From Rhodocyclaceae bacterium (GTDB lineage Bacteria; Pseudomonadota; Gammaproteobacteria; Burkholderiales; Rhodocyclaceae), in contig JANXRC010000146.1 of NCBI GenBank assembly GCA_025353195.1, forward strand, positions 998 through 64,997: a DNA stretch of 64,000 nt. Direction: 5' to 3'. Below are positions 1 to 64,000 of the stretch, piece by piece. Both the position numbers and the translations under genes were made by a program. The notes beneath the pieces were generated by a model. That model did no database searches, had not been told where the DNA came from, and saw only the letters and a list, made by a program, of their open reading frames with translations. Every line of letters starts with the position of its first letter. Position 1 is the stretch's first letter.

Positions 1-908
1 TTGTCGACACCCTGCTTGAACTGCCCGACGATGCCGCTCAGGCGGCCAAGTCGGGCAGGCGTTTGCTGCTGTATTTCGGCCAGGTGGGCTGCCCCTACTG
101 CAAGGAACTGATGCAGACCAGCTTCACGCAGAAGGCCATCGCGGACAAGACGGCCAAATATTTCCTGCCGATTGCCTTCAACCTGTTTGGCGATCGCGAG
201 GTCACCTGGTTCGACGGCAAGGTCCGCAGCGAAAAGGAACTCGCCAGGTTTCTCAAGGTGCAATTCACGCCCACACTCCTGTTGCTCGACGAGAAAGGCA
301 ACATCATCGGGCGCATCAACGGCTTCTACCCGCCGCACCGATTTTCCGCGGCGCTCGATTACTCGGCGCAGCGACTGGAGGGCAAGCTGTCGTTTGCCGA
401 GCACATGAGGGCGGTGCCGCAAAGCGGCGCCAGCGCAACGCTCAACGAGGAGGCCTTCTTGATGAAGGCACCCTTCAATCTGGCCCGAAAAGCCGGGGGC
501 AAGCCGCTGGCCGTGTTGTTCGAAACGCGTCACTGTGCGCCCTGCGATGAATTGCACCGGGAAGCCTTCAAGCGTGAAAAGACGCTGGCCGCGGTTTCGC
601 GCTTCGACGTCGCGCGCTTCTCGCTGTCAGGCCGCGAGGCGCTGACCACGCCGGACGGGCGCAGCAGCAACGCCGAAGCATGGGGCAAGGAACTCGGCAT
701 CAGCTACACGCCGAGCGTGGTGTTCTTCGATGACCGTGGCCGGGAAGTGTTCCGGCTGGAGGCCTACCTGCGCCCCTTCCACTTTGCCGAATCGTTCGCG
801 TATGTCGGTAGTGGCGCCTACCGCAAGGAGCCTGAGTTCCAGCGCTTCCTGCAGAACAAGACTGAACACCTGAAGGAAAGCGGGGAGCGGCCGGAGTTGT
901 GGAAGTAG
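1..908 (+). CDS. soxW: SoxW-like tandem thioredoxin-fold protein, 5' truncated by window edge
   Basis: Frame is open from position 3 (VDTLLELPDDAAQAAKSGRRLLLYFGQVGCPYC). Two thioredoxin-like halves with CPYC and CAPC motifs; VQFTPT/ISYTPS cis-Pro loops. Confidence 0.7.
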   Translation, partial: VDTLLELPDDAAQAAKSGRRLLLYFGQVGCPYCKELMQTSFTQKAIADKTAKYFLPIAFNLFGDREVTWFDGKVRSEKELARFLKVQFTPTLLLLDEKGNIIGRINGFYPPHRFSAALDYSAQRLEGKLSFAEHMRAVPQSGASATLNEEAFLMKAPFNLARKAGGKPLAVLFETRHCAPCDELHREAFKREKTLAAVSRFDVARFSLSGREALTTPDGRSSNAEAWGKELGISYTPSVVFFDDRGREVFRLEAYLRPFHFAESFAYVGSGAYRKEPEFQRFLQNKTEHLKESGERPELWK

Positions 909-922
909 CGCCTGTTTTCAGC

Positions 923-3586
923 TCATTCGGTCCGGTACAGCTTCCCTTTGCGTACCAGCCACTTCTCCACTTCAACCCCCCAGAACACCACGCTCGATAT
1001 GAGCACGCAGGCGACCAGTTCTCCTGCGCTGAGCGGCTGGGTATGGAAGATGGAATTGAGCGCGGGCACGTACAGCGTGGTCATTTGCAGCAGCACGGTG
1101 CCGATCAGCACAATGATCAACGGCCGGTTGGATAGCACGCCGATGGTGAACAGCGATTCGCGCTCGGAGCGGATTGCAAGTATGTGGCCGAGTTGCGCCA
1201 GGGTGAGCACGGTGAATACCATGCTCTGCCAGTGCGCGTCGCCGCTGTGGTAGGCCCAGGCCTGCGTCAGCAGCGTGGCGGCGCCCATCAGCAGGCCGAC
1301 CCAGACGACATGCTGCCAGAGGCCGTGGGCGAAAATGCTTTCATTCGGCGGGCGCGGCGGGCGGCGCATGACGTCACGCTCGGATGGCTCGATGGTGAGG
1401 GCAAGACCGGGCAGGCCATCCGTCACCAGATTGATCCAGAGGATATGAATCGGCAGCAGCGGGATCGGCAGTCCGAGGAACGGCGCGAGCAGCAGCGTCC
1501 ATATCTCGCCGGAATTGCTGGCCAGAATGTACTTGATGAACTTGCGGATGTTGTCGTAGATGCGCCGGCCTTCGCGCACCGCATGCACGATGGTGGCGAA
1601 GTTGTCGTCCAGCAGCACCATGTGCGCGGCCTCGCGCGCCACGTCGGTGCCGCCCTTGCCCATGGCGACGCCGATGTTGGCCGCCTTCAGCGCCGGCGCA
1701 TCGTTGACGCCGTCGCCGGTCATCGCGACGTATTCCCCGTTGGCCTGCAAGGCCTGCACGATGCGGATCTTCTGCGCCGGATCGACGCGGGCATAGACCC
1801 TGACCGATTCCACCTGCGTCCGCAGTTCGGCATCCGACAGCGCAGCCAGCTGCGGGCCTGTCAGGACGACTTCGCCGTTGTTGTCGCTGACGATGCCCAG
1901 TTGGCGCGCAATGGCGCTCGCCGTCGCCGGATGGTCGCCGGTGATCATGACCGGCGTGATGCCCGCTGCCTGGCATTCCGCCACGGCATGGTGCGCTTCG
2001 CGCCGTGGCGGGTCCATCAGGCCGACCAGCCCGAGCAGGGTGAGCCTGCATTCCGCCGTGGGCAGATCATCCGGCAGCGTCTCCAGTCGACGCATGGCGA
2101 TCGCCAGCACTCGCAAACCGGCCTGGGCCATCGTTTCCGCCTGCCGCTGCCATGCATCCGACATTAGCGGGCGTTCACCCTCTGCATCGAGCTGGTAATC
2201 GCACAGCGCCAGTACGACTTCCGGCGCTCCCTTGGTGTAGGCGATGAACTCGCGGCCGGCCTGGTGCAGGGTCGTCATGCGCTGGCGTTCTGCGTCGAAC
2301 GGAATCTCGGCAACGCGCGGATAGGTCTGTTCCAGGAATGTCCGGTCGGAGCCATGGTGCAGCGCGGCTTCCAGCAGGGCGATCTCGGTGGGGTCGCCGG
2401 AGGCCTGACCGGATTTGCCCAGACTGGCATCGCTGTTGAGGGCGAGCGCACGGAACAGGTTCTGCCACGCCTCCGTGTCCAGGGACGGGGTGGCAGAGCC
2501 GGCGGCATAAAAGACTTCCGCCTGCATGCGGTTCTGGGTCAGCGTGCCGGTCTTGTCGGAGCAGATGTAGGTAATTGAACCCAGGGTTTCCACGGCCGGC
2601 AGGCGGCGCACCAAGGCATGTTGCTTGACCATGCGCGAAGCGCCGATGGCCAGCGAAATTGCGACCACGGCCGGTAGTGCCTCCGGAATTGCAGCGACGG
2701 CCAGGCTGACCGCGGTCATGAACATGAGCAGCATCGGTTCGCCGCGCAGCAACCCGGCGGCAAACACGACGGCGCAAATCGCGAGCAGGACAATGGTGAG
2801 CCGCCCGCCGAAACGCGCCAGACGTTGCTGAAGCGGCGTGCGGCTTTCCTTGGCTTCCGCCAGCAGGGTGGCGATCTTGCCCAGTTCGGTGGCCAGCCCG
2901 GTGGCAATGATGATGCCGCTGCCGCGGCCATAGGTGACGATGGTGCCCTTGTAGGCCATGTTGCTGCGGTCGCCCAGGGCGCTGTCGGCGGCCGCCAGCT
3001 TTTGCACGGTCTTTTCCGACGGATGCGATTCGCCCGTCAGCGCTGCCTCGGCGATGCGCAGGTGTGCGCTGTCGATCAGGCGCAGATCCGCCGGTACGAT
3101 ATTGCCCGCCTCCAGCAGCACGACATCGCCCGGCACGATCTGGTGCGATGGCAGGCTTTGCAGTTCACCGCCGCGCCGCACCCGCGCCAACGGCATGGCC
3201 ATGTTGCGCAACGCGGCGATGGCGCGCTCGGTTCGGGTTTCCTGGAAGAAGCCGATGCTGGCATTGAGTGTCACGATGACAGCGATTGCCAGCGCGTCCT
3301 CGAATTCGCCGAGGGCCATGGAGATGGCAGCGGCAGCGAGCAATACCAGGATCATCACGTCGCTGAACTGGGACAGGAAGATTTGCAGCGGGCCGCGCTG
3401 CTTGCCTTCCGGCATGGCGTTGGGGCCATGGCGGACAAGCCGGCTGGCGGCTTCGTCCGTGGTCAGGCCGGCCGCCGGCTCTACCTTCAGTGCAGTGGCC
3501 ACTGCCTCGGCAGTCAGGGTATGCCACGGCGGAGTGCGAGACTCGGTCAGCGGAGCATGCGGTGTGGTCATGGCTGGATTATGCAT
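923..3586 (-). CDS. P2A-type cation-transporting P-type ATPase (Ca2+/Mn2+-like)
   Basis: TGES, DKTGTLT phosphorylation site, MITGDH and TGDGVNDAPALK motifs; membrane motifs AIPEALP, ILASNSGE, WINLVTDGLP. Confidence 0.93.
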   Translation of the reverse strand: MHNPAMTTPHAPLTESRTPPWHTLTAEAVATALKVEPAAGLTTDEAASRLVRHGPNAMPEGKQRGPLQIFLSQFSDVMILVLLAAAAISMALGEFEDALAIAVIVTLNASIGFFQETRTERAIAALRNMAMPLARVRRGGELQSLPSHQIVPGDVVLLEAGNIVPADLRLIDSAHLRIAEAALTGESHPSEKTVQKLAAADSALGDRSNMAYKGTIVTYGRGSGIIIATGLATELGKIATLLAEAKESRTPLQQRLARFGGRLTIVLLAICAVVFAAGLLRGEPMLLMFMTAVSLAVAAIPEALPAVVAISLAIGASRMVKQHALVRRLPAVETLGSITYICSDKTGTLTQNRMQAEVFYAAGSATPSLDTEAWQNLFRALALNSDASLGKSGQASGDPTEIALLEAALHHGSDRTFLEQTYPRVAEIPFDAERQRMTTLHQAGREFIAYTKGAPEVVLALCDYQLDAEGERPLMSDAWQRQAETMAQAGLRVLAIAMRRLETLPDDLPTAECRLTLLGLVGLMDPPRREAHHAVAECQAAGITPVMITGDHPATASAIARQLGIVSDNNGEVVLTGPQLAALSDAELRTQVESVRVYARVDPAQKIRIVQALQANGEYVAMTGDGVNDAPALKAANIGVAMGKGGTDVAREAAHMVLLDDNFATIVHAVREGRRIYDNIRKFIKYILASNSGEIWTLLLAPFLGLPIPLLPIHILWINLVTDGLPGLALTIEPSERDVMRRPPRPPNESIFAHGLWQHVVWVGLLMGAATLLTQAWAYHSGDAHWQSMVFTVLTLAQLGHILAIRSERESLFTIGVLSNRPLIIVLIGTVLLQMTTLYVPALNSIFHTQPLSAGELVACVLISSVVFWGVEVEKWLVRKGKLYRTE

Positions 3587-3622
3587 TGAAGCCTGCGGCA
3601 GGCGGGTGCCGCTACACCGCGC

Positions 3623-4726
3623 CTACCCTGCAGCGCTGTCGAACAACGTCCCGACGGCGAGTGGAAGATATACGAACAGCGCAACACCATTGCCCGAGGC
3701 AGGGGCACCAATCTCGACGGTGCCGCGGTGCAGTTCAGCGATCCGGCTGACGATGGAAAGGCCGAGACCGCTGCCCGAAGAGTCGGCGCTGGCGCTACGG
3801 TAAAAGCGCTGCTGAACCCGCTCGCGTTCGTCTGCCTCAATGCCGCGCCCGTTGTCGCTGACGGTCAGCACGGCGCGGTCTCGATCCCGGGTGATGGAGA
3901 CATCGATCTGCGTGGCGCCACCGTGGCGCAGGGCGTTGTCGACCAGGTTGCGCAGCAGTACCTGCAGCAGCACGGTATCACCCCGGACCTGCGCGTCGCC
4001 GTCGCCCAGCATCAAATCGCAATGGTGCTCGATGGCTTCACCCGCGCTCATTGCCAGGACCTCTTCGGCAATCGGCCGCAGCGCAACATTCTGCATCTGC
4101 TGCGGCGTGTCGGCATCCAGCCGCGCCAGGGTCAGCAACTGCGCCACCAGATGCGTGGCGCGGTCACAGCCGACCAGGATTTGAGACAGCGCGTGTTGCC
4201 TCTGCGCAGGGTCGACGGAAGCCAGCGCCACCTGTGCCTGTGCCTTGAGCGCGGCCAGCGGGGTGCGCAGCTCATGGGCCGCGTCGGCGGTAAAGCGACG
4301 CTCGTTCTCCAGCGCCCGCATGATGTCGGCGAACAGGCTGTTGAGCCGCTTAACCAGTGGCTCAACTTCGGTAGGCAGGGATTCTGTCGGCAACGGGTCG
4401 AGCCGGTCGGGTGTCCGTGCGGCGACATCGCGTGCGAGCCGGCGCAAGGGTGCCAGAGAAAAGCCGATGGCAATCACCAGCAACAGTGCCAGCGCAGGCA
4501 GGGCGAACAGCATCGGCTTCAGCAGTTGCTGGGCAATTTCAGCCGCCACCTCATTGCGTTCCTTGACGAAGTGGGTGGCGGTGGTGCTCGGCGGGTGGGC
4601 CAGCAGTTCTTCCAGTTCGTGACGGGCTTCGCGCCAGGTAACGAAAGCCGTCAGCAACCAGACCACCGCTACGGCCAGCAGAGTGAGGCCGACCAGCCGG
4701 GTGCGCAGGGACAGCGGACGCTTCAT
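3623..4726 (-). CDS. Sensor histidine kinase, QseC/PmrB-like
   Basis: Two TM helices, HAMP, H-box FTADAAHELRTPL, NLVDNALRH, DNGRG and GSGLGLSIV. Start taken as ATG 4726 (ATGA overlap with the regulator stop) rather than the ORF-track start 4969. Confidence 0.93.
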   Translation of the reverse strand: MKRPLSLRTRLVGLTLLAVAVVWLLTAFVTWREARHELEELLAHPPSTTATHFVKERNEVAAEIAQQLLKPMLFALPALALLLVIAIGFSLAPLRRLARDVAARTPDRLDPLPTESLPTEVEPLVKRLNSLFADIMRALENERRFTADAAHELRTPLAALKAQAQVALASVDPAQRQHALSQILVGCDRATHLVAQLLTLARLDADTPQQMQNVALRPIAEEVLAMSAGEAIEHHCDLMLGDGDAQVRGDTVLLQVLLRNLVDNALRHGGATQIDVSITRDRDRAVLTVSDNGRGIEADERERVQQRFYRSASADSSGSGLGLSIVSRIAELHRGTVEIGAPASGNGVALFVYLPLAVGTLFDSAAG

Positions 4727-5394
4727 GACGGAGTTCCTGTTTTGGCGACGACGTAGCCGATGCCGCGCAGGGTGCGGATGACGTCCGGTCCCAGCTTGCG
4801 CCGCAGATGATGGATGTACACCTCGACCGTGTTGCTGCCGATTTCTTCGCCCCAGGCGTAGAGATGTTCCTCCAGCTGGGCGCGGGAAAGGGCACGTCCC
4901 GGCTGCTGCATCAGGGCATGAAACAGGGCGTATTCCTTGGCCGACAGCTTGACCTCCTTGCCCTTGCATTCGACGCGCCGCGTGGCGGGATCGAGCGTGA
5001 CATCGGCCGTCGTCAGCACGGGCGACGGCTGGCCGCCGGCGCGACGCAGCAGGGCTCGCAAGCGCGCCGTCAGTTCGCCGAGATCAAAGGGCTTCACCAG
5101 GTAATCGTCGGCGCCGGCGTCGAGGCCCCGGATGCGGTCATCGACCGTGTCGCGGGCGGTGAGGATCAGCACCGGCAGGGTCTTTTTCTTCGCCCGCAGG
5201 TGGCGCAGGACCTCCAGTCCATCCATGCGCGGCAGGCCGAGATCGAGGACCACGGCCGCATAGTCTCCGCCCGCCAGTGCCGTCTCGGCACTGATGCCGT
5301 CCCTGACCCAGTCGACGGCATGGTCGGCCTGACGCAGGCCGACCTGGAGCGCGTCGCCGAGCAGGGCGTCATCTTCAACCAGCAGAATTCTCAT
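4723..5394 (-). CDS. OmpR-family response regulator, QseB/PmrA-like
   Basis: MRILLVEDD, VVLDLGLP, LTARD, GADDYLVKPF receiver motifs and a winged-helix end (IRTLRGIGY). Confidence 0.95.
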   Translation of the reverse strand: MRILLVEDDALLGDALQVGLRQADHAVDWVRDGISAETALAGGDYAAVVLDLGLPRMDGLEVLRHLRAKKKTLPVLILTARDTVDDRIRGLDAGADDYLVKPFDLGELTARLRALLRRAGGQPSPVLTTADVTLDPATRRVECKGKEVKLSAKEYALFHALMQQPGRALSRAQLEEHLYAWGEEIGSNTVEVYIHHLRRKLGPDVIRTLRGIGYVVAKTGTPS

Positions 5395-5935
5395 TGCGTA
5401 GTTTTTTCCAGCCGGTGATCATAGCCAGGATCAGGTTTTCGCGGTGCAGCCAACTGCTGACGATGACACCCGCAATGTGGATCACAACAATCGCCATCAT
5501 GCCATTGGCGGCGCCTTCGTGCAGTTCTTCCAGGAAGTGTCCGCCCAGATCTTCGTACGCGGCCCAGCCGCTGGCAGCGGCGACGATACCGAAGCCGAGC
5601 AGCAGAAAGATGGCCACGGCTCCGGCCGGATTGTGACCGATGTAGTGCTGCGGCCTTCCGTCGATCAGGGACTTGAGGTAGTCGATCAGCTTCCGCGGTG
5701 TCGGCAGGAATTCGGCAAAGCGCGAATAGCTGCCGCCGACGAAACCCCACAACAGGCGGAAGGCAATCAGGCCGGCAAGGGTGTAGCCGGCGACCACGTG
5801 AATGTCGCGCAGTTTTTCGGATTCGGCGGTGAGGAAGGCGATGGCGAAACTCGCTACCAGCGACCAGTGGAAGATCCGCGTCGGCAGATCCCAGACGCGG
5901 ATGGGTTTGGTTTCCGTGTTCATGATGGTCCTCAT
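5375..5935 (-). CDS. Membrane cytochrome b (Ni/Fe-hydrogenase cytochrome b-like family)
   Basis: VWDLPTRIFHW, GHNPAG, LHE and IHIAGV His ligands; HRENLILAMITG end. Alternative start at 5923 with GAGG SD. Confidence 0.88.
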   Translation of the reverse strand: MRTIMNTETKPIRVWDLPTRIFHWSLVASFAIAFLTAESEKLRDIHVVAGYTLAGLIAFRLLWGFVGGSYSRFAEFLPTPRKLIDYLKSLIDGRPQHYIGHNPAGAVAIFLLLGFGIVAAASGWAAYEDLGGHFLEELHEGAANGMMAIVVIHIAGVIVSSWLHRENLILAMITGWKKLRNENSAG

Positions 5936-6402
5936 TTGGGACTGACGGCCGAATGATCGCTGTATTCGCCGACCGCCGCGAGGGCATGGCAGGCGGCACA
6001 GTTGGCCGGACTCTTGATCGCGACGCGCTTCCAGGTCGCGGTGGATATTTCGCGATGCTTCTTGGCAAACCGCGCGGTCTCGGTGATACGTAGCAGAGGC
6101 TTGCCCTGGGCATCGCGGGTATCGCCCGTCTTGCGGCCGCCTGAATTGGCGACCAGAAAGTCGGTGATGGCGGTACGGCGTTTTTCATCGATGCTGGCGT
6201 CTGAGCCGAAGTGGCGCGACAGATCGCCCATCATGGCCCGCCAGGAATCGGCATGCAGCATTTGCGGCGGAAAGGCGATGTGGCAGGAGCCGCATTCTTC
6301 TTCAAAAACGGCGTTTTTCGGCAGGCGGTAGCTGTCGGCCTGGGCCGGCAGGGCAAGGGCGGCCAGCAGGGCGAACAAAGGCGGGAAGATGATTCGCTTC
6401 AT
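5932..6402 (-). CDS. dhc: Diheme cytochrome c (DHC family)
   Basis: Signal peptide; ECGSCH..PP and NCAACH heme motifs; SW..MM..L..HFG and RITET motifs. Confidence 0.88.
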   Translation of the reverse strand: MKRIIFPPLFALLAALALPAQADSYRLPKNAVFEEECGSCHIAFPPQMLHADSWRAMMGDLSRHFGSDASIDEKRRTAITDFLVANSGGRKTGDTRDAQGKPLLRITETARFAKKHREISTATWKRVAIKSPANCAACHALAAVGEYSDHSAVSPK

Positions 6403-6415
6403 GATGTTCTCCGGA

Positions 6416-6796
6416 TTACTTGGGGGCCAGCAGCCAGGCCATTACGTCGGCCTTTTCCTGGGCGCTGCAGAGCCGATTGAGGGTGTCGTTGCAGTTACGG
6501 CGGAACCATTTGTCCACCTTGGCGGCATCGGTGAAGCGTTCGGCATTGGCCGCCGGCGCCAGCGGCGCGATGGCCTTGCCGGTCTTGGCATGACGACCCG
6601 CTTGCGCCGGCCGTTCGGTGTGGCAGGAGGCACAGCTCCACTCGCCGCCGTGACTGGTGTTGAAGAAGCGTGCGCCGCGCTCGGCGGAAGCGGCTGCGCC
6701 GGCTTCCTTCTCGAAGCGCGTCAGAAAGTCACGCGGCGTTTCGGCAAGGGCGCTCGAAGCGAAGAGTGCGGCTGCAATGATGAGAATGTGTCGCAT
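6416..6796 (-). CDS. shp: Sphaeroides heme protein-like monoheme cytochrome c (DUF1924)
   Basis: Signal peptide MRHILIIAAALFASSALA; SCASCH heme motif; KVDKWFRRNCNDTLNRLC cysteine pair. GGAG SD precedes ATG 6796. Confidence 0.85.
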   Translation of the reverse strand: MRHILIIAAALFASSALAETPRDFLTRFEKEAGAAASAERGARFFNTSHGGEWSCASCHTERPAQAGRHAKTGKAIAPLAPAANAERFTDAAKVDKWFRRNCNDTLNRLCSAQEKADVMAWLLAPK

Positions 6797-6842
6797 GGGA
6801 ATCTCCATGATTGTTGAGTGAGGCGAATCATGGAGGGCGCTG

Positions 6843-6859
6843 CTTAAACGGCGCTTAAG
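6843..6859 (-). promoter_or_regulatory. PmrA/QseB-type direct-repeat binding site
   Basis: Minus strand reads CTTAAG-CGCCG-TTTAAG (YTTAAK-N5-YTTAAK), followed 10 nt later by a -10-like CATGAT, upstream of shp. Confidence 0.7.
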
Positions 6860-6899
6860 GGCTGGAGTTGTGCCCGGGTGCGCAACCGGGTGCTGGCTT

Positions 6900-7382
6900 C
6901 TAGCGCGTCTTGATCGGCTGCCCGGTGGTGATGAACATCAGCGTGCGGGCCTCGCGGATGTCGGCGTGAAGGGCCTCGACGATGGGCGGGTTGGCCGGAG
7001 TTTCGGCGTTCCAGACAATCAGAAAATTGGCGCCGGAACCGCCGGCGGTGTCGGTGCGCGACACGAACATCTCGTGTGTGCCGAGCGGCGGAATTGTCAC
7101 CGGCGCGTTGACGTAAGCCCGCACCAGCTTGCCGACGGTGTCGTAGTAGCGCGCCGAGGTAATCCTGATCGGTGTCAGTGGATCCGTATTGCGGATACTC
7201 ACATGAGTCGAAACCAGCGTCTGCGCCGGTTTGCCGTCCTTGCCCGGATCACCGTGATAGACATGCGAATAAACCGGGAGGTACAGGGTTTGCCCGGACA
7301 GCAGGGCCGGTTCGTCAGCGCCGAAGGCTTGCGTCGACAGCAGGCCGAGCAACAGGGTGCAGCGCCGGAGGAAACTGTTCAT
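6900..7382 (-). CDS. DUF3124 family exported protein
   Basis: Signal peptide; GQTLYLPVYSHVY, SIRNTD, YYDT.GKLVR and GGSGANFLIVW motifs. Confidence 0.8.
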   Translation of the reverse strand: MNSFLRRCTLLLGLLSTQAFGADEPALLSGQTLYLPVYSHVYHGDPGKDGKPAQTLVSTHVSIRNTDPLTPIRITSARYYDTVGKLVRAYVNAPVTIPPLGTHEMFVSRTDTAGGSGANFLIVWNAETPANPPIVEALHADIREARTLMFITTGQPIKTR

Positions 7383-7419
7383 GGCCTACTCCACATCTGG
7401 TTTTGACTCATGGAGAATT

Positions 7420-9138
7420 CTACTTCTTCGGCGGCGCGTAGTAGTCGCGCAGCGAGGCATAGCGGTCGGCCCGCGCCGCGCGCACATGAAGGATAGCGCG
7501 CTTCATCGGAATGCCGGCCTGCACCAGTGTTTCGGCGGCGATCAGCAGGCTGCTTTCGAGCACTTCGGGAATCACCTCGGTCGCTCCGGCGGATTTCAGG
7601 CGGGCGACATCCTTGTCGTCGGTCGTGCGCACCACGATGGGAATTTCCGGCCGCGTGCCGCGCACGATGCGCAGCACGCGTTCGGCGGAATGGGCATCGG
7701 GATAGGTGACGACCACCGCGCGGGCCCTGGCGATTCCCGCCGCCTGCAGAACTTCGGGGCGGTCGGCGTTGCCGAAGACGACGTTGATGTCCTGGGCGCG
7801 GGCTTCGGCGATGCGTTGCGGGTCTACGTCAAGCGCGATGAACGGGATGTTTTCGATGCCGAGAAACTCGGCGATGCGTTGACCGGTGCGCCCGTAACCG
7901 CAGATGACCACATGCTGGCCGAGATCGAGGCTATGCACGGCAATGGTGTGGATCACGGTGGCCTTGTGCGCCCAGTCGCCGCGTCCCATGTCGCCCGACA
8001 GGCGCGCGGTGCGGGCGATCAGGAAAGGTGCAATGAACATCGACAGCAGCATGGCCGACAGCGTGATCTGAAAGGCGCTGATGCCGATCAGTTGCAGTTC
8101 GTGGGCGAGATCGATCAGCACCAGGCCGAACTCGCCGCCCTGGGCCAGTTGTGCCGAGGTACGCAGACTGGCGACCAGTGGCGTTTTCGCCACCCGCGTG
8201 ATGAGCAGCATCACCAGGGCCTTGCCGCCGATCAGCAGGGCTACCGCCAGCACCAGCTTGTGGGCATTGGCGATGACATAGTGGATGTCCAGCATCATGC
8301 CGACGGTGACGAAGAAGAGGCCGAGCAGGACGTCCCGAAACGGCCGGATGTCGGCTTCGACGTGGTGGCGATAGGCTGTTTCCGAAATCAGCATGCCGCC
8401 GACGAAAGCACCGAGAGCCAGGGACAGCCCGCTGCGGGCTGTAAGAAGGGACAGGCCGACCACGATCCACAGCGCGGTCAGCACCAGCAGTTCGCTGGAC
8501 TTGTACTGGGCGGCGCTATCGAGAATTCGGCCTATCAGTTTCTGTCCGACCCAGATCAGCAGTGCCAGCACGGCGACCGCCTGTACTGCGGCCACCGCCA
8601 GCGAACGCAGCAGATCATCGCCGGAGGCTGCCAGCGCCGGCAGCAGGATCAGGCAGGGCGCCACGGCGAGGTCCTGAAACAGCAGGACGCCCATGGTCTG
8701 CCGCCCGGAACGCGAGTGCAGGTCGAAGCGTTCGGACAGCATCCTGGCGACAATCGCGGTTGAGGACATGGCGACCGCCAAGCCGACCGCTATGCCGCTC
8801 TTCCATCCCTGGCCGTAAGCGAGCGCCGTCACCAGGCCGGTACCCAGCGCGGTCAAGGCCATTTGCGCCGAACCAAAACCGAATACCAGCGCACGCATGG
8901 CCTGCAGGCGCTTCAGGCTGAACTCGAGGCCGATCGAAAACATTAGGAAGACGATGCCGAACTCGGCGAAGCCCCCCACTTCGTCCGTTTCGGTCAGCAG
9001 CGCCAGCCCGTGCGGTCCCAGCGCAATGCCGATCGCCAGATAGGCGAGCATCGAGGGCAATTTGAAGCGGCGTGCGACGGCGACTGCGCCGACTGCGGCG
9101 GTGAGTAGCAGAAGGATCGAGAGGAGGTTGGAGTGCAC
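7420..9138 (-). CDS. CPA2 (Kef-type) cation/proton antiporter with RCK-N domain
   Basis: AEFGIVFLMFSIGLEFS, LLFQDLAV, LAQGGEFG; C-terminal ICGYGRTG Rossmann motif. GTG 9138 preferred as start. Confidence 0.9.
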   Translation of the reverse strand: MHSNLLSILLLLTAAVGAVAVARRFKLPSMLAYLAIGIALGPHGLALLTETDEVGGFAEFGIVFLMFSIGLEFSLKRLQAMRALVFGFGSAQMALTALGTGLVTALAYGQGWKSGIAVGLAVAMSSTAIVARMLSERFDLHSRSGRQTMGVLLFQDLAVAPCLILLPALAASGDDLLRSLAVAAVQAVAVLALLIWVGQKLIGRILDSAAQYKSSELLVLTALWIVVGLSLLTARSGLSLALGAFVGGMLISETAYRHHVEADIRPFRDVLLGLFFVTVGMMLDIHYVIANAHKLVLAVALLIGGKALVMLLITRVAKTPLVASLRTSAQLAQGGEFGLVLIDLAHELQLIGISAFQITLSAMLLSMFIAPFLIARTARLSGDMGRGDWAHKATVIHTIAVHSLDLGQHVVICGYGRTGQRIAEFLGIENIPFIALDVDPQRIAEARAQDINVVFGNADRPEVLQAAGIARARAVVVTYPDAHSAERVLRIVRGTRPEIPIVVRTTDDKDVARLKSAGATEVIPEVLESSLLIAAETLVQAGIPMKRAILHVRAARADRYASLRDYYAPPKK

Positions 9139-9325
9139 GAGGAGATCATACCGTGCGGCACGGCTCAGGCTGGCGTCATGGGTACAATGGCATGCTTCGG
9201 ATGGCCGCTTTATCATTCACGATCGACAAAGTCTTGCCGCGTCGCCTGGGCTACGGCAAGTTTCTCGGCGCTGCGAGCTTCACCGGAGCTTCTTGAACCA
9301 CGCCTTCTGACCAAGAAACGACACT

Positions 9326-10654
9326 ATGAATTACGCAAAGATTGCCGGCCTGTTTGTTGTTGCTTTCCTGTTGAACCGAGCGGCTCCGGCGATTCTTGAA
9401 CGCCTGGTCCAACTTGGTGGTACCGAGGCGGCGATCGCAAATTCATTGTGGTGCATGGGACTGTTTCTGGTGTTCGGCTGGACATGCAGCAAATTGGCCG
9501 AAGGTACGGTCTTTCCCAACTTTACCTTGCAGCTTCTGGTCGGTATCGTCCTGCATGATGCATTGGCGCCCATTGCAGCCCAGATCATGCTTGCGGTGGT
9601 GGTGTGTACCGCACTCGCAGCCATCATCCTGAAGGGCGGCGGCGATGAACTGGAGAGGAATGATGTCGTCAAGATCGCCTTTCCGACGGTCATGATTGCC
9701 ATTGTCGGCTATCTCATCACCTTCTTCGTCATGTTCCCGCTGTTGATGTTACTGGGACTCAACGGCAAGACCGCCGCATTGCTCGGGGCCATTCTCGGCT
9801 CCACCGATCCGGCCGCACTGATTCCGACCCTGAAGAGGATCGTCTTCAAGGACGAGTACAAGCGCCTGTCCAGCATTTCCGTGGCGGAAAGCGCCCTCAA
9901 CGATGCGGTAGGTGCGATCTTTACCGCCGCCGTGGCCTCCATGATCCTGGCCGGCACATCGGTGGATTCGTTGGGCGGCCTGGTTTCCGGATTGTTCAGC
10001 TCGGAAAACGTACTGAATCTGGGGGCGCAATTCCTGTTCGGCACCATCGCCGGGATCGTCGGCTGTGGCGCAATGTACGCCTACGAGGTTTACAAATCGC
10101 GGGATAACCAACGTGAAGTCGGAGAAACCACCTATGATTTCGCGATTGTGCTGGCGGTTCCACTGGTTACCTTCCTGCTCGCGCAAGCCATCCATGGCAA
10201 CGGGTTTTTGGCGGCCTTTGTTGCTGGTTTGCTGGCCAATTACAACCATGGCAAGGAGTACTTTCATAAGACGCTGCACACCACGGAGATACAGATCGAG
10301 AGCATTGCCAAGCCGGTGATTTTCATGATGGTCGGCCCTTTTGTTGCGCTGACCGATCTGTTGGATACCGCAGTTCTGGGCCTGCTGGTGTCGGTTGTCT
10401 TCATACTCGTCGCCAGGCCGGTGGCGGTCATGCTGTCGATGCTGCCGACCGATCTCAGCATGAAAGACAAGCTGTTCATGAGCATCGTGCGCGAGACCGG
10501 CGTAATACCGGTCGTGCTGGCAGTAATCACCGTTGCGCAGTTTCCGGAACTGACCCTGCTGATGCCGTTAACTGCATGGGTGGTGATCTGGACCTTGACC
10601 TTGCTGCCGGCAGTCACACCCTGGTGGTCGAGAAAACTGGGGGTTGTGCAATAG
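9326..10654 (+). CDS. CPA1 (NhaP-like) cation/proton antiporter
   Basis: About 13 hydrophobic segments; LGAILGSTDPAA and ESALNDAVG signatures. Confidence 0.85.
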   Translation: MNYAKIAGLFVVAFLLNRAAPAILERLVQLGGTEAAIANSLWCMGLFLVFGWTCSKLAEGTVFPNFTLQLLVGIVLHDALAPIAAQIMLAVVVCTALAAIILKGGGDELERNDVVKIAFPTVMIAIVGYLITFFVMFPLLMLLGLNGKTAALLGAILGSTDPAALIPTLKRIVFKDEYKRLSSISVAESALNDAVGAIFTAAVASMILAGTSVDSLGGLVSGLFSSENVLNLGAQFLFGTIAGIVGCGAMYAYEVYKSRDNQREVGETTYDFAIVLAVPLVTFLLAQAIHGNGFLAAFVAGLLANYNHGKEYFHKTLHTTEIQIESIAKPVIFMMVGPFVALTDLLDTAVLGLLVSVVFILVARPVAVMLSMLPTDLSMKDKLFMSIVRETGVIPVVLAVITVAQFPELTLLMPLTAWVVIWTLTLLPAVTPWWSRKLGVVQ

Positions 10655-10677
10655 CAATCCGGGATCTGATTTCGGGA

Positions 10678-10706
10678 CTTGAACTTTCGTAGAAGCGCAG
10701 CATCTA
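10678..10706 (+). promoter_or_regulatory. Candidate sigma32 (RpoH) promoter for htpX
   Basis: CTTGAA, 14-nt spacer, then CAGCATCTA (partial match to CCCCATnT). Confidence 0.4.
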
Positions 10707-10760
10707 TGTTGGCGCGCCCGATCGCTGCGCAGCCATAAAAGCCTTTCCCTGGAGAACAGA

Positions 10761-11642
10761 ATGAAACGCATCCTATTGTTTATCGTCACCAACCTGGCCG
10801 TGATGCTGGTGCTGTCCGTCGCCGCCAGCGTGCTGGGAGTGAACCGCTACCTGAGCGCCAACGGCCTCAACATGGGCATGCTGTTGGGCTTCGCCGGCAT
10901 CATGGGTTTTGGCGGCGCCTTCATTTCGCTGGCCATGTCGAAGATGATGGCCAAGTGGTCGACGGGCGCGCGCATCATCGAGAGCCCGGAGACCTCGACC
11001 GAATTTTGGCTGGTGGAAGCCGTGCGCAAGCTGTCTTCCAAGGCCGGCTTGGCGATGCCCGAAGTGGCCATCTACGAGGGCGCGCCGAATGCCTTCGCCA
11101 CCGGTCCGAGCAGGAACAATTCGCTGGTTGCCGTATCGACCGGCCTGCTGCAAAGCATGAGCAAGGAGGAAGTCGAGGCGGTGCTGGCGCATGAGGTCAG
11201 CCACGTAGCAAACGGTGACATGGTGACGCTGACCCTGATCCAGGGCGTGGTCAATACCTTCGTCATTTTCCTGTCGCGCGTCGTCGGCTACCTGGTCGAC
11301 AGTTTCCTGCGCCGCGGCGACCGCGATTCCTCGGGCCCCGGCATCGGTTACATGGTGACGGTGTTTATCTGCGATCTCCTGTTCGGCGTGCTGGCCAGCA
11401 TCATCGTCATGTACTTCTCGCGTCAGCGCGAATTCCGTGCCGATGCCGGCGCCGCCGGTCTGATGGGCTCGCCGCGGCCGATGATGGCGGCTCTGCAGCG
11501 TCTGGGCGGTATGGCGGTCGAGCCCTTGCCGAAGAGCCTGGCCAGTTCCGGGATCACCGACGGGCCGAGCTGGATGTCGCTGTTTGCCAGCCATCCGAGC
11601 ATGGAAGAGCGCATCGCCGCGCTGTCAGCGCAAGGCCGGTGA
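10761..11642 (+). CDS. htpX: Membrane zinc metalloprotease HtpX
   Basis: [14 protein letters not shown] start, PNAFATG, HEVSH zinc motif, [15 protein letters not shown]. Confidence 0.97.
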
Positions 11643-11676
11643 TCGATTCGTCGCTTCGTTTCTCGCGTTAGCCATC

Positions 11677-12528
11677 ATGTCCGAGCGTCTCGCCGTACTG
11701 TCCCAGTATTTGCTGCCCAAGCAGGCACTGACGGTTCTCGCCGGCAAATTCGCCACGGCGCGCGCGGGGCGCCTTACGACGAGCGTGATCCGCTGGTTTG
11801 TGGGTCGCTACGGCGTCGACATGAGCGAGGCCGCCAATCCGGACATTGCCAGCTACGCGACCTTCAACGAATTTTTTACCCGCCCGCTAAAGACCGGCGC
11901 GCGGCCCTTGGCGCAGGCCGGCTTCATTTGTCCGGTGGACGGGGCGATCAGTCGGTTCGGTGCGATCGAACGCGATCAGATTGTTCAGGCCAAGGGCCAT
12001 CGCTATTCGACGACGGCCCTGGTCGGTGGCGACCGTGAACTGGCCGCGCAATTCGAGGATGGCAGTTTCGCCACGCTTTACCTGAGCCCGAAGGATTACC
12101 ACCGCATTCACATGCCTTGTGATGGCCGTCTGTTGCGCATGGTGCACGTGCCGGGCGAGTTGTTCTCGGTGAACCCGGTTACGGCACGCGGCGTGCCGGG
12201 CCTGTTTGCGCGCAACGAACGCGTGGTGTGCGTTTTCGAGTCCAAGCATGGACCATTTGTACTGGTGTTGGTCGGCGCCACCATCGTCGGCAGCATGGCC
12301 ACCGTCTGGCACGGCGTCGTGAATCCGCCACGCCCGGGCAGGCTGCGCGAATGGCGCTATGACGGTCAGCAACTGCTGTTCAGACAGGGAGACGAGATGG
12401 GGCGCTTCCTGCTTGGATCAACCGTGGTGACGCTGTTTCCGAAGGGCACGCTGAAGTTCAATGCAGACTGGTCGCCGCAGCGCCCGATTCGTCTGGGCGA
12501 GACAATGGGCGAGCGAGCAAGCACCTAG
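11677..12528 (+). CDS. psd: Phosphatidylserine decarboxylase proenzyme
   Basis: FNEFFTR, YLSPKDYHRIHMP, RNERVV and the LGST self-cleavage motif. Start at ATG 11677. Confidence 0.96.
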   Translation: MSERLAVLSQYLLPKQALTVLAGKFATARAGRLTTSVIRWFVGRYGVDMSEAANPDIASYATFNEFFTRPLKTGARPLAQAGFICPVDGAISRFGAIERDQIVQAKGHRYSTTALVGGDRELAAQFEDGSFATLYLSPKDYHRIHMPCDGRLLRMVHVPGELFSVNPVTARGVPGLFARNERVVCVFESKHGPFVLVLVGATIVGSMATVWHGVVNPPRPGRLREWRYDGQQLLFRQGDEMGRFLLGSTVVTLFPKGTLKFNADWSPQRPIRLGETMGERAST

Positions 12529-13259
12529 AATTCGTATTCGATCTGCATCCGGAAGGTATGATCGGGGGCAGCCTTGGAGGTCGCCAGCAGCCAGGCCGCG
12601 TTGTACTTTATGGCCTGATGGTTTCCGATCGGCAGCTTGCCGAATACAGCCGGGCCGGCGCTGTGGCCGCGCTCATCCTTCGGTGCCCAGTGGTCCCACT
12701 GGCCCATTTCGCCGAAGCCCTGGAGGCCGAATTCAAACTGAGGCAGCCAGCGGTATTTTGCCTGCCACTGGTAAAGAAATTGGGTCTCGCTCGGGTTTTC
12801 GGACTGATGGCTGCGTTCGAGCAGGAGGTTGCCATTGAGCTGGATCTTGCCGAACTCGGTCTGGAACAGCGGCCCCCACTTCACTTCCCAACCTTCGGCG
12901 TGATTCTTCGGGCGCTCGATTTCAAGAAGGAAGCCGACATCCACCGGATACTTGCCGGTCTCGGTGAGCTGGAACTTGTTTTCCCACTCGATCGCGTCGT
13001 ACTTGGTGGCTTCATAGTTCTGCTGCTTGTACTTCAGGTAGATTTCGGTGAACCACCATTCCGTGGCGCCGTAGCCAAAGCCAATGCTGGCGGCGGATTC
13101 ACGAGGATCGTCACCCTTGCGGGCGGTACCCGTCTTGAAGTCGATTTCCTTCTCGCCGTAGTCGACGGCGGGGGTGTAGACATAGTCGGCCGGACCGGCG
13201 TGGGCGAAATGCGGGCTCAACAAAGTTGCTGCGACCAGGAACGGCGCATAGGATTTCAT
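12525..13259 (-). CDS. Putative outer-membrane beta-barrel protein in iron-uptake operon
   Basis: Signal peptide ending AHA; alternating hydrophobic/aromatic strands; C-terminal IEYEF beta-signal; 11 nt downstream of the FTR1 gene with its own SD. Confidence 0.65.
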   Translation of the reverse strand: MKSYAPFLVAATLLSPHFAHAGPADYVYTPAVDYGEKEIDFKTGTARKGDDPRESAASIGFGYGATEWWFTEIYLKYKQQNYEATKYDAIEWENKFQLTETGKYPVDVGFLLEIERPKNHAEGWEVKWGPLFQTEFGKIQLNGNLLLERSHQSENPSETQFLYQWQAKYRWLPQFEFGLQGFGEMGQWDHWAPKDERGHSAGPAVFGKLPIGNHQAIKYNAAWLLATSKAAPDHTFRMQIEYEF

Positions 13260-13270
13260 CGGATTTCCTC

Positions 13271-14101
13271 TTATTGGATAGCGGTAGACGGCGGCCGGAC
13301 GCGGAAGATGCGCATCCCGGCCAGAATGAGTATCAGGGTGGTGGAATAGAACACGACCTGAATGCCTGACGGCATGGCTTCATAGCCGGCAAGTGTGTGC
13401 AGGAAGCGGCCCACGAGCGAGGCGTTGTCCAGCAGCCACGAGGTGTCCCACAGCGGCGTGGCAAGGCTGGGCAATATGTCGGCCTGAACCAGAAAGCGAG
13501 CCGCCTGGCTGGTCATGGCGGCAGCCAGCAGGAGGATGAGGCCGCTGGTGGCAGCAAAAAACATGCGGGTGGGAATTCGAACGAAGCCGGCGTAAAGCCC
13601 GTAGCCGGCGAGAGTGCCGACGAGGAGGCCGATGGCGCCACCGCCGAGGACAGTAGCCAATGTTTCTTCGCCGCCCGTGAGCAGGCCATAAAGGAAGAGG
13701 GCGGTCTCCGAGCCCTCGCGCAGGATTGCGAGCGCCACAACCGCAGCCAGCGCGGACATTTCGCGGTTTCCGGAAGTGACGTCCTGCCCCAGTTGTCTGG
13801 CATCCCTCGCCAACTGCATGCCGTGGCGGGCCATCCAGATGTTGTGCCAGGCCAGCATCGCTGCGGCAAGTCCGAGGATGCCGGCGTTGAACAGTTCCTG
13901 GCCGGCGCCCTCTGCCAGTTCAGCGATCTGCCCAGTCAGCGAAGCGACGATCAGGGAACCGGCTAGCCCGGCACTGATGCCCGTGAGCAGCCAGAAGTTC
14001 CGCGCCTGCATGCCGCGCGTCGCGGCTGCGATGATGCCGATGATCAGTGCAGCTTCCAGGGCCTCGCGGAAGACGATGATGGCTGAGCCGAGCATGGGCA
14101 C
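13271..14101 (-). CDS. FTR1/EfeU/FtrC-family high-affinity iron permease
   Basis: Two RExxE motifs (REALE, REGSE) in TM segments. Confidence 0.93.
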   Translation of the reverse strand: MPMLGSAIIVFREALEAALIIGIIAAATRGMQARNFWLLTGISAGLAGSLIVASLTGQIAELAEGAGQELFNAGILGLAAAMLAWHNIWMARHGMQLARDARQLGQDVTSGNREMSALAAVVALAILREGSETALFLYGLLTGGEETLATVLGGGAIGLLVGTLAGYGLYAGFVRIPTRMFFAATSGLILLLAAAMTSQAARFLVQADILPSLATPLWDTSWLLDNASLVGRFLHTLAGYEAMPSGIQVVFYSTTLILILAGMRIFRVRPPSTAIQ

Positions 14102-14422
14102 TTACTCCGCGATGACGGCGCCGCGGGCCGTCTTTTCGTTGAACTCGCCGAAGAAGGGGTAGCGCCCGGGTTTGAGCGGGCCAATGAAGATGCTGGCCTT
14201 CGTACCGGGCGCGATGAGTTTTTCCCGGTTGAGTTCGTGGCTCTCGAATTCCTCCGGGGTCGCGTCCTGATTGTGCACCACCAGCTTGACCTTCTGTCCG
14301 GCGGGCACCCTGATTTCCCCCGGGTCGAAGCGGTGGTCGCGGATGGCTATAGGGATTTCGGCATCCGCAGCCAAGGCGCAAAGGGAAAGCAGGGACAAAA
14401 GCAGGGCGAAAAGTGTTTTCAT
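14102..14422 (-). CDS. Periplasmic cupredoxin-domain protein (FtrB/EfeO-N-like)
   Basis: Signal peptide; FDP.EIRVPAGQKVKL, EEFES and GRYPFFGEF motifs. AAGGAG SD precedes ATG 14422. Confidence 0.88.
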   Translation of the reverse strand: MKTLFALLLSLLSLCALAADAEIPIAIRDHRFDPGEIRVPAGQKVKLVVHNQDATPEEFESHELNREKLIAPGTKASIFIGPLKPGRYPFFGEFNEKTARGAVIAE

Positions 14423-14436
14423 TACGGCTCCTTTTG

Positions 14437-14469
14437 ACAAATGATAATCATTCGCATTCGCATCGTCAA
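14437..14469 (-). promoter_or_regulatory. sigma70 promoter overlapped by a Fur box
   Basis: Minus strand TTGACG (14469-14464), 17 nt, TATCAT (14446-14441). ACAAATGATAATCATTCGC matches the 19-bp Fur consensus at 14/19 with a perfect 13-bp core, extended by CATTCG hexamers. Confidence 0.88.
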
Positions 14470-14621
14470 GTACTTTTGCAATATTTTGTGTTGCAGTCAA
14501 TCGCTTATTTCGGAGTCGGTCTGGCCAGGCGTCGCCAAGTCGTTGAATCGATCTGCCGCGGATGTCGCCAATGCGGGTTTACGCTCCTCACAAAGCACAT
14601 TCGCTTTCCTGTCTATCCCTA

Positions 14622-14642
14622 TTGATTTAAATCAGTATTTTA
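14622..14642. promoter_or_regulatory. FNR-like palindrome overlapping an IHF-like site
   Basis: TTGAT-TTAA-ATCAG (9 of 10 FNR half-site bases) overlapping AATCAG-TATT-TTA (WATCAR-N4-TTR) in an AT-rich patch. Confidence 0.45.
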
Positions 14643-14707
14643 TAGTTGAAATCTCTCGAATGGCGTAGCTAAGCCCTTGTTGCGTTTGGAAAAAACTCGA
14701 CTCGTTC

Positions 14708-14759
14708 TTGACCGGCGCGAAAAAGTGTCATAAAGTGGGATCTTGTGGGGTTTAGTGGG
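14708..14759 (+). promoter_or_regulatory. dcw promoter with MraZ-binding GTGGG repeats
   Basis: TTGACC-17 nt-TAAAGT; GTGGG at 14735, 14745 and 14755 (exact 10-bp period). Confidence 0.88.
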
Positions 14760-14805
14760 AAATCTTGGCCGGATGCCGGCTTGTTTCTCGTCCAGAGGGG
14801 ATTCG

Positions 14806-15252
14806 ATGTTCCAAGGTGCGGCGGCACTCAATCTCGATGCCAAGGGCCGGATGGCGGTTCCCGCGCGGCACCGTGATGCCCTGGTGGCATTGGGCGAAGG
14901 TCACCTGGTGGTGACTGCCCATCCCCATCGCTGCCTGCTGCTCTATCCCCAGCCCGCGTGGGAGCCGATTCGCGCCCAGATCCTGGCAGCACCCAGCCTG
15001 CAAGTGGAATCCGCAATGGTGCGGCGTCTTCTGGTGGGCTTTGCCGAAGAAGTGGAACTCGATGGCGCCGGACGCCTGCTGATTTCGCCGTCCTTGCGTC
15101 ACTACGCGGGACTGGAAAAGGAAATCTGGCTGGTGGGGCAGGGTCGCCATTTTGAAATCTGGTCGGCTGCCGGCTGGCAAGCACAGCAGGACGCGATCTT
15201 TGCACTGGGCGACAAACTCTTGCCCCCGGGCCTGGAAAATCTTGCGCTGTGA
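14806..15252 (+). CDS. mraZ: Transcriptional regulator MraZ
   Basis: [10 protein letters not shown] and LDGAGRLLI repeats; GQGRHFEIW; first gene of the dcw cluster. Confidence 0.97.
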
Positions 15253-16172
15253 GCGCCGACACTCACGTCAGCGTGCTGCTGGCCGAAGCGGTCGCGGCAC
15301 TGGCGATAAGGCCGGCAGGAATCTACGTCGACGCCACCTTTGGCCGTGGCGGCCACAGCCGCGAGATTCTCGCTGCGCTCGGTTCGGCGGGGCGCCTCAT
15401 CGCACTGGATCGCGATCCGGCCGCGATTGCTGCCGGAGCATCCATTTCGGATCCGCGCTTTACCCTGGTGCATGCGCCTTTCAGCGGGTTCGATGGAGTT
15501 CTCGACCGGCTCGGCGTGGCGCAGGTGGATGGCGTGCTGCTGGATATTGGCGTGTCATCGCCGCAACTGAATACACCCGAACGGGGCATGAGCTTTCGTT
15601 TCGATGCGCCGTTGGATATGCGCATGGATACGACGCAGGGGGAGACCGTCGCCGAGTTCCTGGCGCGGGCATCGCAATCTGAAATAGAAAGGGTGATCAG
15701 AGACTATGGCGAAGAACGGTTTGCTCATGCGATTGCAAAGGCGCTTGTTGCTGCTCGGGGCGAGCACGGTATTTCAAGGACAGGACAGCTTGCCACGCTC
15801 GTGGCGCAAGTCGTCCGCACGCGGGAGCCGGGTCAGCACCCGGCGACGCGGAGTTTTCAGGCTCTACGGATTCACGTCAATCGGGAGCTTGAGGAACTGT
15901 CGATAACTCTGCCCAGGGCCGTCGAAAGACTGGCACCGGGTGGTCGCCTGGCCGTGATCTGCTTTCATTCACTCGAAGATCGCATCGTCAAACGCTTCAT
16001 GCGTGACGTCGCGCATCCGCCGCAGCCGCCCAAGGGTGTGCCGGTGCGCGCGGTCGATCTGCCGCAGCCGGTGATGAAACTGGTGGGCAAGGCGATATTT
16101 CCATCAGCCGCCGAAATCGCCGCCAACCCGCGCTGTCGCAGCGCCGTGCTGCGCGTGGCGCAGAAGCTGTGA
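15249..16172 (+). CDS. rsmH: 16S rRNA m4C1402 methyltransferase
   Basis: [42 protein letters not shown]. Confidence 0.98.
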
Positions 16173-16447
16173 ACACGGCGCGCCTCAATTTGATCCTGAT
16201 TCTGACCGCCCTGGCCTGCGCCTTGTCGACCGTGAACGCCAATCACCGCGCGCGCAAGCTGTTTACCGAGTTGGAAGCCGCACAGAAGCGCACGCGTGAT
16301 CTGGACGTGGAATGGGGTCAGTTGCAGCTTGAGCAAAGCACATTGGCGGCCCACGTTCGGGTCGAGAAGGCTGCGCGCGAAAAGCTGGGCATGAAGCCGC
16401 CGGTGCCGGGGCAGATCAGTTCGGCCGAGCCGGCACCCGGGAAATGA
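16169..16447 (+). CDS. ftsL: Cell division protein FtsL
   Basis: Single TM helix plus coiled coil ([11 protein letters not shown]); position in dcw cluster. Confidence 0.95.
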
Positions 16448-16454
16448 CGCCGCC

Positions 16455-18188
16455 ATGAAGTCGATCAAGTTCTCCAGAAGCCCGCTGCTGTCCGAGCGCC
16501 TGCCGCCATGGCGGCAGCGCCTGGTGCTGGTAGTGTTGCTGGGCGCCTTCGTCACGCTGGTTGCGCGGTCGCTGTATCTGCAAGGCTTCGACAACGAGTT
16601 TCTCGGTGACAAGGGTCGCGCCCGGTTCGAGCGGGTGATTGACATATCTGCGACCCGGGGCCGCATCACCGACCGCAACGGAGACGTACTGGCCGTGTCC
16701 ACGCCGGTACGCTCGATCTGGGCGATTCCCGAGGATGCCCAACTGGCGCCGGCGCAGGCGCGCAGTCTGGCAGCCCTGCTCGAAATGGACGTGCGCGAGA
16801 TCAATCAGAAGCTGGCCTCCGAACGCGAGTTCGTCTACGTCAAGCGGCAGTTGCCGCCCGAACTGGCCGACCGGGTAACCGCGCTCAAACTGCCCGGTAT
16901 TCATCAGAAAGACGAGTACCGGCGCTACTACCCGTCGGGCGAGGTGATGGCGCACATGCTCGGGTTTACCGGCGTCGAAGATGCCGGTCAGGAAGGTATC
17001 GAACTGGCGTTCAACGGCCAGTTGTCCGGCAAGGCCGGCTCGCGCCGCGTCATCAAGGATCGCCGTGGCAACGTGGTGGAGGATGTCGAAAGCATCCACC
17101 CGCCGCAGGAGGGCCGGGACATCGTGCTCGCCATGGACTCGAAGGTGCAGTATCTCGCTTACAGCTATCTCAAGCAGGCGCTGGAGGAAAATCGCGCCAA
17201 GGCGGGCGGTGTGGTGGTGCTCGACGCCCGCAGCGGCGAAATACTGGCCCTGGCGAATCTGCCCACCTACAACCCGAACAATCGCTTCAAGCTGGTTGGT
17301 GCCCAATTGCGCAACCGGGCGCTGACCGACAGCTTCGAGCCCGGTTCGACCATGAAGCCGTTCACCGTTGCGCTGGCCCTCGACGAAGGCAAGGTGCGCT
17401 CCAACACGCCGATCCAGACCGCTCCCGGAAGACTGACCATCGGCACGGCAACGATCCACGACGCGCACATGCATGGTGTATTGACCGTCGCGCAGGTGAT
17501 CCAGAAGTCCTCCAACGTCGGCGCCGCCAAGCTGGCCTTGTCGATGACGCCCCAAGACATGTGGAACATGTTCGACAGCCTGGGCTTCGGCGCGCCGCTC
17601 AAGCTCGGCTTTCCCGGCGAGGTCGGCGGCCGCTTGCGGCCGGCCAAGACCTGGAGGCCGATCGAGCAGGCCACCATGGCCTATGGCCATGGCATTTCCG
17701 TCACCCTGATCCAGTTGGCACGGGCCTATCAGACCTTTGCCCGCGATGGCGATCTGGTGCCGATTTCATTGGCGCGACTGGAGGCGCCGCCGCTGAACGG
17801 CAAGCAGGTGTTCTCGGCGCAGACGGCACACGCGGTCCGCGCCATGCTGGAGATGGCGGTGCTGCCGGGCGGCACCGCGCCCAAGGCACAGATTGCCGGC
17901 TATCGCGTGGCGGGCAAGACCGGCACGGCGCACAAGATCGAAGGCGGCACCTACGCCAACAAGTATGTCGCGTCGTTTGTCGGCTTTGCCCCGGCCTCCG
18001 ACCCGCGCCTGATTGTCGCCGTCATGATCGACGAACCGTCCAATGGCAAGTATTACGGCGGCGACGTTGCGGCGCCGGTCTTCGCACAAGTCATGGCGGG
18101 CAGCCTGCGCACGCTCGGCGTGGCGCCCGATGCGCCCCTGAAGCCGCTCGTGATGACCAGTGCCGAGACGGTCAAGGAAGAGATGTGA
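16455..18188 (+). CDS. ftsI: Penicillin-binding protein 3
   Basis: RGRITDRNG; EPGSTMKPF (SxxK), KSSNVG (SxN), GKTGTA (KTG). Confidence 0.98.
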
Positions 18189-19660
18189 ATACGGCCATGT
18201 CGATACTCGAACAACTTGAACGAAAGGGCGTCGTGACGACGCGCCTGACCGCTGACTCGCGGCTGGTGCGGGCGGGTGATGTCTTCGTCGCCTTCCCCGG
18301 TGCACAGGCCGATGGCCGCGACTTCATCGCGCAGGCGGTGGCGAAAGGCGCGGCAGCGGTAATTGCCGAGGCCGGCGGCAACACGGCAGCAAGAGTCGGC
18401 GCTGGCGAAGCGCCGATTATTGAAGTCGATGGGCTTGCGACGCTTTCGGGCGCAATCGCGCATCTGGTCTACGGGCGTCCCTCCGAGCGTCTCTGGCTCG
18501 CCGGCGTAACCGGCACCAATGGCAAGACTTCGGTATCACAGTGGATCGCGCAGGCGATGAATGCCCTGCAGCATCGGTGTGCAGTGATCGGCACGCTGGG
18601 CAACGGCTTTCTCGGCGCGCTGGAGGAAAGCCCCAACACCACGCCGGATGCGATAACGCTGCATGCGGCACTGGCGAACTTCGTCGCTCACGGCGCGGAT
18701 GCCTGCGCAATGGAGGTTTCTTCAATCGGACTCGACCAGGGACGCGTCAATGGCGCCGCCTTCGATGTGGCCGTATTCACCAATTTGACGCGCGACCATC
18801 TGGAATACCACGGCACGATGGCCACCTATGCGGCCGCAAAGGAAAGGCTGTTCCTGGTTCCGGGCCTTGCGGCGGCCGTGCTGAACCTGGACGACCCTAT
18901 CGGTGTTGAACTTGCGGCAAGACTCAAGGGACGCGTGCGCATCATCGGCTATGCGCTGAACGCTGTTGACGCCGGTTGCAGAGGCGCCGATGAAATCCTG
19001 CAGGCGGAGCATCTGACCATGAACGCCGCCGGCATCGAGTTCGATCTGCGTGGCGCGCATTTCGCTGTGCCGGTGGTCGGTCGCTTCAATGTATCCAATC
19101 TGCTCGCCGTGATCGGCGCCCTGCTGACACGCCACGAACGCCTCGAGGGCATCGCTGAGGCGCTGCGCGGCATTCAGCCGCCGCCCGGGCGCATGCAGGC
19201 GCTGGGCGGCATGCAGGAGCCGCTGATCGTGGTGGACTACGCCCATACGCCGGATGCGCTGGAAAAGGCGCTCGGCGTCCTGCGTGAAACGGCTGCTGCA
19301 CGCGGCGGCCAACTGGTTTGCGTGTTCGGCTGCGGCGGCGATCGCGATCCCGGCAAGCGGCCGCAAATGGGTGCGATCGCCGAGCAGCTGGCCGATCGCG
19401 TGGTGCTTACCAGCGACAATCCGCGCAGTGAGGATCCGCAGGCGATCATCGACGGCATACTCGCCGGATTCACGCGGCGGCCCCTGGTCCAGTCCGACCG
19501 CGCCTGCGCCATTGCCGACACGGTGACGGCGGCCGATCCTCATGACGTCATCCTGCTCGCCGGCAAGGGCCACGAGCCCTACCAGGAGATCGCCGGCGTG
19601 CGGCATCCATTTTCCGACATCGAGGCCGCAAAGTCGGCGCTGGAGGGACGGCGATCATGA
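18185..19660 (+). CDS. murE: UDP-MurNAc-dipeptide:meso-DAP ligase
   Basis: [42 protein letters not shown] (DAP specificity). GTG 18185 overlaps the ftsI stop; ATG 18197 is an alternative. Confidence 0.97.
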
Positions 19661-21036
19661 TGATGAAAATTCATGAGGCGGCCCAAACCATAGGCGCCAG
19701 CGCGCAAGGCGCCGATGCCGGCTTCAGCAGCGTTTCCACCGATTCGCGGACCATCACTGCAGGCGAGCTGTTTGTCGCGCTCAAGGGCGAGAACTTCGAT
19801 GGCCACGCCTATGTCAGCGACGTCCTCGCGCGGGGTGCCGCGGGGGCGATGGTTGGTCAGGAATTCGCTGCCGCGCATCCCGGCCTGCCGCTGATCTGCG
19901 TTGCCGACACGCGCCTGGCGCTCGGTGCACTCGCGGCGCAGTGGCGCGCGCGCTTTGCGCTGCCGCTGATCGGCGTCACCGGCAGCAACGGCAAGACCAC
20001 CGTGAAGGAAATGTGCGCGGCGATTCTGCGGGCGCACTATGGCAATGCAGTGGACAGCGTATTGGCCACCGTCGGCAACCTCAATAACGACATTGGGCTG
20101 CCGCTGACCCTGCTCAGGCTGCGTGCTTCGCACCGCGCCGCGGTGATCGAGATGGGGATGAATCATGCGGGAGAGATCGACTATCTGGCGCGCCTTGCGG
20201 CACCGACCGTAGCGCTGGTAAACAACGCCCAGCGTGCGCATCTGGAAGGCCTCGGCTCGGTGCAGGACATCGCACTGGCCAAGGGCGAAATTTTCGCCGG
20301 ACTGGCTGCCGAAGGCGTCGCCGTGTTCAATGCCGATGATCCGCAAGTCAATTTCTGGCGGGAGTTGTCGCGGGATCGCCGTCAGCTGAGTTTCGGCCTC
20401 GACCAGCCAGCCGACGTGCGCGGCCGGTTCGCCAGCCATGGTCTTGGCGGCGAGCTGCACCTGGCCACTCCCTGGGGCGAGATCGAGGTGACTCTCGGCA
20501 TACCGGGTTTCCACAATGCGCGCAATGCCTGCGCTGCGGCAGCGGCGACCTTGGCCACCGGAGCAGCGCTCGACGAGGTCAAGCAGGGGCTGGAGGGGTT
20601 TGCGGGCATCAAGGGCCGTTTGCAGCGGCGTGCCGGGCGTGCCGGTGCGCTGGTGGTGGATGACAGCTACAACGCCAATCCCGATTCCATGCGCGCGGCC
20701 ATCGATGTACTGGCATCGGTACCCGGCAAGCGCATTCTGGTGATGGGCGATATGGGTGAGGCGGGCGCTGCCGCCGGGCAGTTTCACGACGAGATCGGCG
20801 GCTATGCCAAGAGCCACGGCATCGACCGCCTGCTCTGTCTGGGCGAGATGTCGGTGGCAGCGGCACACAACTTCGGCGAAGGCGGCGAGCACTTTCAGAG
20901 CCGTGACGACCTGGTCAAGACTCTGCTTGCCGCGCTCGATCCGCAGACTACGGTGCTGGTCAAGGGGTCGCGCTTCATGCGCATGGAGCGCGTCGTCGAG
21001 GCCATCGTGGACGAAGGAGTTTCGAATGCTGCTTGA
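19657..21036 (+). CDS. murF: UDP-MurNAc-tripeptide:D-Ala-D-Ala ligase
   Basis: [41 protein letters not shown]. Confidence 0.98.
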
Positions 21037-22195
21037 ACTTGCCCAATGGCTGTCCAGGGATTTCCGCGGCTTCAATGTCTTCGGCTATATCACCCTGCGC
21101 GCGGTGCTGGCGACCATGACGGCGCTGGCGATCTCCTTCGTCTTCGGTCCCGCGGTGATCCGCTGGCTGACGGCGAAAAAGATTGGCCAGTCGGTACGCA
21201 GCGACGGCCCGCAGACCCATCTGGTCAAGGCCGGCACGCCGACCATGGGCGGCGCGCTGATTCTGATTTCGCTCGGCGTGTCCACGCTGCTGTGGGCGGA
21301 TCTCTCCAATCGCTTCATCTGGATCGTGCTGATCGTCACCTTCGGCTACGGCGCGGTGGGCTGGGTGGATGACTGGCGCAAGGTGGTCTACCGCAACCCA
21401 GACGGGCTGTCAGCCAGGGTGAAGTTCTTCTGGCAATCGGTCATAGGCCTGATCGCTGCAATCTATCTGGCATTTTCGATTTCGGCGCCCAACAACGAAA
21501 AGGTAGTGCAGCTGTTCTTCCAGTGGGTGTCGAGCGGGTTCACCCTGGAACTGCCGCAGCAGACTGCCCTGATCGTGCCCTTTTTCAAAAGCGTGACCTA
21601 CCCGCTTGGCATGTTCGGCTTCATCCTCCTCACCTACCTGGTGATCGTCGGCAGCAGCAATGCGGTGAACCTGACCGACGGCCTCGATGGTCTGGCCATC
21701 ATGCCGACGGTGCTGGTTGGCGCCGCGCTGGGCATCTTCACCTACGTCGCCGGCAATTCGGTGTTCTCGAAATACCTGCTGCTGCCCTATATTCCGGGTG
21801 CCGGTGAGCTGACGGTGTTCTGCGGAGCGTTGGCCGGTGCCGGCCTCGGCTTCCTGTGGTTCAATGCCTACCCTGCCGAAGTATTCATGGGCGACGTCGG
21901 CGCGCTGGCGCTGGGCGCCGCGCTGGGCGCGGTGGCCGTGGTCGCGCGGCAGGAGATCGTGCTGTTCATAATGGGTGGCGTATTTGTCGCCGAGACGCTG
22001 TCGGTGATGCTCCAGGTCGGCTACTTCAAGTACACCAAGAAGCGTTACGGCACAGGCAGGCGGATTCTCCTGATGGCGCCGCTGCACCATCACTTCGAGC
22101 AGACCGGGTGGAAAGAGACGCAGGTAGTGGTGCGCTTCTGGATCATCACCATCCTGCTGGTGCTGTTCGGCTTGTCGACGCTGAAAATTCGATGA
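21026..22195 (+). CDS. mraY: Phospho-N-acetylmuramoyl-pentapeptide transferase
   Basis: [38 protein letters not shown]. Confidence 0.98.
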
Positions 22196-23676
22196 GCGAA
22201 CTGAACGGCAAACACGTCCTCGTTCTCGGCCTCGGTGAATCGGGGCTGGCCTCCGCGCGCTGGTGCGCGCGGCAGCGCGCGCGGGTGCGGGTGGCCGACA
22301 CGCGTGCGGTGCCGCCGTATCTGGAAGAACTGCGGCGCCGTGTCGCCAGCGCCGACTTCCCGCTTGAATTCATTCCCGGCGAGTTCGACAAGGCGCTGCT
22401 CGACGGCATCGACCTGCTGGTGCTGTCACCGGGCCTCTCGGGCGGCCTGATGGTGGTGATTCATGCCCGCGCCGCTGGGATTCCGGTGCTTGGCGAAGTT
22501 GAATTGTTCGCCCGCGGTTTGCGCAGTCTTGGCTGCAGTGCGCCGGTGCTGGCGATCACCGGCACCAATGGCAAGACCACCACCACCGCGCTGACCGGGC
22601 ATCTGCTGCGCGCCGCGGGCAAGACGGTCGGCGTCGCCGGCAATATCTCCCCCGCGGCGCTGAGTGCGTTGATGGATGCGCTGGATGCGGGTGCCCTGCC
22701 GCAGATCTGGGTATTGGAGCTGTCGAGTTTTCAGCTGGAAACCACCGAGACGCTGAATCCTGTAGCAGCAACGGTGCTAAACATTTCCGACGACCATCTC
22801 GATCGCTACATCGATCTCGACGAGTACGCATCGGCCAAGGCCAGGATCTTTCAAAGCGCTGAGGGTGCGCCGGGCGTGCAGGTGCTCAACCGCGCCGATC
22901 CGCGCGTGTGCCGGATGGTGCTGGCCGATCGTCACATCATCAGCTTCGGCCTCGACGCACCGGCTGGCGAGGACGACTTCGGCCTGCGCCCGCAGCGAGG
23001 CGAGCCGTGGCTGGTACAGGGCGAGCGCTTTCTGCTGCCGGCCTCCGAGTTGCCGCTGGCCGGCTTGCACAATGCGGCCAACGCAATGGCGGCGCTGGCG
23101 CTGTGCAGCGCGCTCGGTTTCGATGCTGAAGCCTTGCTGCCGGCGTTGCGCAGTTTCCGCGGCCTGGCGCACCGGGTCGAGAAGGTGGCCGAGATCGGTG
23201 GTGTGACGTGGTACGACGATTCGAAGGGCACCAATGTCGGCGCCACGGTCGCCGCACTGAATGGCATTGGCGGCCAACTGGCCGCCCTGAATAGTCGCCT
23301 CTCTCCCACGGGGAGGGAGGGTGCGTCATTGACGTCTTGCGATCCGCAGGATCGCAAGATCGTGGTGATCCTCGGCGGCGACGGCAAGGGGCAGGACTTC
23401 ACGCCGCTGAAGGCAGCCGTGGCGAGGCATGCGCGCAGTGCGGTGATGATCGGCCGCGACGGGCCGCTGATCGAGAAGGCCATCGCCGCCGCCGGAGTAG
23501 CGATGGAAAGCGCCAACGATATGGAAGATGCCGTGCGTCGTGCCCGTGCGCTGGCGCGGCCGGGCGATGCCGTGCTGCTGTCACCGGCCTGCGCCAGCTT
23601 CGACATGTTCCGCAATTACGAACATCGGGCGCAGGCCTTCATCGATGCAGTGCGCGCACTGGAGGCCGGGGCGTGA
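22192..23676 (+). CDS. murD: UDP-MurNAc-L-Ala:D-Glu ligase, with an internal ~25-aa insert
   Basis: [52 protein letters not shown]. Confidence 0.97.
23295..23325. repeat. Intragenic palindromic element in murD
   Basis: TCG-CCTCTCTCCC-ACG-GGGAGGGAGG-GTGCG: 10-bp stem with one G:T pair; shares flanks with the element at 38437. Confidence 0.7.
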
Positions 23677-24836
23677 GCCGGGCCTATGCGGCGCCGGCGC
23701 ACCAGGCGCCTGCCGAATTCGACGGCCTCCTGCTATGGCCGGCCATTGGCTTGCTCCTGCTCGGGCTGGTGATGGTGTATTCGTCGTCCATCGCGATGGC
23801 CGAGGGCAGCCGCTTCACCGGCAATCAGCCGGCCTATTTTCTGTATCGGCACGCCGTGTTTCTCGCCATCGGACTGGTGGTGGGTGTGATGGCTTTCCAG
23901 ATTCCGCTGCGGCTGTGGCAGCAGGCAGCGCCCTGGCTGTTTCTGGCCGGAGTCGCCCTGCTGCTGCTGGTGCTGATTCCCCATGTCGGACGTTCGGTGA
24001 ACGGCGCCCAGCGCTGGATCGGCCTCGGCCCGATCAACCTGCAGCCGTCGGAGTTGATGAAGCTGTTCGTGGTGCTTTACGCCGCCGACTACACGACGCG
24101 CAAGCTCGAGGACATGGGCAGTTTCCTGCGCGGCTTCGGGCCGATGGCGCTGGTCATGGTGCTGGTCGGATTCCTGCTGCTGAAGGAGCCGGATTTCGGC
24201 GCCCTGGTGGTCATTCTCTGCATCGCAACCGGCATCCTGTTTCTCGGCGGCATCAACGCGCGGGTGTTTGCTGTTCTGGTGGTGGTCCTGGCGGTCAGCT
24301 TTGTCATCATGATCTGGGTTTCGCCTTATCGGCGCGAGCGCATTTTCGGCTTCATGGATCCCTGGCAGGACTCCTTCGGCAAGGGCTACCAGCTCTCGCA
24401 CGCGCTGATCGCCTTCGGCCGCGGCGAGTGGTTGGGCGTCGGGCTGGGTGCCAGCGTCGAGAAGCTGTTCTATCTGCCCGAAGCGCACACCGACTTCCTG
24501 CTGGCGGTAATCGCCGAAGAGCTCGGCTTTGTCGGCGTCTGTGTCGTGGTCGGGCTCTTCGCCCTGCTGGTGCAGCGCTCCTTCGCCATCGGCCGCCAGG
24601 CCCTGGTGCTCGACCGCGTGCATTCCGGCCTGGTCGCGCAAGGCATCGGCATCTGGCTCGGCGTGCAGGGCTTCATCAACATGGGCGTCAACATGGGCCT
24701 GCTGCCGACCAAGGGCCTGACCCTGCCGCTGATGAGCTTCGGCGGTTCGGGCATCGTCACGAACTGCCTTGCCCTCGGCATCCTGCTGCGTGTTGACTGG
24801 GAAAACAGGCAATTGATGCGAGGGCAGCAGGCATGA
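23673..24836 (+). CDS. ftsW: Peptidoglycan glycosyltransferase FtsW
   Basis: [48 protein letters not shown]. Confidence 0.98.
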
Positions 24837-25891
24837 CGCACACCCTTCTGGTCATGGCGGGCGGTACGGGCGGGCACATCATGCCAGGCTTGGCGGTGGC
24901 CGAACACTTGAAGGCCGAAGGCTGGAAGATTGCCTGGATGGGCAATCCCGATGGCATGGAAGCGCAACTGACCGCCGGGCGTGGCTACGAGATGGCCGGG
25001 GTGCACTTTTCCGCGCTGCGCGGCAAGGGCCTGCTGCGAAAACTGCTGCTGCCCTTCAATCTGTTGCGCGGCTTCAGCCAGGCATGGTCGCAGCTCAAGC
25101 GCATCCAGCCCGATGTGGTGCTCGGCATGGGCGGCTACGTCAGCTTTCCGGGTGGCATGATGGCCGCGCTGCGCGGCATTCCACTGGTGCTGCACGAGCA
25201 GAATTCGGTGGCCGGCCTGTCCAACAGGGTTCTGGCAATGGTCGCCGACCGCATTCTTACCGGCTTTCCCGAGGTTCTGAAGAAAGGCAGCTGGGTCGGC
25301 AATCCGGTGCGCCCCGAAATCGCCGCGTTGCCAGCGCCGACTCTTCGTTATGCTCAGCGCAGCGGACCGCTGCACGTGCTGGTCGTGGGCGGCAGCCTCG
25401 GCGCGCAAGCCTTGAACGAAGTCCTGCCGAAGGCCTTGGCCTTGATCGCGGAACATGAGCGGCCCTCGGTGGTGCATCAGGCCGGCGAGAAGCATCTGCC
25501 GATGCTGAAAAGCCTCTACCTTTCGGCGGGAGTCAAGGCGGACTGCGTGGCCTTCATCAATGACATGGCCGGGGCCTACGCCCGGGCCGATCTGGTGATC
25601 TGTCGCGCCGGCGCGCTGACCGTAGCCGAACTGGCGGCAGCAGGCGTTGCCAGCTTGCTGGTGCCTTTCCCTCACGCGGTGGATGACCACCAGACCTCGA
25701 ACGCGCGCTTCCTAAGCGCTGCCGGGGCGGCGATCTTGCTGCCGCAGGATCAGCTGACGCCGGTGCGGCTGGCCGAACTCAGGAATCTGTCGCGTCAGCA
25801 ACTCACGCAGATGGCCGAGAAGGCGCGCGCGCTGGCGCTTCCCGACGCAACGGCGGTCGTCGCTCAGGCTTGTGCGGAGTTGGCCAAATGA
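24833..25891 (+). CDS. murG: Lipid II N-acetylglucosaminyl transferase
   Basis: GGTGGH, HEQN, GNPVR, GGSLGA, RAGALT, HQTSNA. Confidence 0.98.
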
Positions 25892-25922
25892 AACGCAGGA
25901 TCTCGATGCAAAGGACTTCGCC

Positions 25923-27353
25923 ATGAAGCACAAGGTCAAGCGCATCCATTTCGTCGGCATCGGCGGCTCCGGTATGTCCGGCATCGCTGAAGTTCTGGCG
26001 AACCAGGGTTACCAGGTCAGCGGTTCCGATCTCAGTGAGAGTGCCACCACGCGGCGCCTGGCGGCGCAGGGCATACGCATAGCGATCGGGCATAGCGCGC
26101 AAAACGTCTCGGCCGCCGATGCAGTCGTGGTGTCGACCGCCGTGCACGAAGACAACCCGGAAGTAATCATGGCGCGGGCGCGTCGCGTGCCGGTGGTGCC
26201 CCGGGCGCAGATGCTCGCCGAGTTGATGCGCATCAAGCAGGGCATCGCGATTGCCGGCACCCACGGCAAGACCACGACCACCAGCCTGGTGGCCAGTTGC
26301 CTGGCCGAAGGCGGCCTCGATCCGACCTTCGTCATCGGCGGCCGGTTGAATTCCGCGGGAGCCAACGCCAAGCTGGGCAGCGGTGAATTCCTAGTGGCCG
26401 AGGCCGACGAGTCGGATGCCTCCTTCCTGTTTCTGTCGCCCGTGGTGTCGGTGGTTACCAACATCGATGCCGATCACATGGAAACCTACGGCCATGATTT
26501 CGGCCGCCTGAAACAGGCCTTTGTCGATTTCCTCCACCGCCTGCCGTTCTACGGGGTCGCCGTGGTCTGCGGCGACGATCCGAACGTGCGCGAGATCATT
26601 CCCCGTGTGGCGAAGCAAATAGTCACCTATGGCATCGACAGCGCCGCCAACTTCCGTGCCGAAGACGTGGTGGCGGAGGGCGGCACCATGCGCTTTACAT
26701 GCGTGCGCACCAATGGGGGCGTCACCCGTTTGCCCATCGTGCTCAGTCTGCCGGGACGCCACAATGTCCTGAATGCGCTGGCAGCGATTGCGGTGGCGAC
26801 GGAAGTCGGCGTTGGCGATACGGCGATCATCAGGGCGCTGGCCGAATTCAGGGGCGTCGGCCGGCGCTTCCAGCTTTACGGCGAGATTGGCTGTCCCGCC
26901 GGCGGAACATTCACGCTGGTCGATGATTACGGCCATCATCCGGCGGAAATGGCGGCCACGCTCGCCGCGGCGCGCGGCGCCTTTCCAGGTCGCCGCCTGC
27001 TGCTGGCGTTTCAGCCGCATCGCTACACGCGCACCCGGGACTGCTTCGAGGATTTCGTCAAGGTGCTGTGCGGGGTCGATGCCCTGGTGCTCGGCGAAGT
27101 GTACGCTGCCGGCGAGGCGCCGATCATCGCCGCCGACAGCCGCACGCTGGTGCGCGCTTTGCGCGTTGCCTGCGCGCAAAGCGCCATTCCAGGCATGCAA
27201 GACACCGGCAAGATCGAGCCGATCTTCGTCGAAGACATAGCGGACATGCCGGCAGCCATTCTGGCCGCGGCGCGCGATGGCGACGTGGTGATCACCATGG
27301 GCGCCGGTTCCATCGGCGGAGTGCCGACGCGCTTGAGCGAAGGTTCGCCATGA
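25923..27353 (+). CDS. murC: UDP-N-acetylmuramate:L-alanine ligase
   Basis: [39 protein letters not shown]. Confidence 0.98.
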
Positions 27354-28273
27354 TTGAACTCGTGCGCGGCGCGCTGCGGGAATTCGAGCCGATGGCGAGC
27401 CATGTCTCGTGGCGTGCCGGCGGCGCCGTGGCTCGCGCATTCTTCCCGGCCGATCTGGCCGATCTCGCCGCCTTCCTGCATCGCCTGCGCCGCGATGAGC
27501 CGCTGCTGCTGGTGGGCCTTGGCAGCAATCTGCTGGTGCGTGACGGCGGCTTCGACGGCACCGCGATCTTCACCCATGGCGTGCTGGATGTCCTGCGCCG
27601 CGAAGCGGACGGCAGCTTTTTCGCCGAAGCCGGTGTCGCCTCGCCGAAGCTGGCGCGTTTTGTCGGCAACCAGTCCTGCGCCGAGGCCGAGTTTCTGGCG
27701 GGCATCCCCGGCACCGTCGGCGGCGCGCTGGCGATGAACGCCGGCTGCCACGGCGGCGAGACCTGGCGCTATGTCGACCGGGTGCTGATGCTCGATCGCA
27801 ATGGCGAGCAGATCATCCGCGGTCCGGAAGACTTTGCCATCGGCTACCGCCATGTCGGCCTCAAACAGGCCAGCGATGAAATTTTTGCCGGCGCCTGGTT
27901 TCGCTTTCCGGCCGGCGATGTCGAGGTGGCCCGGGCGAACGTGCGCCAACTGCTGGAGCGGCGCAGTGCCACCCAGCCGCTGCAGTTGGCCAATGCCGGC
28001 TCGGTGTTCAGGAACCCGCCGGGCGACCACGCTGCACGCCTGATCGAGGCCGCCGGCCTCAAGGGCACACAGATCGATGGCGCGCAGGTTTCCGAAAAGC
28101 ATGCGAATTTCATCGTTAATCCCAAGGGCGAGGCGACGGCTAGTGCGATAGAAATGCTAATCGGCCGGATTCGGGCGGAAGTCGAGCAAAAGTTTGGCGT
28201 TTCCCTGGTGTGCGAGGTGCGCATTGTGGGCGAAATAAACAGTCGGTCCGGGCGGGACGGAGAAGGAGTTTGA
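27350..28273 (+). CDS. murB: UDP-N-acetylenolpyruvoylglucosamine reductase
   Basis: [35 protein letters not shown]. Confidence 0.97.
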
Positions 28274-29181
28274 TGGATTTCGGCAAGGTGGCGGTGATGA
28301 TGGGCGGCAAGTCGGCCGAGCGCGAGGTATCGCTGAAAAGCGGCACCGCGGTGCTCGCCGCGCTGCGCTCAAGCGGCGTCGACGCGCACTGCTTTGATCC
28401 GCAGGACCAGGCGCTCGAGGCGCTGCATGCCGATGGCTTCAAGCGCGTCTTCATCGCCCTGCATGGACGTGGCGGCGAAGATGGCACGCTGCAGGGCGCA
28501 CTTGATCTGCTGGCGATTCCCTATACCGGCAGCGGCGTGCTGGCGTCGGCTCTGGCGATGGACAAGTGGCGCTCCAAGCTGGTCTGGCAGGGCATGGGTT
28601 TGCCGGTGCCGGATTACGTCGCGCTCGATGCCACCAGCGATTTTTCAGCCGTCGAGGCGCGCCTCGGTCTGCCGTTGTTCGTCAAGCCGGCCAATGAGGG
28701 CTCCAGCATCGGCATCAGCAAGGTCAAGCAGGCGGGTGGTCTGCGCGCCGCTTACGAACTGGCAGCCCGTTTCGACACCTGCGTGATCGCGGAAAAGTAT
28801 CTGGGCGGCGGCGAATATACCGTGGGCATTGTTGCCGGCGTGGCCTTGCCGGTGATCCGCATCGTGCCGGCGACCGAGTTCTACGATTACGACGCCAAGT
28901 ATCTGCGCGATGACACCGAATACCGCATTCCTAGCGGCCTCGGCGAGCAGCGCGAAGCCGAGATGCGCGATCTGGCGCTGCGCGCCTTTGCCGTGCTGGG
29001 CGGGCGCGGCTGGGGACGGATGGACCTGATGCTGGATGCCGCAGGCCGTTCCTATTGCCTCGAAGCGAATACATCGCCCGGCATGACCGACCACTCGCTG
29101 GTGCCGATGGCGGCCCGCGCGGCCGGCATTCCGTTTGCGCAACTGGTGCTTAGATTGCTCGAAGAGGCCCGCTATGGCTAA
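28273..29181 (+). CDS. ddl: D-alanine-D-alanine ligase
   Basis: [42 protein letters not shown]. Confidence 0.98.
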
Positions 29182-29980
29182 GGCGCGGGGAAACTCGGCC
29201 GGCAAGAGCCGGGGCCACAGCCGGGTCGAACACGGCAGCGGCGGCGGCTTCTGGGATCGGCCGGTGTTGATCAACCTGCTGGCCGACCTGCTGTTGCTGG
29301 CCGGCGGCGGATTGCTGGCATGGGCCGGCGCGCTGGCCGTGCAGCGTCTGCCGGTGTTCCCGCTGACCGAATTGGTGGTGGCGAAGCCGCTGGACCAGGT
29401 CTCGCGGACGCAGATCGAGCAAACGGCGCGCAACGCCCTGTCAGGGAACTTCTTCACGGTGAATCTGGAGGCTGCCCAGGCGGCCTTCGAGCGCATGCCC
29501 TGGGTGCGCTCGGCCTCCTTGCGCCGCCACTGGCCCGACGGCATCGAACTGGAACTCGAAGAGCATCACGCCGTCGCCCGCTGGACCCCGCTTGAAGGCG
29601 AGTCGCGTCTGGTCAGCACGCGGGGCGAGGTGTTCCTGGCCTCGACGCGAGAATCACTGCCGGTCTTCGTCGGTCCCGAGGGTTCGGCGCCGCGGCTGCT
29701 GGCCCGCTACCAGGAGTTCAACGACGGTCTGGCCGCCATTGGACGCAAGCAGGTCGCCATTCATCTATCGGCGCGCGAGGCATGGCAACTCAAGCTGGAC
29801 GACGGCGTGGTCCTCGAATTGGGCCGCGACGAGCCTAGGCATCCGCTGGCGGAGCGACTCAATCGCTTCACGACCTACTACGCGACTGTGCGCAGTTCCG
29901 CGAAAAGTCGTCTGCAAGCCATCGGCGTGGTGGACATGCGTTACCCGAACGGATTCGCCCTCAGGGCGAGCAAAAGCTGA
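29174..29980 (+). CDS. ftsQ: Cell division protein FtsQ
   Basis: One TM helix; POTRA domain ([14 protein letters not shown]); C-terminal DMRYPNGFA. Confidence 0.95.
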
Positions 29981-31212
29981 TGGCCAAAGAAGCCAAACGT
30001 GACCTGATCGTCGGCCTCGACATCGGCACTTCCAAGATTGTTGCCATCGTCGGCGAGCTGGATGCCGAGGGTCGGCTGGGCATCCTCGGGCTCGGCACCC
30101 AGGAGTCGAGCGGCCTGAAACGCGGCATGGTCATCAACATCGAGGCCACCGTGAATTCGATTTCCAGGGCGATTGCCGAAGTCGAGATGATGGCGGGCTG
30201 CAAGGTGCGCGAGGTGTATACCGGAATCGCCGGCAGCCACATCAAGAGCAAGGATTCCTCGGGCATGGCCGTGGTGCGGGACAAGGAAGTCACCCAGTTC
30301 GACGTCGAGCGGGCCATCGAGGCGGCGAATGCAACGTCGATTTCGGCCGATGACCAGATTCTGCACACGCTGGTGCAGGAGTTCATCGTCGACGGCCAGG
30401 ACGGCGTCAAGGAACCGATCGGCATGGACGCCAAACGGCTTGACGTGAGGGTGCATCTGGTCACCGGCGCGGTGACCGCAGTGCAGAACATTGTCAAGTG
30501 CGTGCATCGCTGCGGCCTCGAAGTGGCCGATTTGGTGCTGCAACCGCTGGCATCGGGATATGCCGTACTGACCGAGGACGAAAAGGATGTCGGCGTCTGC
30601 CTGGTCGATATCGGCGGCGGCACCACCGACGTCGCGGTATTCGTGCACGGCGCGATCCGCCACACCGCGGTCATTCCGATTGCGGGCGACCAGCTGACCA
30701 ATGACATCGCCATTGCCTTGCGTACCTCGACCCAGGATGCCGAGGACATCAAGATACGTTACGGCGTCGCGCTGCAACAGCTGGCCAATCCGCAAGACAT
30801 GATCGAAGTGCCCGGCGTTGGCGACCGTCCGGCGACCCAGCTTTCGCGCCAGACCCTGGCCGGTTTCATCCAGCCGCGGGTCGAGGAAATCTTCCAGAAG
30901 GTGCAGGAGGAACTGCACCGCAGCGGCAAGGAGCGACTGCTGCGCGCCGGTATCGTGCTGACTGGCGGCGCGGCGCAGATGCCCGGCATGGCTGATCTGG
31001 GCGAGGAGATTTTCCACAATACCGTGAAGCTGTCGATGCCGCATTACGACGGCACCTTGCGCGACTACGTACGCAATCCGCGCTACTCCACGGCGATGGG
31101 CTTGTTGTTGGAAGGGGTGGCGCAGCGCCACCGTGGCATGACGGTCCAAAGCCCGAAGAACTTCGGGCAGGTTCTGGCCCGCATGCGGGCGTGGTTCACC
31201 AAAAATTTTTGA
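29980..31212 (+). CDS. ftsA: Cell division protein FtsA
   Basis: GLDIGTSK, DIGGGTT, VLTGGAA, YSTAMGLL; amphipathic C-terminus. Confidence 0.98.
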   Translation: MAKEAKRDLIVGLDIGTSKIVAIVGELDAEGRLGILGLGTQESSGLKRGMVINIEATVNSISRAIAEVEMMAGCKVREVYTGIAGSHIKSKDSSGMAVVRDKEVTQFDVERAIEAANATSISADDQILHTLVQEFIVDGQDGVKEPIGMDAKRLDVRVHLVTGAVTAVQNIVKCVHRCGLEVADLVLQPLASGYAVLTEDEKDVGVCLVDIGGGTTDVAVFVHGAIRHTAVIPIAGDQLTNDIAIALRTSTQDAEDIKIRYGVALQQLANPQDMIEVPGVGDRPATQLSRQTLAGFIQPRVEEIFQKVQEELHRSGKERLLRAGIVLTGGAAQMPGMADLGEEIFHNTVKLSMPHYDGTLRDYVRNPRYSTAMGLLLEGVAQRHRGMTVQSPKNFGQVLARMRAWFTKNF

Positions 31213-31239
31213 TGCAGTCGGTCTTTTCAGGAGGTGAAA

Positions 31240-32427
31240 ATGTTTGAACTTGAGGAAGTAATCACGGCGGAAGCGGAGACGGGATCGACGGTCATCAAAG
31301 TCGTCGGCGTCGGTGGCGCAGGCGGCAATGCGGTCGAGCACATGATTCGCGAAGGCGTCGGCGGCGTCGAATTCATCTGCTGCAACACCGATGCGCAGGC
31401 GCTGAACAAAAGCACCGCCCACGTCAAGCTCCAACTGGGCCCCGGCCTCGGCGCCGGCGGCAAGCCGGAAAAGGCCCGAGAACTGGCGGTGCTCGATCGC
31501 GAACGGATCGCCGACGCGCTGCGGGGTGCGCACATGGTCTTCATTACCGCCGGCATGGGCGGGGGCACCGGCACCGGTGCCGGTCCGGTAATCGCCGAAG
31601 TTGCGCGCGAACTGGGCATCCTCACCGTTGCGGTGGTGACGAAACCCTTCGAATACGAAGGCAAGCGCAAACGCCTGGCGGAAGAAGGCGTGGCCGAACT
31701 CGCTCTCCACGTCGATTCGCTGATCATCATCCTCAACGAGAAACTCGAAGAGGTCCTCGGCGACGAGGTCACCATGCTGGAAGCCTTCCAGGCCGCTGAC
31801 AACGTGCTGCGCAACGCGGTGGGCGGCATCGCTGAAATCATCAACGTGCCGGGTCTGGTCAATGTCGACTTCGAAGACGTGCGCACCGTGATGGGCGAAA
31901 TGGGCAAGGCGATGATGGGCTCCGCGGTCGCCGCCGGAGTCGATCGCGCCCGTGTCGCTGCCGAAGAGGCGGTGGCCAGCCCGTTGCTGGAGGGCATCGA
32001 GCTTTCCGGCGCGCGCGGCGTGCTGGTGAACATTACTGCCAGCACCACGCTCGGCCTCAAGGAATACAAGGAGGTGATGAAGACCATCCGTCAATACACG
32101 GCGCCCGAGGCAACCGTGATCTGCGGCGCCGTGTTCGACGAATCCATGGAAGACCAGTTGCGCGTTACCGTGGTCGCCACCGGGCTCGGCATCGTCGCGT
32201 CACGCGAGGCAGCCAAGCCGAGCATGCGCGTGGTGGAGACGATTGGCCTGCGCACCGGAACCGACAACCTGCAGGTGTTCGATGCCGGGATCGGCCAGGT
32301 CGACCTGTCCAGTGTCACCAGCAGTGCGCGCGGCTCCATGCCACGTAACGCCCAGGCGGATGCCATGGCGGCATCCGGAGTGGACAAGTACGATATCCCC
32401 GCCTTCCTGCGCCGCCAATCCGACTGA
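31240..32427 (+). CDS. ftsZ: Cell division protein FtsZ
   Basis: VGVGGAGGNA, NTDAQAL, GMGGGTGTG, NVDFEDV, DIPAFLR. AGGAGG SD favours ATG 31240. Confidence 0.99.
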   Translation: MFELEEVITAEAETGSTVIKVVGVGGAGGNAVEHMIREGVGGVEFICCNTDAQALNKSTAHVKLQLGPGLGAGGKPEKARELAVLDRERIADALRGAHMVFITAGMGGGTGTGAGPVIAEVARELGILTVAVVTKPFEYEGKRKRLAEEGVAELALHVDSLIIILNEKLEEVLGDEVTMLEAFQAADNVLRNAVGGIAEIINVPGLVNVDFEDVRTVMGEMGKAMMGSAVAAGVDRARVAAEEAVASPLLEGIELSGARGVLVNITASTTLGLKEYKEVMKTIRQYTAPEATVICGAVFDESMEDQLRVTVVATGLGIVASREAAKPSMRVVETIGLRTGTDNLQVFDAGIGQVDLSSVTSSARGSMPRNAQADAMAASGVDKYDIPAFLRRQSD

Positions 32428-32443
32428 ATGGCCGGCCGCAGCA

Positions 32444-32477
32444 CCGGTCCGGCGGGCGCCTCCTCCCGCCGGACCGG
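32444..32477. terminator. 13-bp perfect hairpin after ftsZ (no U-tract)
   Basis: CCGGTCCGGCGGG, 8-nt loop, CCCGCCGGACCGG. Confidence 0.5.
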
Positions 32478-32484
32478 GCTTGCG

Positions 32485-32493
32485 TGCTAGAAT
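32485..32493 (+). promoter_or_regulatory. Extended -10 promoter for lpxC
   Basis: TGcTAGAAT 36 nt upstream of the lpxC ATG. Confidence 0.6.
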
Positions 32494-32529
32494 TATTGCT
32501 TCGCATCATTCCATTTACGTCGCTGCCCG

Positions 32530-33444
32530 ATGCTTCGCCAACGCACCCTCAAATCAGTCGTCAAGGCCACCGGCGTGGGTCTCCACTCCGGCGTCAAGGT
32601 GTCGCTCATGCTGCGCCCGGCTCAGCCCAACACGGGTGTGGTGTTTCGCCGCGTTGATCTGGCGCCACCGGTCGATCTAAAGGCAGACCCGTTCCGCGTC
32701 GGCGACACCCGGCTGGCGTCCTGTCTGGAACAGGACGGCGTCAAGGTAGCTACGGTCGAGCACCTGATGTCGGCGCTGGCGGGACTCGGCATCGACAATA
32801 TCTATGTTGATGTCGATGCGGCCGAGTTGCCGATCATGGATGGATCAGCCGCACCTTTCGTGTTTTTGCTCCAGTCGGCCGGCATCGAGGAACAGAACGC
32901 CGCCAAGAAATTCCTTCGCGTGACGAAAACCGTGGAGGTCAAGGAGGGCGACAAATGGGCCAAGTTGTCGCCCTACGACGGATTCAGCCTCGACTTTGCC
33001 ATAGTCTTCAACCACCCGGCCGTAGACCGCGCCGCCTCGCGTGCGCACATTGATTTTGCCGATCAGTCCTACTTGCGTGAAGTGGCCCGCGCCCGCACCT
33101 TCGGTTTCATGCAGGATGTCGAGACCCTGCGTGACGAGGGTTTGGCGCTGGGCGGCAGCCTGGAAAACGCCATCGTTATGGATGAGTACCGGGTCTTGAA
33201 CAGCGACGGACTGCGTTACGCGGACGAATTCGTCAAGCACAAGATCCTCGATGCCATCGGCGATCTCTATCTGGCCGGACATCCCCTGCTGGGGGCATTT
33301 TCGGCCCACAAGTCGGGCCACGCGCTGAACAATCTGCTGTTGCGCAAGCTGCTTGCCGATGCCTCCGCCTGGGAACTGGTCAGTTTCCAGCGCGCCGAGG
33401 AAGCGCCGGGAACCATCGCCCGGCTGTATCCCAAACTCGCCTAG
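32530..33444 (+). CDS. lpxC: UDP-3-O-acyl-GlcNAc deacetylase
   Basis: QRTLK..V...[36 protein letters not shown]. Confidence 0.99.
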
Positions 33445-33453
33445 ACCTGAAGC

Positions 33454-33636
33454 ATGCTGCTGCTCAGGATCGTCGGCGTACTCACGGCGATCACCATTGG
33501 CAGCGGGATCGTTGCCTGGCTGTTCACCCGTGACCGGCGCTACCTCGTCCTGTCAGGCCGCGTCGCCAAGGCTGCCTTGATCTTCTCGCTGATTGTTCTG
33601 GTACTGATGGCAGCCGAGCGCCTGATCATTCTTTGA
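33454..33636 (+). CDS. Small two-TM hypothetical protein (60 aa)
   Basis: Two hydrophobic helices around a basic loop (TRDRRY); typical codon usage; 9 nt after lpxC. Confidence 0.7.
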   Translation: MLLLRIVGVLTAITIGSGIVAWLFTRDRRYLVLSGRVAKAALIFSLIVLVLMAAERLIIL

Positions 33637-34063
33637 CACTGCGCAAGAGGCGTTCCAGCGCGTTCTTGAGGGGCGACTCGTTGGGTAGCCCCTGCGCCAG
33701 TGCAGTGAGTCCTTGCTTCTGTTTGACACCCGGCGGAGTGGGCCTTTCGCGTTGAGGTTGCGGCGGAGACGGGTTACGGGCTTGCACTCGGACCTCGATT
33801 TGAGTAACCTTCACCTCCTTGTTTGATAAATCGTCGGCGAGACGCGGTCCGAATTGACGGATCTTCGCCGCGACTGCGCCGTTGGCGGCGTGGATAAAAA
33901 GTTTCCCCAGGCGGAAGTTGGCTACCCGGGCATGAGGCCTTAGCGCCTCCGGCAAAGCGGCTTCCAGAAGGCGCTGGAATTGGAGTAGACGTTGGGCGTG
34001 GGCCGCAAGCCGCGCCATGCTGTCACCGGAGGCAAGGTGTTCCTGGAGACTGCGCGATGTCAT
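33626..34063 (-). CDS. dciA: DciA (DUF721) replicative-helicase loader-like protein
   Basis: AANGAVAAKIRQ motif, IEVRVQ, C-terminal LKNALERLL; conserved position between lpxC and secA. Confidence 0.8.
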   Translation of the reverse strand: MTSRSLQEHLASGDSMARLAAHAQRLLQFQRLLEAALPEALRPHARVANFRLGKLFIHAANGAVAAKIRQFGPRLADDLSNKEVKVTQIEVRVQARNPSPPQPQRERPTPPGVKQKQGLTALAQGLPNESPLKNALERLLRSVKE

Positions 34064-34091
34064 CAAAAACGAACCTGAAGGGAGGGAAGGG

Positions 34092-35039
34092 ATGCATATT
34101 ATTCTCGTCTCTGACCGGCTGGCAACCGCAAGAAGCATTACGCTGACCTGGCGCCATGCGTTTCTTTTTGCGGGGGCGCTGTTTAGCTCGGTCCTTGTGC
34201 TGTCATCGCTGTTTTCCTATGTCACCGTCCGCCACGCCGCAGAAATCCGCCTGCCCTTCCTGCAGGATCTGGTGCGCGCGGTGAATGCCGAAGAAACCCG
34301 GCGTTCCAAGGACTTTGTCCGCGAAAACCTCAATGCCATGGCGGTCAAGCTGGGCGAGATGCAGGCGCAACTGATGCGCCTCGACACCATAGGCGAGCGG
34401 CTCGCAGGTATGGCCGGTGTCAAGCCCCAGGACCTCAAGGCGTTCGAGTCGAAAGCCGATGGTCGTGGCGGGCCGCTGGTGCTGCCTGAGGCGATGTCTT
34501 CAACCGAACTGCAGCGTGCGGTCGACGACCTGGCGCATCAGGTCGAAGCGAAATCCGACGCGATTTCCATGATTGAGTCCCAGATGCTGGAGGACCGGAT
34601 CAGAAAGAACCTGCTTCCCACCAGCCTGCCGGTCGAGGCGCAATGGAACGCTTCAAGCTATGGCTGGCGCGTCGATCCCTTCACCGGTGAACGGGCGATG
34701 CACGAGGGTGTCGATTTCGTGGCGACTCCCGGTACCAGTATTCATGCTGCGGCAGCCGGAGTGGTGATCAGCGCCGAGCGCCATCCTGACTATGGAAACA
34801 TGGTGGAAATTGACCACGGCAAGGACTTGACCACGCGCTACGCCCATACCTCAAGGATCCTGGTCAAGGTGGGGCAGCTGGTCAAACGCGGTCAGAAGAT
34901 CGCCGAGGTGGGTTCTACCGGACGTTCCACCGGGCCGCACCTGCATTTTGAAGTACGCATCCACGGTCTGGCGCAAAATCCGGATCGCTTCCTGCGCATG
35001 GCGCAGGCGACCCAGCGGCCGATCGCACAGCGCAACTGA
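34092..35039 (+). CDS. M23 family metallopeptidase
   Basis: N-terminal TM helix and coiled coil; HEGVDF (HxxxD), YAH, STGPHLHFEV. Confidence 0.93.
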   Translation: MHIILVSDRLATARSITLTWRHAFLFAGALFSSVLVLSSLFSYVTVRHAAEIRLPFLQDLVRAVNAEETRRSKDFVRENLNAMAVKLGEMQAQLMRLDTIGERLAGMAGVKPQDLKAFESKADGRGGPLVLPEAMSSTELQRAVDDLAHQVEAKSDAISMIESQMLEDRIRKNLLPTSLPVEAQWNASSYGWRVDPFTGERAMHEGVDFVATPGTSIHAAAAGVVISAERHPDYGNMVEIDHGKDLTTRYAHTSRILVKVGQLVKRGQKIAEVGSTGRSTGPHLHFEVRIHGLAQNPDRFLRMAQATQRPIAQRN

Positions 35040-35052
35040 GCCACCGAGTGCC

Positions 35053-35084
35053 CGGGGAGGGCCGTCCTCCCCGCGTGCTAAAAT
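35053..35084 (+). promoter_or_regulatory. Hairpin followed by an extended -10 promoter for secA
   Basis: CGGGGAGG-GCCGT-CCTCCCCG, then TGcTAAAAT (35076-35084). Confidence 0.55.
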
Positions 35085-35126
35085 TGCCGCTTTGCTTTTC
35101 CCGCCCAATATGCGGTCGAGCACCCC

Positions 35127-35186
35127 ATGATCACCGGTTTTAGCTCCAGCGTAACGCCCGCTTGCGCAGGCATTGGCTTGCTCTGA
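35127..35186 (+). other. Candidate 19-codon uORF in frame with secA (MITGFSSSVTPACAGIGLL)
   Basis: ATG 35127 to TGA 35184-35186; begins with the same MITGF as SecA. Translation is not demonstrated. Confidence 0.4.
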
Positions 35187-35210
35187 AGCCCGTTTCTGAA
35201 CGACAAAAAT

Positions 35211-37937
<2,727 letters not shown>

Positions 37938-37938
37938 G

Positions 37939-39063
37939 GTGAGCCAGGAGCAGTGCCCGACCCTGACCGAGGATGCAAGCAGTCGCAATGCGGCCGTCTT
38001 CATCCTCGACCAGACGCGGCTGCCGCGCGAAGCGGTCATGCTGCGGCTGACCACAATGGAAGACGCAGCCCATGCCATTCGCGTCATGCAGGTGCGCGGC
38101 GCGCCCCTGATCGGCGCCACGGCAGCCTATGGTGTCGCGCTCGGCCTGGCGGACGATGTCAGCGATGCGCGCTTGCAGCATGTGATCGAAACGCTTGCCG
38201 CGACACGACCGACTGCCGTCAATCTGCATTGGGCGCTGGCGCGCATGCGTCGCGTGCTCCAAGAGTCGGCACTGGCGACACGGCGGGACATGGCCTGGCA
38301 GGAAGCGCGTGCCATCGCCGAGGAAGACAAAGAGGCAAACGCCGCAATTGGAAAGCACGGACTGCCCCTGATCGAGCGCATGCGGGACGCGAAGGTTCGG
38401 TCCAACCATTCCCTTGCGCAGGAAGGGCTGACTTCATCGCCTCCCCCGCTTGGCGGGGGAGGTCGGGAGGGGGTGCGCAGTTATTGTGACGGTGACGCAG
38501 TCAACGTCATGACCCACTGCAATGCCGGCCGTCTGGCGACCGTCGCGCATGGCACGGCCCTGGCGCCGGTCTATGCCGCGCATGGCGCCGGCTTGCCGGT
38601 GCACGTCTGGGTTTCCGAAACGCGACCGCGCAACCAGGGGCTGCTGACTGCCTGGGAACTGCGCGAGGCGGGCGTGCCGCATACGTTGCTGGCGGACAAT
38701 GCCGCCGGCCTGCTGTTGATGCAGGGCCAGGTCGATCTGGTGATCGTCGGCGCCGATCGCATTGCCGCCAACGGCGACACGGCGAACAAAGTCGGCACCT
38801 ATCTCAAGGCGCTTGCGGCGCGCGAGCATGGCGTGCCGTTTTATGTCGCCGCGCCAGTGTCGACCATCGATTTTGCCTGTTCCTCGGGGTCCGCGATCCC
38901 GATTGAAGAACGCGCTGCAGAGGAATTCGGTGCTTCAGTTGCCAACATGGATACGCCGGTGGTCAATCCGGCTTTCGACGTGACGCCGGCAGCTCTTGTC
39001 AGCGGTATCATTTCCGAGCGCGGCATCGCTTTGCCCGGCGCGCTGAGAAAGTGGAACTCATGA
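37939..39063 (+). CDS. mtnA: Methylthioribose-1-phosphate isomerase, with an internal ~30-aa insert
   Basis: VRGAPLIG, TRPTAVNL, THCNAG, ETRPRNQG, GADRIAANGDTANKVGTY, NPAFDVTP. Confidence 0.95.
   Translation: MSQEQCPTLTEDASSRNAAVFILDQTRLPREAVMLRLTTMEDAAHAIRVMQVRGAPLIGATAAYGVALGLADDVSDARLQHVIETLAATRPTAVNLHWALARMRRVLQESALATRRDMAWQEARAIAEEDKEANAAIGKHGLPLIERMRDAKVRSNHSLAQEGLTSSPPPLGGGGREGVRSYCDGDAVNVMTHCNAGRLATVAHGTALAPVYAAHGAGLPVHVWVSETRPRNQGLLTAWELREAGVPHTLLADNAAGLLLMQGQVDLVIVGADRIAANGDTANKVGTYLKALAAREHGVPFYVAAPVSTIDFACSSGSAIPIEERAAEEFGASVANMDTPVVNPAFDVTPAALVSGIISERGIALPGALRKWNS
38437..38477. repeat. Intragenic palindromic element in mtnA
   Basis: TCG-CCTCCCCCGC-TTG-GCGGGGGAGG-TCGGGAGGGGGTGCG: perfect 10-bp stem. 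Confidence 0.75.
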
Positions 39064-39716
39064 ATGCGATGACGGATGATCTTGCGGCCAAGGTACTTGC
39101 CACGGCACGGGCAATGAATGCCAGTGGCATCAATCGCGGCAGCGCCGGCAATGTCAGCGTGCGCTGTGAAGACGGCTTCATCATCACGCCGACCGGCATG
39201 GCCTACGAGGCCTGCAGCGCGGCGGACATGGTGAGAGTCGGCGCCGACGGTACGGCGGCGGGCCGCCGCAAGCCCTCCTCGGAATGGCGTTTCCATCGCG
39301 ACATCTATGCCGCACGGCCCGAGGCGGGTGCAGTGGTGCATACGCATTCGCCGTTCGCTACCGCGCTGGCCTGTCAGGAGCAGGGTGTGCCGGCTTTCCA
39401 TTACATGGTGGCGCGCTTCGGCGGTGCGGATGTACGCTGTGCGGCTTACGCCACCTTCGGCACCCAGGAACTGTCCGACGCCATGATCGGCGCGCTGGAC
39501 GGCCGTTGCGCGTGCCTGATGGCGCATCACGGCATGGTGGTGTTCGGTCGCGACGCGGACCACGCACTGGAACTGGCAGTGGAACTGGAAACCTTGTGCG
39601 AGCAATATTGGCGCGTGCTGCAACTGGGCGCGCCCAGGCTGCTGTCCGCCGCGGAAATGACGCGGGTGATGGCCAGGTTCGCGACCTATGGACAACAAGG
39701 CAGCCAGCCAGGCTGA
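39060..39716 (+). CDS. Class II aldolase, FucA-like (probable Ald2-type methylthioribulose-1-P aldolase)
   Basis: GSAGNVS, ITPTG, KPSSEWRFH, HTHS and AHHG zinc ligands; ATGA overlap with mtnA. Confidence 0.85.
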   Translation: MNAMTDDLAAKVLATARAMNASGINRGSAGNVSVRCEDGFIITPTGMAYEACSAADMVRVGADGTAAGRRKPSSEWRFHRDIYAARPEAGAVVHTHSPFATALACQEQGVPAFHYMVARFGGADVRCAAYATFGTQELSDAMIGALDGRCACLMAHHGMVVFGRDADHALELAVELETLCEQYWRVLQLGAPRLLSAAEMTRVMARFATYGQQGSQPG

Positions 39717-39835
39717 TCGCGGCCGGATCACCGGCGCCCCGCGCTCTGCGCTGGCGCAACAAACGGCGGGACACCGGCGCGGCGAGCCGATGGCGAAGGA
39801 CGTCTTTGCTGCTATCCTGAGAGCTATGACTTTCG

Positions 39836-42800
39836 TTGGTTAATCAGGTGAACGCACTTTCCCTGAAATCCATTCTGACGTCCGATGTGGTGGCTTGCGG
39901 CACGGCGGAGCCGCTGGGCGAAGTGTTGCGCACCATGGAGGGCAAGCGGATCAGTTGCGTCGTCGTCGTGGATCAGGAGCGGCGTCCCTGCGGCATTTTC
40001 ACCGAGCGCGATGTCCTGACTCTGCTTGCCGAAGATGCGATCTCTCCGGCCAGTCCCGTTTGCGAGGTGATGAGCCGCCCGGTGGTGACCTTGCCGCTAT
40101 CGGCGGATCCCCGCGATGCGTACGGACACATGCTGGCCAACGATGTGCACCACCTGGTGGTCGTGGATAGCGGGGGCCAGGTGGCGGGAGTGATATCCGA
40201 AGCGGATTTTCTCGCGGATCTCGGGGACGAATACCTGATTGAAGCGAAGACTGTTGGTGCCGCGATGACGCGGGAAGTCCATACGCTGGACAGTGGCGCA
40301 GCGCTGATCGAGGCACTGCGTCTGATGCACAAGTGCAGCAGCGACCACGTGGTGGTGACCGAAGCCAATGTTGCGGTGGGCATGGTGACCGACCGCGATG
40401 TGGTGCGCTTCGCCGCGGGCGGCAAGCGCCTGCAGACGCCGCTGGCCGATCTGGTGGTGCGCACGGTGCACTTCACCGCGCCCGATCAGACGCTGGAGCA
40501 GGCGGCGCGGCGCATGGCCGACCTCGGCGTGCGCCGCCTGCTGGTGATCGAACGGGACCGCATGCTCGGGGTGGTGACGCGTCACGACATCGTGCGCACG
40601 ATGCAGGGTCGCCACGCCGAGTTTCTGCGCGATTCGATTGCCCGCCTCCGTCGCGAGCTGCTCAGGCCCGGCGTGCGCCACGGCGAGTTCGGCCGCCACA
40701 TGATTCTGGGCGGCGTGCTCGACCGCATAGGCGACGGCGTCTTTCTGGTGGATGCGGTCAGCGGCGCTTATGTCGAAGCCAATGACCGTGCATGCGAGAT
40801 GCTGGGGCTTTCGCGCGAGGAAGTTCTCGGCCGGCGGGTCTGGGAAATATCCGCCAGCTTTGCCGATGCCGCGGCGTGGGCAGCGTGGAGTTCCGGCTTG
40901 ACTGAACAGGTGCGCGTCGTCAATACCGACTTCCGCTGCCGCGACGGCAGCCTGCTCCCGGTCGAGGTGCGCGTGTACCAGGTGCACGACGGCGAACGCC
41001 TGGTGCATGTGGTCATTTTTCGCGATACTTCGGCCTCACGCAAGATCGAAGCCGCATTGCGCGAGGGCGAACGCTACTACCGGCATGTGATCGACAGCGC
41101 CGTCGACGGCTATTTCGCCATGGATCCCCGGCGCCGCTTCATCGAGGTCAATGACACGCTGTGCGACCTGTTCGGCTATTCACGCGAAGAGTGGCTGGGA
41201 CAAACGCCGATCGGCTTCATCGCCGAGGAAAGTCGGGCCGAGTTGATCGACCAGATGCAGCGCATCGACACTACCGATCGCCGCCGTTACCAGCTGAATG
41301 CCCGGCGCAAGGATGGCACCACCTTTCCCATCCTGCTCAACAATACGACTCATCGCAACGAGAAGGGCGAGATCGTCGGTTCCTTCGGCTTTATCACCGA
41401 TCTCACGCCGATTTTCGAAGCGCAGCGCGCCGTGGCCGAATCCGAGCGAGAACTGAGGGGCATTCTCGACGACCTGCAGGATACCTACTACCGGACCGAC
41501 CAGACCGGCAGCATCGTGCGCGCCTCGCGCTCCGTCGAACAATTGCTCGGCTATACGGTGGAGGAGGTGCTGGGCCGCAAGCTGGCGGATCTTTACTGCT
41601 CGCAGGCCGAGCGCGAGGATTTCCTCGCCCGCATGCAAGCCAACGGCGGCCACATCGTCGGTGGCGAGTCGCGCTTGCGGCACAAGGATGGTCATGAACT
41701 GTGGGTCCGCACCACTGCGCACTTCATTCGCGATGCGGCCGGCAATGTTGTCGGCGTCGAGGGCACCACCCGCGACAACACCCGCCAGCGTCGTGCCGAA
41801 GAGGAACAGCGGCTTGCGGCGAAGGTGTTCGAGAGCAGCGGCGAAGCGATCATGATCACCGACGCCGAGGGCTGCATCGTCTCGGTCAATCAGGCATTTT
41901 CAAGAATTACAGGCTATGCCGCGGCCGATGCCGTCGGCCGCAACGCCAGCATGCTGGCATCAGGCAGACACGGCAGCGAGTTCTTTGGCGACATGTGGCG
42001 CTCCATACTCGACACCGGATATTGGCAGGGCGAGCTATGGAATAGGCGCCGCAGCGGCGAGATATTTCCCGGCTGGCTGGGCATTTCATCGGTACGCGAT
42101 ACGGACGGAAAGATCACGCATTTTGTCGGGATCTTCTCCGACATCAGCGAACGCAAGGCAGTCGAGGCGAAGATCGCCTTTCTCGCCCATCATGATGCGC
42201 TGACCGGCCTGCCGAATCGCCTGCTGCTCAAGGACCGCATGGAGCAGGCCATGGTTCATGGCGAACGCAATGGCAACAAGGTGGCGCTGCTGTTTGTCGA
42301 TCTTGATCGCTTCAAGGCCGTGAACGACTCCTTCGGGCATCCGGTGGGCGATGCGCTGTTGCGTGATGCGGCCCAGCGACTGCTGGCCTGCGTGCGCGAC
42401 TCGGACACCATCAGCCGTCATGGTGGGGATGAATTCCTGGTGGTGCTGACCGATCTGAACAGCTCCGAGGTGCCCGCCCAGATTGCGGGCAAGATCATGG
42501 CGGTATTGGGGCAACCGTTTCATGTTGACGATCACGAAGCCAGGATTTCCGCCTCGGTCGGCATTGCGGTGTATCCGGAGGACGGCACCGGCTTCGACGA
42601 GTTGCTGAAGAAGGCCGACACGGCCATGTACCATGCCAAGCAAGCCGGCCGCAATGCCTTCCGCTTCTATACCCAGCGCATGAACGCCGATGTTCAGGAA
42701 AGGCTTGATCTGCACAGCCGCCTGCGCAGCGCATTGGAGCTCGAAGAGTTCGTGCTGTACTACCAGCCGCTGGTCGATCTGAAGAATGGCCGCATTGTCG

Positions 42801-43471
42801 GTGGCGAAGCACTGCTGCGCTGGAAGAGTCCGGGGCACGGACTGATCGCGCCGGAGAGTTTCATTGCCGCGGCCGAGCACAGCGGCCTGAGTGTGCCGCT
42901 CGGCGAATGGGTGTTGCAGGAAGCCTGCCGCGAGCTTGCGCGCTGGCACGCTGAGGGACACCCGCAGCTCTCGATGGCGGTGAATATATCCGCCATCCAG
43001 TTTCGCCGCGGCGATGTCGAGGAGACGGTGCTGCGAGCACTGGTAGCCTCCGGCGCGACGCCTGCCGCGCTGGAACTCGAACTCACCGAGTCGATCCTGA
43101 TCGACGGCGCCGAGCAAGTGCTGGGGACCATCAGGCGGATACAGGCCCTGGGTGTCCGGCTGGCGATTGACGATTTCGGCACCGGCTATTCCAGCCTCGC
43201 CTACCTCAAGCGCTTCGCCGTGGACAAGTTGAAGATCGACCAGTCTTTCGTGCGCGACATCGAGACCGATCAGGATGACGCGGCAATCGTGCGCGCAGTA
43301 ATCCAAATGGCCCGCAGCCTGGATCTCAAAGTGGTGGCCGAGGGCGTCGAAAGCGAAGCCGTGGCGGAGCAACTGCGTGCCATGCAGTGCGACCTGGTGC
43401 AGGGCTACCATTTCGGCCGGCCCATGCCGGCGGCGGAATTCCGTCTTCTGATCGGCGCGGATTCCGCCTGA
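39836..43471 (+). CDS. CBS x4 - PAS x4 - GGDEF - EAL c-di-GMP enzyme
   Basis: Two CBS pairs; four PAS/PAC repeats; RDSD I-site before an intact GGDEF; EALLRW and IDDFGTGYSSL. Start could be GTG 39848. Confidence 0.92.
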   Translation: MVNQVNALSLKSILTSDVVACGTAEPLGEVLRTMEGKRISCVVVVDQERRPCGIFTERDVLTLLAEDAISPASPVCEVMSRPVVTLPLSADPRDAYGHMLANDVHHLVVVDSGGQVAGVISEADFLADLGDEYLIEAKTVGAAMTREVHTLDSGAALIEALRLMHKCSSDHVVVTEANVAVGMVTDRDVVRFAAGGKRLQTPLADLVVRTVHFTAPDQTLEQAARRMADLGVRRLLVIERDRMLGVVTRHDIVRTMQGRHAEFLRDSIARLRRELLRPGVRHGEFGRHMILGGVLDRIGDGVFLVDAVSGAYVEANDRACEMLGLSREEVLGRRVWEISASFADAAAWAAWSSGLTEQVRVVNTDFRCRDGSLLPVEVRVYQVHDGERLVHVVIFRDTSASRKIEAALREGERYYRHVIDSAVDGYFAMDPRRRFIEVNDTLCDLFGYSREEWLGQTPIGFIAEESRAELIDQMQRIDTTDRRRYQLNARRKDGTTFPILLNNTTHRNEKGEIVGSFGFITDLTPIFEAQRAVAESERELRGILDDLQDTYYRTDQTGSIVRASRSVEQLLGYTVEEVLGRKLADLYCSQAEREDFLARMQANGGHIVGGESRLRHKDGHELWVRTTAHFIRDAAGNVVGVEGTTRDNTRQRRAEEEQRLAAKVFESSGEAIMITDAEGCIVSVNQAFSRITGYAAADAVGRNASMLASGRHGSEFFGDMWRSILDTGYWQGELWNRRRSGEIFPGWLGISSVRDTDGKITHFVGIFSDISERKAVEAKIAFLAHHDALTGLPNRLLLKDRMEQAMVHGERNGNKVALLFVDLDRFKAVNDSFGHPVGDALLRDAAQRLLACVRDSDTISRHGGDEFLVVLTDLNSSEVPAQIAGKIMAVLGQPFHVDDHEARISASVGIAVYPEDGTGFDELLKKADTAMYHAKQAGRNAFRFYTQRMNADVQERLDLHSRLRSALELEEFVLYYQPLVDLKNGRIVGGEALLRWKSPGHGLIAPESFIAAAEHSGLSVPLGEWVLQEACRELARWHAEGHPQLSMAVNISAIQFRRGDVEETVLRALVASGATPAALELELTESILIDGAEQVLGTIRRIQALGVRLAIDDFGTGYSSLAYLKRFAVDKLKIDQSFVRDIETDQDDAAIVRAVIQMARSLDLKVVAEGVESEAVAEQLRAMQCDLVQGYHFGRPMPAAEFRLLIGADSA

Positions 43472-43480
43472 AACAGGCGC

Positions 43481-43981
43481 TTACTTGCAGGCCGCTGCCA
43501 GCCACTTGCCCGAGTAGCTCTGCTTCATGGTGGTCGGACCACGCTTGGCGTCCTGCATGTTGAACGTGGATTCACCCTTGTAGCTTTCCTCGCCCTGGTA
43601 GGTGATCGATCCGGTGCCGGTCATCTTCTGCTCGCCGGTGCATTCGATCTTCCAGGTGGTCGTGTTGCCCGAGGTCTTCACGTCCTTCTGTTCGCAGCGC
43701 TGGCGGCGGTCTTCCTCGCTCTGCGGCGGCTGGCGCTTCTCCGCCTGCTCCTTGGTGACGCAGTGCTTCGCCATGACAACCATCGGGCCGCCTGCGGCAC
43801 CGGGCATCTTGATGCCCATCCCTTCCATCTTCTTGCGCTGGGCGTCGGACATCGCCGGCATCGCCGGCATGCCGCCGCCGCTCATCTGGCTGGTAATTTC
43901 CCACAGTCCGGGCTTCATGGCGTGGGCACTGGCCGCCAGGGTCGCGCCCACGGCAACAACGAAATAAGCGAGTTTGCGCAT
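43481..43981 (-). CDS. DUF3617 family exported protein
   Basis: Signal peptide; MKPGLWEIT; cysteine pattern (KHCVT, RCEQ, IEC, AACK); AAGGAG SD. Confidence 0.8.
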   Translation of the reverse strand: MRKLAYFVVAVGATLAASAHAMKPGLWEITSQMSGGGMPAMPAMSDAQRKKMEGMGIKMPGAAGGPMVVMAKHCVTKEQAEKRQPPQSEEDRRQRCEQKDVKTSGNTTTWKIECTGEQKMTGTGSITYQGEESYKGESTFNMQDAKRGPTTMKQSYSGKWLAAACK

Positions 43982-44277
43982 CAAACACTCCTTGAACACA
44001 AAGTATTGGTGAAGGCCAACGCCGGCATTGCGGGCGTCAGACATAGTGTAACCAAAACATGATCGGGCAATGCCGAATTCTGCCCCGTCCGGCGCCGTGC
44101 GCCAAGTGCTTTGTGGCGGAGGCGCGCTTCGCCTCGTGCCCACCCGCCGGCACGACCTGCCGGACCATGCGCCGGTTTGGTATCGGCTAATATCCTTGCC
44201 GCCGGCCGCCGTGAATGTGTAATGATGGCAGCGCATTGAGAGAACCGGATACTCATACCAAGAGGAGAGTTTGCATC

Positions 44278-45282
44278 ATGAAGCCCAGTCAACTGATCAT
44301 CGCCTGCGTCCTGCTGACGCTAAGCGCCGCGATATCGGCGCAGCAGCCGATCGTCATCAAGTTCAGCCACGTCGCGGCGGCCAACGCGCCCAAGGGACTG
44401 GCGGCGGAGCATTTCAAGAAGCTGGCCGAGGAGGCCACCAAGGGCCGCGTCAAGATCGAGTTGTACCCCAACAGCGCGCTCTACAAGGACAAGGAGGAGA
44501 TGGAAGCCCTCCAGCTCGGCGCCGTGCAAATGCTCGCGCCGGCGCCGGGCAAGTTCGGTCCGCTGGGCGTCAAGGAGTTTGAGGTGCTCGACCTGCCCTA
44601 TCTGTTCGACAACATGGCGGTCGCGCAGCGCGTCACGCAGGGGCCGGTCGGCCAGCAACTGCTGAAGAAGCTCGATGCCAAGGGGATTGCCGGCCTGGCC
44701 TTCTGGGATAACGGCTTCCGCGTCTTCACCTCGAACAAGCCGGTCCGGCGTCCGGGCGATCTCAAGGGCCAGAAGATACGCATCCAGTCGTCGAAGGTGA
44801 CCGAGGCACAGATGCGCGATGTCGGCGCGCTGCCCCAGGTGCTGGCGTTTGGAGAGCTGTACCAGGCACTTCAGACCGGCGTGGTCGACGGTCAGGAGAA
44901 CCCGGTAACGCATGTCTACACCCAGAAATTCTACGAAGTGCAGAAATACATGTCGATGACGAACCACACCTACCACGGCTATGTCGTCATCGCCAACAAG
45001 AAGTTCTGGGATGGCCTGCCGCCGGATATTCGCAATGCCCTGACCGCCGCCCTGAAGGAGACGACGGCCTACTTCTACAAGATGGCCAAGCAGGAAGACG
45101 ACGCGGCGCTGGAGGCGGTCAGAAAGACCGGCAAGATCGAAATCTACACGCCGACGCCGCAGGAAATGGCGGAGTGGAAAAAGGCCTTCATCAAGGTCCA
45201 TCGCGAGATGGAAGGCCGCGTCGGCAAGGAAATCCTGGAATCCATCTACAAGGAAACCGGCTTCGATCCGAACAAATTGTAG
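44278..45282 (+). CDS. dctP: TRAP transporter solute-binding protein (DctP family)
   Basis: IKFSHV, ELYPNSALY, FWDNGFR, KGQKIRIQ, YQALQTGVVDGQEN. Confidence 0.93.
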   Translation: MKPSQLIIACVLLTLSAAISAQQPIVIKFSHVAAANAPKGLAAEHFKKLAEEATKGRVKIELYPNSALYKDKEEMEALQLGAVQMLAPAPGKFGPLGVKEFEVLDLPYLFDNMAVAQRVTQGPVGQQLLKKLDAKGIAGLAFWDNGFRVFTSNKPVRRPGDLKGQKIRIQSSKVTEAQMRDVGALPQVLAFGELYQALQTGVVDGQENPVTHVYTQKFYEVQKYMSMTNHTYHGYVVIANKKFWDGLPPDIRNALTAALKETTAYFYKMAKQEDDAALEAVRKTGKIEIYTPTPQEMAEWKKAFIKVHREMEGRVGKEILESIYKETGFDPNKL

Positions 45283-45317
45283 ATCGCCGCCAGGCCGGCT
45301 GATCGGCGCCGGTCAGG

Positions 45318-47078
45318 CTACTTTTCCTTCGCCCACGAATCCTTCAGGGTCACGGTGCGATTGAATACCGGCGTGCCATCTTTCGAGTCGGTGCGATCGG
45401 CGACGAAGTAGCCGTGGCGTTCGAACTGGAAACGGTCTTCGGCGACGGCGCCTTTCAGCGTTGCTTCGAGCTGCGCGGTAATGATTCGCTTCGAGTCCGG
45501 GTTGAGATCGGCGATGAAGTCGCGTTCGCCCTCACCGGGGGCCTCGACTGCGAACAGGCGGTCGTACAGCCTCACCTCGCCGGCATAGGCGTGCCGGGCC
45601 GAGACCCAGTGGATATTGCCCTTGACCTTGTAGCCGTCCGAGCCCGGCGTGCCGGATTTCGAGTCGGGCATGTACTCGCAATGGATCGCCGCGATCCTGC
45701 CCCCGGCATCCTTGTCGCAGCCGGTGCATTTCACGACAAAGCCATAGCGCAGGCGCACGGTATTGCCGGGGAACAGGCGGAAGTAGCCCTTGGTCGGCGC
45801 TTCCATGAAGTCCTCGCGCTCGATCCACAGCTCCTTCGAAAACGGCACCGGGCGTTTTCCCCACTCGGGCTTTTGCGGATGATTCGGGGCGAGGCATTCT
45901 TCTTGCTCGTCCTCGGGATAGTTGTCGATGATCAGCTTGACCGGATCGAGCACGGCGATGCGGCGCGGTGAGGTCTCGTTCAGGTGTTCGCGCTGGCATT
46001 CCTCCAGTACGCTGATGTCGATCCAGGACTCGGACTTGGTGACGCCGTTCATCTCGTTGAAACGCCGGAAGCCCTCCGGCGTGAAGCCGCGCCGGCGCGC
46101 GCCAACCAGGGTCGGCAGGCGTGGATCGTCCCAGCCATCGACATGCTTTTCCGCGACCAGCTGGATCAGCTTGCGCTTGGAAAGCACGACGTAGGACAGG
46201 TTGAGGCGGGCGAATTCGATCTGCTGCGGCAGCGGCGTATTCACGCAGCCGAGTTCGGCCAGTCGGGCCAGCAGCCAGTCATAAAACGGTCGCTGGTCTT
46301 CGAACTCGAGGGTGCAGATGGAGTGGGTGATGTTCTCCAGCGCATCCTCGATCGGATGGGCATAGGTGTACATCGGATAGATGCACCAGGTGTCGCCGGT
46401 GGCGTGGTGCGTGGCGTGGCGGATGCGATAGATGGCCGGGTCGCGCAGGTTGATGTTGCCCGAAGTCATATCCACCTTGGCGCGCAGGATGTGGGTGCCG
46501 TCGGGAAACTCGCCGGCGCGCATGGCGCGGAACAGGGCGAGATTCTCGGCCGGCGTGCGCGAGCGGAAGGGCGAGTTGCGGCCGGCCTCGGTCAATGTAC
46601 CGCGGCTGGCGCGCATCTCGTCGGCCGTCTGCGAATCGACATAAGCGTGGCCTGCCTCGACCAGCTTTTCGGCGAAGTCGTACATCCACTGAAAGTAGTC
46701 GGAGGCGAAGTACTGGTTGATGCTGCCCGCATTTTCCCAACTGAAGCCCAGCCAATGCACGGCGTCGATGATCGCATCGACATATTCCTGTTCTTCCTTT
46801 TCAGGATTGGTGTCGTCGAAACGCAGGTGGCAGGCGCCGCCGTAATCCAGCGCGAGGCCGAAATTCAGGCAGATCGACTTGGCATGGCCGAAGTGCAGGT
46901 AGCCGTTCGGCTCCGGCGGGAAGCGGGTGCGGATTTTCGCCGTATCGTCAGCGCCGACTTTCTGCTGAGCGGCCGGGCCGGGCCGGCCGCTCCAGTGGCG
47001 TTGCGAGTATTTGCCGGCCTTGCGGTCGGCGTCGATGATGTGGCGAATGAAATTGGAGGGCTTTTCGATATCGGCCAT
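45318..47078 (-). CDS. glnS: Glutamine-tRNA ligase
   Basis: TRFPPEPNGYLHFGH, RFDDTNP, YPMYTYAH, LSKRKL, QFERHGYF. Confidence 0.99.
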   Translation of the reverse strand: MADIEKPSNFIRHIIDADRKAGKYSQRHWSGRPGPAAQQKVGADDTAKIRTRFPPEPNGYLHFGHAKSICLNFGLALDYGGACHLRFDDTNPEKEEQEYVDAIIDAVHWLGFSWENAGSINQYFASDYFQWMYDFAEKLVEAGHAYVDSQTADEMRASRGTLTEAGRNSPFRSRTPAENLALFRAMRAGEFPDGTHILRAKVDMTSGNINLRDPAIYRIRHATHHATGDTWCIYPMYTYAHPIEDALENITHSICTLEFEDQRPFYDWLLARLAELGCVNTPLPQQIEFARLNLSYVVLSKRKLIQLVAEKHVDGWDDPRLPTLVGARRRGFTPEGFRRFNEMNGVTKSESWIDISVLEECQREHLNETSPRRIAVLDPVKLIIDNYPEDEQEECLAPNHPQKPEWGKRPVPFSKELWIEREDFMEAPTKGYFRLFPGNTVRLRYGFVVKCTGCDKDAGGRIAAIHCEYMPDSKSGTPGSDGYKVKGNIHWVSARHAYAGEVRLYDRLFAVEAPGEGERDFIADLNPDSKRIITAQLEATLKGAVAEDRFQFERHGYFVADRTDSKDGTPVFNRTVTLKDSWAKEK

Positions 47079-47108
47079 GATGGCGGTGTGATTCGCTGCG
47101 AAGCCGCA

Positions 47109-47130
47109 ATTCTACCGGCAGGCGTAAAAT
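47109..47130. promoter_or_regulatory. Back-to-back -10 hexamers for glnS (minus) and crcB (plus)
   Basis: TAGAAT on minus (47114-47109) and TAAAAT on plus (47125-47130), the latter 7 nt before the crcB ATG. Confidence 0.55.
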
Positions 47131-47137
47131 TGCAGTA

Positions 47138-47521
47138 ATGAACTGGATTAGCCTTCTTGCCATCGGCGGCGGTGCGATCCTCGGCGCATGGTTGCGCTGG
47201 GGGCTTGGCATCTGGCTCAACCCCGTGTTACCGACCATGCCGTTGGGTACGCTGGCGGCCAATCTGATCGGCGGCTATCTGGTTGGCGCGGCCGTCGCGA
47301 TGTTCCACATCAATGTCGATCTGCCGCCCGAGTTCCGCCTGTTTTTCATCACCGGCTTTCTCGGTGCGTTGACCACTTTTTCCACCTTCTCCGCCGAAGT
47401 GGTGGCCCTGATTCAGCGTGCCGATTACGGCTGGGCCTTGGGCACGGCCTCGGCGCACTTGTTCGGGTCCTTGTTGATGACCGGGCTCGGCATTTTCACC
47501 ATCCACAAGCTGGCGCAATGA
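47138..47521 (+). CDS. crcB: Fluoride channel Fluc/CrcB
   Basis: [33 protein letters not shown]. Confidence 0.96.
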
Positions 47522-50500
47522 GGTTCGACCCCGAGGCGCGGCGGGCTGGTCTGCCCGCGCTGACCTATGACGAAGCGCTGCCGGTGAATGTGCGGCGCGT
47601 CGAGATCGGCGAGGCGATCTGCCGCCATCAGGTGGTGGTCATCTGCGGCGAGACCGGTTCCGGCAAGACCACGCAATTGCCCAAGATCTGCCTTGAAATC
47701 GGCCGCGGCCTCAACGGCCAGATCGGCCACACCCAGCCCCGCCGGATTGCCGCGCGCGCCACGGCGACCCGCATTGCGCAGGAACTGAAGTCGGAACTCG
47801 GCCGTCATGTCGGCTTCAAGATCCGCTTCACCGACCGCGTTACGCCGGACAGCTACATCAAGCTGATGACCGACGGCATCCTGCTGGCTGAAACCCAGAC
47901 TGATCCGTTGCTGCGCCAGTACGACACGATATTGATCGACGAGGCGCACGAGCGCAGCCTCAACATCGATTTCCTGCTCGGCTACCTCAAGCAGTTGCTG
48001 CCGAAGCGGCCCGACCTCAAGGTCATCGTGACCTCGGCCACCCTCGATGCCGAGCGCTTCAGTCAGCACTTCAAAGGTGCTCCGGTGATCGAAGTATCGG
48101 GCCGGCTCTACCCGATCGAGACGCGCTACCGACCGTGGGCGGAAAAGAAGGACGGCGACCTCAACGACGCGATTGTCGATGCCGTTTCCGAGGCGCATCG
48201 CGAAGGGCCGGGGGATGTGCTGGTGTTCCTGCCCGGCGAGCGCGAGATACGTGAGGCCACCGAAGCGCTGCGCAAGCACCATCCTCCGGGTCTCGAAGTG
48301 CTGTCGCTGTTCGCCCGCCAGTCGGTGGCGGAACAGGCGCGGGTGTTCGCCGGGCATCAGGGCCGTCGCGTGGTGCTGGCGACCAACGTCGCCGAGACCT
48401 CGCTGACCGTGCCCGGCATCCGCTACGTGATCGACTCGGGGCTGGCGCGTGTCAAGCGCTACTCGCATCGCAACAAGGTCGAGCAACTGCAGGTGGAGCC
48501 GATCTCGCGCGCGGCGGCCAGCCAGCGCGCCGGACGTTGCGGGCGCGTCTCGGCCGGGCTCTGCTTCAGGCTTTATGACGTCGAGGATTACGACAAGCGC
48601 CCGGCCTATACCGAGCCCGAAATTCTCCGCTCCAGCCTGGCCGGCGTGATCCTGCGCATGAAGTCGCTGCATCTGGGCGATGTCGAGGACTTTCCCTTCC
48701 TCGAAGCCCCGGCGCCGCGCATGATTGCCGACGGCTACCAGTTGCTGGCGGAACTCGGGGCCATAGACGAAACGACGAAGGCGCTGACCAACATCGGTTT
48801 CGAATTGGCGAAGCTGCCCCTCGATCCAAAAATCAGCCGCATGATCCTCGCCGCGCGCGCGCACAACTGCCTCCGGGAAGTGCTGACCATCGCCGCCGCG
48901 CTGTCGGTGCAGGATCCTCGCGATCGGCCGCAGGAGCATGCGGCGGCTGCCGATCAGGCGCATGCCAAGTGGAAGGACGAGAAGTCGGAATTCCTGTCCT
49001 ACCTGAAGCTCTGGCACGCGGCCGACGAGGTGTGGAAGCACGAGACGACGAACAAGCAGCGCCAGTGGTGCCGGCAGAACTTCCTGTCGTGGCTGCGCGT
49101 GCGCGAGTGGCGCGACGTACATGCGCAACTGCATGTGGTTTGCACCGAACACGGCTGGAAGGAGAATCAACTCGCGGGCAGTTACGAGGCCATCCACAAG
49201 GCCTTGCTGACCGGCCTGCTCGGCCACATCGGCTTGATCAGCGAGGAGGACAAGAACTATCTCGGTGCGCGCGGCATTCGCTTCTACATCCATCCCGGAT
49301 CTTCGCTGCTGAAGAAAACCGGGCGCTGGATCGTCGCCGCCGAACTGGTGGAAACCTCGCGCCTGTTTGCCCGCTGCATCGCGAAGATCGAGCCGGAATG
49401 GCTGGAGCAGGTCGGCGCGCATCTGCTCCGCAAGCATGTCTATGAACCGCACTGGGAGAAGGGTCCGGGGCAGGTCGTGGCCTGGGAGCGGGTGACCCTG
49501 CACGGCCTGATGCTGCACGCCAAGCGGCGCGTGCACTACGGCCCGAGCGATCCGAAGCTGGCCCGCGAAATCCTGATTCGCCAGGCCCTGGTCGAAGGCG
49601 AGGTGGGCGAGGACTGGGTGCGCAAGTGGCGCTTCTTCCAGCACAACGCCAAGCTCATGAAGGAAATTCAGGCGCTCGAGCACAAGTCGCGGCGGCCCGA
49701 TGTGCTGGTCGATGACGAGCTGATCTACGCCTTCTACGATGCCAAGCTGCCCGAGGGTGTCATCACGCTGGCGGCCTTCGACCACTGGCGGCGCGAGGCC
49801 GAGGCTGCCGCTCCGAAACTGCTCTGCCTGGAAAAGGAGCAGCTGATGCGCCACGAGGCGGCGGGCATCACCACCGACGCCTTTCCGCCGGCATTGACCC
49901 ATCGCGGGCAGAACTTCAAGCTGGCTTACCACCATGACCCCGGCGCCGCCGATGACGGCGTGACCCTGACGCTGCCGCTGGCGGCGCTCAACCAGCTGCC
50001 GGCCAATCGCTGCGAATGGCTGGTGCCGGGGCTGCTCAAGGAGAAGATCCTTGCGTTGCTGAAAACGCTGCAGCAGAAGTATCGCCATCGCCTGCAACCG
50101 CTCGACGAGTTTGCCGGCGGGTTCTGCGAATCCGAGCATGATTTCGACGAGCCGCTGGTGCGAGCACTGACGCGGACCGCCGAGGAGCATCTGGCCATGA
50201 AGCTGCCGCTCGATGCGTTTCGCAGCGGCGAGTTGCGCCCGCATCTGTTCATGAACTTCCGCCTCGTCGATGAGCATGGCGGCACGCTGGCGATCTCGCG
50301 CAATCTGGCCGAATTGCGCGCCGAGTATCGCGACCGCGTCGAGCAGGTCTATGCCGCGGCGGAAGTGCAGCATGAGGCGGCGGGGGATGTCTCGGATCTC
50401 ACCGCATGGACCTTCGGCGCCTTGCCCGAACTGATGGAAGTGAGAGTCGGTGCTGGCACCACGGTCGGCTTTCCGGCGCTGGTCGACACTGGCGAGGCAG

Positions 50501-51249
50501 TGCGCCTGACCGCCTTCGATACCGAGGACAAGGCGCGCGCCGAGCATCGCAAAGGAATGGTGCGGCTGTTCGCGCTGCAACTTGCGGCACAGGTCAAGGC
50601 CATCGAAAAGCTGCCGGGGCTGCGCGAGCTCGCGCTGCAATTCGTCGCGCTGGGCACGGAGAGGGAACTCAGGGAGCAGCTGGTCGCCGTGACCCTTGAG
50701 CGCACCTGCCTGATGGATCCGCTGCCTACCGAAGAGTCGGCTTTCGCGGTACGGCGCGACGAGGCACGCGGCCGCATTCTGCTCGTGGCGCAGGAGATCC
50801 TGCGGCTGATCGGGACGATTCTGGCCGAGCATGCCGTGCTGGCGAAGAAACTCGCATCGGTGCAAAAGGCCTTTCCGCAGGCCTGCGCCGACATCGGCGC
50901 GCAACTGGTCGAGCTTATGCCGAAGCGGTTTATCGCGGCCACGCCCTTCGAGCGGTTGCAGCACTACCCGCGCTACCTCAAAGCCATCAGTCTGCGCCTG
51001 GAAAAGGCGCGCAGCGATCCTGCGCGCGACGGGCGCCTGATGGCAGACTGGCAGGCTCTGGGCAAGCCATGGGAGCGCGAGCGCAATGCCATGCTGAAAT
51101 CCGGTCAGCAGGGCGACGCGTTTCTCGATGAATTCCGCTGGCTGCTCGAAGAGCTGCGCGTCGCATTGTTCGCGCAGGAAATGAAGACCTCGTCGCCGGT
51201 TTCGGTGAAGCGATTGCAGAAAATGTGGGATAGCAGGGTGCATAAATGA
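47518..51249 (+). CDS. hrpA: ATP-dependent RNA helicase HrpA
   Basis: [48 protein letters not shown]; C-terminal [14 protein letters not shown] overlap with crcB. Confidence 0.98.
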
Positions 51250-51255
51250 GAAATC

Positions 51256-51972
51256 GTGATGCTTGACGTCTTTGCGGCCTTCACCAAGTCGCTGCGCGAT
51301 CTGATGCGAGCCGATGTGTTGTGGCAGGCGATCTGGCCGCCGCTGGTAGCGCTGGCCGTGTGGATTACCGTGGCCGTGGCGGTGTGGGCGCACGGCATGG
51401 CGCTGATGGCGCAAATCGTGCCGCAATTGCCGTGGTCGGGATGGGAGTGGCTGGCCCACTGGGCCTCGGTGTTCCTGTTACTGGCGGGCTTCGCCGCGCT
51501 GGTCTATTTCACTGCGATTGTCCTGGTCGCGGTGTTCGCCCTGCCGCGCCTGATCAATCTGGTGGCGGCGCGTGATTATCCGGATCTGGGACGCCATGGC
51601 GAGAACGTGTTCTGGGGCAGCCTGGGCAATACCCTTGGGGCCGGCGCGATCTTTGTCGTCGGCTGTCTGGCGATGCTGCCCCTGCTGCTTATTCCGGGCG
51701 CACTGCTGGTGCTGCCCCTGTTGTGGGGCAGCTGGTTCGACCAGCGTACCTTCCGCTTCGACGCTCTGGCCGAACATGCCACGCGCGCTGAAATGCAGCG
51801 CCTGTTGACGGAGAATCGCAGCCGTTTCTATTTTGCCGGCATCGGCACCGCCGCGGCGGCACACGTGCCGCTGGTGAATCTGCTGGCGCCCGCCTTCACC
51901 GCGCTGGTCTTCGTGCATCTCGGTCTTGCGGCACTGCGGCGCCAGCGCCTGGAAGGAGGCATAGAGTTATGA
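51256..51972 (+). CDS. EI24/CysZ-like membrane protein
   Basis: Four to five hydrophobic segments; VAARDYP and VPLVNLLAP motifs. Confidence 0.7.
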   Translation: MMLDVFAAFTKSLRDLMRADVLWQAIWPPLVALAVWITVAVAVWAHGMALMAQIVPQLPWSGWEWLAHWASVFLLLAGFAALVYFTAIVLVAVFALPRLINLVAARDYPDLGRHGENVFWGSLGNTLGAGAIFVVGCLAMLPLLLIPGALLVLPLLWGSWFDQRTFRFDALAEHATRAEMQRLLTENRSRFYFAGIGTAAAAHVPLVNLLAPAFTALVFVHLGLAALRRQRLEGGIEL

Positions 51973-52739
51973 GTGGAGCCATGAAAGGCATCGGCGCCAT
52001 CATCATCGGCGACGAGATCACGCTCGGCCGCCGCGTGGACAAGCATTTCCAGAAGCTGGTTGAAATCCTTGCGGTGCGAGGCCTGGTGCTGGATTGGGCG
52101 CTGTACATCGGCGATGATCGCGAACGCCTGACGGGCGCGCTGAAGCGCACGCTGGCAAGCGAAGATATCGTGTTCAGCTTCGGCGGCATCGGCAACACAC
52201 CGGACGACCATACGCGGCAGGCTGCCGCGGCGGCGGCGGGCGTCGAGCTCAAGCTGCATCCGGACGCCGAGCGCGAGATCAGGGCGCGATTTGCCGAACT
52301 CAAGACCGAGCCGACGGACCTGCAACTGGCATTGGGAAATTTCCCCGATGGTAGCCGCATCATTCCCAATCCCTACAATCGCATTCCGGGCTTTTCGCTG
52401 GGCGACCATCATTTCGTGCCGGGTTTTCCGCAGATGGCCTGGCCGATGATTGAGTGGGTGCTCGACAGCGCTTATTCGCGGTGTTTTCACCAGCATCCCA
52501 CCGGTGAGGCCGGCATCCTGGTCTGGCAAGGCAGCGAGGGGGCGCTGATTTCCCTGATGCGACAAATCGAAGTCGATTTTCCCGGCGTCAAGGTATTCAG
52601 CCTGCCCTTCCTCGGCTCGAACGAAGTCGAGCGCCATATAGAGCTCGGTGTGCGTGGTGCGCCGGAGCAGGTGCCGCCGGCAATGGAGGGGATCCGGCGC
52701 GGGGTGGTGGCACTCGGATTTACTTTCGATGAGAAGTAA
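51969..52739 (+). CDS. CinA N-terminal-like (COG1058, molybdopterin-binding fold) protein
   Basis: IIIGDEITLG, GGIGNTPDDHT, VPGFPQM; no C-terminal NMN deamidase domain. Confidence 0.85.
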   Translation: MSGAMKGIGAIIIGDEITLGRRVDKHFQKLVEILAVRGLVLDWALYIGDDRERLTGALKRTLASEDIVFSFGGIGNTPDDHTRQAAAAAAGVELKLHPDAEREIRARFAELKTEPTDLQLALGNFPDGSRIIPNPYNRIPGFSLGDHHFVPGFPQMAWPMIEWVLDSAYSRCFHQHPTGEAGILVWQGSEGALISLMRQIEVDFPGVKVFSLPFLGSNEVERHIELGVRGAPEQVPPAMEGIRRGVVALGFTFDEK

Positions 52740-52743
52740 TTCC

Positions 52744-52763
52744 ACCTGGGCCCGGGTTTTTTT
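52744..52763 (+). terminator. Candidate intrinsic terminator
   Basis: Short stem ACCTG-GGCC-CGGGT followed by a T7 run, just after the cinA-like stop. Confidence 0.5.
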
Positions 52764-52768
52764 GATTT

Positions 52769-53752
52769 ATGCTGTGCATACCGGACCTACGGAAAGCCTT
52801 TGCCGCCATGATCGATAGTAAAGACCGTCAGCATCTCGAACGAGCCAAGCTGTTTGCCGGCATCAGTCTGGAGAGCGTGGAGCATTTGTTGGAGAGTTGC
52901 CATCTCCGGAATCTGGAGCGTGGCGATCATCTGCTGGAAGCCGGTGCGGCCAACAGCAATCTGTATGTGATTCTGGACGGCGAGCTGCGCGTTTACCTGA
53001 GCGATCGCGACCTGCCGCCGCATGCGGTGGTCCATGCCGGAGATTGTGTTGGCGAGATGTCGCTGCTGGACGGCCAGGCGGCTTCCGCGCTGGTGCTGGC
53101 GGCAATGGAAACGCGACTCCTGGTGGTACCGCGGGAAGTGCTTTGGTCGCTGGTCGATTGCTCCCACGGCGTCGCGCGCAACCTGCTGGCGATCATTTCC
53201 GGGCGCATGCGCGAGAGTAACCAGGCGCTGGTCGCCTCGCAGAGCCAGAGCCTCGAATTCGAACAGTCAACCAGCGTCGATGCACTAACCGGCATCCACA
53301 ACCGGCGCTGGGCGCTTGAGACTTTCCCGCGCGCCATGGCGCGTTGTGAACACGACCATGAGCCGGCCTGCCTGATCATCGCCGATATCGATCTGTTCAA
53401 GCATTTCAATGAGCGCTTCGGCCACCTCGCCGGCGACGTCATATTGCGCCGCACGGCGCGCCGCCTGGCCGACAGTTTGCGTCCGCAGGACCTGATCGCC
53501 CGTTACGGCGGTGAGGAGTTCGTCGTCCTGCTGCCGCAGACGACGGTGGACGAGGCGCTGCCGGTCGCCAATCGGCTGCGCGAGCTGGTGGCGATCAGCT
53601 GCGGGCTGCACACGGGCGAGGGCGTGACGCTCAGTTGCGGCGTGGCCCAGATGTTCCGCGGCGAGTCGCTCGATGAACTGCTGGCCCGCGTCGATGCTGC
53701 CTTGCGTCGCGCCAAGGAAGACGGCCGCGACCGGGTCGAAGTCGCCGGTTGA
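52769..53752 (+). CDS. cNMP-binding-domain diguanylate cyclase
   Basis: N-terminal Crp-like cNMP fold (GDCVGEMSLLDG); DALTGIHNRR, RPQD I-site, GGEEF. Start may be ATG 52808. Confidence 0.9.
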   Translation: MLCIPDLRKAFAAMIDSKDRQHLERAKLFAGISLESVEHLLESCHLRNLERGDHLLEAGAANSNLYVILDGELRVYLSDRDLPPHAVVHAGDCVGEMSLLDGQAASALVLAAMETRLLVVPREVLWSLVDCSHGVARNLLAIISGRMRESNQALVASQSQSLEFEQSTSVDALTGIHNRRWALETFPRAMARCEHDHEPACLIIADIDLFKHFNERFGHLAGDVILRRTARRLADSLRPQDLIARYGGEEFVVLLPQTTVDEALPVANRLRELVAISCGLHTGEGVTLSCGVAQMFRGESLDELLARVDAALRRAKEDGRDRVEVAG

Positions 53753-53777
53753 TAGGACGGCGGCTGCCGAGCGTTTG

Positions 53778-55226
53778 CTAGCCCGTGCCGCCCACCGTCA
53801 GCCCGTCGATGCGCACTGTCGGCTGGCCTACGCCGACCGGCACGCTCTGGCCTTCCTTGCCGCAGGTGCCGACGCCCGAATCCAGGGCCATGTCGTTACC
53901 GATCATGGAGACGCGCAGCATGGCTTCCGGGCCGCTGCCGATCAGCGTGGCGCCCTTGACCGGCGTGGTGATCCTGCCATTTTCGATCAGATAGGCTTCA
54001 GCGGTTGAAAAGACGAATTTGCCGCTGGTGATATCGACTTGTCCGCCACCGAAGTTGGCGGCATAGAGTCCCTTCTTTACCGATTTGATGATTTCCTGCG
54101 GATCGTGGCCGCCGTTCAGCATGGTGGTATTGGTCATGCGCGGCAGCGGCAGGTGGGCAAACGATTCGCGGCGACCATTGCCGGTGGGAGCGACGTTCAT
54201 CAGGCGGGCGTTGAGGGTGTCCTGCAGATAGCCGACGAGAATGCCGTCCTCGATCAATACGGTGCGCTGCGTCGGATTGCCTTCGTCGTCGACGGTGAGC
54301 GAGCCGCGGCGGTCGGCAATCGTGCCGTCATCGACCACGGTGACGCCCTTGGCCGCCACGCGCTGGCCGATGCGCCCGGCAAAGGTCGAGCTGCCCTTGC
54401 GGTTGAAGTCGCCTTCCAGTCCGTGGCCAACGGCTTCGTGGAGCAGGATGCCGGGCCAGCCGGGGCCCAGCACCACGGTCATCTCGCCGGCCGGGGCCGG
54501 CTTGGCGGCGAGATTGACGCTGGCCTGATGCACCGCGCGCTGGGCGTAGTCGCGCAGCACGGCGTCGGTGAAATAGGCGTAATCGAAGCGGCCGCCGCCG
54601 CCCGCAGAACCCTGCTCGCGCCTCCGGTCAGTGCCGGCCCCGCCTTCCATGATTACGGAAATCGAAAGGCGCACCAGCGGTCGCACGTCGGCCGCCATGG
54701 AACCATCGGAGCGGGCTACCAGCACGACTTCCCAGGTGCCGGCGATGCTCGCCATGACTTCCTTGACCCGCGGGTCTGCCGCGCGCGCCATGGCCTCGAG
54801 GCGTTCCAGCAGCATGACCTTGGTGGCGTCTTCGAGCGACGCGATGGGATCATTCCCGGCGTAGAGCGCCTTCGGCTGCCGGCCCCGATGCAGCAGGGGT
54901 GCCGGGCGCTGGGAGCCTGCCGCGGCAATCGCGCGGGTGGTGCCGGCCGCCGCTTGCAGGGCGGCCAGGCTGATGTCGTCGGAGTAGGCAAAGGCGGTCT
55001 TCTCGCCCGATATCGCGCGCACGCCGACGCCCTGTTCGATATTGAAACTGCCGGACTTGACGATGCCCTCTTCCAGACTCCAGGCTTCGGAGCGCGCGTA
55101 CTGAAAATACAGATCGGCGTAGTCGACGTGATTGCCGAACAGCTGACCAAAAACGCGGTCAAGCAGTTGCGGCGCCAGACCGTGGGGCTTGAGCAGGACT
55201 TGTTCGGCGGTTTCGAAGTGGTTCAT
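53778..55226 (-). CDS. tldD: Metalloprotease TldD
   Basis: [45 protein letters not shown]. Confidence 0.98.
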
Positions 55227-55234
55227 CGCGTTCC

Positions 55235-56029
55235 TTAGAAGATGCGGTGACGCAGCGCAGGCAGACTGGCTCTGATGTCGACCAGTCGTTGCCGGTTCAG
55301 TTCAGCGACGACCACGCCTTCACCTTTGTCCATGCGGGCCAGCACCTCGCCCCAGGGGTCGATAACCATGCTGTTGCCGTGGGTCATGCGCCCATTCGGA
55401 TGCTGGCCGCCTTGTGCCGCAGCCAGAACATAGCACTGGTTCTCCACGGCGCGGGCGCGCAGCAGCAGTTCCCAGTGGGCACGGCCGGTGGTGTCGGTGA
55501 AAGCGGAGGGCAGCACCAGCAGGTCAATGTCGCCCATGGCGCGAAAAAGTTCGGGGAAACGCAGGTCGTAACAGATGGCGATGCCTACGCGCCCGAGTGG
55601 CGAGTCAAAGACGACAACCTGATCGCCACGTTCGATGGTGGCGGCCTCGTTGTAGGCTTCGTCACCCTTGTTGAAACCGAACAGGTGGACCTTGTCATAA
55701 CGCGCCACCCGCCGGCCCTGCGGATCGAACACCATGCAGGTGTTGCGCAGTTTGGCCGGGTCGTCTGCCATCAGCGGAATCGAACCGCCCACCAGCCAAA
55801 GGCCATGCTGGCGAGCGGCATGGGCGAGAAAGTCCTGGATCGGGCCATTGCCATCCGCCTCGCGCGCCGCGAGTCGGTCCGCATCCGTGGCGCCGATCAG
55901 CGGGAAGTATTCCGGAAGGGCGACCAGTTGCGCGCCGGCCTTCGCTGCCTCGGCGATCAGGCGACCGGCGGTGGCCAGATTGGGCGCCACGTCCGGTCCC
56001 GAAATCATCTGCACTGCGGCGATCTTCAT
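55235..56029 (-). CDS. Carbon-nitrogen hydrolase (Nit1/deaminated glutathione amidase-like)
   Basis: E-K-C triad: [25 protein letters not shown] overlap with yhdP. Confidence 0.93.
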
Positions 56030-59000
56030 TTCTTTTCCTCTGCGGCCTTCTGCGGCGTTTGTCCCAGCTTCTCCACCTTCGGGTCGGCCCAGCTTCCGGT
56101 CACCGCGTATTCGAAGGCGAAGGCTTGGCCGAAGGGATCCTTGAACAGCTTTTGCGCAGCCCAGACTACCGCGCCGGCGACCGGGTTGGCAATCATGGTT
56201 CCGACCGCGATCGATTCGCCGAGGGCGGGCTGTACGCGCACCTTGAGGTTCTGCGTTTCGGTGCCGAGATTGACGGTGCCGCTCATCAACACCCTGGCCG
56301 ACGGACCCTGGATTTGCAGTTCCTTGGTCTCCATCACTCCGCGGGCCACGGCAAACTGGCCGCCGATGCTGTCGAAGGCGAAGCCCTCGCTGAAGATGTC
56401 GCGAAAATCCAGCGTGATGCGGCGTGGCAGGGACTGCAGACTGAGAATGCCCAGCAGGCGGCCGACACCGGGTTCGAGCTTGTTGAACTGGCCGTTGGTC
56501 GCATCGAGCTTGAGGCTGCCGTTGAGGGTCGGATAGTCGATGGTGAACGGCGAACCCTTCCATGACAGATTGCCGGAGAGATCTGCGTTGCCGCGCCGTA
56601 CCGTGTCCGGGTAGCCGATGCGCGTCAGAAGCTTCTCGATGCTCTTGGTGCCGAGTTTGAATTCGATGCGGGTATCGGGCTGGGTCGGGCTGGGTCGCCA
56701 GCGGCCGGTGGCTTCGAGGGTGCCGTCGTCGTTCTTCGCGTCGACCTTGGTGTTCCAGTAGCCGTCACGGTTTTCCGCCGCGATGCGCACGGTGCCCAGC
56801 ACACGGTCCTTGAACGAGAGCTGGTCAACCGTGATGTCGAGCGCAGGAAAGCGGTCGATAACTTCGCTGGCCTTCGCCTGCAGAACTTCCGGTGCAGCGA
56901 CGGTGTCCGGAATTGAAAAGCGGGCAACACGTCCGGACAGTTTGCCGCTGCCCGCGCTGTTCCACTCGAAGTTTCCGGTCAGCTCGCGGCTCTTCAGGTC
57001 GAAGCGCGTATTGCTGGCACCCTCGGGCTTGGTACCATCGATGCGCACTTCATGGAAGGTCTTGTCCAGCAGAGTCAGATCGGGAGTACGCAGCTCGAAC
57101 TGAACTGAAGGCAGGCCAGGCAGCACTGCAGCTTTCTGATCGCTCCCATCTGCTTGCCGTGTCAGCAGGCTTTGCCAGAAGTCTGCATTGATGCGTGGCA
57201 GATTTACGGCCACCATCAGGTTGCGGTCCGGCATGGCGGCGCTGACATCGCCGATTGCCAGCAAGCCACGAAGGATGACGGACGGATTGGCATCGTGACG
57301 GCGCACCAGCTGAAAACGCACGGCGCGACCGATGCTAAGGTCAATCAGGTCCGGCGCCGCGCCGGACGTTATGCCTGCGGCAGAGCCGGGGGCGGTATCC
57401 CTTGCGGACGGCGTTCGCACTACGGCGGCTGCGCCGGCTCTGGGGCCGGCGGCGGTCTCTGGTGGCGGTTTGCGTTCGAAGCTGAAGGCCAGCGCATCGG
57501 TGGCCGGCTTGTTGAAAGGCTCCGGCAGGCTCGATGAAAGTCCGACCAGGTTTGACGTCAGCTTCACTTCCGCAACCTTCTTCTTGACCCGCACGCTACC
57601 GGTCCATTTCGCGCCTCCCGCCAGGTGATCGAACACGGGATGCGGGAACTGGCGCCGCAGTGCTGCGATGTTGATTTCTCCGGCGGCGTTGACCTGAACG
57701 GTGCCGTCGCCGGCAGTCCTCACGTCGGCAGTCAGCGGCGAGCCCAGCAGCGTGCCGCGAATGCCTTGCGCCTCCATATGATTCGCGGAGAAGTGCAAGG
57801 CCCCACGGACCTCGGTCAGCGTCGGCAGGTCGTTGTCTACCGTCAGACGGTTGCCGTCGAAGCGATAGCTGCCATCAACTTTGGAATCGGTCATTCGGCG
57901 CAGTGGCAGGCTGAGCTTGAGATCGAGCTCGCCGTTGCCTTCGGCCTTCATCTCCTCGGTGAAGTGATCGATGCGCTCGCCGACCGGGCTGGCCTCGATG
58001 AAGCGCAGGAAATCCGCAGTCGGTCCGGATGCTTTCCCGGTCACGATGAGCAGCTCCTCTGCCTGCTCGATATCGGCAATCTCGGCGCGCACCTCGCGCA
58101 GGCCGACGCCAAAGATCCTGCCGCTCTTGCCGGTGATCAGCATCCGTGCGCCCGCGAACAGCAATTCGCCCTCGATATCGTTGATCTCGGGCCAGCTGCT
58201 GGCGTAGCGCAGGCTGGCATCGCGGAACTTGCCCCGCACCTCAAAGGCGCCGTCCTTGCCATCGCGGAAAGGAAACTTGCGCAAGTCGCCGCGCAACTTC
58301 AGCGTGGTGTCGCTGGCCTTGCCGCCAATGATGGCGGCGCGCAGCCAGTCGCGTACGTTCTTGCCCACTGCCAGCGGCATGTAGCGCCAGACACTGTCGC
58401 CACTGCCGCGGGTGAGGCGGGCGTCGAGCTCGAGCGCGCCCGGCCCCTCGTCCAGCGCACGCCAGTTGCCTTTGGCTTCGCCGGCTGCGTCCTTGTTCTG
58501 GAAGGAGGCTTTGCGCAGATTCACCCGCAAACCATCGCCGGCGGATTTCCAATCGAGGTCGGCGGCGAAGGCTTCAAGTTCCAGCTTCGGGTCGGCGAAT
58601 ACCGTTGGCAACTCGAAGGCGGCGCGCTGGCCATCGAGCTGCAGACTGCCACTTTTCTCGGTGCCCTCGATGCGGCCATTGACGCCGGAAATGCCCGGCA
58701 CCGGTCCCAGGGCAGTCAGTCCCAAGCCTTCAAAGCGACTCTTGATGCTCCATGTTTGAGGCGTCCCGGAGTTTTCGGGGGTTTCAAGCGGGCCCTTCCA
58801 GTCCAGTTTCAGGTCGAAAACGCGGCCACGCGGTGCATGGCGAGCCAGGCGGGCGCGTACCGCGTCGTCCAGCGGCAAGTGAGCGGCGAGACGAGCGAGG
58901 GCATCGAGATCGAGGCCGTTGGCAGTGGCCGTGCCTTGCGGGAGGCGGTTGGCGGCAGCGCCTTGCCACGTAATTCTGAGGTCGGTCGGTTGTAGTGAAA

Positions 59001-59943
59001 GGCCGTCGCGGGTTGCCAGCGTGAGCTGTTTCAGCTCGGCTTCAAAGCCGCCGTCGAGACGGCGTCCTGCCAGCCGTCCTTCAAGCTTGAGCAGATCCAG
59101 TTCGGGCAGATCGGGGCGCAGTTGCAGGCGCACGTCGGCCAGCCGGACATCGGCGGTGGTCGACATCAACTGCTTGTTGGCAAATCCCAGCCATAGCCTC
59201 AGGGCGCCACTGCCTTGCGGCAGGGCCACCGGATAATCGACCCAGGTGCGCCAGACGGCGAGGTCGGCATAGTCCAGTTCGGCGTAGACGTCGCCCTTCC
59301 AGGCCTCGAGCTGGTCAAGGTCGCGTCCCTTGAAATTGCCGCGGATGTCGATCCGCGCGGCCAGTTGGGGTGGGGGTTCGGCGGTCAGGCCAAAGCGATG
59401 GCGGCTGCCGCTGTTGTCGAGCTGAAAGTTCAGGCGTTTCAGTTCCAGTGGCGGCGCGCGGCGCAAGTCATCCTGCCAGGAAATACTGGCATCACGGATG
59501 ATGACGCGATCCTGTGCCAGCAACCAGTCGGTAAAGTCGTCCTGGTCGCTGGCTTGGGGGGTGACTTCGAGGCTGGCGGCATAGAAGCGACCTTGGCTGT
59601 CGCGGCGCAGCATCAGCGTCGGGGCGTTCAGCTCCAGGCGCGCCAGACGCAGCTGGAAATGCCACAGCGAACTCCAGGCCAGTTCGGCTTCGACCTGATC
59701 GAAACCGAGTGCAGGCCGCCCCTGGATGTCGCGAATCTCGAAGCCTTCCAGATTCAGCGCAGGACGCAGTCCGGCCCAATGCGCCTCTATCTTGCGGATG
59801 CCGACCGGTCGATTGATGGCCGAACTGATCATCTGCTCGACATCGCCCCGGTAACTTTCAATCTGCGGCAGGATCGCGTAGCGCAAGGCCAGCAGCAGCA
59901 GGGCGAACGCGAAGTAGCCTAGTGTCACTGCCCAGAGCAGCAC
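56026..59943 (-). CDS. yhdP: YhdP (AsmA-like) phospholipid transport protein
   Basis: About 1300 aa; N-terminal TM; LRYAILPQI; C-terminal GRLLGILSLQSLPRRITLDFRD and YAVTGSWADP. Start codon uncertain. Confidence 0.95.
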   Translation of the reverse strand: MLLWAVTLGYFAFALLLLALRYAILPQIESYRGDVEQMISSAINRPVGIRKIEAHWAGLRPALNLEGFEIRDIQGRPALGFDQVEAELAWSSLWHFQLRLARLELNAPTLMLRRDSQGRFYAASLEVTPQASDQDDFTDWLLAQDRVIIRDASISWQDDLRRAPPLELKRLNFQLDNSGSRHRFGLTAEPPPQLAARIDIRGNFKGRDLDQLEAWKGDVYAELDYADLAVWRTWVDYPVALPQGSGALRLWLGFANKQLMSTTADVRLADVRLQLRPDLPELDLLKLEGRLAGRRLDGGFEAELKQLTLATRDGLSLQPTDLRITWQGAAANRLPQGTATANGLDLDALARLAAHLPLDDAVRARLARHAPRGRVFDLKLDWKGPLETPENSGTPQTWSIKSRFEGLGLTALGPVPGISGVNGRIEGTEKSGSLQLDGQRAAFELPTVFADPKLELEAFAADLDWKSAGDGLRVNLRKASFQNKDAAGEAKGNWRALDEGPGALELDARLTRGSGDSVWRYMPLAVGKNVRDWLRAAIIGGKASDTTLKLRGDLRKFPFRDGKDGAFEVRGKFRDASLRYASSWPEINDIEGELLFAGARMLITGKSGRIFGVGLREVRAEIADIEQAEELLIVTGKASGPTADFLRFIEASPVGERIDHFTEEMKAEGNGELDLKLSLPLRRMTDSKVDGSYRFDGNRLTVDNDLPTLTEVRGALHFSANHMEAQGIRGTLLGSPLTADVRTAGDGTVQVNAAGEINIAALRRQFPHPVFDHLAGGAKWTGSVRVKKKVAEVKLTSNLVGLSSSLPEPFNKPATDALAFSFERKPPPETAAGPRAGAAAVVRTPSARDTAPGSAAGITSGAAPDLIDLSIGRAVRFQLVRRHDANPSVILRGLLAIGDVSAAMPDRNLMVAVNLPRINADFWQSLLTRQADGSDQKAAVLPGLPSVQFELRTPDLTLLDKTFHEVRIDGTKPEGASNTRFDLKSRELTGNFEWNSAGSGKLSGRVARFSIPDTVAAPEVLQAKASEVIDRFPALDITVDQLSFKDRVLGTVRIAAENRDGYWNTKVDAKNDDGTLEATGRWRPSPTQPDTRIEFKLGTKSIEKLLTRIGYPDTVRRGNADLSGNLSWKGSPFTIDYPTLNGSLKLDATNGQFNKLEPGVGRLLGILSLQSLPRRITLDFRDIFSEGFAFDSIGGQFAVARGVMETKELQIQGPSARVLMSGTVNLGTETQNLKVRVQPALGESIAVGTMIANPVAGAVVWAAQKLFKDPFGQAFAFEYAVTGSWADPKVEKLGQTPQKAAEEKK

Positions 59944-60109
59944 GCGCAGCAGAACGCCGAGCCGGGGGTAGGCTCGGGGCAGTTGGCGCAGACGGGAAAG
60001 CAGCTGGGAAATAATGGGCTTGGCGGCTCTTGGCGCGGGGATGAAGGGGATGCGCCTTGGCCCACGTTAAAATGGGCCATTACAGCGCTGAACCCGCAAA
60101 TTCTAACCG

Positions 60110-62803
60110 ATGCCCTCCCTTGCCGATATCGTAGAAACATCCCGTTACCTCGGACGTTTGCTCGTCGCAAAACCGGCACTGGCGGCTGAAGTCGAGTCTT
60201 CTCTGGCGCAACCGGTAAGCGCCAGCGAGTTATCCACGTGGCTTGCTGCCCAACCGGTCACCGAAGGCAATCTCAAGTCGGTACTGCGGCAGCTCAAGCA
60301 GCGGGCCTACGCCCGCATCGTTGCGCGCGATCTGGCTGGTCTGGCGCCGCTGTCCGAAGTGACCGAATGCATGACCCTGATCGCCGAGCTGGCGGTGAGG
60401 AAGGCGGTGGAGGTTCTCAGTCCCGGCCTGGTGGAGCGCTACGGCACCCCCCGTGGCGCCGGCGACGGGAGCGAGGAAGATGCGGCGCCGGGGCGTGCCC
60501 AGGAACTGATGGTGATCGGCATGGGCAAACTCGGCGGGCGCGAGCTGAACGTGTCGTCCGACATCGATCTGATTTTCGTTTATCCCGAGGATGGTGACAC
60601 CGACGGGGCGCGGTCGATTTCCAACTTCGAGTTCTTCACCCGTCTTGGCCGCAGCCTGATCAACGCCATTGCCGAGGCCACTGAGGACGGCCAGGTGTTC
60701 CGCGTCGATATGCGATTGCGGCCCAACGGCGAATCGGGACCGCTGGTGTGCTCCTTCGATATGCTGGAGAACTACTTGATCACCCAGGGCCGCGAATGGG
60801 AGCGCTATGCCTGGATCAAGGCGCGCCCCCTGACGGGAGATCGTCATGAGGAATTGGAGAGCATCCGCCTGCCGTTCGTCTTTCGCAAGTATTTCGATTT
60901 CGGCGCCATCAATGCGATGCGCGACCTCCACGCGCAGATTCGCCGCGAAGTGGCGAAGAAGGACATGGCCGACAACGTCAAGCTCGGCCCCGGCGGCATA
61001 CGCGAAATCGAATTCATCGCCCAGGTGTTCCAGTTGATTCGCGGTGGGCGCGATACTCCTTTGCAGATCAAGCCGACGCAGGCAGTACTGAAGCTGCTGG
61101 CCGAGCGCGGCATCCTGAGTCCGGATGCCGCCGCGGAGCTTGCGTCTGCGTACATTTTCCTGCGTCGGCTTGAACATCGCCTGCAATATCTCGACGATGC
61201 CCAGACGCACAGCCTGCCGCTTGCCGCCGAGGATCGCCAACTCGTGGCGAAGGCAATGGGTTTCGGCAGTTTCGGGGCCTTGCTCGAGGAGCTGGACGAC
61301 CACCGGGCTACGGTATCGCGCCACTTCGAGCAGGTGTTTGCGGACCCGAATCATGGCCAGCATGCCCTCGCCGGACTTTGGCATGATGCCGGCGGCGAGG
61401 CACAGGAAGAAAGTTTCGAACGTCTGGGTTACCGCAATCCGCCGGCAGCCGCGCAACGCATGGCCGCGCTGCGCTCGGGGCCGCTCTACCAGCAGATGTC
61501 ACAGGACATTCGCAGCCGTTTCGATGTTCTCGTGCCGCGGCTGATCGAGGCGGCCGCCGCCCTGCCGAATCCGGATGAAACGCTCTCGCGCGGCGTCGAT
61601 CTGCTCGAGTCCATTTCACGACGGGCCGCCTACCTGGCGTTGCTGCAGCAATATCCGCAGACCCTGCAAAAGGTCGCGCAACTGGTCAGCAGTTCGAGCT
61701 GGGCTGCCGGCTACCTGCAGCGCCATCCGATCCTGCTCGATGAACTGCTCGATACGCGCCTGCTCGATGCCGTGCCCGACTGGCCGGCCTTTCGAGTTCA
61801 ATTGTCGGCGCGACTGGAGGAACTCGAGCCCGATACGGAGCAGCAGATGGACACCCTGCGCGAAGTGCATCACGCCCAGGTTTTCCGTTTGCTGACGCAG
61901 GACATCGCCGGCCTGTTGACCGTGGAGAAACTGGCCGATCACCTGTCGGAACTCGCCGATATTCTGCTCGATGCGGCGATTCAAGGGGCATGGAAGAAGA
62001 TGCCGAAACGTCACATCGAAACGCCCAGGTTCGCAGTCATCAGCTACGGCAAGTTGGGTGGCAAGGAACTGGCCTACGCCTCGGACCTCGACCTGGTGTT
62101 TCTGTTCGATGATCCGACTCCCGAGGCCGGTGAAAATTACGCGCGGCTGGGGACGCGGCTCAATACCTGGCTTTCGCTGCAAACTTCGTCCGGGCAGTTG
62201 TTCGAGACCGACCTGCGGCTGCGGCCAAATGGCGACTCCGGTCTGGTGGTGAGCTCGATCGACGCCTTCCGCAAGTATCAGCTCGAATCCGCCTGGGTGT
62301 GGGAGCACCAGGCCTTGACTCGCGCCCGCTTCTCGGCGGGCGACCGCGCGGTGGGCGCTGAATTCGAACGCATCCGTTGCGAGGTGCTGCGGCAGCAGCG
62401 CGATCTCGCCAAGCTGCGCGAGGAAGTGCTGGCCATGCGGCAGAAGATGGTCGATGCGCATGGCACCAAAGGCGACCAGCGCGAACGCGTATTCGATCTC
62501 AAGCATGATCCGGGCGGTCTGGTCGATGTCGAGTTCATCGTCCAGTACCTGGTGCTCGGATATTCACATCGGCATGCCGAACTCACCGGCAATCTGGGCA
62601 ATATCGCGCTGCTGAAGATCGCCGCCGGTCTCGGCCTGATTCCGGTCGAACTGGCCGACGAAGTGCGCAATGCCTATCGCGACTACCGCCGCATGCAGCA
62701 CGCGCTGCGACTCAATGGCGCCCGGCCACGCGTTGCTCCCGAGCTGGTGCAGCAGCGCGTCGACGCGGTACGCGAGTTGTGGCGTGTGGTGTTTGAACCT
62801 TGA
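60110..62803 (+). CDS. glnE: Glutamine synthetase adenylyltransferase/adenylyl-removing enzyme
   Basis: Two nucleotidyltransferase halves: MGKLGGRELNVSSDIDL and YGKLGGKELAYASDLDL; VDMRLRP and TDLRLRP. Confidence 0.98.
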   Translation: MPSLADIVETSRYLGRLLVAKPALAAEVESSLAQPVSASELSTWLAAQPVTEGNLKSVLRQLKQRAYARIVARDLAGLAPLSEVTECMTLIAELAVRKAVEVLSPGLVERYGTPRGAGDGSEEDAAPGRAQELMVIGMGKLGGRELNVSSDIDLIFVYPEDGDTDGARSISNFEFFTRLGRSLINAIAEATEDGQVFRVDMRLRPNGESGPLVCSFDMLENYLITQGREWERYAWIKARPLTGDRHEELESIRLPFVFRKYFDFGAINAMRDLHAQIRREVAKKDMADNVKLGPGGIREIEFIAQVFQLIRGGRDTPLQIKPTQAVLKLLAERGILSPDAAAELASAYIFLRRLEHRLQYLDDAQTHSLPLAAEDRQLVAKAMGFGSFGALLEELDDHRATVSRHFEQVFADPNHGQHALAGLWHDAGGEAQEESFERLGYRNPPAAAQRMAALRSGPLYQQMSQDIRSRFDVLVPRLIEAAAALPNPDETLSRGVDLLESISRRAAYLALLQQYPQTLQKVAQLVSSSSWAAGYLQRHPILLDELLDTRLLDAVPDWPAFRVQLSARLEELEPDTEQQMDTLREVHHAQVFRLLTQDIAGLLTVEKLADHLSELADILLDAAIQGAWKKMPKRHIETPRFAVISYGKLGGKELAYASDLDLVFLFDDPTPEAGENYARLGTRLNTWLSLQTSSGQLFETDLRLRPNGDSGLVVSSIDAFRKYQLESAWVWEHQALTRARFSAGDRAVGAEFERIRCEVLRQQRDLAKLREEVLAMRQKMVDAHGTKGDQRERVFDLKHDPGGLVDVEFIVQYLVLGYSHRHAELTGNLGNIALLKIAAGLGLIPVELADEVRNAYRDYRRMQHALRLNGARPRVAPELVQQRVDAVRELWRVVFEP

Positions 62804-62823
62804 TCATATTCCAGGAGTGATTC

Positions 62824-64000
62824 ATGCCCGTCAATTACGCCACCCCCGCCCCAGAAGCCCTGTTCCCCGTTGCGGGCGTCCGTCTTGGCACGGCGGAGGC
62901 GGGCATACGCAAGAAAGACCGGCGCGACCTGACGCTGATCGAATTCGCGCCCGGCAGCCGTGCCGCCGGCGTGTTCACGCAAAATCGCTGTTGTGCGGCG
63001 CCCGTCACCGTTTGCCGCGAACACCTTGCAAGCGACAGCAGCATCCGCGCTCTGGTGATCAACACCGGGATTGCCAACGCCGCCACCGGCGACCAGGGCC
63101 TGCGGGCGGCACGTGATACCTGCGACGCGGTGGCGCGGATGCTGGGTTGCGCGGCCGCTGAAGTGCTGCCATTTTCGACTGGCGTGATCCTCGAACATCT
63201 TCCGGTCGAGCGTCTGATCGCAGGTCTGCCGGCGGCGCAGGCCGATCTCGCGGCCGACCACTGGCATGCCGCAGCGCACGCGATCATGACCACGGATACG
63301 GTGGCCAAAGCCGCCAGCCGCCGTATCACCAGCGCCGACTTCCAGTTTTCAATTACCGGCATCAGCAAGGGTGCCGGCATGATCCGGCCCAACATGGCGA
63401 CCATGCTCGGCTTCGTCGCCACCGATGCCGGCATCACTCCATCGCTCTTGCAGAAGCTGGCGAAGGACGCCGCCGATGCCTCGTTCAACTGCATCACGGT
63501 GGATGGCGACACCTCGACCAACGATTCGTTCGTGGTCATCGCGACCGGCGCGTCGGGCTGCATGATCGACAGCGAATCATCGAAGCACTGGCCGCCGGTG
63601 CGCGCTGCGGTGATCGCCGTGGCGCGGGAACTGGCGCAGGCCATTGTCCGCGACGGCGAGGGCGCCACCAAGTTCATCACCATCGCTGTCGAAGGCGGCA
63701 AGAGTGTCGAGGAATGCCGTTTGGTGGCTTATGCCATTGGCCACTCGCCGCTGGTAAAGACGGCTTTTTTCGCGTCCGATCCGAATCTGGGCCGTATTCT
63801 GGCGGCCATCGGCTATGCAGGGATTGGCGACCTGGATGCGGCCGGCGTGCGCGTCTGGCTGGGCAGTGGCGGCGAAGAGGTGCTGGTTTCGGAAAACGGC
63901 GGTCGGGCCGAGAGCTACCGCGAAGACGACGGCGTCCGCATCATGCAGGCCGCGGAAATCGCGGTGCGCGTCGATCTCGGTCGCGGCGTCGCCGAGGCCA
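62824..64000 (+). CDS. argJ: Ornithine acetyltransferase ArgJ, 3' truncated by window edge
   Basis: Translated by hand from ATG 62824 (AGGAG SD): [53 protein letters not shown]. Confidence 0.97.

Follow-up and report, generated by a model that had tools for sequence, protein, structure and literature searches.

We analysed a window of 64,000 nt from the Rhodocyclaceae bacterium assembly GCA_025353195.1 (contig JANXRC010000146.1). The locus at window positions 923-6859 consists of six open reading frames, all on the minus strand: shp, dhc and a cytochrome b561 gene, followed by a response regulator (RR), a histidine kinase (HK) and a P2A-type cation ATPase (Table 1). Open reading frames, junctions and Pfam matches bear out the gene identities and the tight, co-oriented arrangement given in a preliminary description of this DNA. 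Gaps of 13 nt and 36 nt separate shp from dhc and the kinase from the ATPase, and the remaining genes overlap, dhc and the cytochrome b561 gene by 4 nt (ATGA), the latter and the regulator gene by 20 nt, and the regulator and kinase genes by 4 nt. The arrangement is not due to chance, since the five-gene core shp-dhc-cytB-RR-HK is found in about 52 of 80 public SHP loci (12 from the Sulfuritalea clade and 40 from outside it), and the full order of six genes is also seen across Sulfuritalea.

Table 1. Genes and sequence elements at the locus and its borders (window coordinates).
Feature	Position	Strand	Description
Double-thioredoxin-like gene	3-908	+	Convergent; Pfam Thioredoxin_2; downstream border of the ATPase slot, conserved
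P2A-type cation ATPase ('type A')	923-3586	-	LMCA1/PMR1-like; Pfam Cation_ATPase_N/E1-E2/Hydrolase/Cation_ATPase_C
GC-rich hairpin	3590-3637	-	Spans the kinase stop codon and the 36-nt spacer
Histidine kinase	3623-4726	-	QseC-like cytoplasmic part; Pfam HisKA+HATPase_c
Response regulator	4723-5394	-	OmpR-class, PmrA/BasR/QseB/BqsR group; Pfam Response_reg+Trans_reg_C
Cytochrome b561	5375-5935	-	Membrane protein, quinol side of chain; Pfam Ni_hydr_CYTB, E 4.4e-28
dhc	5932-6402	-	Soluble dihaem cytochrome c, CGSCH + CAACH, signal peptide; Pfam DHC PF09626, E 1.6e-34
shp	6416-6796	-	Periplasmic monohaem c-type cytochrome SHP, DUF1924, 126 aa with signal peptide
TTAAG-N6-TTAAG direct repeat	6843-6858	-	BqsR/PmrA-type response-regulator box (motif match)
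DUF3124 gene	6900-7382	-	Upstream neighbour; Pfam DUF3124, E 9e-40
KefC-like CPA2 antiporter	7420-9216	-	TrkA-N domain; upstream neighbour, conserved across the genus

The shp gene probably starts at the ATG at 6796, which is preceded by a GGAG Shine-Dalgarno sequence at 6805-6802; an alternative upstream ATG is located at 6808 (ORF 6416-6808). Its product matches DUF1924 in Pfam (E 5.7e-39), and the top solved-structure match is the R. sphaeroides SHP 1DW0 (E 1.2e-26), with which it aligns at the CxxCH motif and at the RNCN...C stretch containing the distal Asn and the disulphide cysteines. By analogy with the R. sphaeroides protein, the distal Asn ligand would be displaced on reduction, and a small ligand (O2 or NO) could then be bound and turned over. 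Electrons would pass from quinol via the membrane cytochrome b561 and the soluble dihaem cytochrome to SHP. It had been stated previously that the physiological role of this trio is unsettled, which is correct.

The first five genes are an already published SHP operon with a QseC-like sensor. Meyer, Kyndt & Cusanovich (2010; PMC2909971) described SHP operons of three to six genes with sensor kinase/regulator pairs, and in their operon with the QseC-like kinase 'SK2' the same three cytochromes are co-oriented with an OmpR-type regulator and a QseC-related kinase. The two-component system of the locus is thus real and was known from that work. In contrast to the SK2 operon, a periplasmic sensor core of about 92 residues is deleted here and a P2A ATPase follows the kinase. 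Meyer et al. mention no ATPases and describe no regulator box. What is new here is the box upstream of shp with its association with the regulator pair, and the loss of about 92 residues from the QseC-like periplasmic domain of the kinase.

The TTAAG-N6-TTAAG box upstream of shp, the only perfect match in the window, stops 47 nt short of the start codon and therefore overlaps the expected -35 region. In the genome, six matches were found where about one is expected (about 6-fold enrichment). The half-sites are kept in all 18 genus loci, with a variable spacer, and the box is located at -48 to -78 of shp in 37 of 79 loci; the background frequency is 0.012 per kb. Outside the clade it is present in 23 of the 40 SHP loci with a regulator pair (the other 17 have no recognisable box), compared with 0 of 19 loci without such a pair. 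A second box precedes the regulator gene in those genus loci where the trio is split from the regulator and kinase. The preliminary description had placed all six genes behind one promoter; the box does mark out a promoter region ahead of shp, while a sigma-70 consensus scan, which included the 3' end of the kinase gene, found no promoter. A promoter upstream of shp and co-transcription of the operon are predicted from the sequence.

The regulator belongs to the same family as BqsRS/CarRS of Pseudomonas aeruginosa and PmrAB/BasSR of enterobacteria. It reaches 252.6 bits with the NCBIfam PmrA model and 251.6 bits with QseB, and the top PDB match is BasR (4S04/8JO2, E 3e-54); the scores of the pair against PmrA, PmrB, QseB and QseC stay below the equivalog cut-offs. 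The identical motif has been shown experimentally to be bound by BqsR (PMC4358008), whose box overlaps the promoter at the RNA polymerase site. Once phosphorylated, the regulator of the operon would bind the box across the shp -35 region, and the operon would therefore autoregulate. Two paralogous regulators encoded in the genome (56% and 50% identical) could use the same box. The outputs at this locus are cytochromes, whereas those of BqsRS and PmrAB are LPS or polyamine genes.

The best family matches of the kinase are QseC and PmrB. The NCBIfam QseC profile is covered only at positions 144-434, whereas PmrB is matched over its full length (5-355). The periplasmic sensor is cut to a loop of about 40 residues (REARHELEELLAHPPSTTATHFVKERNEVAAEIAQQLLKP), and alignment with long-sensor relatives, in which a gap of about 92 residues opens in the periplasmic domain, shows that this loop is the remnant of an internal deletion of a QseC-like sensor. 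Like BqsS and PmrB, the kinase crosses the membrane twice and has [H/R]ExxE in a short periplasmic loop; its loop carries HExxE and KExxE, of which HExxE is invariant among all short-loop kinases. Loss of the sensor core has left just two helix stubs next to the membrane, bearing HExxE and (K/R)ExxE, and the signal that the kinase reads is therefore most likely a divalent cation in the periplasm or an envelope cue, as for PmrB and BqsS. BqsS is a sensor of micromolar Fe2+ and millimolar Ca2+ and controls Ca homeostasis. The earlier designation as a metal-type sensor thus agrees with the family matches, the BqsR-type box and the loop motifs. However, the loop here derives from a QseC-like domain, unlike that of BqsS or PmrB, and its first motif also occurs in two of five aligned long-sensor relatives (in a third, RExxD gives the acidic residues identical spacing) and is therefore not a derived metal site; metal sensing would hold by analogy.

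The ATPase scores 737 bits with the PMR1-type NCBIfam model (cut-off 798) and 619 bits with the SERCA-type model, and its top PDB match is Listeria LMCA1 (6ZHF, E 4e-189, aligned over residues 37-851 of 887). It shares DKTGT, TGES and the M6 N...D pair (NLVTD) with LMCA1/PMR1-type pumps, M4 IPEAL is identical to that of LMCA1, and the site-II ligands of an LMCA1-like pump are intact. M5 (NSGE) has Glu where LMCA1 has Ala, and M8 has Gln in place of Arg at a position that we take to correspond to SERCA Glu908. Hence, the site-I region is more SERCA-like than that of LMCA1. The pump is probably a Ca2+(/Mn2+) exporter.

We consider it fairly probable that the locus is the form taken in Sulfuritalea by the known SHP operon, which regulates itself, and that the pump gene behind it is specific to this lineage. 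The preliminary description saw instead a single Fe- or Ca-responsive redox-and-export module, in which the short-loop kinase switches on the SHP chain and the pump against the same cation stress and the appended pump gives the trio a function. Membership of the regulator pair in the PmrAB/BqsRS family, the ions sensed by BqsS and the invariant HExxE would fit such a module, as would the linkage within the genus. There a P2-type pump is found downstream of the kinase on the same strand in 19 of 20 resolved loci, 24-109 nt after the kinase in 11 genomes, and it remains with the regulator pair, behind the second box, where the trio has been separated. Beyond the genus the ATPase is unlinked: none of the 40 distant SHP loci with a regulator pair has a P2A pump, and the gene after the kinase is unrelated housekeeping there, with a cation exporter in only 1 of 33 cases. 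The pump-SHP neighbourhood is thus limited to Sulfuritalea and close relatives and therefore does not alone explain the cytochrome trio; adjacency kept within one genus may be inherited synteny without functional meaning. Moreover, three genus members (G019, G002 and G017) keep the pump without the SHP cassette, and no box directly precedes the pump in any locus. Most genus loci have, between conserved flanks, a paralogue of 45% identity in place of this pump; it is without the key M6 aspartate, so the two pump types are unlikely to move the same ion. P2A pumps are of the Ca/Mn type and are not known as Fe exporters. Together with the occurrence of the first loop motif in long-sensor relatives, these findings make a joint module unlikely, and the claim that the pump gives the trio a function did not hold up.

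The opposite reading takes the ATPase for a separate housekeeping Ca2+ pump, expressed from a constitutive promoter of its own in or after the kinase gene; a hairpin would end the SHP transcript, and the close spacing would be a chance result of genome compactness. The kinase-pump junction is indeed variable, with three different inserts and an IS element, and other genes (GGDEF-EAL or a permease) stand between kinase and pump in eight of the linked genus loci. In G019 a KefC-GGDEF/EAL-ATPase-thioredoxin backbone occurs with neither SHP nor the regulator pair, and pump homologues in other families (65-68% identity) have no regulator pair nearby. The double-thioredoxin-like gene adjoins both ATPase types in 24 loci (73-89% identical). 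A stable hairpin covers the kinase stop codon (fold of 3565-3640, -34.5 kcal/mol, z -2.56) and could stop much of the read-through into the pump, but a U-tract is lacking, and the fold is not conserved where kinase and pump adjoin directly in other loci. Read-through from the shp operon is therefore likely but not certain. The empty promoter scan of the kinase 3' end and the same-strand adjacency, which persists even after exchange of the pump gene, also speak against full independence, which we regard as somewhat unlikely. On the reading that we favour, the boxless pump would be part of an older KefC...ATPase/thioredoxin backbone of the genus, not integral to the SHP system, and in this genome part of its transcription would probably come from the shp promoter by read-through.

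Further cation exporters are found in some SHP clusters, which fits the metal module and supports a cation or iron link independently of the pump. A MntE/FieF-like CDF exporter with its own box is present in L019/L020/L049, L043 and L066, and also on contig C3 of this genome, and L021 has a SO_0444-like permease. To our knowledge, Sulfuritalea is not known as an iron oxidiser. SHP clusters are induced in published Fe(II) and pyrite transcriptomes. The iron-responsive cluster ircABCD of Gallionellaceae likewise combines SHP-like monohaem, dihaem and b-type cytochromes, and SHP2 of Ferrigenium straubiae is a five-gene cluster with a regulator pair, as here; the expression of both responds to Fe(II)-oxidising conditions (bioRxiv 10.1101/2025.02.27.639646; 10.64898/2026.01.22.701106). 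At the Ferrigenium altingense locus L057, SHP is 60% and the regulator 68% identical, with a box at -74. Unlike the present locus, irc has an extra membrane protein, IrcC, and the irc and Ferrigenium kinases retain the long sensor, with no pump attached. In Allochromatium vinosum (Alvin_0019-0025) an SHP cluster and regulator lie beside a CzcD/'ferrous-iron efflux' exporter, and on pyrite all of these rank among the genes with the strongest induction (PMC2909971; PMC11267869). This gammaproteobacterial phototroph differs in its SK1 sensor with Orf1 and in having a CDF exporter instead of a P-type ATPase. Given the boxed CDF exporters and the iron-responsive SHP clusters, a cation-stress role of the locus is possible by analogy.

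A nitrosative or low-oxygen stress unit, in which SHP would use electrons from quinol as an NO dioxygenase or reductase during denitrification and Ca2+ extrusion by a co-induced pump is part of the same response, appears improbable. The P2A pump CtpF, which belongs to the NO/hypoxia DosR regulon of M. tuberculosis, may offer a parallel. SHP binds O2 and NO, with a reported NO dioxygenase activity (cited in PMC2909971), and nitrate-reducing conditions strongly induce the regulator-bearing SHP2 cluster of Ferrigenium relative to microoxic ones, although the two conditions also differ in dissolved Fe(II). No haem, PAS or other NO/O2-sensing domain was found in the kinase by Pfam, and inspection by eye of the region upstream of shp revealed no FNR/NnrR-type site. 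The CDF cassette includes a reductase resembling the flavin/NAD module of NO-inducible flavohaemoglobin, and in many relatives a PAS-GGDEF-EAL protein is encoded between kinase and pump; both would suit such a unit.

The promoter marked by the box does not include the DUF3124 gene, which is co-oriented with the operon, 91 nt upstream of it, and differs in position among relatives.

The five genes from shp to the kinase gene represent an already-known operon, which is followed by a cation pump gene at this locus. We found six ORFs, all on the minus strand, between positions 923 and 6808, with junctions of +13, -4, -20, -4 and +36 nt in the order from shp to the ATPase gene. The tight, co-oriented packing proposed in the preliminary description, with 36 nt as the largest gap, is thus confirmed, and the Pfam matches agree with the identities it gave to shp, dhc, the cytochrome b gene, the response regulator, the kinase and the ATPase (see table). 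The likely start codon of shp is the ATG at 6796, with GGAG in front of it (6805-6802) and a clean signal peptide behind it. A DUF3124 gene (91 nt off) and the gene of a KefC-like antiporter lie upstream of shp in the same orientation, and a thioredoxin-like gene converges with the ATPase gene, 14 nt from its stop codon.

Features of the SHP locus and of related elements at other loci (positions without a prefix refer to the window)
Feature	Position	Strand	Basis or remark
SHP, DUF1924	6416-6808	-	Pfam, 132.8 bits
Dihaem cytochrome c (dhc), PF09626	5932-6402	-	Pfam, 119.9 bits
Prokaryotic cytochrome b561, PF01292	5375-5935	-	Pfam, 98.7 bits
OmpR-class response regulator	4723-5394	-	Pfam
HisKA/HATPase_c kinase	3623-4726	-	Pfam
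P-type ATPase	923-3586	-	Pfam, Cation_ATPase_N and _C domains
TTAAG-N6-TTAAG core	6843-6858		upstream of shp
Hairpin	3590-3637	-	kinase stop codon and 36-nt spacer
DUF3124 gene	6900-7382		between KefC and shp
CDF cassette/CDF	L019:7352-10987 (= L049:11946-15578)		behind TTAAG-N6-TTAAG box
CDF cassette/CDF	L043:8717-9628		behind TTAAG-N6-TTAAG box
CDF cassette/CDF	L066:12974-18214		behind TTAAG-N6-TTAAG box
CDF cassette/CDF	C3:3-1071		behind TTAAG-N6-TTAAG box
PAS-GGDEF-EAL gene	L013:5143-8067; L041:8811-11687		examples
IS element	L047:13800-14690		rve transposase, after kinase
Split type-B pump	L030:8439-11128		genome G020
Split kinase	L029:10140-11230		genome G011
dhc-shp-cytochrome b and MgtA-type ATPase	L120:9413-13675		regulator pair absent
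Box and FccB-like gene	L080:4311-6073		Lysobacter-like MAG
Three boxes	C230:26790-32886		around QseBC-like pair

SHP has been known since 1985. The predicted protein shows the DUF1924 fold, a single CxxCH, the distal Asn and then the Cys...Cys pair, and it aligns with the Rhodobacter sphaeroides structure 1DW0 (E 1.2e-26) at the CASCH haem site as well as over the stretch holding the displaceable ligand and the disulphide, where RNCNDTLNRLC lies opposite RNCNSVIGRDC. Genes for a soluble dihaem cytochrome c with two CxxCH motifs and for a membrane cytochrome b adjoin shp on the same strand. Using an SHP alignment to scan species-representative genomes, we retrieved 80 loci, among which the order shp, dhc, cytochrome b, regulator, kinase was found in 12 loci of the Sulfuritalea clade and in 40 outside it. 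Since 2010 the operon has been on record from dozens of proteobacteria, in most species with one of three kinds of sensor kinase and regulator (Meyer et al. 2010, PMC2909971). The window resembles the published 'SK2' type, whose kinase is QseC-related, since it likewise holds a regulator and a QseC-related kinase; in the window, their genes overlap their neighbours. Electron transfer from quinol via cytochrome b and DHC to SHP, and the binding of O2 or NO, are known only for the proteins of R. sphaeroides and Shewanella (cited in PMC2909971). The window locus leaves the role of SHP unsettled.

Many Sulfuritalea genomes hold, in addition, a second SHP paralogue of 38-40% identity together with a DHC (for example at L028 and L031, in the genomes G002 and G019). 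It is divergent from a different regulator and kinase pair, with no box and no cytochrome b match nearby. The DUF3124 gene also changes its position among the loci L013-L055: it lies between KefC and shp in the window, L021, L025, L043, L051 and L055, and about 1.1 kb upstream of KefC in the others, where it is only 57-61% identical. From this shift and the low identity, there may be two paralogues.

A conserved operator of the BqsR/PmrA type in front of shp is a new item. The direct repeat CTTAAGCGCCGTTTAAG at 6843-6859 matches, at the predicted shp promoter, the tandem operator YTTAAK-N5-YTTAAK of the PmrAB/BqsRS/QseBC family. It ends 47 nt upstream of the shp start codon and must therefore overlap the -35 region. 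A perfect TTAAG-N6-TTAAG occurs only once within the 64 kb window, and six times in the 3.4 Mb assembly, where about one is expected. The half-sites are conserved in every Sulfuritalea locus while the spacer drifts. Upstream sequence was long enough in 79 loci, and 37 of these have the repeat at -48 to -78 of shp; its background density elsewhere in the same loci is 0.012 per kb. Outside the clade, the box accompanies 23 of the 40 loci with the regulator pair, whereas it was found in none of the 19 loci without it. It has been demonstrated by gel shift that BqsR of Pseudomonas aeruginosa binds exactly this tandem repeat, which overlaps the RNA polymerase site (PMC4358008; PMC12632288); for the window, binding is predicted from sequence. 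We infer that the regulator of the SHP operon would activate its own promoter. Two paralogous regulators of the same genome, 56% and 50% identical to it, could share the shp box. The first of these belongs to a long-sensor QseBC-like pair on contig C230. Around this pair, three further boxes lie within 6 kb, in front of the pair itself, of a Sel1-like/SulP transporter unit and of a lipoprotein gene, and they probably mark a second regulon with the same type of operator. Since the operator is short and conserved, the regulon may be predicted in any genome.

Scans for the sigma-70 consensus and for intrinsic terminators gave matches at chance level, none of them at the shp promoter or the gene junctions. 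A palindrome of the FNR/NnrR type upstream of shp was considered and rejected, as inspection of the region by eye gave only TTG-N12-CAA, in which the spacing is wrong.

The regulator has PmrA (252.6 bits, cut-off 330) and QseB (251.6 bits, cut-off 345) as its best NCBIfam models, both below the equivalog cut-offs, and BasR as its best solved relative. Judged by these matches, it belongs to the PmrAB/BqsRS/QseBC family and is not an orthologue of a named system. The top model of the kinase is QseC (273.6 bits), which covers only profile positions 144-434, the cytoplasmic two-thirds; the PmrB model matches over its full length. In the Sulfuritalea clade, about 40 residues separate the two membrane helices of the kinase, against about 130 outside it, as in the near relative L054, Ferrigenium, Thiofilum, Paraburkholderia and Azohydromonas. 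When aligned to the long-sensor kinases, the short ones cleanly lack an internal stretch of about 92 residues and keep two membrane-proximal stubs. The short loop thus arose by deletion within the periplasmic part, and this truncated sensor is a second new item. It represents a natural 'minimal' sensor, in which a loop of 40 residues narrows the search for the signal.

The first stub, RHELEELL, contains HELEE, and every one of the 25 short-loop sequences that we inspected has this HExxE motif; the second motif, KERNE, is replaced by RERNE, KERNQ or KDRRK in relatives. In PmrB, HExxE is linked to Fe3+, and in BqsS, RExxE is linked to Fe2+ (PMC4358008). One explanation of the motifs would be a newly acquired metal site of the PmrB style. 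This is weakened by the long-sensor QseC-like relatives, as two of five aligned carry RELDE or HELDE at the position of the first stub and a third carries REEFD (RExxD). [H/R]ExxE thus occurs in long sensors too, and HExxE is not novel to the short loop. A cation is nevertheless our best guess for the signal, because the short-loop layout resembles both PmrB and BqsS. The earlier designation as a metal-type sensor is supported in part.

The pump itself carries the P-type core motifs DKTGT, TGES and GDGVNDAP, and among solved structures it is closest to the Listeria Ca2+-ATPase LMCA1 (E 4e-189). It shares with LMCA1 the Ca2+ ligands of M4 (Glu, in IPEAL) and of M6 (Asn and Asp, here in NLVTD), and its M5 Asn/Glu is SERCA-like. 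It differs from LMCA1 in M8, where Gln replaces Arg at the position that we take to be SERCA Glu908. The NCBIfam ranking places the PMR1-type model first (737.4 bits, cut-off 798.3) and the SERCA-type model second (618.8 bits, cut-off 703.4), just under both equivalog cut-offs. Most likely, it would export Ca2+ and possibly also Mn2+.

Within the genus, the pump is a frequent neighbour of the kinase. We compared 24 genomes of the genus together with that of the window. Across this set, 22 genomes carry the SHP cassette (shp to kinase). Sequence behind the kinase is resolved for 20 of them, and in 19 of the 20 a P2-type ATPase follows on the same strand. Only 11 genomes hold it directly after the kinase (24-109 nt). 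In seven, a 960-residue PAS-GGDEF-EAL gene intervenes, and in one an SO_0444-like permease together with a small ArsE-type thioredoxin. The PAS-GGDEF-EAL gene, co-oriented with kinase and pump at L013, L041 and seven other loci, has the phosphodiesterase DibA as its best model, below cut-off. In one public locus (L047), an IS element follows the kinase and there is no pump. In G020 the reading frame of the type-B pump is broken into three, and in G011 the kinase is split in two and the next 4 kb hold no pump; these three cases are signs of decay at the kinase-pump junction.

Two kinds of pump occupy this slot (loci compared: the window, L013-L027, L039-L041 and L043-L054). Type A, the LMCA1-like pump, is found in the window, G005, G007, G014 and L043, and type B, with about 45% identity to it, in 15 genomes of the genus. 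In type B the M6 aspartate is replaced by alanine (LWINMTTAV), as it is in type-B relatives of other families, with which it makes up a subfamily. Both types lie between the same flanks, with a convergent thioredoxin-like gene of 73-89% identity in 24 loci. Because the flanks are shared and all neighbours are 62-94% identical, but the pumps only about 45%, we conclude that the pump gene was exchanged in place. Three species without the cassette (G002, G017 and G019) still hold a type-B pump, in G019 in the order KefC, GGDEF-EAL, ATPase, thioredoxin. In 14 junction regions, we detected no box before the ATPase, GGDEF-EAL or permease gene, with up to one half-site mismatch allowed. In three loci (L019, L020 and L049), a 4.4 kb insert parts the trio of shp, dhc and cytochrome b gene from the regulator pair; a second box lies upstream of the regulator and the pump is still 31-34 nt behind the kinase, which points toward the pump belonging with it.

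In the window, a GC-rich hairpin (-34.5 kcal/mol, z -2.56, no U-tract) covers the junction and ends 3 nt before the ATG of the ATPase. It could occlude the ribosome-binding region of the pump gene or end some of the transcripts. The hairpin is not conserved at 13 other direct kinase-pump junctions, and a conserved terminator or attenuator at this place was rejected. In this genome, read-through of transcription into the pump gene seems slightly more probable than its failure.

Beyond the genus, the linkage does not hold. None of the 40 distant SHP loci has a P2A pump adjoining the regulator pair. In 33 of them, the first gene after the kinase encodes a leucyl-tRNA synthetase, TPP enzyme, helicase, recombinase or other protein, and in only one of the 33 a cation exporter. 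Six homologues of the ATPase, 42-68% identical and taken from other families of the order, have neither the regulator pair nor SHP nearby, and the idea that such homologues carry the regulator pair with them was rejected. The same holds for the P2A pump as a general companion of SHP, which the 80-locus survey excludes: the sole pump that follows the trio elsewhere, at L120, is a Mg2+-importing P-type ATPase of the MgtA type (NCBIfam 1145 bits, above cut-off), 95 nt behind dhc-shp-cytochrome b. Linkage of the ATPase in relatives, a check named in the preliminary description, is thus true for 19 of 20 resolved loci of the genus but for none of the 40 distant ones, which counts against the proposal outside the Sulfuritalea clade. 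As a neighbour, the pump is specific to the clade and exchangeable; on its own it assigns no function to the trio, and the proposal that it would do so is not upheld. Adjacency in one genome alone would be over-read. To our knowledge, there is no agreed physiological role for SHP.

Other exporters recur near SHP clusters, although sporadically, and this is a useful new item. The 4.4 kb insert encodes, divergent from the regulator and behind a box, three recognisable proteins: a CDF exporter (best models MntE and FieF), a multihaem cytochrome c and a ferredoxin reductase resembling the flavin/NAD module of flavohaemoglobin (Hmp). The CDF proteins of Sulfuritalea and of a Gallionellaceae MAG (L066) share 81-84% identity; in the MAG, the CDF gene directly follows the kinase. 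In L043, the closest public relative of the window, it is divergent from shp with its own box, and the same CDF stands behind a box on contig C3 of the window's genome. The CDF cassette seems to be mobile and to belong to the same regulon. The SHP cluster of Allochromatium vinosum includes a CzcD gene (PMC2909971). When this organism grew on pyrite, fccAB and the SHP cluster showed the strongest induction of all gene sets, and Alvin_0019-0025, including 'ferrous-iron efflux', were among the most induced genes (PMC11267869). The homologous ircABCD of Gallionellaceae responds to Fe(II), and the SHP2 cluster of Ferrigenium with its regulator pair is strongly induced in nitrate-dependent Fe(II) oxidation, a contrast that also differs in nitrate and oxygen (bioRxiv 10.1101/2025.02.27.639646; 10.64898/2026.01.22.701106). 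The recurrent, sporadic company of manganese/iron-type and calcium-type exporters fits these transcriptomes, which tie SHP/irc to Fe(II).

Of the metal-responsive redox and export module that had been proposed, the known regulated operon and the recurrence of some exporters remain, but the pump is not integral to it, being absent from the 40 distant loci. A broader reading is kept alive by the recurring exporters and the Fe(II) and pyrite transcriptomes, and we consider it a tentative, rather unlikely one: the SHP/irc chain may be one output of a regulon with BqsR/PmrA boxes that answers divalent-cation stress in the periplasm (Fe(II)/Mn(II), perhaps Ca) and that would have recruited cation exporters repeatedly across Burkholderiales and Gallionellaceae. 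These would be the two kinds of P2-type ATPase, the MntE/FieF-like CDF cassette, the SO_0444-like permease and the CzcD of Allochromatium. If so, the trio would handle redox-active periplasmic metal, either for protection or as an electron sink linked to Fe(II), rather than respire O2 or NO as such, and the Sulfuritalea kinase, in which a PmrB-like HExxE loop is left, would sense metal directly.

At L080, in a Lysobacter-like MAG, a box directly follows the kinase of the SHP operon, and behind it lie a small ORF and the gene of an FccB-like flavoprotein of flavocytochrome c sulfide dehydrogenase.

Follow-up and report, generated by a model that had tools for sequence, protein, structure and literature searches.

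Two in-frame inserts in murD and mtnA

How did two genes on one stretch of bacterial DNA come to carry similar extra segments within their reading frames? The window, the whole 64,000-nt stretch analysed here, comes from the 3.4-Mb genome of a Rhodocyclaceae bacterium of the genus Sulfuritalea (a metagenome assembly of 289 contigs, 99.5% complete). A reading made from the sequence alone had assigned the inserts in murD and mtnA to one repeat family that colonises coding sequences and is spread in trans. Inspection of positions 23295-23325 and 38437-38477 located both elements as described, each on the coding strand. They share a common layout, in which a small GC hairpin is followed by a TCGCC tag, a 10-bp pyrimidine/purine hairpin and a G-rich end. 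When folded as single-stranded DNA, both copies form the main hairpin and each forms a second GC hairpin upstream (z = -3.4 and -2.7).

The murD gene (UDP-N-acetylmuramoylalanine--D-glutamate ligase; 22192..23676, + strand) is intact, and its product contains the Pfam domains MurD-like_N, Mur_ligase_M and Mur_ligase_C. It is the single murD of the source genome (494-aa match at G000:C201:23189-24670), as the remaining Mur matches are paralogues (E ~1e-16). The insert was delimited by DNA comparison of empty alleles (L007-L010) with filled ones (L002, L003, L005, L012, L013). Relative to the closest empty alleles, L007-L010, 78 nt at 23275..23352 (+) stand in place of 6 nt (CTGGGG), a net gain of 24 codons. 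Residues 364-386 are unpartnered in PDB 7sy9, and the gap falls between its adjacent residues 344 and 345. The upstream GC hairpin SL2 (GGCGGCC-AACT-GGCCGCC; 23269..23286, +; from sequence and DNA fold) lies at the same position as the SL2 of other copies, and its left arm is made from host Gly-Gly codons. The core at 23295..23325 (+; TCGCCTCTCTCCCACGGGGAGGGAGGGTGCG) consists of the tag TCGCC, the hairpin CCTCTCTCCC/ACG/GGGAGGGAGG and GTGCG, a shortened form of the G-rich end. Its 10-bp arms form nine Watson-Crick pairs and one T.G pair around the loop ACG.

The mtnA gene (methylthioribose-1-phosphate isomerase; 37939..39063, +) is likewise intact; its product matches Pfam IF-2B (2.6e-66), with 1t9k, 6a34 and 2yrf as the best PDB matches. 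Comparison of filled type-A alleles (window, L021-26, L031) with empty ones (L033, L038-40, L043, L046 onward) placed an insert of about 99 nt (33 codons), missing from the empty alleles, at 38386..38484 (+), with boundaries accurate to a few nucleotides. Here, residues 147-185 are unpartnered and the gap falls between adjacent residues 147 and 148 of PDB 1t9k. SL2 (CCCTT-GCGCAGG-AAGGG; 38411..38427, +) is followed by the linker CTGACTTCA and then by the core at 38437..38477 (+; TCGCCTCCCCCGCTTGGCGGGGGAGGTCGGGAGGGGGTGCG), comprising the TCGCC tag, the hairpin CCTCCCCCGC/TTG/GCGGGGGAGG with a perfect 10-bp stem and the loop TTG, a TC spacer and the G-rich tail GGGAGGGGGTGCG.

Both inserts lie in loops, immediately before the C-terminal domain or the first strand of that domain, and are predicted to be disordered. 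For mtnA, residues 160-182 have an AlphaFold2 pLDDT below 50 and form a modelled coil that links helix 112-155 to strand 188-192. Translation uses a different frame in each copy, yet GREG is encoded in both proteins (SPTGREGAS in MurD, GGGGREGVR in MtnA), as had been noticed from the sequence. The view that the likeness lies at the DNA level was borne out by these differing frames and by the mtnA site of other species, which carries the family on the opposite strand and there encodes an unrelated peptide, GNPPNPLSGKGGD.

A family of palindromic repeats in Sulfuritalea genomes

The repeat unit runs, in order, from a short GC hairpin through a CTGA(A/C)nnnn-type linker and an unpaired tag, (G)T(C/A)(A/G)CC, to the main hairpin and a tail. 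The main hairpin has 9-11 bp, with only C/T in the left arm and only G/A in the right arm, and loops of 3-4 nt; the G-rich tail partly repeats the right arm. Among 28 aligned copies the tags were GTCA (15), GTAG (5), GTCG (3), ATCG or ATCA (4) and GTGA (1), as counted by our own reading of alignment A2 rather than by a tool.

The sequence-only reading had proposed scanning the genome with a covariance model for further copies, and these were found far above background. The covariance model R1 gave about 30 matches in the source genome, both inserts included, at E<=0.02, where E-values of R1 and of the second model, R2, are rough and match counts have the number of scored candidates as their ceiling. 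R1 found 27-121 matches in each of 19 Sulfuritalea genomes and 0 in 12 genomes that belong to the same order but to other families. Across the taxonomic family the repeats are patchy, occurring in 22 of 80 genera. The stems covary: changes on both sides were seen in 30 cells vs 9.5 in shuffles, and 0 of 500 shuffles reached this value.

With R1 the mtnA copy scored 34.6 bits (window 38431-38475) and the murD copy 26.9 bits (C201:24286-24328, i.e. window 23289-23331). R2, which was trained only on the DUF559-flanking units of related genomes, recovered the mtnA copy (32.1 bits) and most other copies of the source genome (20-44 bits). In the same scan it did not recover the murD copy of the window. 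This copy is a shortened and weak member of the family; the full GGGAGGGAGGG tail is kept in its orthologues L002 and L013, which score 27.6 and 36.4 bits with R2.

The inserts could in principle be artefacts of assembly or binning in a 289-contig metagenome assembly, or a chance likeness of two low-complexity loops. Indeed, the heptamers common to both are not over-represented (TCGCCTC 12 vs 16.6 expected; GGGTGCG 16 vs 21.6 expected), so the case against chance comes from the whole-element model and not from the two heptamers alone. The models separate the genus from the 12 outgroup genomes. Moreover, the same inserts occupy the same sites in further independent assemblies, seven for mtnA (same orientation) and five for murD, and contigs built independently by a different assembler from four metagenome runs span the mtnA insert without gaps. 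We regard this explanation as refuted, its residual probability being negligible.

The proposed colonisation of coding sequences holds in that in-frame copies do occur within genes, but the family is mainly intergenic and only about three of the roughly 30 copies are clearly intragenic. About 90% of the copies in the source genome are intergenic, mostly in short gaps between genes. At least three are intragenic and in frame, namely those in murD, in mtnA and in an exonuclease-domain (RNase_T-domain) protein at C287:17757.

In several intergenic copies the G-rich tail lies at the position expected for a ribosome-binding site.

Empty, filled and rearranged alleles

Empty-site orthologues, predicted by the sequence-only reading, are present for both genes. 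Of 18 same-genus loci, 11 have no insert at the murD site, and the outgroup L020 has none either; six carry inserts, of varying lengths (window, L002, L003, L005, L012, L013). L013 carries a tandem duplicate, L012 a nested copy and L006 a short remnant; all murD-site alleles are in frame. At the mtnA site some genomes have no insert; eight carry one on the + strand and 13 carry one of a different subfamily on the - strand, and the model confirms these strands. A forward (L022) and a reverse (L028) mtnA allele share 96-98% identity over 4 kb of flank. For two well-understood enzymes there are thus natural allelic series at single loops, with empty, forward, reverse, duplicated and nested forms among them.

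We found no clear target-site duplication: CCAGTTGGC/CCAATTGGC flank the murD core of L002 and GCACTTAAG/GCACTAAG flank the DUF559 cassette of G042, with no consistent duplication among them. Nor was a recent insertion seen, as the intragenic copies are common to several species. Those in murD and mtnA are long-standing alleles that species have in common and did not arise by recent jumps. An intragenic copy would be expected to survive only if its length were a multiple of three, if it lay in a tolerant surface loop and if it brought no stop codon. Arms made up only of pyrimidines on one side and only of purines on the other leave no stop codon possible, in any frame and on either strand.

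These alleles show that selfish DNA can add 24-53 residues to an essential cell-wall ligase, MurD, and be tolerated. Comparable behaviour was reportedly described by Ogata et al. in 2000 for Rickettsia palindromic elements, selfish palindromic DNA said to sit in frame in functional, even essential, genes at surface-exposed parts of the proteins. The copies in murD, mtnA and the RNase_T-domain protein match this behaviour; the comparison concerns behaviour and not sequence kinship, for the Rickettsia elements belong to a different bacterial group and are longer (~100-150 bp). We know of no DUF559 cassette for them.

Comparison with REP elements and other small repeats

Few unexplained features of bacterial genomes are as common as small palindromic repeats, and many families have no known mobilising enzyme. 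That REP-like elements occur within genes is already known: REPs encoding 20-30 (up to 82) residues lie inside known genes of several species, including Thauera of the Rhodocyclales (Di Nocera et al. 2013, PMC3733652). The same paper describes CGTC REPs without a dedicated transposase, and does not cover Sulfuritalea or a link to DUF559.

In several respects our family resembles the REPs and BIMEs associated with RAYTs (PMC2817692, PMC3733652). It consists of short GC-rich palindromes with an unpaired 5' tag, is present in tens to hundreds of mostly intergenic copies, and often forms mosaics with other small hairpins. As in REPtrons, a candidate enzyme gene lies between two inverted copies, each gene matching its own repeat subtype. 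In REP/RAYT systems the bracketed gene encodes an HUH Y1 transposase, whereas here it encodes a DUF559/Vsr-like PD-(D/E)XK endonuclease; GTCA or GTCG replaces GTAG as the usual tag, and a long G-rich tail follows the hairpin. With about 30 copies, roughly 90% of them intergenic, the family agrees with the GTAG superfamily in size (a 20-40-bp palindrome in many, mainly extragenic copies), but its commonest tag, GTCA, falls outside the variants GYAG, GYRG, GTRG and GTMG. CGTC families 1-4 have a CGTC/TGTC/CCTC tag, an 8-9-bp stem with A/T at the first two positions, a 4-5-nt loop and a CCA tail. Some Sulfuritalea copies do read CGTC or TGTC; the family nevertheless does not match these four, since its stems start with C-G, its loops have 3-4 nt and its tail is a run of 10-14 nt of G. 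With MITEs it shares small size, non-coding character, presumed movement in trans and occasional in-frame copies (PMC10969869), but we found none of the 15-30-bp terminal inverted repeats that would match it to an insertion sequence.

Could a RAYT-type (IS200-like Y1) transposase encoded in the genome be moving these repeats as ordinary REPs? The source genome has two Y1_Tnp genes, and GTAGCC, that is, a GTAG tag ahead of the hairpin, occurs in 5 of 28 copies. Both Y1 genes, however, lie between inverted repeats of an unrelated kind, GGGGACAG... and GGGGTCAG..., which fit the GGGGWSAS TIR type (PMC3733652). The clustering around RAYT genes that the earlier reading had considered was absent: scanning the 23 Y1_Tnp genes of the genus with R1 gave 0 matches within 1.5 kb of any of them and no RAYT gene flanked by the same repeats. 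In addition, 8 of 20 Sulfuritalea genomes lack a Y1 gene, and four of these (G005, G012, G013, G017; 90-99% complete) carry 35-80 copies. With Y1 genes unlinked to the repeat and absent from several copy-rich genomes, RAYT as the mobiliser is largely refuted and highly improbable.

Association with stand-alone DUF559 genes

The sequence-only reading had also named similar hairpins as flanking DUF559-type endonuclease genes. This proved correct for relatives, where inverted hairpin-plus-tail units lie on both sides of stand-alone DUF559 genes, but not for the source genome, in which, at 99.5% completeness, no DUF559 gene was found. Such a gene occurs in only 6 of 20 Sulfuritalea genomes. At E<=1, R1 found 44 matches in 34 kb around 12 DUF559 genes vs 0 in 68 kb around the 23 Y1 transposase genes; in Sulfuritalea, 14 of 14 matches lay no farther than about 170 nt from a DUF559 gene. 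Each flanking unit has a C/T arm, a short loop, a G/A arm, a 2-nt spacer and a G-rich tail in which the right arm is repeated; the two units point towards one another, with the tails adjoining the gene. In G042, G008, G017 and others the gene is flanked by units of its own subtype. The complete genome G042 has two DUF559 genes, each with the subtype of one of two dispersed sub-families; its DUF559 protein has 3hrl as the closest solved structure (E = 2e-26).

The association extends to copy number. At least five R2 copies were present in 14 of 23 DUF559-positive vs 6 of 58 DUF559-negative genomes (p = 7.5e-6). No such association was seen for R1-type multi-copy families (3 of 23 vs 9 of 58, p = 1), and most copies of the source genome are of this type. 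DUF559 is a Vsr-like PD-(D/E)XK endonuclease of the Vsr/VsrA clade (PMC3424549). From the bracketing and the co-occurrence we infer that it is likely the mobilising enzyme of these repeats. The account that we consider probable runs as follows. Each insert is an in-frame copy of a small, non-coding palindrome of the REP/MITE-like type, and the source-genome family belongs to a wider hairpin-plus-tail group that brackets DUF559 genes in related genomes. A DUF559-type nuclease acting in trans on the hairpin would have spread the elements, as RAYT is thought to do for REPs. In the source genome, which lacks DUF559, the copies would now be orphans. More tentatively, stand-alone DUF559 genes and their bracketing units might be the autonomous partners of a widespread REP-like class, a second kind of REPtron.

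Alternatively, though we consider this unlikely, DUF559 may be a selfish, homing-type gene that lands at hairpins or brings its own pair, the solo copies having spread by a different route, such as recombination or repair by the host, slippage of replication at hairpins or a nuclease other than DUF559. The bracketing could come from the gene inserting into hairpins rather than moving them, and the clade contains a proven homing endonuclease, I-Bth0305I (PMC3239194, PMC3424549). The sporadic occurrence of DUF559 in the genus and the R1-type families that thrive without it fit this alternative as well. So does the hyuB/acd junction, which holds four unrelated small palindromic elements in different species; permissive sites are thus occupied repeatedly, regardless of the enzyme involved. 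Whole DUF559 cassettes are insertions relative to the source genome at hyuB/acd and at hypD/hypE, and both of these sites, the two that allowed comparison, are there a bare 4-9-nt spacer with no hairpin for homing, which speaks against landing at hairpins. Co-occurrence and subtype matching are expected of a mobiliser, although a homing gene needing many targets would also show both. I-Bth0305I itself drives the mobility of its own gene, but sits in a phage group I intron (PMC3239194, PMC3424549), and Vsr/VsrA acts in T:G mismatch repair (PMC12907096). For neither have flanking hairpin repeats been reported.

The link of a palindromic repeat to DUF559 appears to be undescribed so far. It connects, statistically and structurally, a repeat group with very common, uncharacterised stand-alone endonuclease genes. 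If DUF559 is indeed the mobiliser, it would give a function to common small DUF559 proteins and a mobilising enzyme to RAYT-less palindromic repeats, including those in frame in essential genes, with the HUH transposase replaced by a nuclease of the restriction-endonuclease fold. As cognate gene-repeat pairs are defined, a direct bench test is possible. In a published screen, DUF559 genes were 14-fold enriched among predicted inversion targets (PMC9881135), which the flanking inverted hairpins could explain.

Conservation of the intragenic hairpins

Finally, the intragenic hairpins may have been domesticated, for example as mRNA structures slowing inter-domain translation or as binding sites for protein or nucleic acid. 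The shared placement of the murD and mtnA inserts just before the C-terminal domain or its first strand would suit such a role. Among eight mtnA alleles the stems of both hairpins are nearly invariant at third codon positions (~1 of 12 variable), whereas 230 of 319 (72%) vary in the flanks. SL2 is nearly invariant among the eight species, third positions included, while the loop varies freely, and reverse-type alleles show a compensatory T-A to C-G stem change. Against domestication, many species have no insert at either site, one site holds opposite orientations and different sub-families, and the stem has decayed in the reverse-type alleles L029, L032, L035, L036 and L044. Gene conversion from other genomic copies, or self-templated repair of the hairpin, could also conserve the stems. 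We consider domestication unlikely. The conserved stems in mtnA nevertheless suggest that the hairpin is under selection or undergoes gene conversion, rather than being junk that is simply tolerated.

Two inserts of one hairpin repeat family

The two inserts lie exactly where the sequence-only reading had placed them. On the coding strand of murD, positions 23295-23325 read TCGCC-TCTCTCCC-ACG-GGGAGGGAGG-GTGCG, and on that of mtnA, positions 38437-38477 read TCGCC-TCCCCCGC-TTG-GCGGGGGAGG-TC-GGGAGGGGG-TGCG. Each copy is preceded on the + strand by a GC hairpin, GGCGGCC-AACT-GGCCGCC at 23269-23286 with the linker CTGAATAG in murD, and CCCTT-GCGCAGG-AAGGG at 38411-38427 with the linker CTGACTTCA in mtnA. 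Folding as single-stranded DNA gave two hairpins for each copy, with z = -3.4 for murD and -2.7 for mtnA. The copies are translated in different frames and both yield a GREG peptide, as that reading had stated. The heptamers TCGCCTC and GGGTGCG that it noted are likewise shared, but they are not over-represented in the window and therefore have no evidential value alone.

Scanning the full assembly by structure (3.4 Mb in 289 contigs, 62.5% G+C) resulted in 28 more units laid out like the inserts. The tag (G)T(C/A)(A/G)CC comes first; a hairpin of 9-11 bp follows, its left arm made up only of pyrimidines and its right arm only of purines, with a loop of 3-4 nt, and after two spacer bases comes a G-rich tail. 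Most of them have, in addition, a GAAC or TGAC box and the GC hairpin on the upstream side, and some contain a third hairpin, whose loop GGGCCGCCCCAAG is conserved. The units are thus mosaics, and in this make-up they resemble BIMEs. Comparison of the stems showed covariation, in that both sides had changed in 30 cells, against 9.5 after shuffling, and none of 500 shuffles was as high. A covariance model of the family (R1) gave about 30 matches in the genome at E<=0.02, so that the single family proposed earlier does have further copies; mtnA scored 34.6 and murD 26.9 bits. The murD and mtnA copies are two certain members of one repeat family.

R1 also matched 27-121 times per genome in 19 genomes of Sulfuritalea, the genus to which the window belongs, and not at all in 12 genomes from other families of the order. 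Within the taxonomic family the spread is patchy, with a match in 22 of 80 genera and many copies in about a dozen. No Rfam family was found for the element, either in the window at the gathering threshold or in 18 copies at E<=1, and a literature search on Sulfuritalea repeats found nothing. One repeat copy adjoins a match to anti-hemB (RF02837; 64.9 bits, gathering score 49.5) at C221:38309-38397 of the same assembly (locus L119:10-98).

Filled and empty alleles

Alleles without the insert were found at both murD and mtnA, in line with the mobile element that had been proposed. The murD site is empty in 11 of 18 same-genus loci, where it reads GG-LG-RK or GG-xND-RK, and in the out-of-genus locus L020. 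It is filled at one common point, with inserts of unequal length, in the window and in the relatives' loci L002, L003, L005, L012 and L013; L006 holds the short piece QLANAGKRNE alone. The full tail is retained in L002 and L013 and lost from the window copy. A direct repeat matching at 11 of 12 positions lies within 23251-23292 of the window, with GCCGCACTGAAT in the host sequence (AALN) and GCCGCCCTGAAT in the insert. Since GCCGCCCTGAAT aligns with the GCCGC-TGAAC box of other copies (for example on contigs C192 and C148), it belongs to the element, and its likeness to the target GCCGCACTGAAT may be microhomology or chance.

Two murD loci are more complex. In L013 (1065-1358) the element is present in tandem duplicate; a 35-nt 3′ flank, CTCCAATTCTGCCGAACGGCAATAAGAATGATCGC, is repeated exactly and the two hairpins are strongly unlike, a combination that simple duplication does not explain. 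In L012 (2512-2808), as in the mtnA locus L034 (about 1861-2139), the loop of the main hairpin contains an extra block of ~72 nt. The two blocks are mutual reverse complements, and their orientation to the host element is alike. With its two additional hairpins, GCGGAGCACTGCTCCGC and GCCGGCTGTGCAAAGCCGGC, and partial matches in the window's own genome on contigs C142, C121 and C38, the block appears to be another small repeat, nested within the first.

The mtnA site is empty in distant relatives and in five Sulfuritalea genomes (…IERIRGDIDAVNVMTHCNAG). Eight genomes, including that of the window, carry a forward insert of 99 nt on the + strand, and 13 carry a reverse insert of 72 nt. Reverse-complemented, the latter is a canonical unit of another subfamily, composed of GCAGGC-GAA-GCCTGC, CTGACTTTG, TCGCC, CCCCTTTCC… and GGGGGGATTGCC, and R1 scores of 40-54 bits on the minus strand confirmed its orientation. 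Because the hairpin sequences of the two forms differ, the reverse form represents a second insertion at mtnA rather than an inversion. Across 4 kb of flank, identity between the loci L022 (forward) and L028 (reverse) is 96-98%, and it falls solely near the insert, within about 200 nt. Such near-identity around opposite inserts suggests that the two forms are old alleles passed between lineages by homologous recombination. A count of gains and losses on the MtnA tree was dropped, as 21 of 40 branches were open and the alleles apparently recombine. The mtnA insert is covered gap-free by contigs from four sediment metagenome runs, which were built with another assembler; our within-population check rested on contigs, which display the filled form and from which its absence is not detectable. 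The insertion alleles are real.

Position of the copies in genomes and proteins

The family had been suggested to colonise coding sequences. Copies inside genes do occur, but only roughly three of about 30 are of this kind, and most are intergenic. In-gene copies were called from frame and composition analysis together with Pfam. The third clear in-frame copy (C287:17757-17798, reverse), reading GNPPGPLSGKGGD, lies in an RNase_T exonuclease-domain protein of 761 residues. N-terminal extensions of an FMN_bind protein and an M16 peptidase are two possible further cases, for which the choice of start codon decides. All-pyrimidine and all-purine arms cannot contain stop codons in any frame on either strand, so that the element fits into reading frames unusually well.

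Several copies fill gaps of a few bases between the stop codon of one gene and the start codon of the next. In at least five (C31:2214, C69:13471, C161:3882, C226:22111 and C114:28413) the tail ends 6-8 nt upstream of the start codon, and judging from this spacing the G-rich tail is probably the ribosome-binding site of the next gene.

Aligned with Thermotoga MtnA (1t9k), MtnA residues 147-185 are unpartnered, placed between residues 147 and 148 of the chain; MurD residues 364-386 are placed between residues 344 and 345 of the 7sy9 chain. In an AlphaFold2 model of MtnA based on 58 sequences (pLDDT 87 and pTM 0.86 overall), residues 160-182 are coil with pLDDT <50; helix 112-155 lies before this segment and the opening strand of the C-terminal domain after it. 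Alignments and model show the inserts in predicted disordered loops. Apart from the inserts, murD and mtnA are intact, and the genome has no second murD.

Across the eight forward mtnA alleles, third-codon positions vary at 230 of 319 sites in the flanks compared to about 1 of 12 in the two stems, which indicates conservation beyond the need of the protein. Five different loop sequences occur among these alleles, and towards its ends the insert is variable in protein sequence as well. Reverse-type alleles display a compensatory T-A to C-G stem change in some species and stem decay in others. The conservation of the mtnA hairpin suggests that either its DNA or RNA structure is under selection or gene conversion corrects it.

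Relation to RAYT transposases and DUF559 nucleases

Clustering around RAYT (REP-associated Y1 transposase) genes, one of the possibilities raised by the sequence-only reading, was absent. None of 23 same-genus Y1 genes has an R1 match within 1.5 kb and 8 of 20 genomes are devoid of Y1 genes, and we rejected this link. The two Y1_Tnp proteins of the window's own genome (~230-250 aa) are IS200-like. Their genes, L101:1501-1830 (contig C200) and L102:1501-1827 (C164), are flanked by inverted repeats, AAAGGGGTCAGAGTCATTT… and GGGGACAGACCACGGTTTTC…, of the GGGGWSAS type known for TIR-associated tyrosine transposases (PMC3733652) and unrelated to the hairpin family. Judged by their tests, the family belongs neither to the RAYT-linked REPs nor to the four described CGTC families. 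No enzyme gene was found between close inverted pairs, where the complete genome G002 has only dprA/smg and an aminotransferase. In-gene GTAG and CGTC REPs are documented in several species including Thauera, and passages of the same paper document in-gene RPEs in Rickettsia (PMC3733652); our core finding is thus of a known sort.

The sequence-only reading also named similar hairpins flanking genes for DUF559, a Vsr-like PD-(D/E)XK endonuclease. This holds in relatives, but the window's own genome has no DUF559 gene. Small stand-alone DUF559 genes in related genera have hairpin-plus-tail units directly on both sides, pointing toward each other with the tails adjoining the gene. At six Sulfuritalea DUF559 loci, all 14 R1 matches lie within about 170 nt of the gene; the large multidomain DUF559-containing proteins at L167 and L168 have no matching units. 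As in the five intergenic copies, the tail in the DUF559 cassettes probably acts as ribosome-binding site, both for DUF559 itself and for the downstream gene. The closest solved structure to one bracketed protein is 3hrl, which places it in the Vsr/DUF559 clade of PD-(D/E)XK nucleases, a clade that also contains a homing endonuclease (PMC3424549, PMC3239194). Bracketing by inverted units fits a programmed-inversion screen in which genes with inverted repeats showed a 14-fold enrichment of DUF559 (PMC9881135). We found no paper on DUF559 with REP or flanking hairpin repeats.

A second model, R2, was trained solely on 22 DUF559-flanking units from other genomes and applied to the window, to 18 short loci that contain own-genome copies and to eight relatives' loci. 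It scored the window's mtnA copy at 32.1 bits, most other own-genome copies at 20-44 bits, and the murD orthologues L013 and L002 at 36.4 and 27.6 bits; the window's shortened murD copy gave no match. Across 81 genomes from 80 genera, at least five R2-type copies were present in 14 of 23 DUF559-positive and 6 of 58 DUF559-negative genomes (Fisher test, p = 7.5e-6). With the same cut-off, R1-type copies showed no association (3 of 23 versus 9 of 58, p = 1), so the link is confined to the DUF559-flanking type. In the complete genome G042, 10 of 14 retrieved dispersed copies are of the subtype flanking one DUF559 gene (CTCCCCTCTCCCGC…GGGGGAGAGGG), and the other four are of the subtype of a second (CCCTCTCCCCGC…GGGG(A/T)GAGGGG). 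Such subtype matching of gene and repeats is what tied RAYTs to REPs. Units of this kind are robustly linked, physically and statistically, to stand-alone DUF559 genes in relatives, which raises the finding beyond ordinary repeat annotation.

The lack of correlation between R1-type families and DUF559 argues against the nuclease as mobiliser, as does the finding of no clear target-site duplication; the DUF559 gene might itself be selfish, landing in such hairpins or carrying them along. We nevertheless infer that the units are spread by a DUF559 nuclease; the window's own genome would have lost the gene, and its copies would be orphans.

Relative to the window's own genome, the DUF559 cassettes are inserted DNA. 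G008 and G017 have 540-600 nt between hyuB and acd, against a 4-nt spacer in that genome, and between hypD and hypE, G042 has a cassette versus a gap of at most 9 nt without a hairpin. The hyuB/acd junction (L172-L186; C46:31486-31494 in the own genome) is an insertion hot spot of small palindromic elements: the 4-nt gap is empty in five species, two have the DUF559 cassette, four an unrelated double-hairpin element of ~330 nt, and two a palindrome of ~115-125 nt that differs in sequence (CACAGAGGACACAGAG… in G005, CACGGAGGGCACGGAG… in G003). As a means of separating homing from transposition this comparison was uninformative, other species holding unrelated palindromic elements. At L158 (G050:C1:2064096-2067416), a DUF559 match lies within a long open frame amid arrays of at least 12 tandem hairpin-plus-tail units.

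Follow-up and report, generated by a model that had tools for sequence, protein, structure and literature searches.

The secA locus and its two start codons

The window analysed here is a stretch of 64,000 nt from one contig of a Rhodocyclaceae bacterium, whose genome is designated G000, with C-numbers for its contigs and G001 onward for other Sulfuritalea genomes. The genes around secA are arranged in the order lpxC, dciA (on the opposite strand), an M23 peptidase gene, secA, and mtnA, and 88 nt separate the end of the peptidase gene from the first of two closely similar start regions (ATG at 35127). The features of this region, in window positions, are the following.

34017..35039, plus strand: M23 peptidase, the upstream gene (Pfam PF01551, E-value 2e-35)
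35054..35072, plus strand: G+C-rich hairpin GGGGAGG-N5-CCTCCCC directly past the M23 stop codon (sequence inspection)
35076..35084, plus strand: extended -10-like box TGCTAAAAT, upstream of both ATGs (alignment)
35127..35141, plus strand: copy A, ATGATCACCGGTTTT, the native secA start, which now opens an upstream open reading frame (uORF) (comparison with empty-site genomes)
35127..35186, plus strand: uORF encoding MITGFSSSVTPACAGIGLL, 19 codons plus TGA at 35184-35186 (translation)
35138..35196, plus strand: repeat element E, short subfamily, TTTTAGCTCC...CTCTGAAGCCCGTTTC (blastn and nhmmer)
35156..35171, no strand assigned: central hairpin of E, GCCCGC-TTGC-GCAGGC, with one C-A mismatch in the secA copy
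35175..35190, no strand assigned: second small stem, GGCTT-GCTCTG-AAGCC, with the uORF TGA in its loop
35197..35210, plus strand: A-rich filler TGAACGACAAAAAT between E and the working start
35211..35225, plus strand: copy B, ATGATAACTGGCTTT, the duplicated first five codons and working SecA start
35211..37937, plus strand: secA, 908 aa (Pfam SecA_DEAD, P-loop_SecA, SecA_PP_bind, SecA_SW and SEC-C)
44008..44056, minus strand: weak, degenerate second copy of E in the window (nhmmer E-value 0.0016; C201:45053-45005)

A hairpin occurs at the position past the M23 stop codon in most congeners in the alignment of secA 5' regions, and a simple scan gave the one in G000 no terminator score. The TGCTAAAAT box is nearly invariant among 23 Sulfuritalea genomes, with the insert present or absent, and is likely the secA promoter. 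A promoter and terminator scan of the leader returned no calls; the box was recognised from the alignment only, and the consensus scan missed it because it has no -35 match.

Copy A is still joined to the native upstream region, and everything in the uORF past codon 5 is encoded by E. The centre of E reads GCCCGC/GCGGGC in other units, with the compensatory variants GCCAGC/GCTGGC and CCCAC/GTGGG, and the second stem belongs to the conserved ...CTCTGAA... end of the element. The filler, which contains an extra out-of-frame TGA and no Shine-Dalgarno sequence, is missing from empty sites and reads TGAnTGAnAAAAA in other species. Copy B stands at the canonical spacing to FGSRN, and, with 35211 taken as the start, the SecA_DEAD profile begins at residue 6. 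A Shine-Dalgarno sequence is absent at both ATGs; the native start context is CCCC, and the predicted fold leaves the A-rich stretch ahead of 35211 unpaired.

A sequence-only reading of this DNA had pointed out that ATGATCACCGGTTTT and ATGATAACTGGCTTT both encode MITGF, lie 84 nt apart in frame and are separated by one in-frame TGA (35184), and that the leader holds a GGCTT-N6-AAGCC stem; all of this is correct. Its four synonymous differences are actually three, at third codon positions (ATC/ATA, ACC/ACT, GGT/GGC). It had also tentatively linked the leader to the mtnA insert through CTTGCGCAGG, which does recur at 38413, but at least two copies of this 10-mer appeared in 12 of 100 shuffles; since the shuffles match it and the mtnA insert is a different hairpin family, the link is put down to chance. 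The in-frame hairpin inserts of that other family (TCGCCTC...GGGAGG) lie in murD (23251-23330) and mtnA (38400-38475), and the one in murD has an 11/12 direct repeat on its flanks (GCCGCACTGAAT / GCCGCCCTGAAT).

The secA site among Sulfuritalea genomes

The secA 5' regions of 22 other Sulfuritalea genomes were aligned, so that 23 genomes were compared in all. Ten of them carry an empty site, ...CCCCATGATCACCGGC, in which the TGCTAAAAT box is followed after about 40 nt by ACCCCATGATC(A/T)CCGGC(C/T)T leading directly into AAGAAGATTTTCGG; the same empty-site read is also given as CCCCATGATC(A/T)CCGGC... into secA. Twelve sites are filled, with one unit in six genomes, two in five and three in one, all placed right after ATGATNNCCGG. 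The unit consists of a start copy, E and the A-rich filler, measures 78-85 nt and closes with TGAnTGAnAAAAA. With ten empty sites, twelve sites of 1-3 units and a core that is a dispersed repeat, the suggestion made from the sequence of an insertion or duplication relic at the start codon is supported. G002, the one single-contig genome in the sample, has an empty secA site.

All insert-bearing genomes have a copy ATGATAAC(C/T)GG(C/G) ahead of CTCAAGAAG. The start-to-start spacing is 78, 81, 82, 83, 84 or 85 nt, mostly no multiple of 3, and the in-frame relation of the two starts in G000 is a coincidence because the unit spacing varies in this way. Codon 2 is the rare ATA in 12 of 12 secA-proximal copies B, as against ATC in 10 of 10 empty sites; an A-run precedes most of the proximal copies and CCCC precedes the empty-site starts, and codon 5 is mostly Leu in empty alleles and Phe in filled ones. 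In G007 (L007:1490-1510), no ATG, GTG or TTG is found at the usual secA start (CACCTCAAGATTTTTGG), which is either a misassembly of the copy-number-variable site in this MAG or a real deletion.

On the secA tree, filled and empty states are interleaved and require at least 3-5 changes; G001 (no unit) is sister to G018 (two units). A single gain of the insert was accordingly discarded, and the pattern, with the Leu/Phe difference at codon 5, suggests recurrent loss through the direct repeats together with allele exchange between species.

In a genome-wide screen for repeated five-residue starts, seven pairs were obtained versus about three in permuted controls, and secA and fabD were the only true cases of duplicated gene starts among them. 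Taken alone, a repeated five-residue start goes only weakly beyond chance, and the reality of the secA observation rests on the insertion polymorphism, 0 to 3 copies at the exact site. The control frequency of about three coincidences per genome and the 289-contig state of the assembly are what could be said for coincidence or an artefact of assembly. Against this, 12 independently assembled genomes have the structure at their secA site, with diverged units, and the core of the insert is a recognisable repeat family, which leaves this explanation with next to no probability.

Variation of the uORF and the leader

The uORF peptide shows no sign of constraint. The minor-allele fractions at uORF codon positions 1, 2 and 3 are 0.151, 0.136 and 0.134; G004, G008, G019 and one unit of G012 are frameshifted by indels of 1-2 nt; and the uORF ATG is lost in G019, which retains the insert. 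These three observations give selection on the peptide no support, and the peptide is most likely a by-product. The 19-aa MITGFSSSVTPACAGIGLL contains no export signal, membrane segment or arrest-like feature, as judged by eye. The predicted fold of the leader (-35.1 kcal/mol) is no stabler than that of shuffled sequences (-39.9 kcal/mol, z = +1.2), so that a riboswitch-like or attenuator structure was also discarded, and Rfam 15 gave no relevant match for the leader at an E-value of 10 or below.

The other proposal of the sequence-only reading, a new leader peptide or readthrough control of secA, finds no support in the non-triplet spacing, the frameshifts, the loss of the ATG in G019, the flat codon-position variation and the unstructured leader; nor is the uORF conserved among the secA leaders of relatives, being absent in 10 of 23 genomes. 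A secretion-monitoring peptide of the SecM/MifM/VemP type, or programmed readthrough or bypass giving a SecA longer by 28 residues, would suit a uORF that lies directly upstream of secA, in frame in this genome and with a single TGA between the starts. Against it, ten congeners do without the uORF, the in-frame relation is not conserved over spacings of 78-85 nt, some units are frameshifted without any codon-position signal, the 19-residue peptide has neither a signal nor a membrane segment, and the same E-encoded peptide occurs upstream of fabD, a gene unrelated to secretion. A readthrough product cannot be conserved because the frames differ between species. None of the traits examined for the SecM/MifM/VemP class was found in the secA uORF, and this reading, which the comparative data already contradict, is very improbable.

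Co-option of an insertion deserves more weight, although it too is unlikely: translation of the uORF would feed the secA start, which has no Shine-Dalgarno sequence, by termination-reinitiation, and the copy number of 0-3 would tune SecA between species. The uORF ATG is retained in 11 of the 12 filled alleles, a stop precedes the next ATG in every unit by 10-27 nt (24 nt in G000), a Shine-Dalgarno sequence is missing at both starts, and the ATA codon 2 in every proximal copy B and the frequent A-run could reflect selection on the start context. Mycobacterial MIRUs, repeat units with small coupled ORFs, offer a precedent (PMC3184786). The kept ATG and the stop before the next ATG would also fit a selected coupling device, but both are explained by the conserved native promoter and start region together with the sequence of E itself. 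Furthermore, G019 keeps its insert without a uORF ATG, sister species with no unit and two units are what near-neutral variation would give, and the leader has no special structure.

A dispersed palindromic repeat characteristic of Sulfuritalea

Element E is a dispersed, imperfectly palindromic repeat of 56-72 nt, of which about 30 copies were found in G000 by blastn and iterated nhmmer, partial or split copies being among the nhmmer matches. The long consensus is TTTTAGTTACGGCCGCTGCGCTTAACGCCGATGAAGCCGGCGTTAGCCTGCACTGAAACTTCGTTTTC; the short subfamily, including the secA copy, is 8 nt shorter and has a GCCCGC-N4-GCGGGC centre. Hairpin positions are paired in 87% of cells compared with 29-48% in slid controls, with some double changes, and the short and imperfect terminal inverted repeats, TTTTAGT/ACTGAAA, are paired in 84% of cells. 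In reverse orientation, E has a precise end next to an A-run and a variable end with filler.

The family model has matches in all 37 Sulfuritalea genomes searched (3-59 each); in 24 other families of the order, 18 gave no match and six gave 1-11 weaker ones. An exact pattern derived from E occurs in more than 116 stretches, and almost all of the matches listed come from Sulfuritalea or from MAGs whose label goes no further than Rhodocyclales, Rhodocyclaceae or Betaproteobacteria. These distributions point to a Sulfuritalea-specific family that is almost absent from the other families of the order. No match at the gathering score was obtained from Rfam 15 for three loci with E arrays.

E has the features of a MITE in being a short, non-coding, dispersed multi-copy unit with terminal inverted repeats. 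A partner transposase or insertion sequence was not found, the two RAYT-like genes of G000 having been checked: these PF01797 (Y1 transposase) genes, on C200 and C164, are flanked by inverted repeats of their own, and neither contig has a match to E. The consensus begins TTTTAG, and E has no GTAG or CGTC tag. Membership of the REP/RAYT system was rejected on the missing tag, the unit length of 56-72 nt and the different ends of the RAYT-like genes. Likewise, an integron attC origin was dropped on inspection, as the RYYYAAC and GTTRRRY-like boxes are just 29 nt apart and form the central palindrome.

Several arrangements of E were observed elsewhere. Head-to-tail arrays are found in other Sulfuritalea at L079:6995-7200 and L068:5830-6010, with periods of 73 and 57 nt, respectively; in the L079 array, short-type and long-type units are mixed, and each is followed by CTTTGCTACG, a copy of the start-adjacent sequence of the neighbouring gene. 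At C221:28552-28654 and C284:6294-6324, the loop of E is split by a second small hairpin element (TCCGCAAGGGATACCGTCCCCGC-TTCCT-GCGGGGACA), and these copies are nested insertions. A perfect 44-nt tandem repeat, ATGTCCGAGTCCCTCTGGGCGAGGACGGTATCCCCCAGTGGGAT, lies on the minus strand of C249 at about 14935-15070, and it shares GGGATACCGTC with the nested hairpin element.

The same architecture at fabD, rplS and dksA

The flanks of 26 full-length E copies in G000 were tested for duplication. The copies at secA, fabD, rplS and dksA score 12-14 of 16, and of the mismatched controls 1.8% reach 12 and none reach 13. All four loci share one layout in the orientation of E, [copy ending TTT(T)]-E-[0-14 nt filler]-[copy ending TTT(T)]-gene body, with the rplS and dksA gene ends on the opposite strand.

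At fabD, G000 reads ATGAAATTTGCACTCGTC-TTTAGCTCC...CACTGAAAACTCG-CGGAGAAACTGA-ATGAAGTTCGCGCTCGTTTTTCCC, with seven duplicated codons, an 85-nt unit and a uORF whose frame differs from that of fabD. The insert is present in 10 of 30 genomes, the others being empty, and the species that carry it are a different set from those with the secA insert. The inner and outer copies remain nearly identical in G005, and up to four synonymous differences separate them in other species. A foreign-allele or recombination origin of the inner copy was rejected on this basis; the near-identity in G005 and the graded divergence elsewhere indicate that the synonymous differences are ordinary drift of a copy under protein selection.

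At the 3' end of rplS, the empty site ...GAAAAGCTGACCCGCAAGGCCTGA is found in 7 of 20 congeners, and the filled site reads GAAAA-ACTTACGCGAAAGGCGTAAG-TTTTCAGAG..(E, reverse)..GGAGCTAAAA-GCTGACGCGCAAAGCCTGA. The native end survives as the outer copy. The inner one still encodes LTRKA-stop and is recoded, by five synonymous changes against the native end, to a perfect 7-bp hairpin followed by TTTT. At the 3' end of dksA, filler and last codons make a 10-bp stem, again followed by TTTT. In both genes (rplS, C165:35506-35558; dksA, C176:2099-2155) a perfect stem lies over the stop codon and the TTTT is that of E, an arrangement that resembles an intrinsic terminator.

Reading frames through E

In the forward direction every frame of the E consensus contains a stop (TAG, TAA and TGA), and in reverse one or two frames are open. 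Because forward E stops every frame, an insertion after secA codon 5 is viable only with a rebuilt start, and E is not translated into SecA. The open reverse frames explain why reverse copies are read through in several genes: by ORF reading only, reverse E stands in frame directly past the start codon (MK...) at C98:13918-13980, C277:16850-16912, C69:4267-4322 and C72:19488-19542. These are a BamA-like ORF of 801 aa (C98) and three signal-peptide or lipoprotein-like ORFs, and each copy adds about 20 residues to the signal-peptide n-region. One forward copy is also in frame, within an ABC-F ATPase (C269:27450-27503; LDRGKLV-SFSSDITPARGHESSLNL-RFPGRF), and this copy is open only because its hairpin loop lost 2 nt.

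Proposed origin and working of the secA unit

These comparisons make it very probable that the secA uORF is the insertion scar of a ~60-base palindromic repeat with a 15-base duplication that rebuilt the start, and not a conserved regulatory leader. E, a MITE/REP-like element specific to Sulfuritalea, would have inserted at the T-run of secA codon 5, along with some 14 nt of A-rich filler, and the gene's first 15 nt would have been duplicated as a direct repeat. The outer copy (35127) would keep the native promoter and translation start and now open a dead-end uORF of 19 codons. As the native start runs into a stop, secA depends on the duplicated start past the forward-oriented E. SecA is most likely initiated at 35211 from the unstructured A-rich spacer, by ribosomes ending the uORF 24 nt upstream, or by both.

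A simple insertion at these positions would destroy an essential gene, so that only rebuilt gene ends are inheritable, and the direct repeats make the unit unstable, with 0-3 per congener. As close relatives thrive with anything from 0 to 3 units, the effect on the level of SecA is probably small; a side-effect on the regulation of SecA synthesis is possible, though it has no support.

The duplication could have arisen from a long staggered target cut by a transposase, from a target-primed route or from a template switch at microhomology. In G000, flanking duplications of 15-23 nt were found at 4 of 26 E copies, most copies being flanked only by T-runs, and 16 copies sampled from other genomes showed no long flanking duplication apart from tandem arrays. 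With most copies having only T-run borders, the data do not support long target duplication as something general to E. In the fabD insert, E ends on its 3' side with CACTGAAACTCG, which is similar to TTCTGAACTCGAGA, the native sequence at the fabH stop, and the filler there may be a diverged copy of the native leader; this would agree with template switching at microhomology or with a duplication extending over about 40 nt. The precise and variable ends of E are also reminiscent of target-primed or template-switch insertion.

A bolder extension would have E insert by a route able to duplicate 15-40 bp of target ending in a T-run, and so enter and rebuild the first or last codons of essential genes. 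The unit left behind (uORF, A-rich spacer and start copy) would then work as a module of variable copy number, with SecA and FabD translation set differently from species to species. As a whole this proposal is unlikely.

Comparison with known elements

Phage 21 and e14 in icd, and islands in the 3' ends of tRNA genes, are integrating elements that carry a replacement gene end. The secA site resembles these in that an insertion within the gene is tolerated, a second and slightly different terminal copy restores the gene, and the displaced copy is left as a relic. They are, however, kilobase-sized, site-specific and recombinase-using, whereas E is about 60 nt long, carries no gene and has four unrelated targets. 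Rickettsia palindromic elements (RPE, cited in PMC3184786) are selfish repeats tolerated in frame inside protein genes, and the reverse copies of E past start codons (BamA-like and lipoprotein-like ORFs) and the forward copy in the ABC-F gene are comparable. Unlike RPE, E at secA and fabD is not translated into the protein, being excluded by its own stops with the start duplicated beyond it. The likeness to SecM, MifM and VemP is one of position only, a short ORF upstream of a secretion gene; in contrast to those leaders, the E-derived uORF has no conserved peptide, export signal or start-masking hairpin and is absent from close relatives.

REPs are recognised by a GTAG or CGTC tag on a 20-40-bp palindrome, and REPs inside ORFs and at NH2-termini, including those of the related genus Thauera, have been described (PMC3733652). 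E shares with REP/BIME sequences and MITEs a short, multi-copy and lineage-specific nature, an imperfect hairpin and short terminal inverted repeats (PMC3733652; PMC3184786), and it likewise occurs singly or in head-to-tail arrays and often abuts or enters coding regions. It differs from classical REPs in its greater length, the missing GTAG/CGTC tag and not flanking RAYT-like genes, and from both REPs and MITEs in the four copies with duplications of 15-23 nt (possibly up to about 40 nt) that rebuild a gene end. A limited literature search found no description of gene-end duplications at such repeats.

MIRU/VNTR units measure 40-100 bp, vary in tandem number, lie in transcribed regions and carry a small ORF oriented as the flanking genes (PMC3184786). 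The secA unit, present 0, 1, 2 or 3 times among the 23 genomes, and the E arrays at other loci are similar, but MIRU ORFs overlap the stop and start of their neighbours and the secA uORF ends about 24 nt before secA, and part of the secA unit is a copy of the first codons of secA. Neisseria REP2 repeats bring a promoter, a site for ribosome binding and an ATG to downstream genes (PMC3184786). At secA, too, a repeat-associated sequence supplies the translation-start context of the gene; the difference is that the ATG and the codons next to it were copied from the host gene and lie outside the repeat.

Meaning for secA and for the element family

The outcome for secA deflates the idea of a new secretion-sensing leader: none is present, and the annotated start should stay at 35211. 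It also carries a caution, in that a leader peptide resembling the N-terminus of the gene behind it can signal an insertion of this kind. The behaviour of E as a family is modestly new and of modest interest to the field of mobile DNA. A genus-specific small repeat entered the first or last codons of the core genes secA, fabD, rplS and dksA, and the duplicated end copy is slowly diverging. Its insertions give rise to dead-end uORFs and new start contexts, as well as terminator-like hairpins at the two 3' ends, and they leave copy-number-variable units that differ between sister species. Selfish repeats can in this way rearrange the point at which translation of an essential gene begins while the gene survives.

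Follow-up and report, generated by a model that had tools for sequence, protein, structure and literature searches.

Within the window (the whole stretch of 64,000 nucleotides of Rhodocyclaceae DNA that was analysed) lies mtnA, the gene for S-methyl-5-thioribose-1-phosphate isomerase (MtnA). The product matches the Pfam family IF-2B at 2.6e-66 and the NCBIfam equivalog TIGR00512 with 380.6 bits against a cut-off of 279. Both catalytic motifs are present, THCNAG with Cys194 and GADRIAANGD with Asp273; we take this Cys and Asp to be catalytic from work on the MtnA of B. subtilis. The gene is the sole member of the IF-2B family in the genome, which is 99.5% complete, and is found in a single copy. 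The features of the locus are listed in Table 1, together with a second site in the window that is discussed below.

Table 1. Positions of mtnA, its insert, the neighbouring gene and the murD copy, in coordinates of the window.
Feature	Position	Strand	Basis
mtnA (S-methyl-5-thioribose-1-phosphate isomerase), 374 aa	37939..39063	+	ORF, Pfam, NCBIfam
Net insertion, codons D150-C183	38386..38487	+	filled alleles aligned to empty ones, as protein and as DNA; gap against PDB 1t9k
Repeat-element core, 71 nt (hairpin 1, linker, hairpin 2, G-run)	38407..38477	+	covariance model R1, 93.4 bits, E 1e-20
Hairpin 1, CCCTT gcgcagg AAGGG	38411..38427	+	sequence; covariation in the family
Linker CTGACTTCATCG, equal to the GTGAC-nnn-GTCAC centre of canonical doublets	38428..38439	+	alignments
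Hairpin 2, perfect 10-bp stem CCTCCCCCGC-TTG-GCGGGGGAGG	38440..38462	+	sequence, folding, family pairing
G-run GGGAGGGGG, third and incomplete copy of the G-rich arm	38465..38473	+	kept in the family
Flanking hairpin TGACGGTGAC-GCA-GTCAACGTCA	38487..38509	+	sequence, folding, allele alignment
Class II aldolase (FucA-like), downstream context, outside the element	39051..39716	+	ORF, profile match
Second in-frame copy of the family, inside murD (ORF 21856-23676), 29-residue peptide	23265..23325	+	R1, 30.8 bits, E 1.5e-5

Ahead of the THCNAG motif, 34 codons stand in place of one, a gain of 33 codons compared with the nearest empty alleles. The first-pass annotation, made from the letters and their open reading frames, had spoken of about 30 extra codons, and the frame is open. 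The perfect 10-bp stem, the G-tract and the small stem CCCTT-N7-AAGGG to which it had drawn attention are likewise all there. The sequence of hairpin 2 is unique in the window even when up to three mismatches are allowed (the chance expectation is 0.02 matches), and as single-stranded DNA positions 38370-38510 fold at -35.4 kcal/mol, compared with -25.1 +/- 2.9 kcal/mol for shuffled sequences (z = -3.5). The flanking hairpin uses the conserved VNV(M) codons as its 3' arm, so that the VNV codons of mtnA are covered by a hairpin, and the empty alleles of the genus have this hairpin too. At the insert, the 374-codon open frame reads ...SLAQEGLTSSPPPLGGGGREGVRSYC...; the insert-derived peptide includes EGLTSSPPPLGGGGR and is rich in Pro, Gly, Ser, Arg and Glu.

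Filled and empty alleles of mtnA

The alleles were surveyed at the protein level in the 120 closest proteins, from assemblies of Sulfuritalea and of the Rhodocyclales, and among these proteins the stretch before VNVMTHCNAG occurs in three states. Type A has an insert like that of the query (...SLPQEGLTSSPPPxGGGGREGVR...). Type B has a different insert (...GKxxGxPPxPLxGxGGD...), which is a tandem duplicate in some alleles and in one case carries a further nested insert. The empty state reads LIERIRG-DIDA-VNV. The DNA of 80 species-level genomes gives the same three-state picture: type A is found in the window and at seven further loci, type B at 13 intact loci, and the site is empty at five Sulfuritalea-level loci (L023, L027, L028, L031 and L032) as well as in nearly all more distant orthologues. 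The first-pass annotation had looked to an MtnA alignment for empty sites of this kind, and orthologues that do without the loop exist. It had not foreseen that other lineages would have an insert allele of another kind at this site. In the remaining type-A alleles, hairpin 1 has a 7-bp stem, CCCTTCC-GCA-GGAAGGG. Partial deletions of the insert persist in two cases (P0021 and L034).

On an allele tree made after removal of the insert columns, the A, B and empty states are scattered among one another; the tree needs 11 changes in total, and well-supported branches force at least four for A and at least four for B. As an example, L011 (type A) and L017 (type B) are 91-100% identical per 60-nt comparison window over most of the 3 kb compared, but identity falls to 36-86% in the four such windows at and beside the insert, and gapped windows further out dip too. 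The simplest reading is that the three kinds of allele have been swapped by homologous recombination within the genus.

The assembly that contains the window is fragmented (289 contigs), and a wrongly assembled or binned sequence could in principle imitate an insert. However, the contig is 78 kb long with mtnA intact on it, and since the same insert recurs at this site in at least seven further assemblies, made independently in different studies, the probability of an artefact is negligible.

In all undamaged alleles the frame is intact and the differences in length between alleles are multiples of three, which fits translation of the insert. In the AlphaFold model of the protein, a helix covers residues 112-156, residues 157-187 have no secondary structure, and a strand at residues 188-192 is followed by the THCNAG motif; the pLDDT is below 50 over residues 158-167 and 173-182. 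Compared with the solved MtnA of T. maritima (PDB 1t9k), residues 147-185 (39 residues) are unmatched, and residues 147 and 148 of 1t9k are contiguous. Because of this succession of helix, unstructured segment and strand, the insert is predicted to be a disordered loop at the hinge of the N- and C-terminal domains. The first-pass annotation had proposed a tolerated loop, and the model agrees with it: the insert is a loop without structure and of low confidence, which joins the helix that ends the N-terminal domain to the strand that opens the C-terminal domain. Most likely it is a floppy extra loop. The presence of a single mtnA in the genome argues for a working insert-bearing enzyme; we infer that the insert is translated and harmless, and MtnA is presumably still active with it.

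A dispersed palindromic repeat family

The first-pass annotation had suspected an inserted DNA element, and searching for it genome-wide reveals a dispersed repeat family with copies at unrelated loci, both in the same genome and in the genus. The same genome has the 71-nt core at two intergenic sites, the gshA-gshB junction on contig C219 and a gap between two different genes on C44, and it has single units in the urtB-urtC interval (C37) and ahead of cobA (C114). The second in-frame copy, inside murD (Table 1), has a counterpart in a genome of another genus (L095), where the same murD site is filled. The covariance model used here, R1, was trained on type A and two intergenic copies only, and type B thus provides an independent test; an alignment (A1) that combined intergenic copies with both insert types was dropped, as hairpin 1 was misaligned in it. 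R1 matches are present in 38 of the 41 genomes of the genus, at 1-15 per genome in assemblies that, where they are drafts, may undercount repeats, and in 18 of the 61 genomes of the family. The majority of the copies are intergenic, between co-directional genes. Among relatives, in-frame copies are found in a MurE-type ligase, in MurD, in a DEAH helicase (HrpA type) and, in two genomes, in CobT. UvrD and a lipoyl-domain-bearing dihydrolipoamide dehydrogenase (E3) also have in-frame copies, both with a related CCCTCTCCC variant.

The canonical copy consists of two inverted units around GTGAC-nnn-GTCAC, and R1 matches both strands at the same place. In intergenic copies the layout is a C-run, a hairpin (CCCCGCCC/GGGCGGGG), GTGAC-nnn-GTCAC, another hairpin (CTCCCCCGC/GCGGGGGAG), three bases and the G-run GGGAGGGGG. 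Each unit can be described as a tag (A)GTC(A/G)CC, a stem-loop of 9-10 bp, 2-3 bases and a G-run, and the element as a whole measures ~70-100 nt, at a G+C content of roughly 70-80%. Over both helices in 47 aligned matches, the paired cells make up 98.2%, compared with 82.5% in shuffles and 58-69% with slid partners, in an alignment that was fitted to R1 itself and therefore somewhat favours pairing. Across the family, both-side changes are seen in 12 of 17 helix pairs; in hairpin 1 all seven pairs change on both sides, and in hairpin 2 98.7% of the cells are paired. A search of Rfam at E <= 1 with five copies and their flanks returned no known RNA family and one chance snoRNA match only, and a literature search found nothing on this repeat family in Rhodocyclaceae or Sulfuritalea.

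In the case of type B, the whole length of R1 matches at the insertion point, on the minus strand, at 12 loci (E 1e-5 to 0.012). The match is weaker in L030 (E 0.08), L022 and L026 are without a match, and none of the empty alleles has one. In local alignment with type A, type B scores 40 as the reverse complement and 27 in direct orientation, compared with a mean of 19.9 and a maximum of 33 for shuffles. Since the element is a quasi-palindrome, type B may also be read on the same strand, as a single unit equivalent to the left half (the left hairpin) of the type-A doublet. Types A and B may come from one insertion event or from two, and both are compatible with these matches.

Mobility is suggested by the presence of the same sequence at unlinked sites, by presence or absence that varies at two loci, mtnA and gshA-gshB, and by the ATGA ends of the gshA-gshB copies. 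The gshA-gshB junction is empty in some genomes (in many of them with an overlapping ATGA stop/start) and filled in others, and the filled alleles have ATGA (4-5 nt) at both ends. Selection could also have kept this duplication, because ATGA provides both a start and a stop codon. In the filled alleles a hairpin covers the start codon of gshB. At mtnA there is no clear target-site duplication, the candidates GGT and CGGGA(C/G)G(C/G)G being inconsistent across alleles. No parent insertion sequence with matching terminal inverted repeats was found; the whole doublet is itself a quasi-palindrome.

A search for a linked transposase gave no candidate among the Y1 (PF01797) genes. None of the 31 Y1 loci of the genus has an R1 match at E <= 0.1 within ~1.5 kb, and at the two Y1 loci of this genome a search without speed filters gave 12 bits (E 0.055) at best. 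Several nearly complete genomes have copies of the element and lack a Y1 gene. This genome's own two Y1 genes resemble RAYT genes (67-68 bits against a RAYT equivalog cut-off of 80), and both are flanked by perfect 20-nt inverted repeats that are unrelated to the element, the layout of 'TIRtrons' (PMC3733652). A link to RAYT genes by way of a motif was also considered: the inverted repeats of the Y1 genes (GGGGTCAG / GGGGACAG) and the doublet centre GGGGTGAC fit GGGGWSAS, the motif of 'TIRtrons' (PMC3733652), but a degenerate motif of 8 nt is too weak, and the link was rejected. We infer that the element arrived by transposition.

Palindromes of this kind might instead have been made locally, by template switching during replication (quasi-palindrome extension), with no mobile element involved. 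Inverted host copies do flank the site, as seen in the 17-bp palindrome of type B, the VNV hairpin and the hairpin at the gshB start, and L040 has the host-sequence palindrome of type B without the GC-rich hairpin. However, the copies at unlinked loci have a common 71-nt layout with the same linker and G-run at 80-90% identity, and because a local event cannot yield the same sequence at different places, we consider local template switching very improbable.

It is likely, in our view, that the mtnA segment is a copy of a REP/REPIN-type repeat, small, GC-rich, palindromic and non-autonomous, that landed at a domain hinge and is tolerated as a disordered loop. One copy of the repeat would have landed between the N-terminal and C-terminal domains of MtnA, and it would have survived because it brought a whole number of codons, a frame free of stops and a peptide that is disordered on the surface. 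The in-frame copies in murD, mtnA and the genes of relatives, the empty sites and the copies at unlinked loci all support a repeat insertion.

Relation to known palindromic repeats

The genus Thauera is a member of the Rhodocyclales. Intragenic REPs have been documented in Thauera and in uvrD, among others (PMC3733652). GTAG/CGTC REPs are short GC-rich stem-loops that occur as singles or as inverted dimers forming larger hairpins (Di Nocera et al. 2013, PMC3733652), and their defining mark is a GTAG (or CGTC) tetranucleotide, conserved at one of the two ends of each unit. They are mostly found between co-directional genes; a smaller number are contained entirely within ORFs, frequently those of repair genes, uvrD among them, and dimers there encode 20-30 residues (PMC3733652). 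CGTC repeats have no linked transposase, and no mobilising enzyme is assigned to them (PMC3733652). The element resembles these REPs in having a GC-rich stem-loop and inverted doublets, in lying mostly between co-directional genes, and in being in frame in some ORFs including uvrD. It differs from them in several respects. The tag beside its stem is (A)GTC(A/G)CC / CTGAC, with GTAG and CGTC absent in the alignments; it has a G-run as its tail where REPs have a CCA-type tail; its stems are without the A/T first pairs described for CGTC families; it has 1-15 copies per genome, compared with tens to hundreds for REPs; and no REPtron was found for it among the 31 Y1 loci of the genus.

According to Nunvar et al. 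2010 (PMC2817692), REPs usually have >100 copies per genome. Two traits of REPs are found in the element, namely a stem-loop palindrome that is kept by compensatory change and units that are paired in inverted orientation (REPIN/BIME); a GTAG/CGTC tag, a high copy number and a RAYT gene flanked by the repeats are not. As its tag, its copy number and the search for a REPtron all speak against membership, the element is set apart from the described REP families, and it is filed here as an intragenic palindromic repeat (REP/RPE-like), not as a GTAG or CGTC REP. In work by Bertels and Rainey from 2011, REPIN doublets are reportedly mobilised by RAYT transposases. As in a REPIN or BIME, a pair of inverted units of the element makes a single long hairpin, and what recurs appears to be the doublet. 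In contrast to the REPIN/RAYT system, which is defined by RAYT genes flanked by their own REPs, the RAYT-like Y1 genes here are flanked by their unrelated inverted repeats and never by the element.

Another comparison is with the Rickettsia palindromic elements (RPEs), which Ogata et al. are said to have described in 2000 as lying in frame in many unrelated housekeeping genes, where they are translated in surface loops. They are reportedly regarded as the classic case of selfish DNA tolerated by the protein. RPEs are longer, AT-rich and found in reduced intracellular genomes. The element is like them in being in frame and free of stops in several unrelated protein genes (mtnA, murD, murE, the DEAH helicase gene, cobT, uvrD and E3), and in MtnA its insert lies in a predicted loop, with the fold left intact in the model. 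It is unlike them in its size, its G+C content and its hosts, which are free-living Betaproteobacteria, and the two are compared by description. RPEs are also mentioned in PMC3733652. PMC5896051 describes MITEs of Coxiella burnetii that lie in coding sequence and add in-frame peptide segments; these too are small non-autonomous repeats, and they differ from the element in having terminal inverted repeats.

An in-frame repeat insertion is an already known kind of event, and what is distinctive here is the unusually strong conservation of the hairpins. The present case is a further entry, from free-living Betaproteobacteria, on the short list of palindromic repeats inside protein genes. For annotation, it explains the variation in MtnA length (~330-395 aa) among these genomes and the similar Pro/Gly-rich loops in MurD, MurE, CobT, UvrD and HrpA.

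Conservation of the hairpin stems

Conservation was measured as mean pairwise identity among the eight type-A species. Third codon positions are 65% identical in the rest of mtnA and 88% identical in the 71-nt core. Stem 1 reaches 96% and stem 2 97.5%, the loops of the element 79%, and the insert codons to the left and right of the core 75% and 63%. At first and second codon positions, the core (90.5%) is close to the rest of mtnA (91.8%). Type-B alleles show the same tendency. This constraint on the hairpin stems at the nucleotide level was not foreseen in the first-pass annotation. Recent spread of the whole allele was considered as a cause of the stem identity and is ruled out, because the insert's own flanks have diverged. 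Stems that are so much better conserved than the third positions and the flanks are unlike a neutrally decaying selfish insertion, and function or bias may therefore act on them. The pattern suggests a constraint or a repair bias that acts on pairing rather than on the peptide, with its basis in DNA or RNA structure.

These figures also bear on whether the loop was selected as a functional Pro/Gly-rich linker of MtnA, the DNA palindrome being incidental. The insert is in frame in all intact alleles, and at first and second positions the core matches the rest of the gene closely in its degree of conservation, as would be expected of such a linker. But the third positions of the stems, which the protein does not need, are conserved too, the alternative alleles encode different peptides, and empty alleles are common. 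Furthermore, the same DNA lies between genes and, read in a different frame, within murD, and disorder is predicted for the loop in MtnA. Selection for a linker is in our opinion extremely improbable.

It is also possible, if unlikely, that the host maintains the clustered hairpins for a nucleic-acid function, the repeat having been domesticated and not merely tolerated. Examples of such a function would be an mRNA structure that slows the ribosome at a domain boundary, a site for mRNA processing or stability, or a site on the DNA that serves a topoisomerase or a nucleoid protein. The conservation of stems and core next to fast-evolving loops and flanks is what this explanation would predict, and type B repeats the pattern. 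Compensatory changes preserve pairing throughout the family, a murD copy is found at the same site in two genera, the 15-17 bp coding palindrome of type B is preserved by paired changes that alter amino acids, and the insert in mtnA lies exactly at the domain junction. On the other hand, close relatives in the same genus manage without the element, as their empty alleles show, and partial deletions of the insert persist. The copies share no context, spread as they are over many genes and intergenic sites that are unrelated, and repair that is GC-biased, or in which a hairpin serves as its own template, could keep the stems conserved without any host function.

A wider proposal is that the hairpins of this low-copy element, which would have no transposase of its own, have been selected for their DNA or RNA structure inside the essential coding sequences of mtnA and murD for longer than the synonymous divergence to 65%, that doublet, single and empty alleles recombine across species, and that inverted copies of host codons arise and co-evolve at a cost in amino acids. 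We would not expect this proposal as a whole to hold, giving it a minor share of the probability. If true, it would mean a structure-dependent function or a self-preserving repair bias, either of which would be new for intragenic REPs.

The tolerated insertion of a mobile repeat, which we prefer, can be followed in one genus that offers, side by side, the empty site, two kinds of filled allele, deletions of part of the insert, duplications in tandem and a second element that is nested. This makes a natural series for three questions: how repeats enter genes, why proteins tolerate them, and whether hairpins in the nucleic acid are under selection.

It is worth noting that host sequence takes part in some of these structures. 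In type B, the palindrome of 15-17 bp consists of the QHGLPLI codons and their complement (AAIHAA), and it has four doubly compensated positions, at which amino acids are altered on both arms. More generally, inverted copies of neighbouring host sequence adjoin the element and co-vary with the host arm. At two unrelated loci, a second 72-nt element with two hairpins is nested in the first, at the same relative position.

An insertion hot spot and a nested element

The gshA-gshB junction, with its overlapping stop and start codons (ATGA), is a hot spot for insertion. Across the genus, at least four further palindromic, MITE-like fillers occupy this junction in differing genomes, besides the GC-rich double-hairpin repeat family, and in most cases ATGA(A) flanks the filler at both ends. 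In some genomes the repeat-family element is itself the host of a distinct two-hairpin element of about 72 nt (GCGCAGCACTGCTGCGC ... GGCTTGCTGTGCAAAGCAAGCC), found in three of the gshA-gshB loci (L184–L186) and in one mtnA locus (L022) with the type B insert, an alternative allele carried by relatives. The point of entry follows hairpin 2's 3' arm and precedes the G-run, and both relative position and orientation are identical at these two unrelated loci. The nested sequence has the look of an element with the repeat-family element as its target.

Coordinates of features discussed in this part
Feature	Location	Loci
gshA-gshB junction, own copy	G000 (same genome) C219:15440-15560	L179-L208 (across the genus)
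Second repeat-family copy, in-frame in murD (ORF 21856-23676)	window 23265-23325	
Class II aldolase, FucA-like, 3' of mtnA	window 39051-39716	
Two RAYT-like Y1 transposase genes, ~245 aa	G000 C200:2819-3148 and C164:4429-4755	L148, L149

The murD copy and the transposase genes

The murD copy is without the G-run, and the identical site is also filled in a genome from a different genus (L095). Model R1, the covariance model of the family, gave no match at the start of secA (window 35085-35228). Each of the two RAYT-like genes of the genome lies between perfect inverted repeats of 20 nt that include GGGGTCAG / GGGGACAG, and with these repeats both match the 'TIRtron' layout, in which such a gene is flanked by terminal inverted repeats; neither gene is adjoined by a member of the repeat family in this genome.

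Surroundings of the mtnA insert

Immediately 5' of the insert, the mtnA codons for QHGLPLI and AAIHAA form a perfect palindrome of 15–17 bp (L016–L033, L040 and L062), which is maintained through paired substitutions (H/N with A/S, among others) that alter the residues encoded by both of its arms. The downstream aldolase is FucA-like, yet falls under every equivalog cut-off; a pairing of this kind with mtnA is known from the DHAP shunt (methylthioadenosine/5'-deoxyadenosine salvage) rather than from the full methionine salvage pathway. Frameshifts within or adjoining the type B insert occur in three assemblies (L062, L071 and L076), at least two of which appear to be long-read assemblies (contig names 'tig...'), and are probably homopolymer errors in C/G runs, not real pseudogenes.
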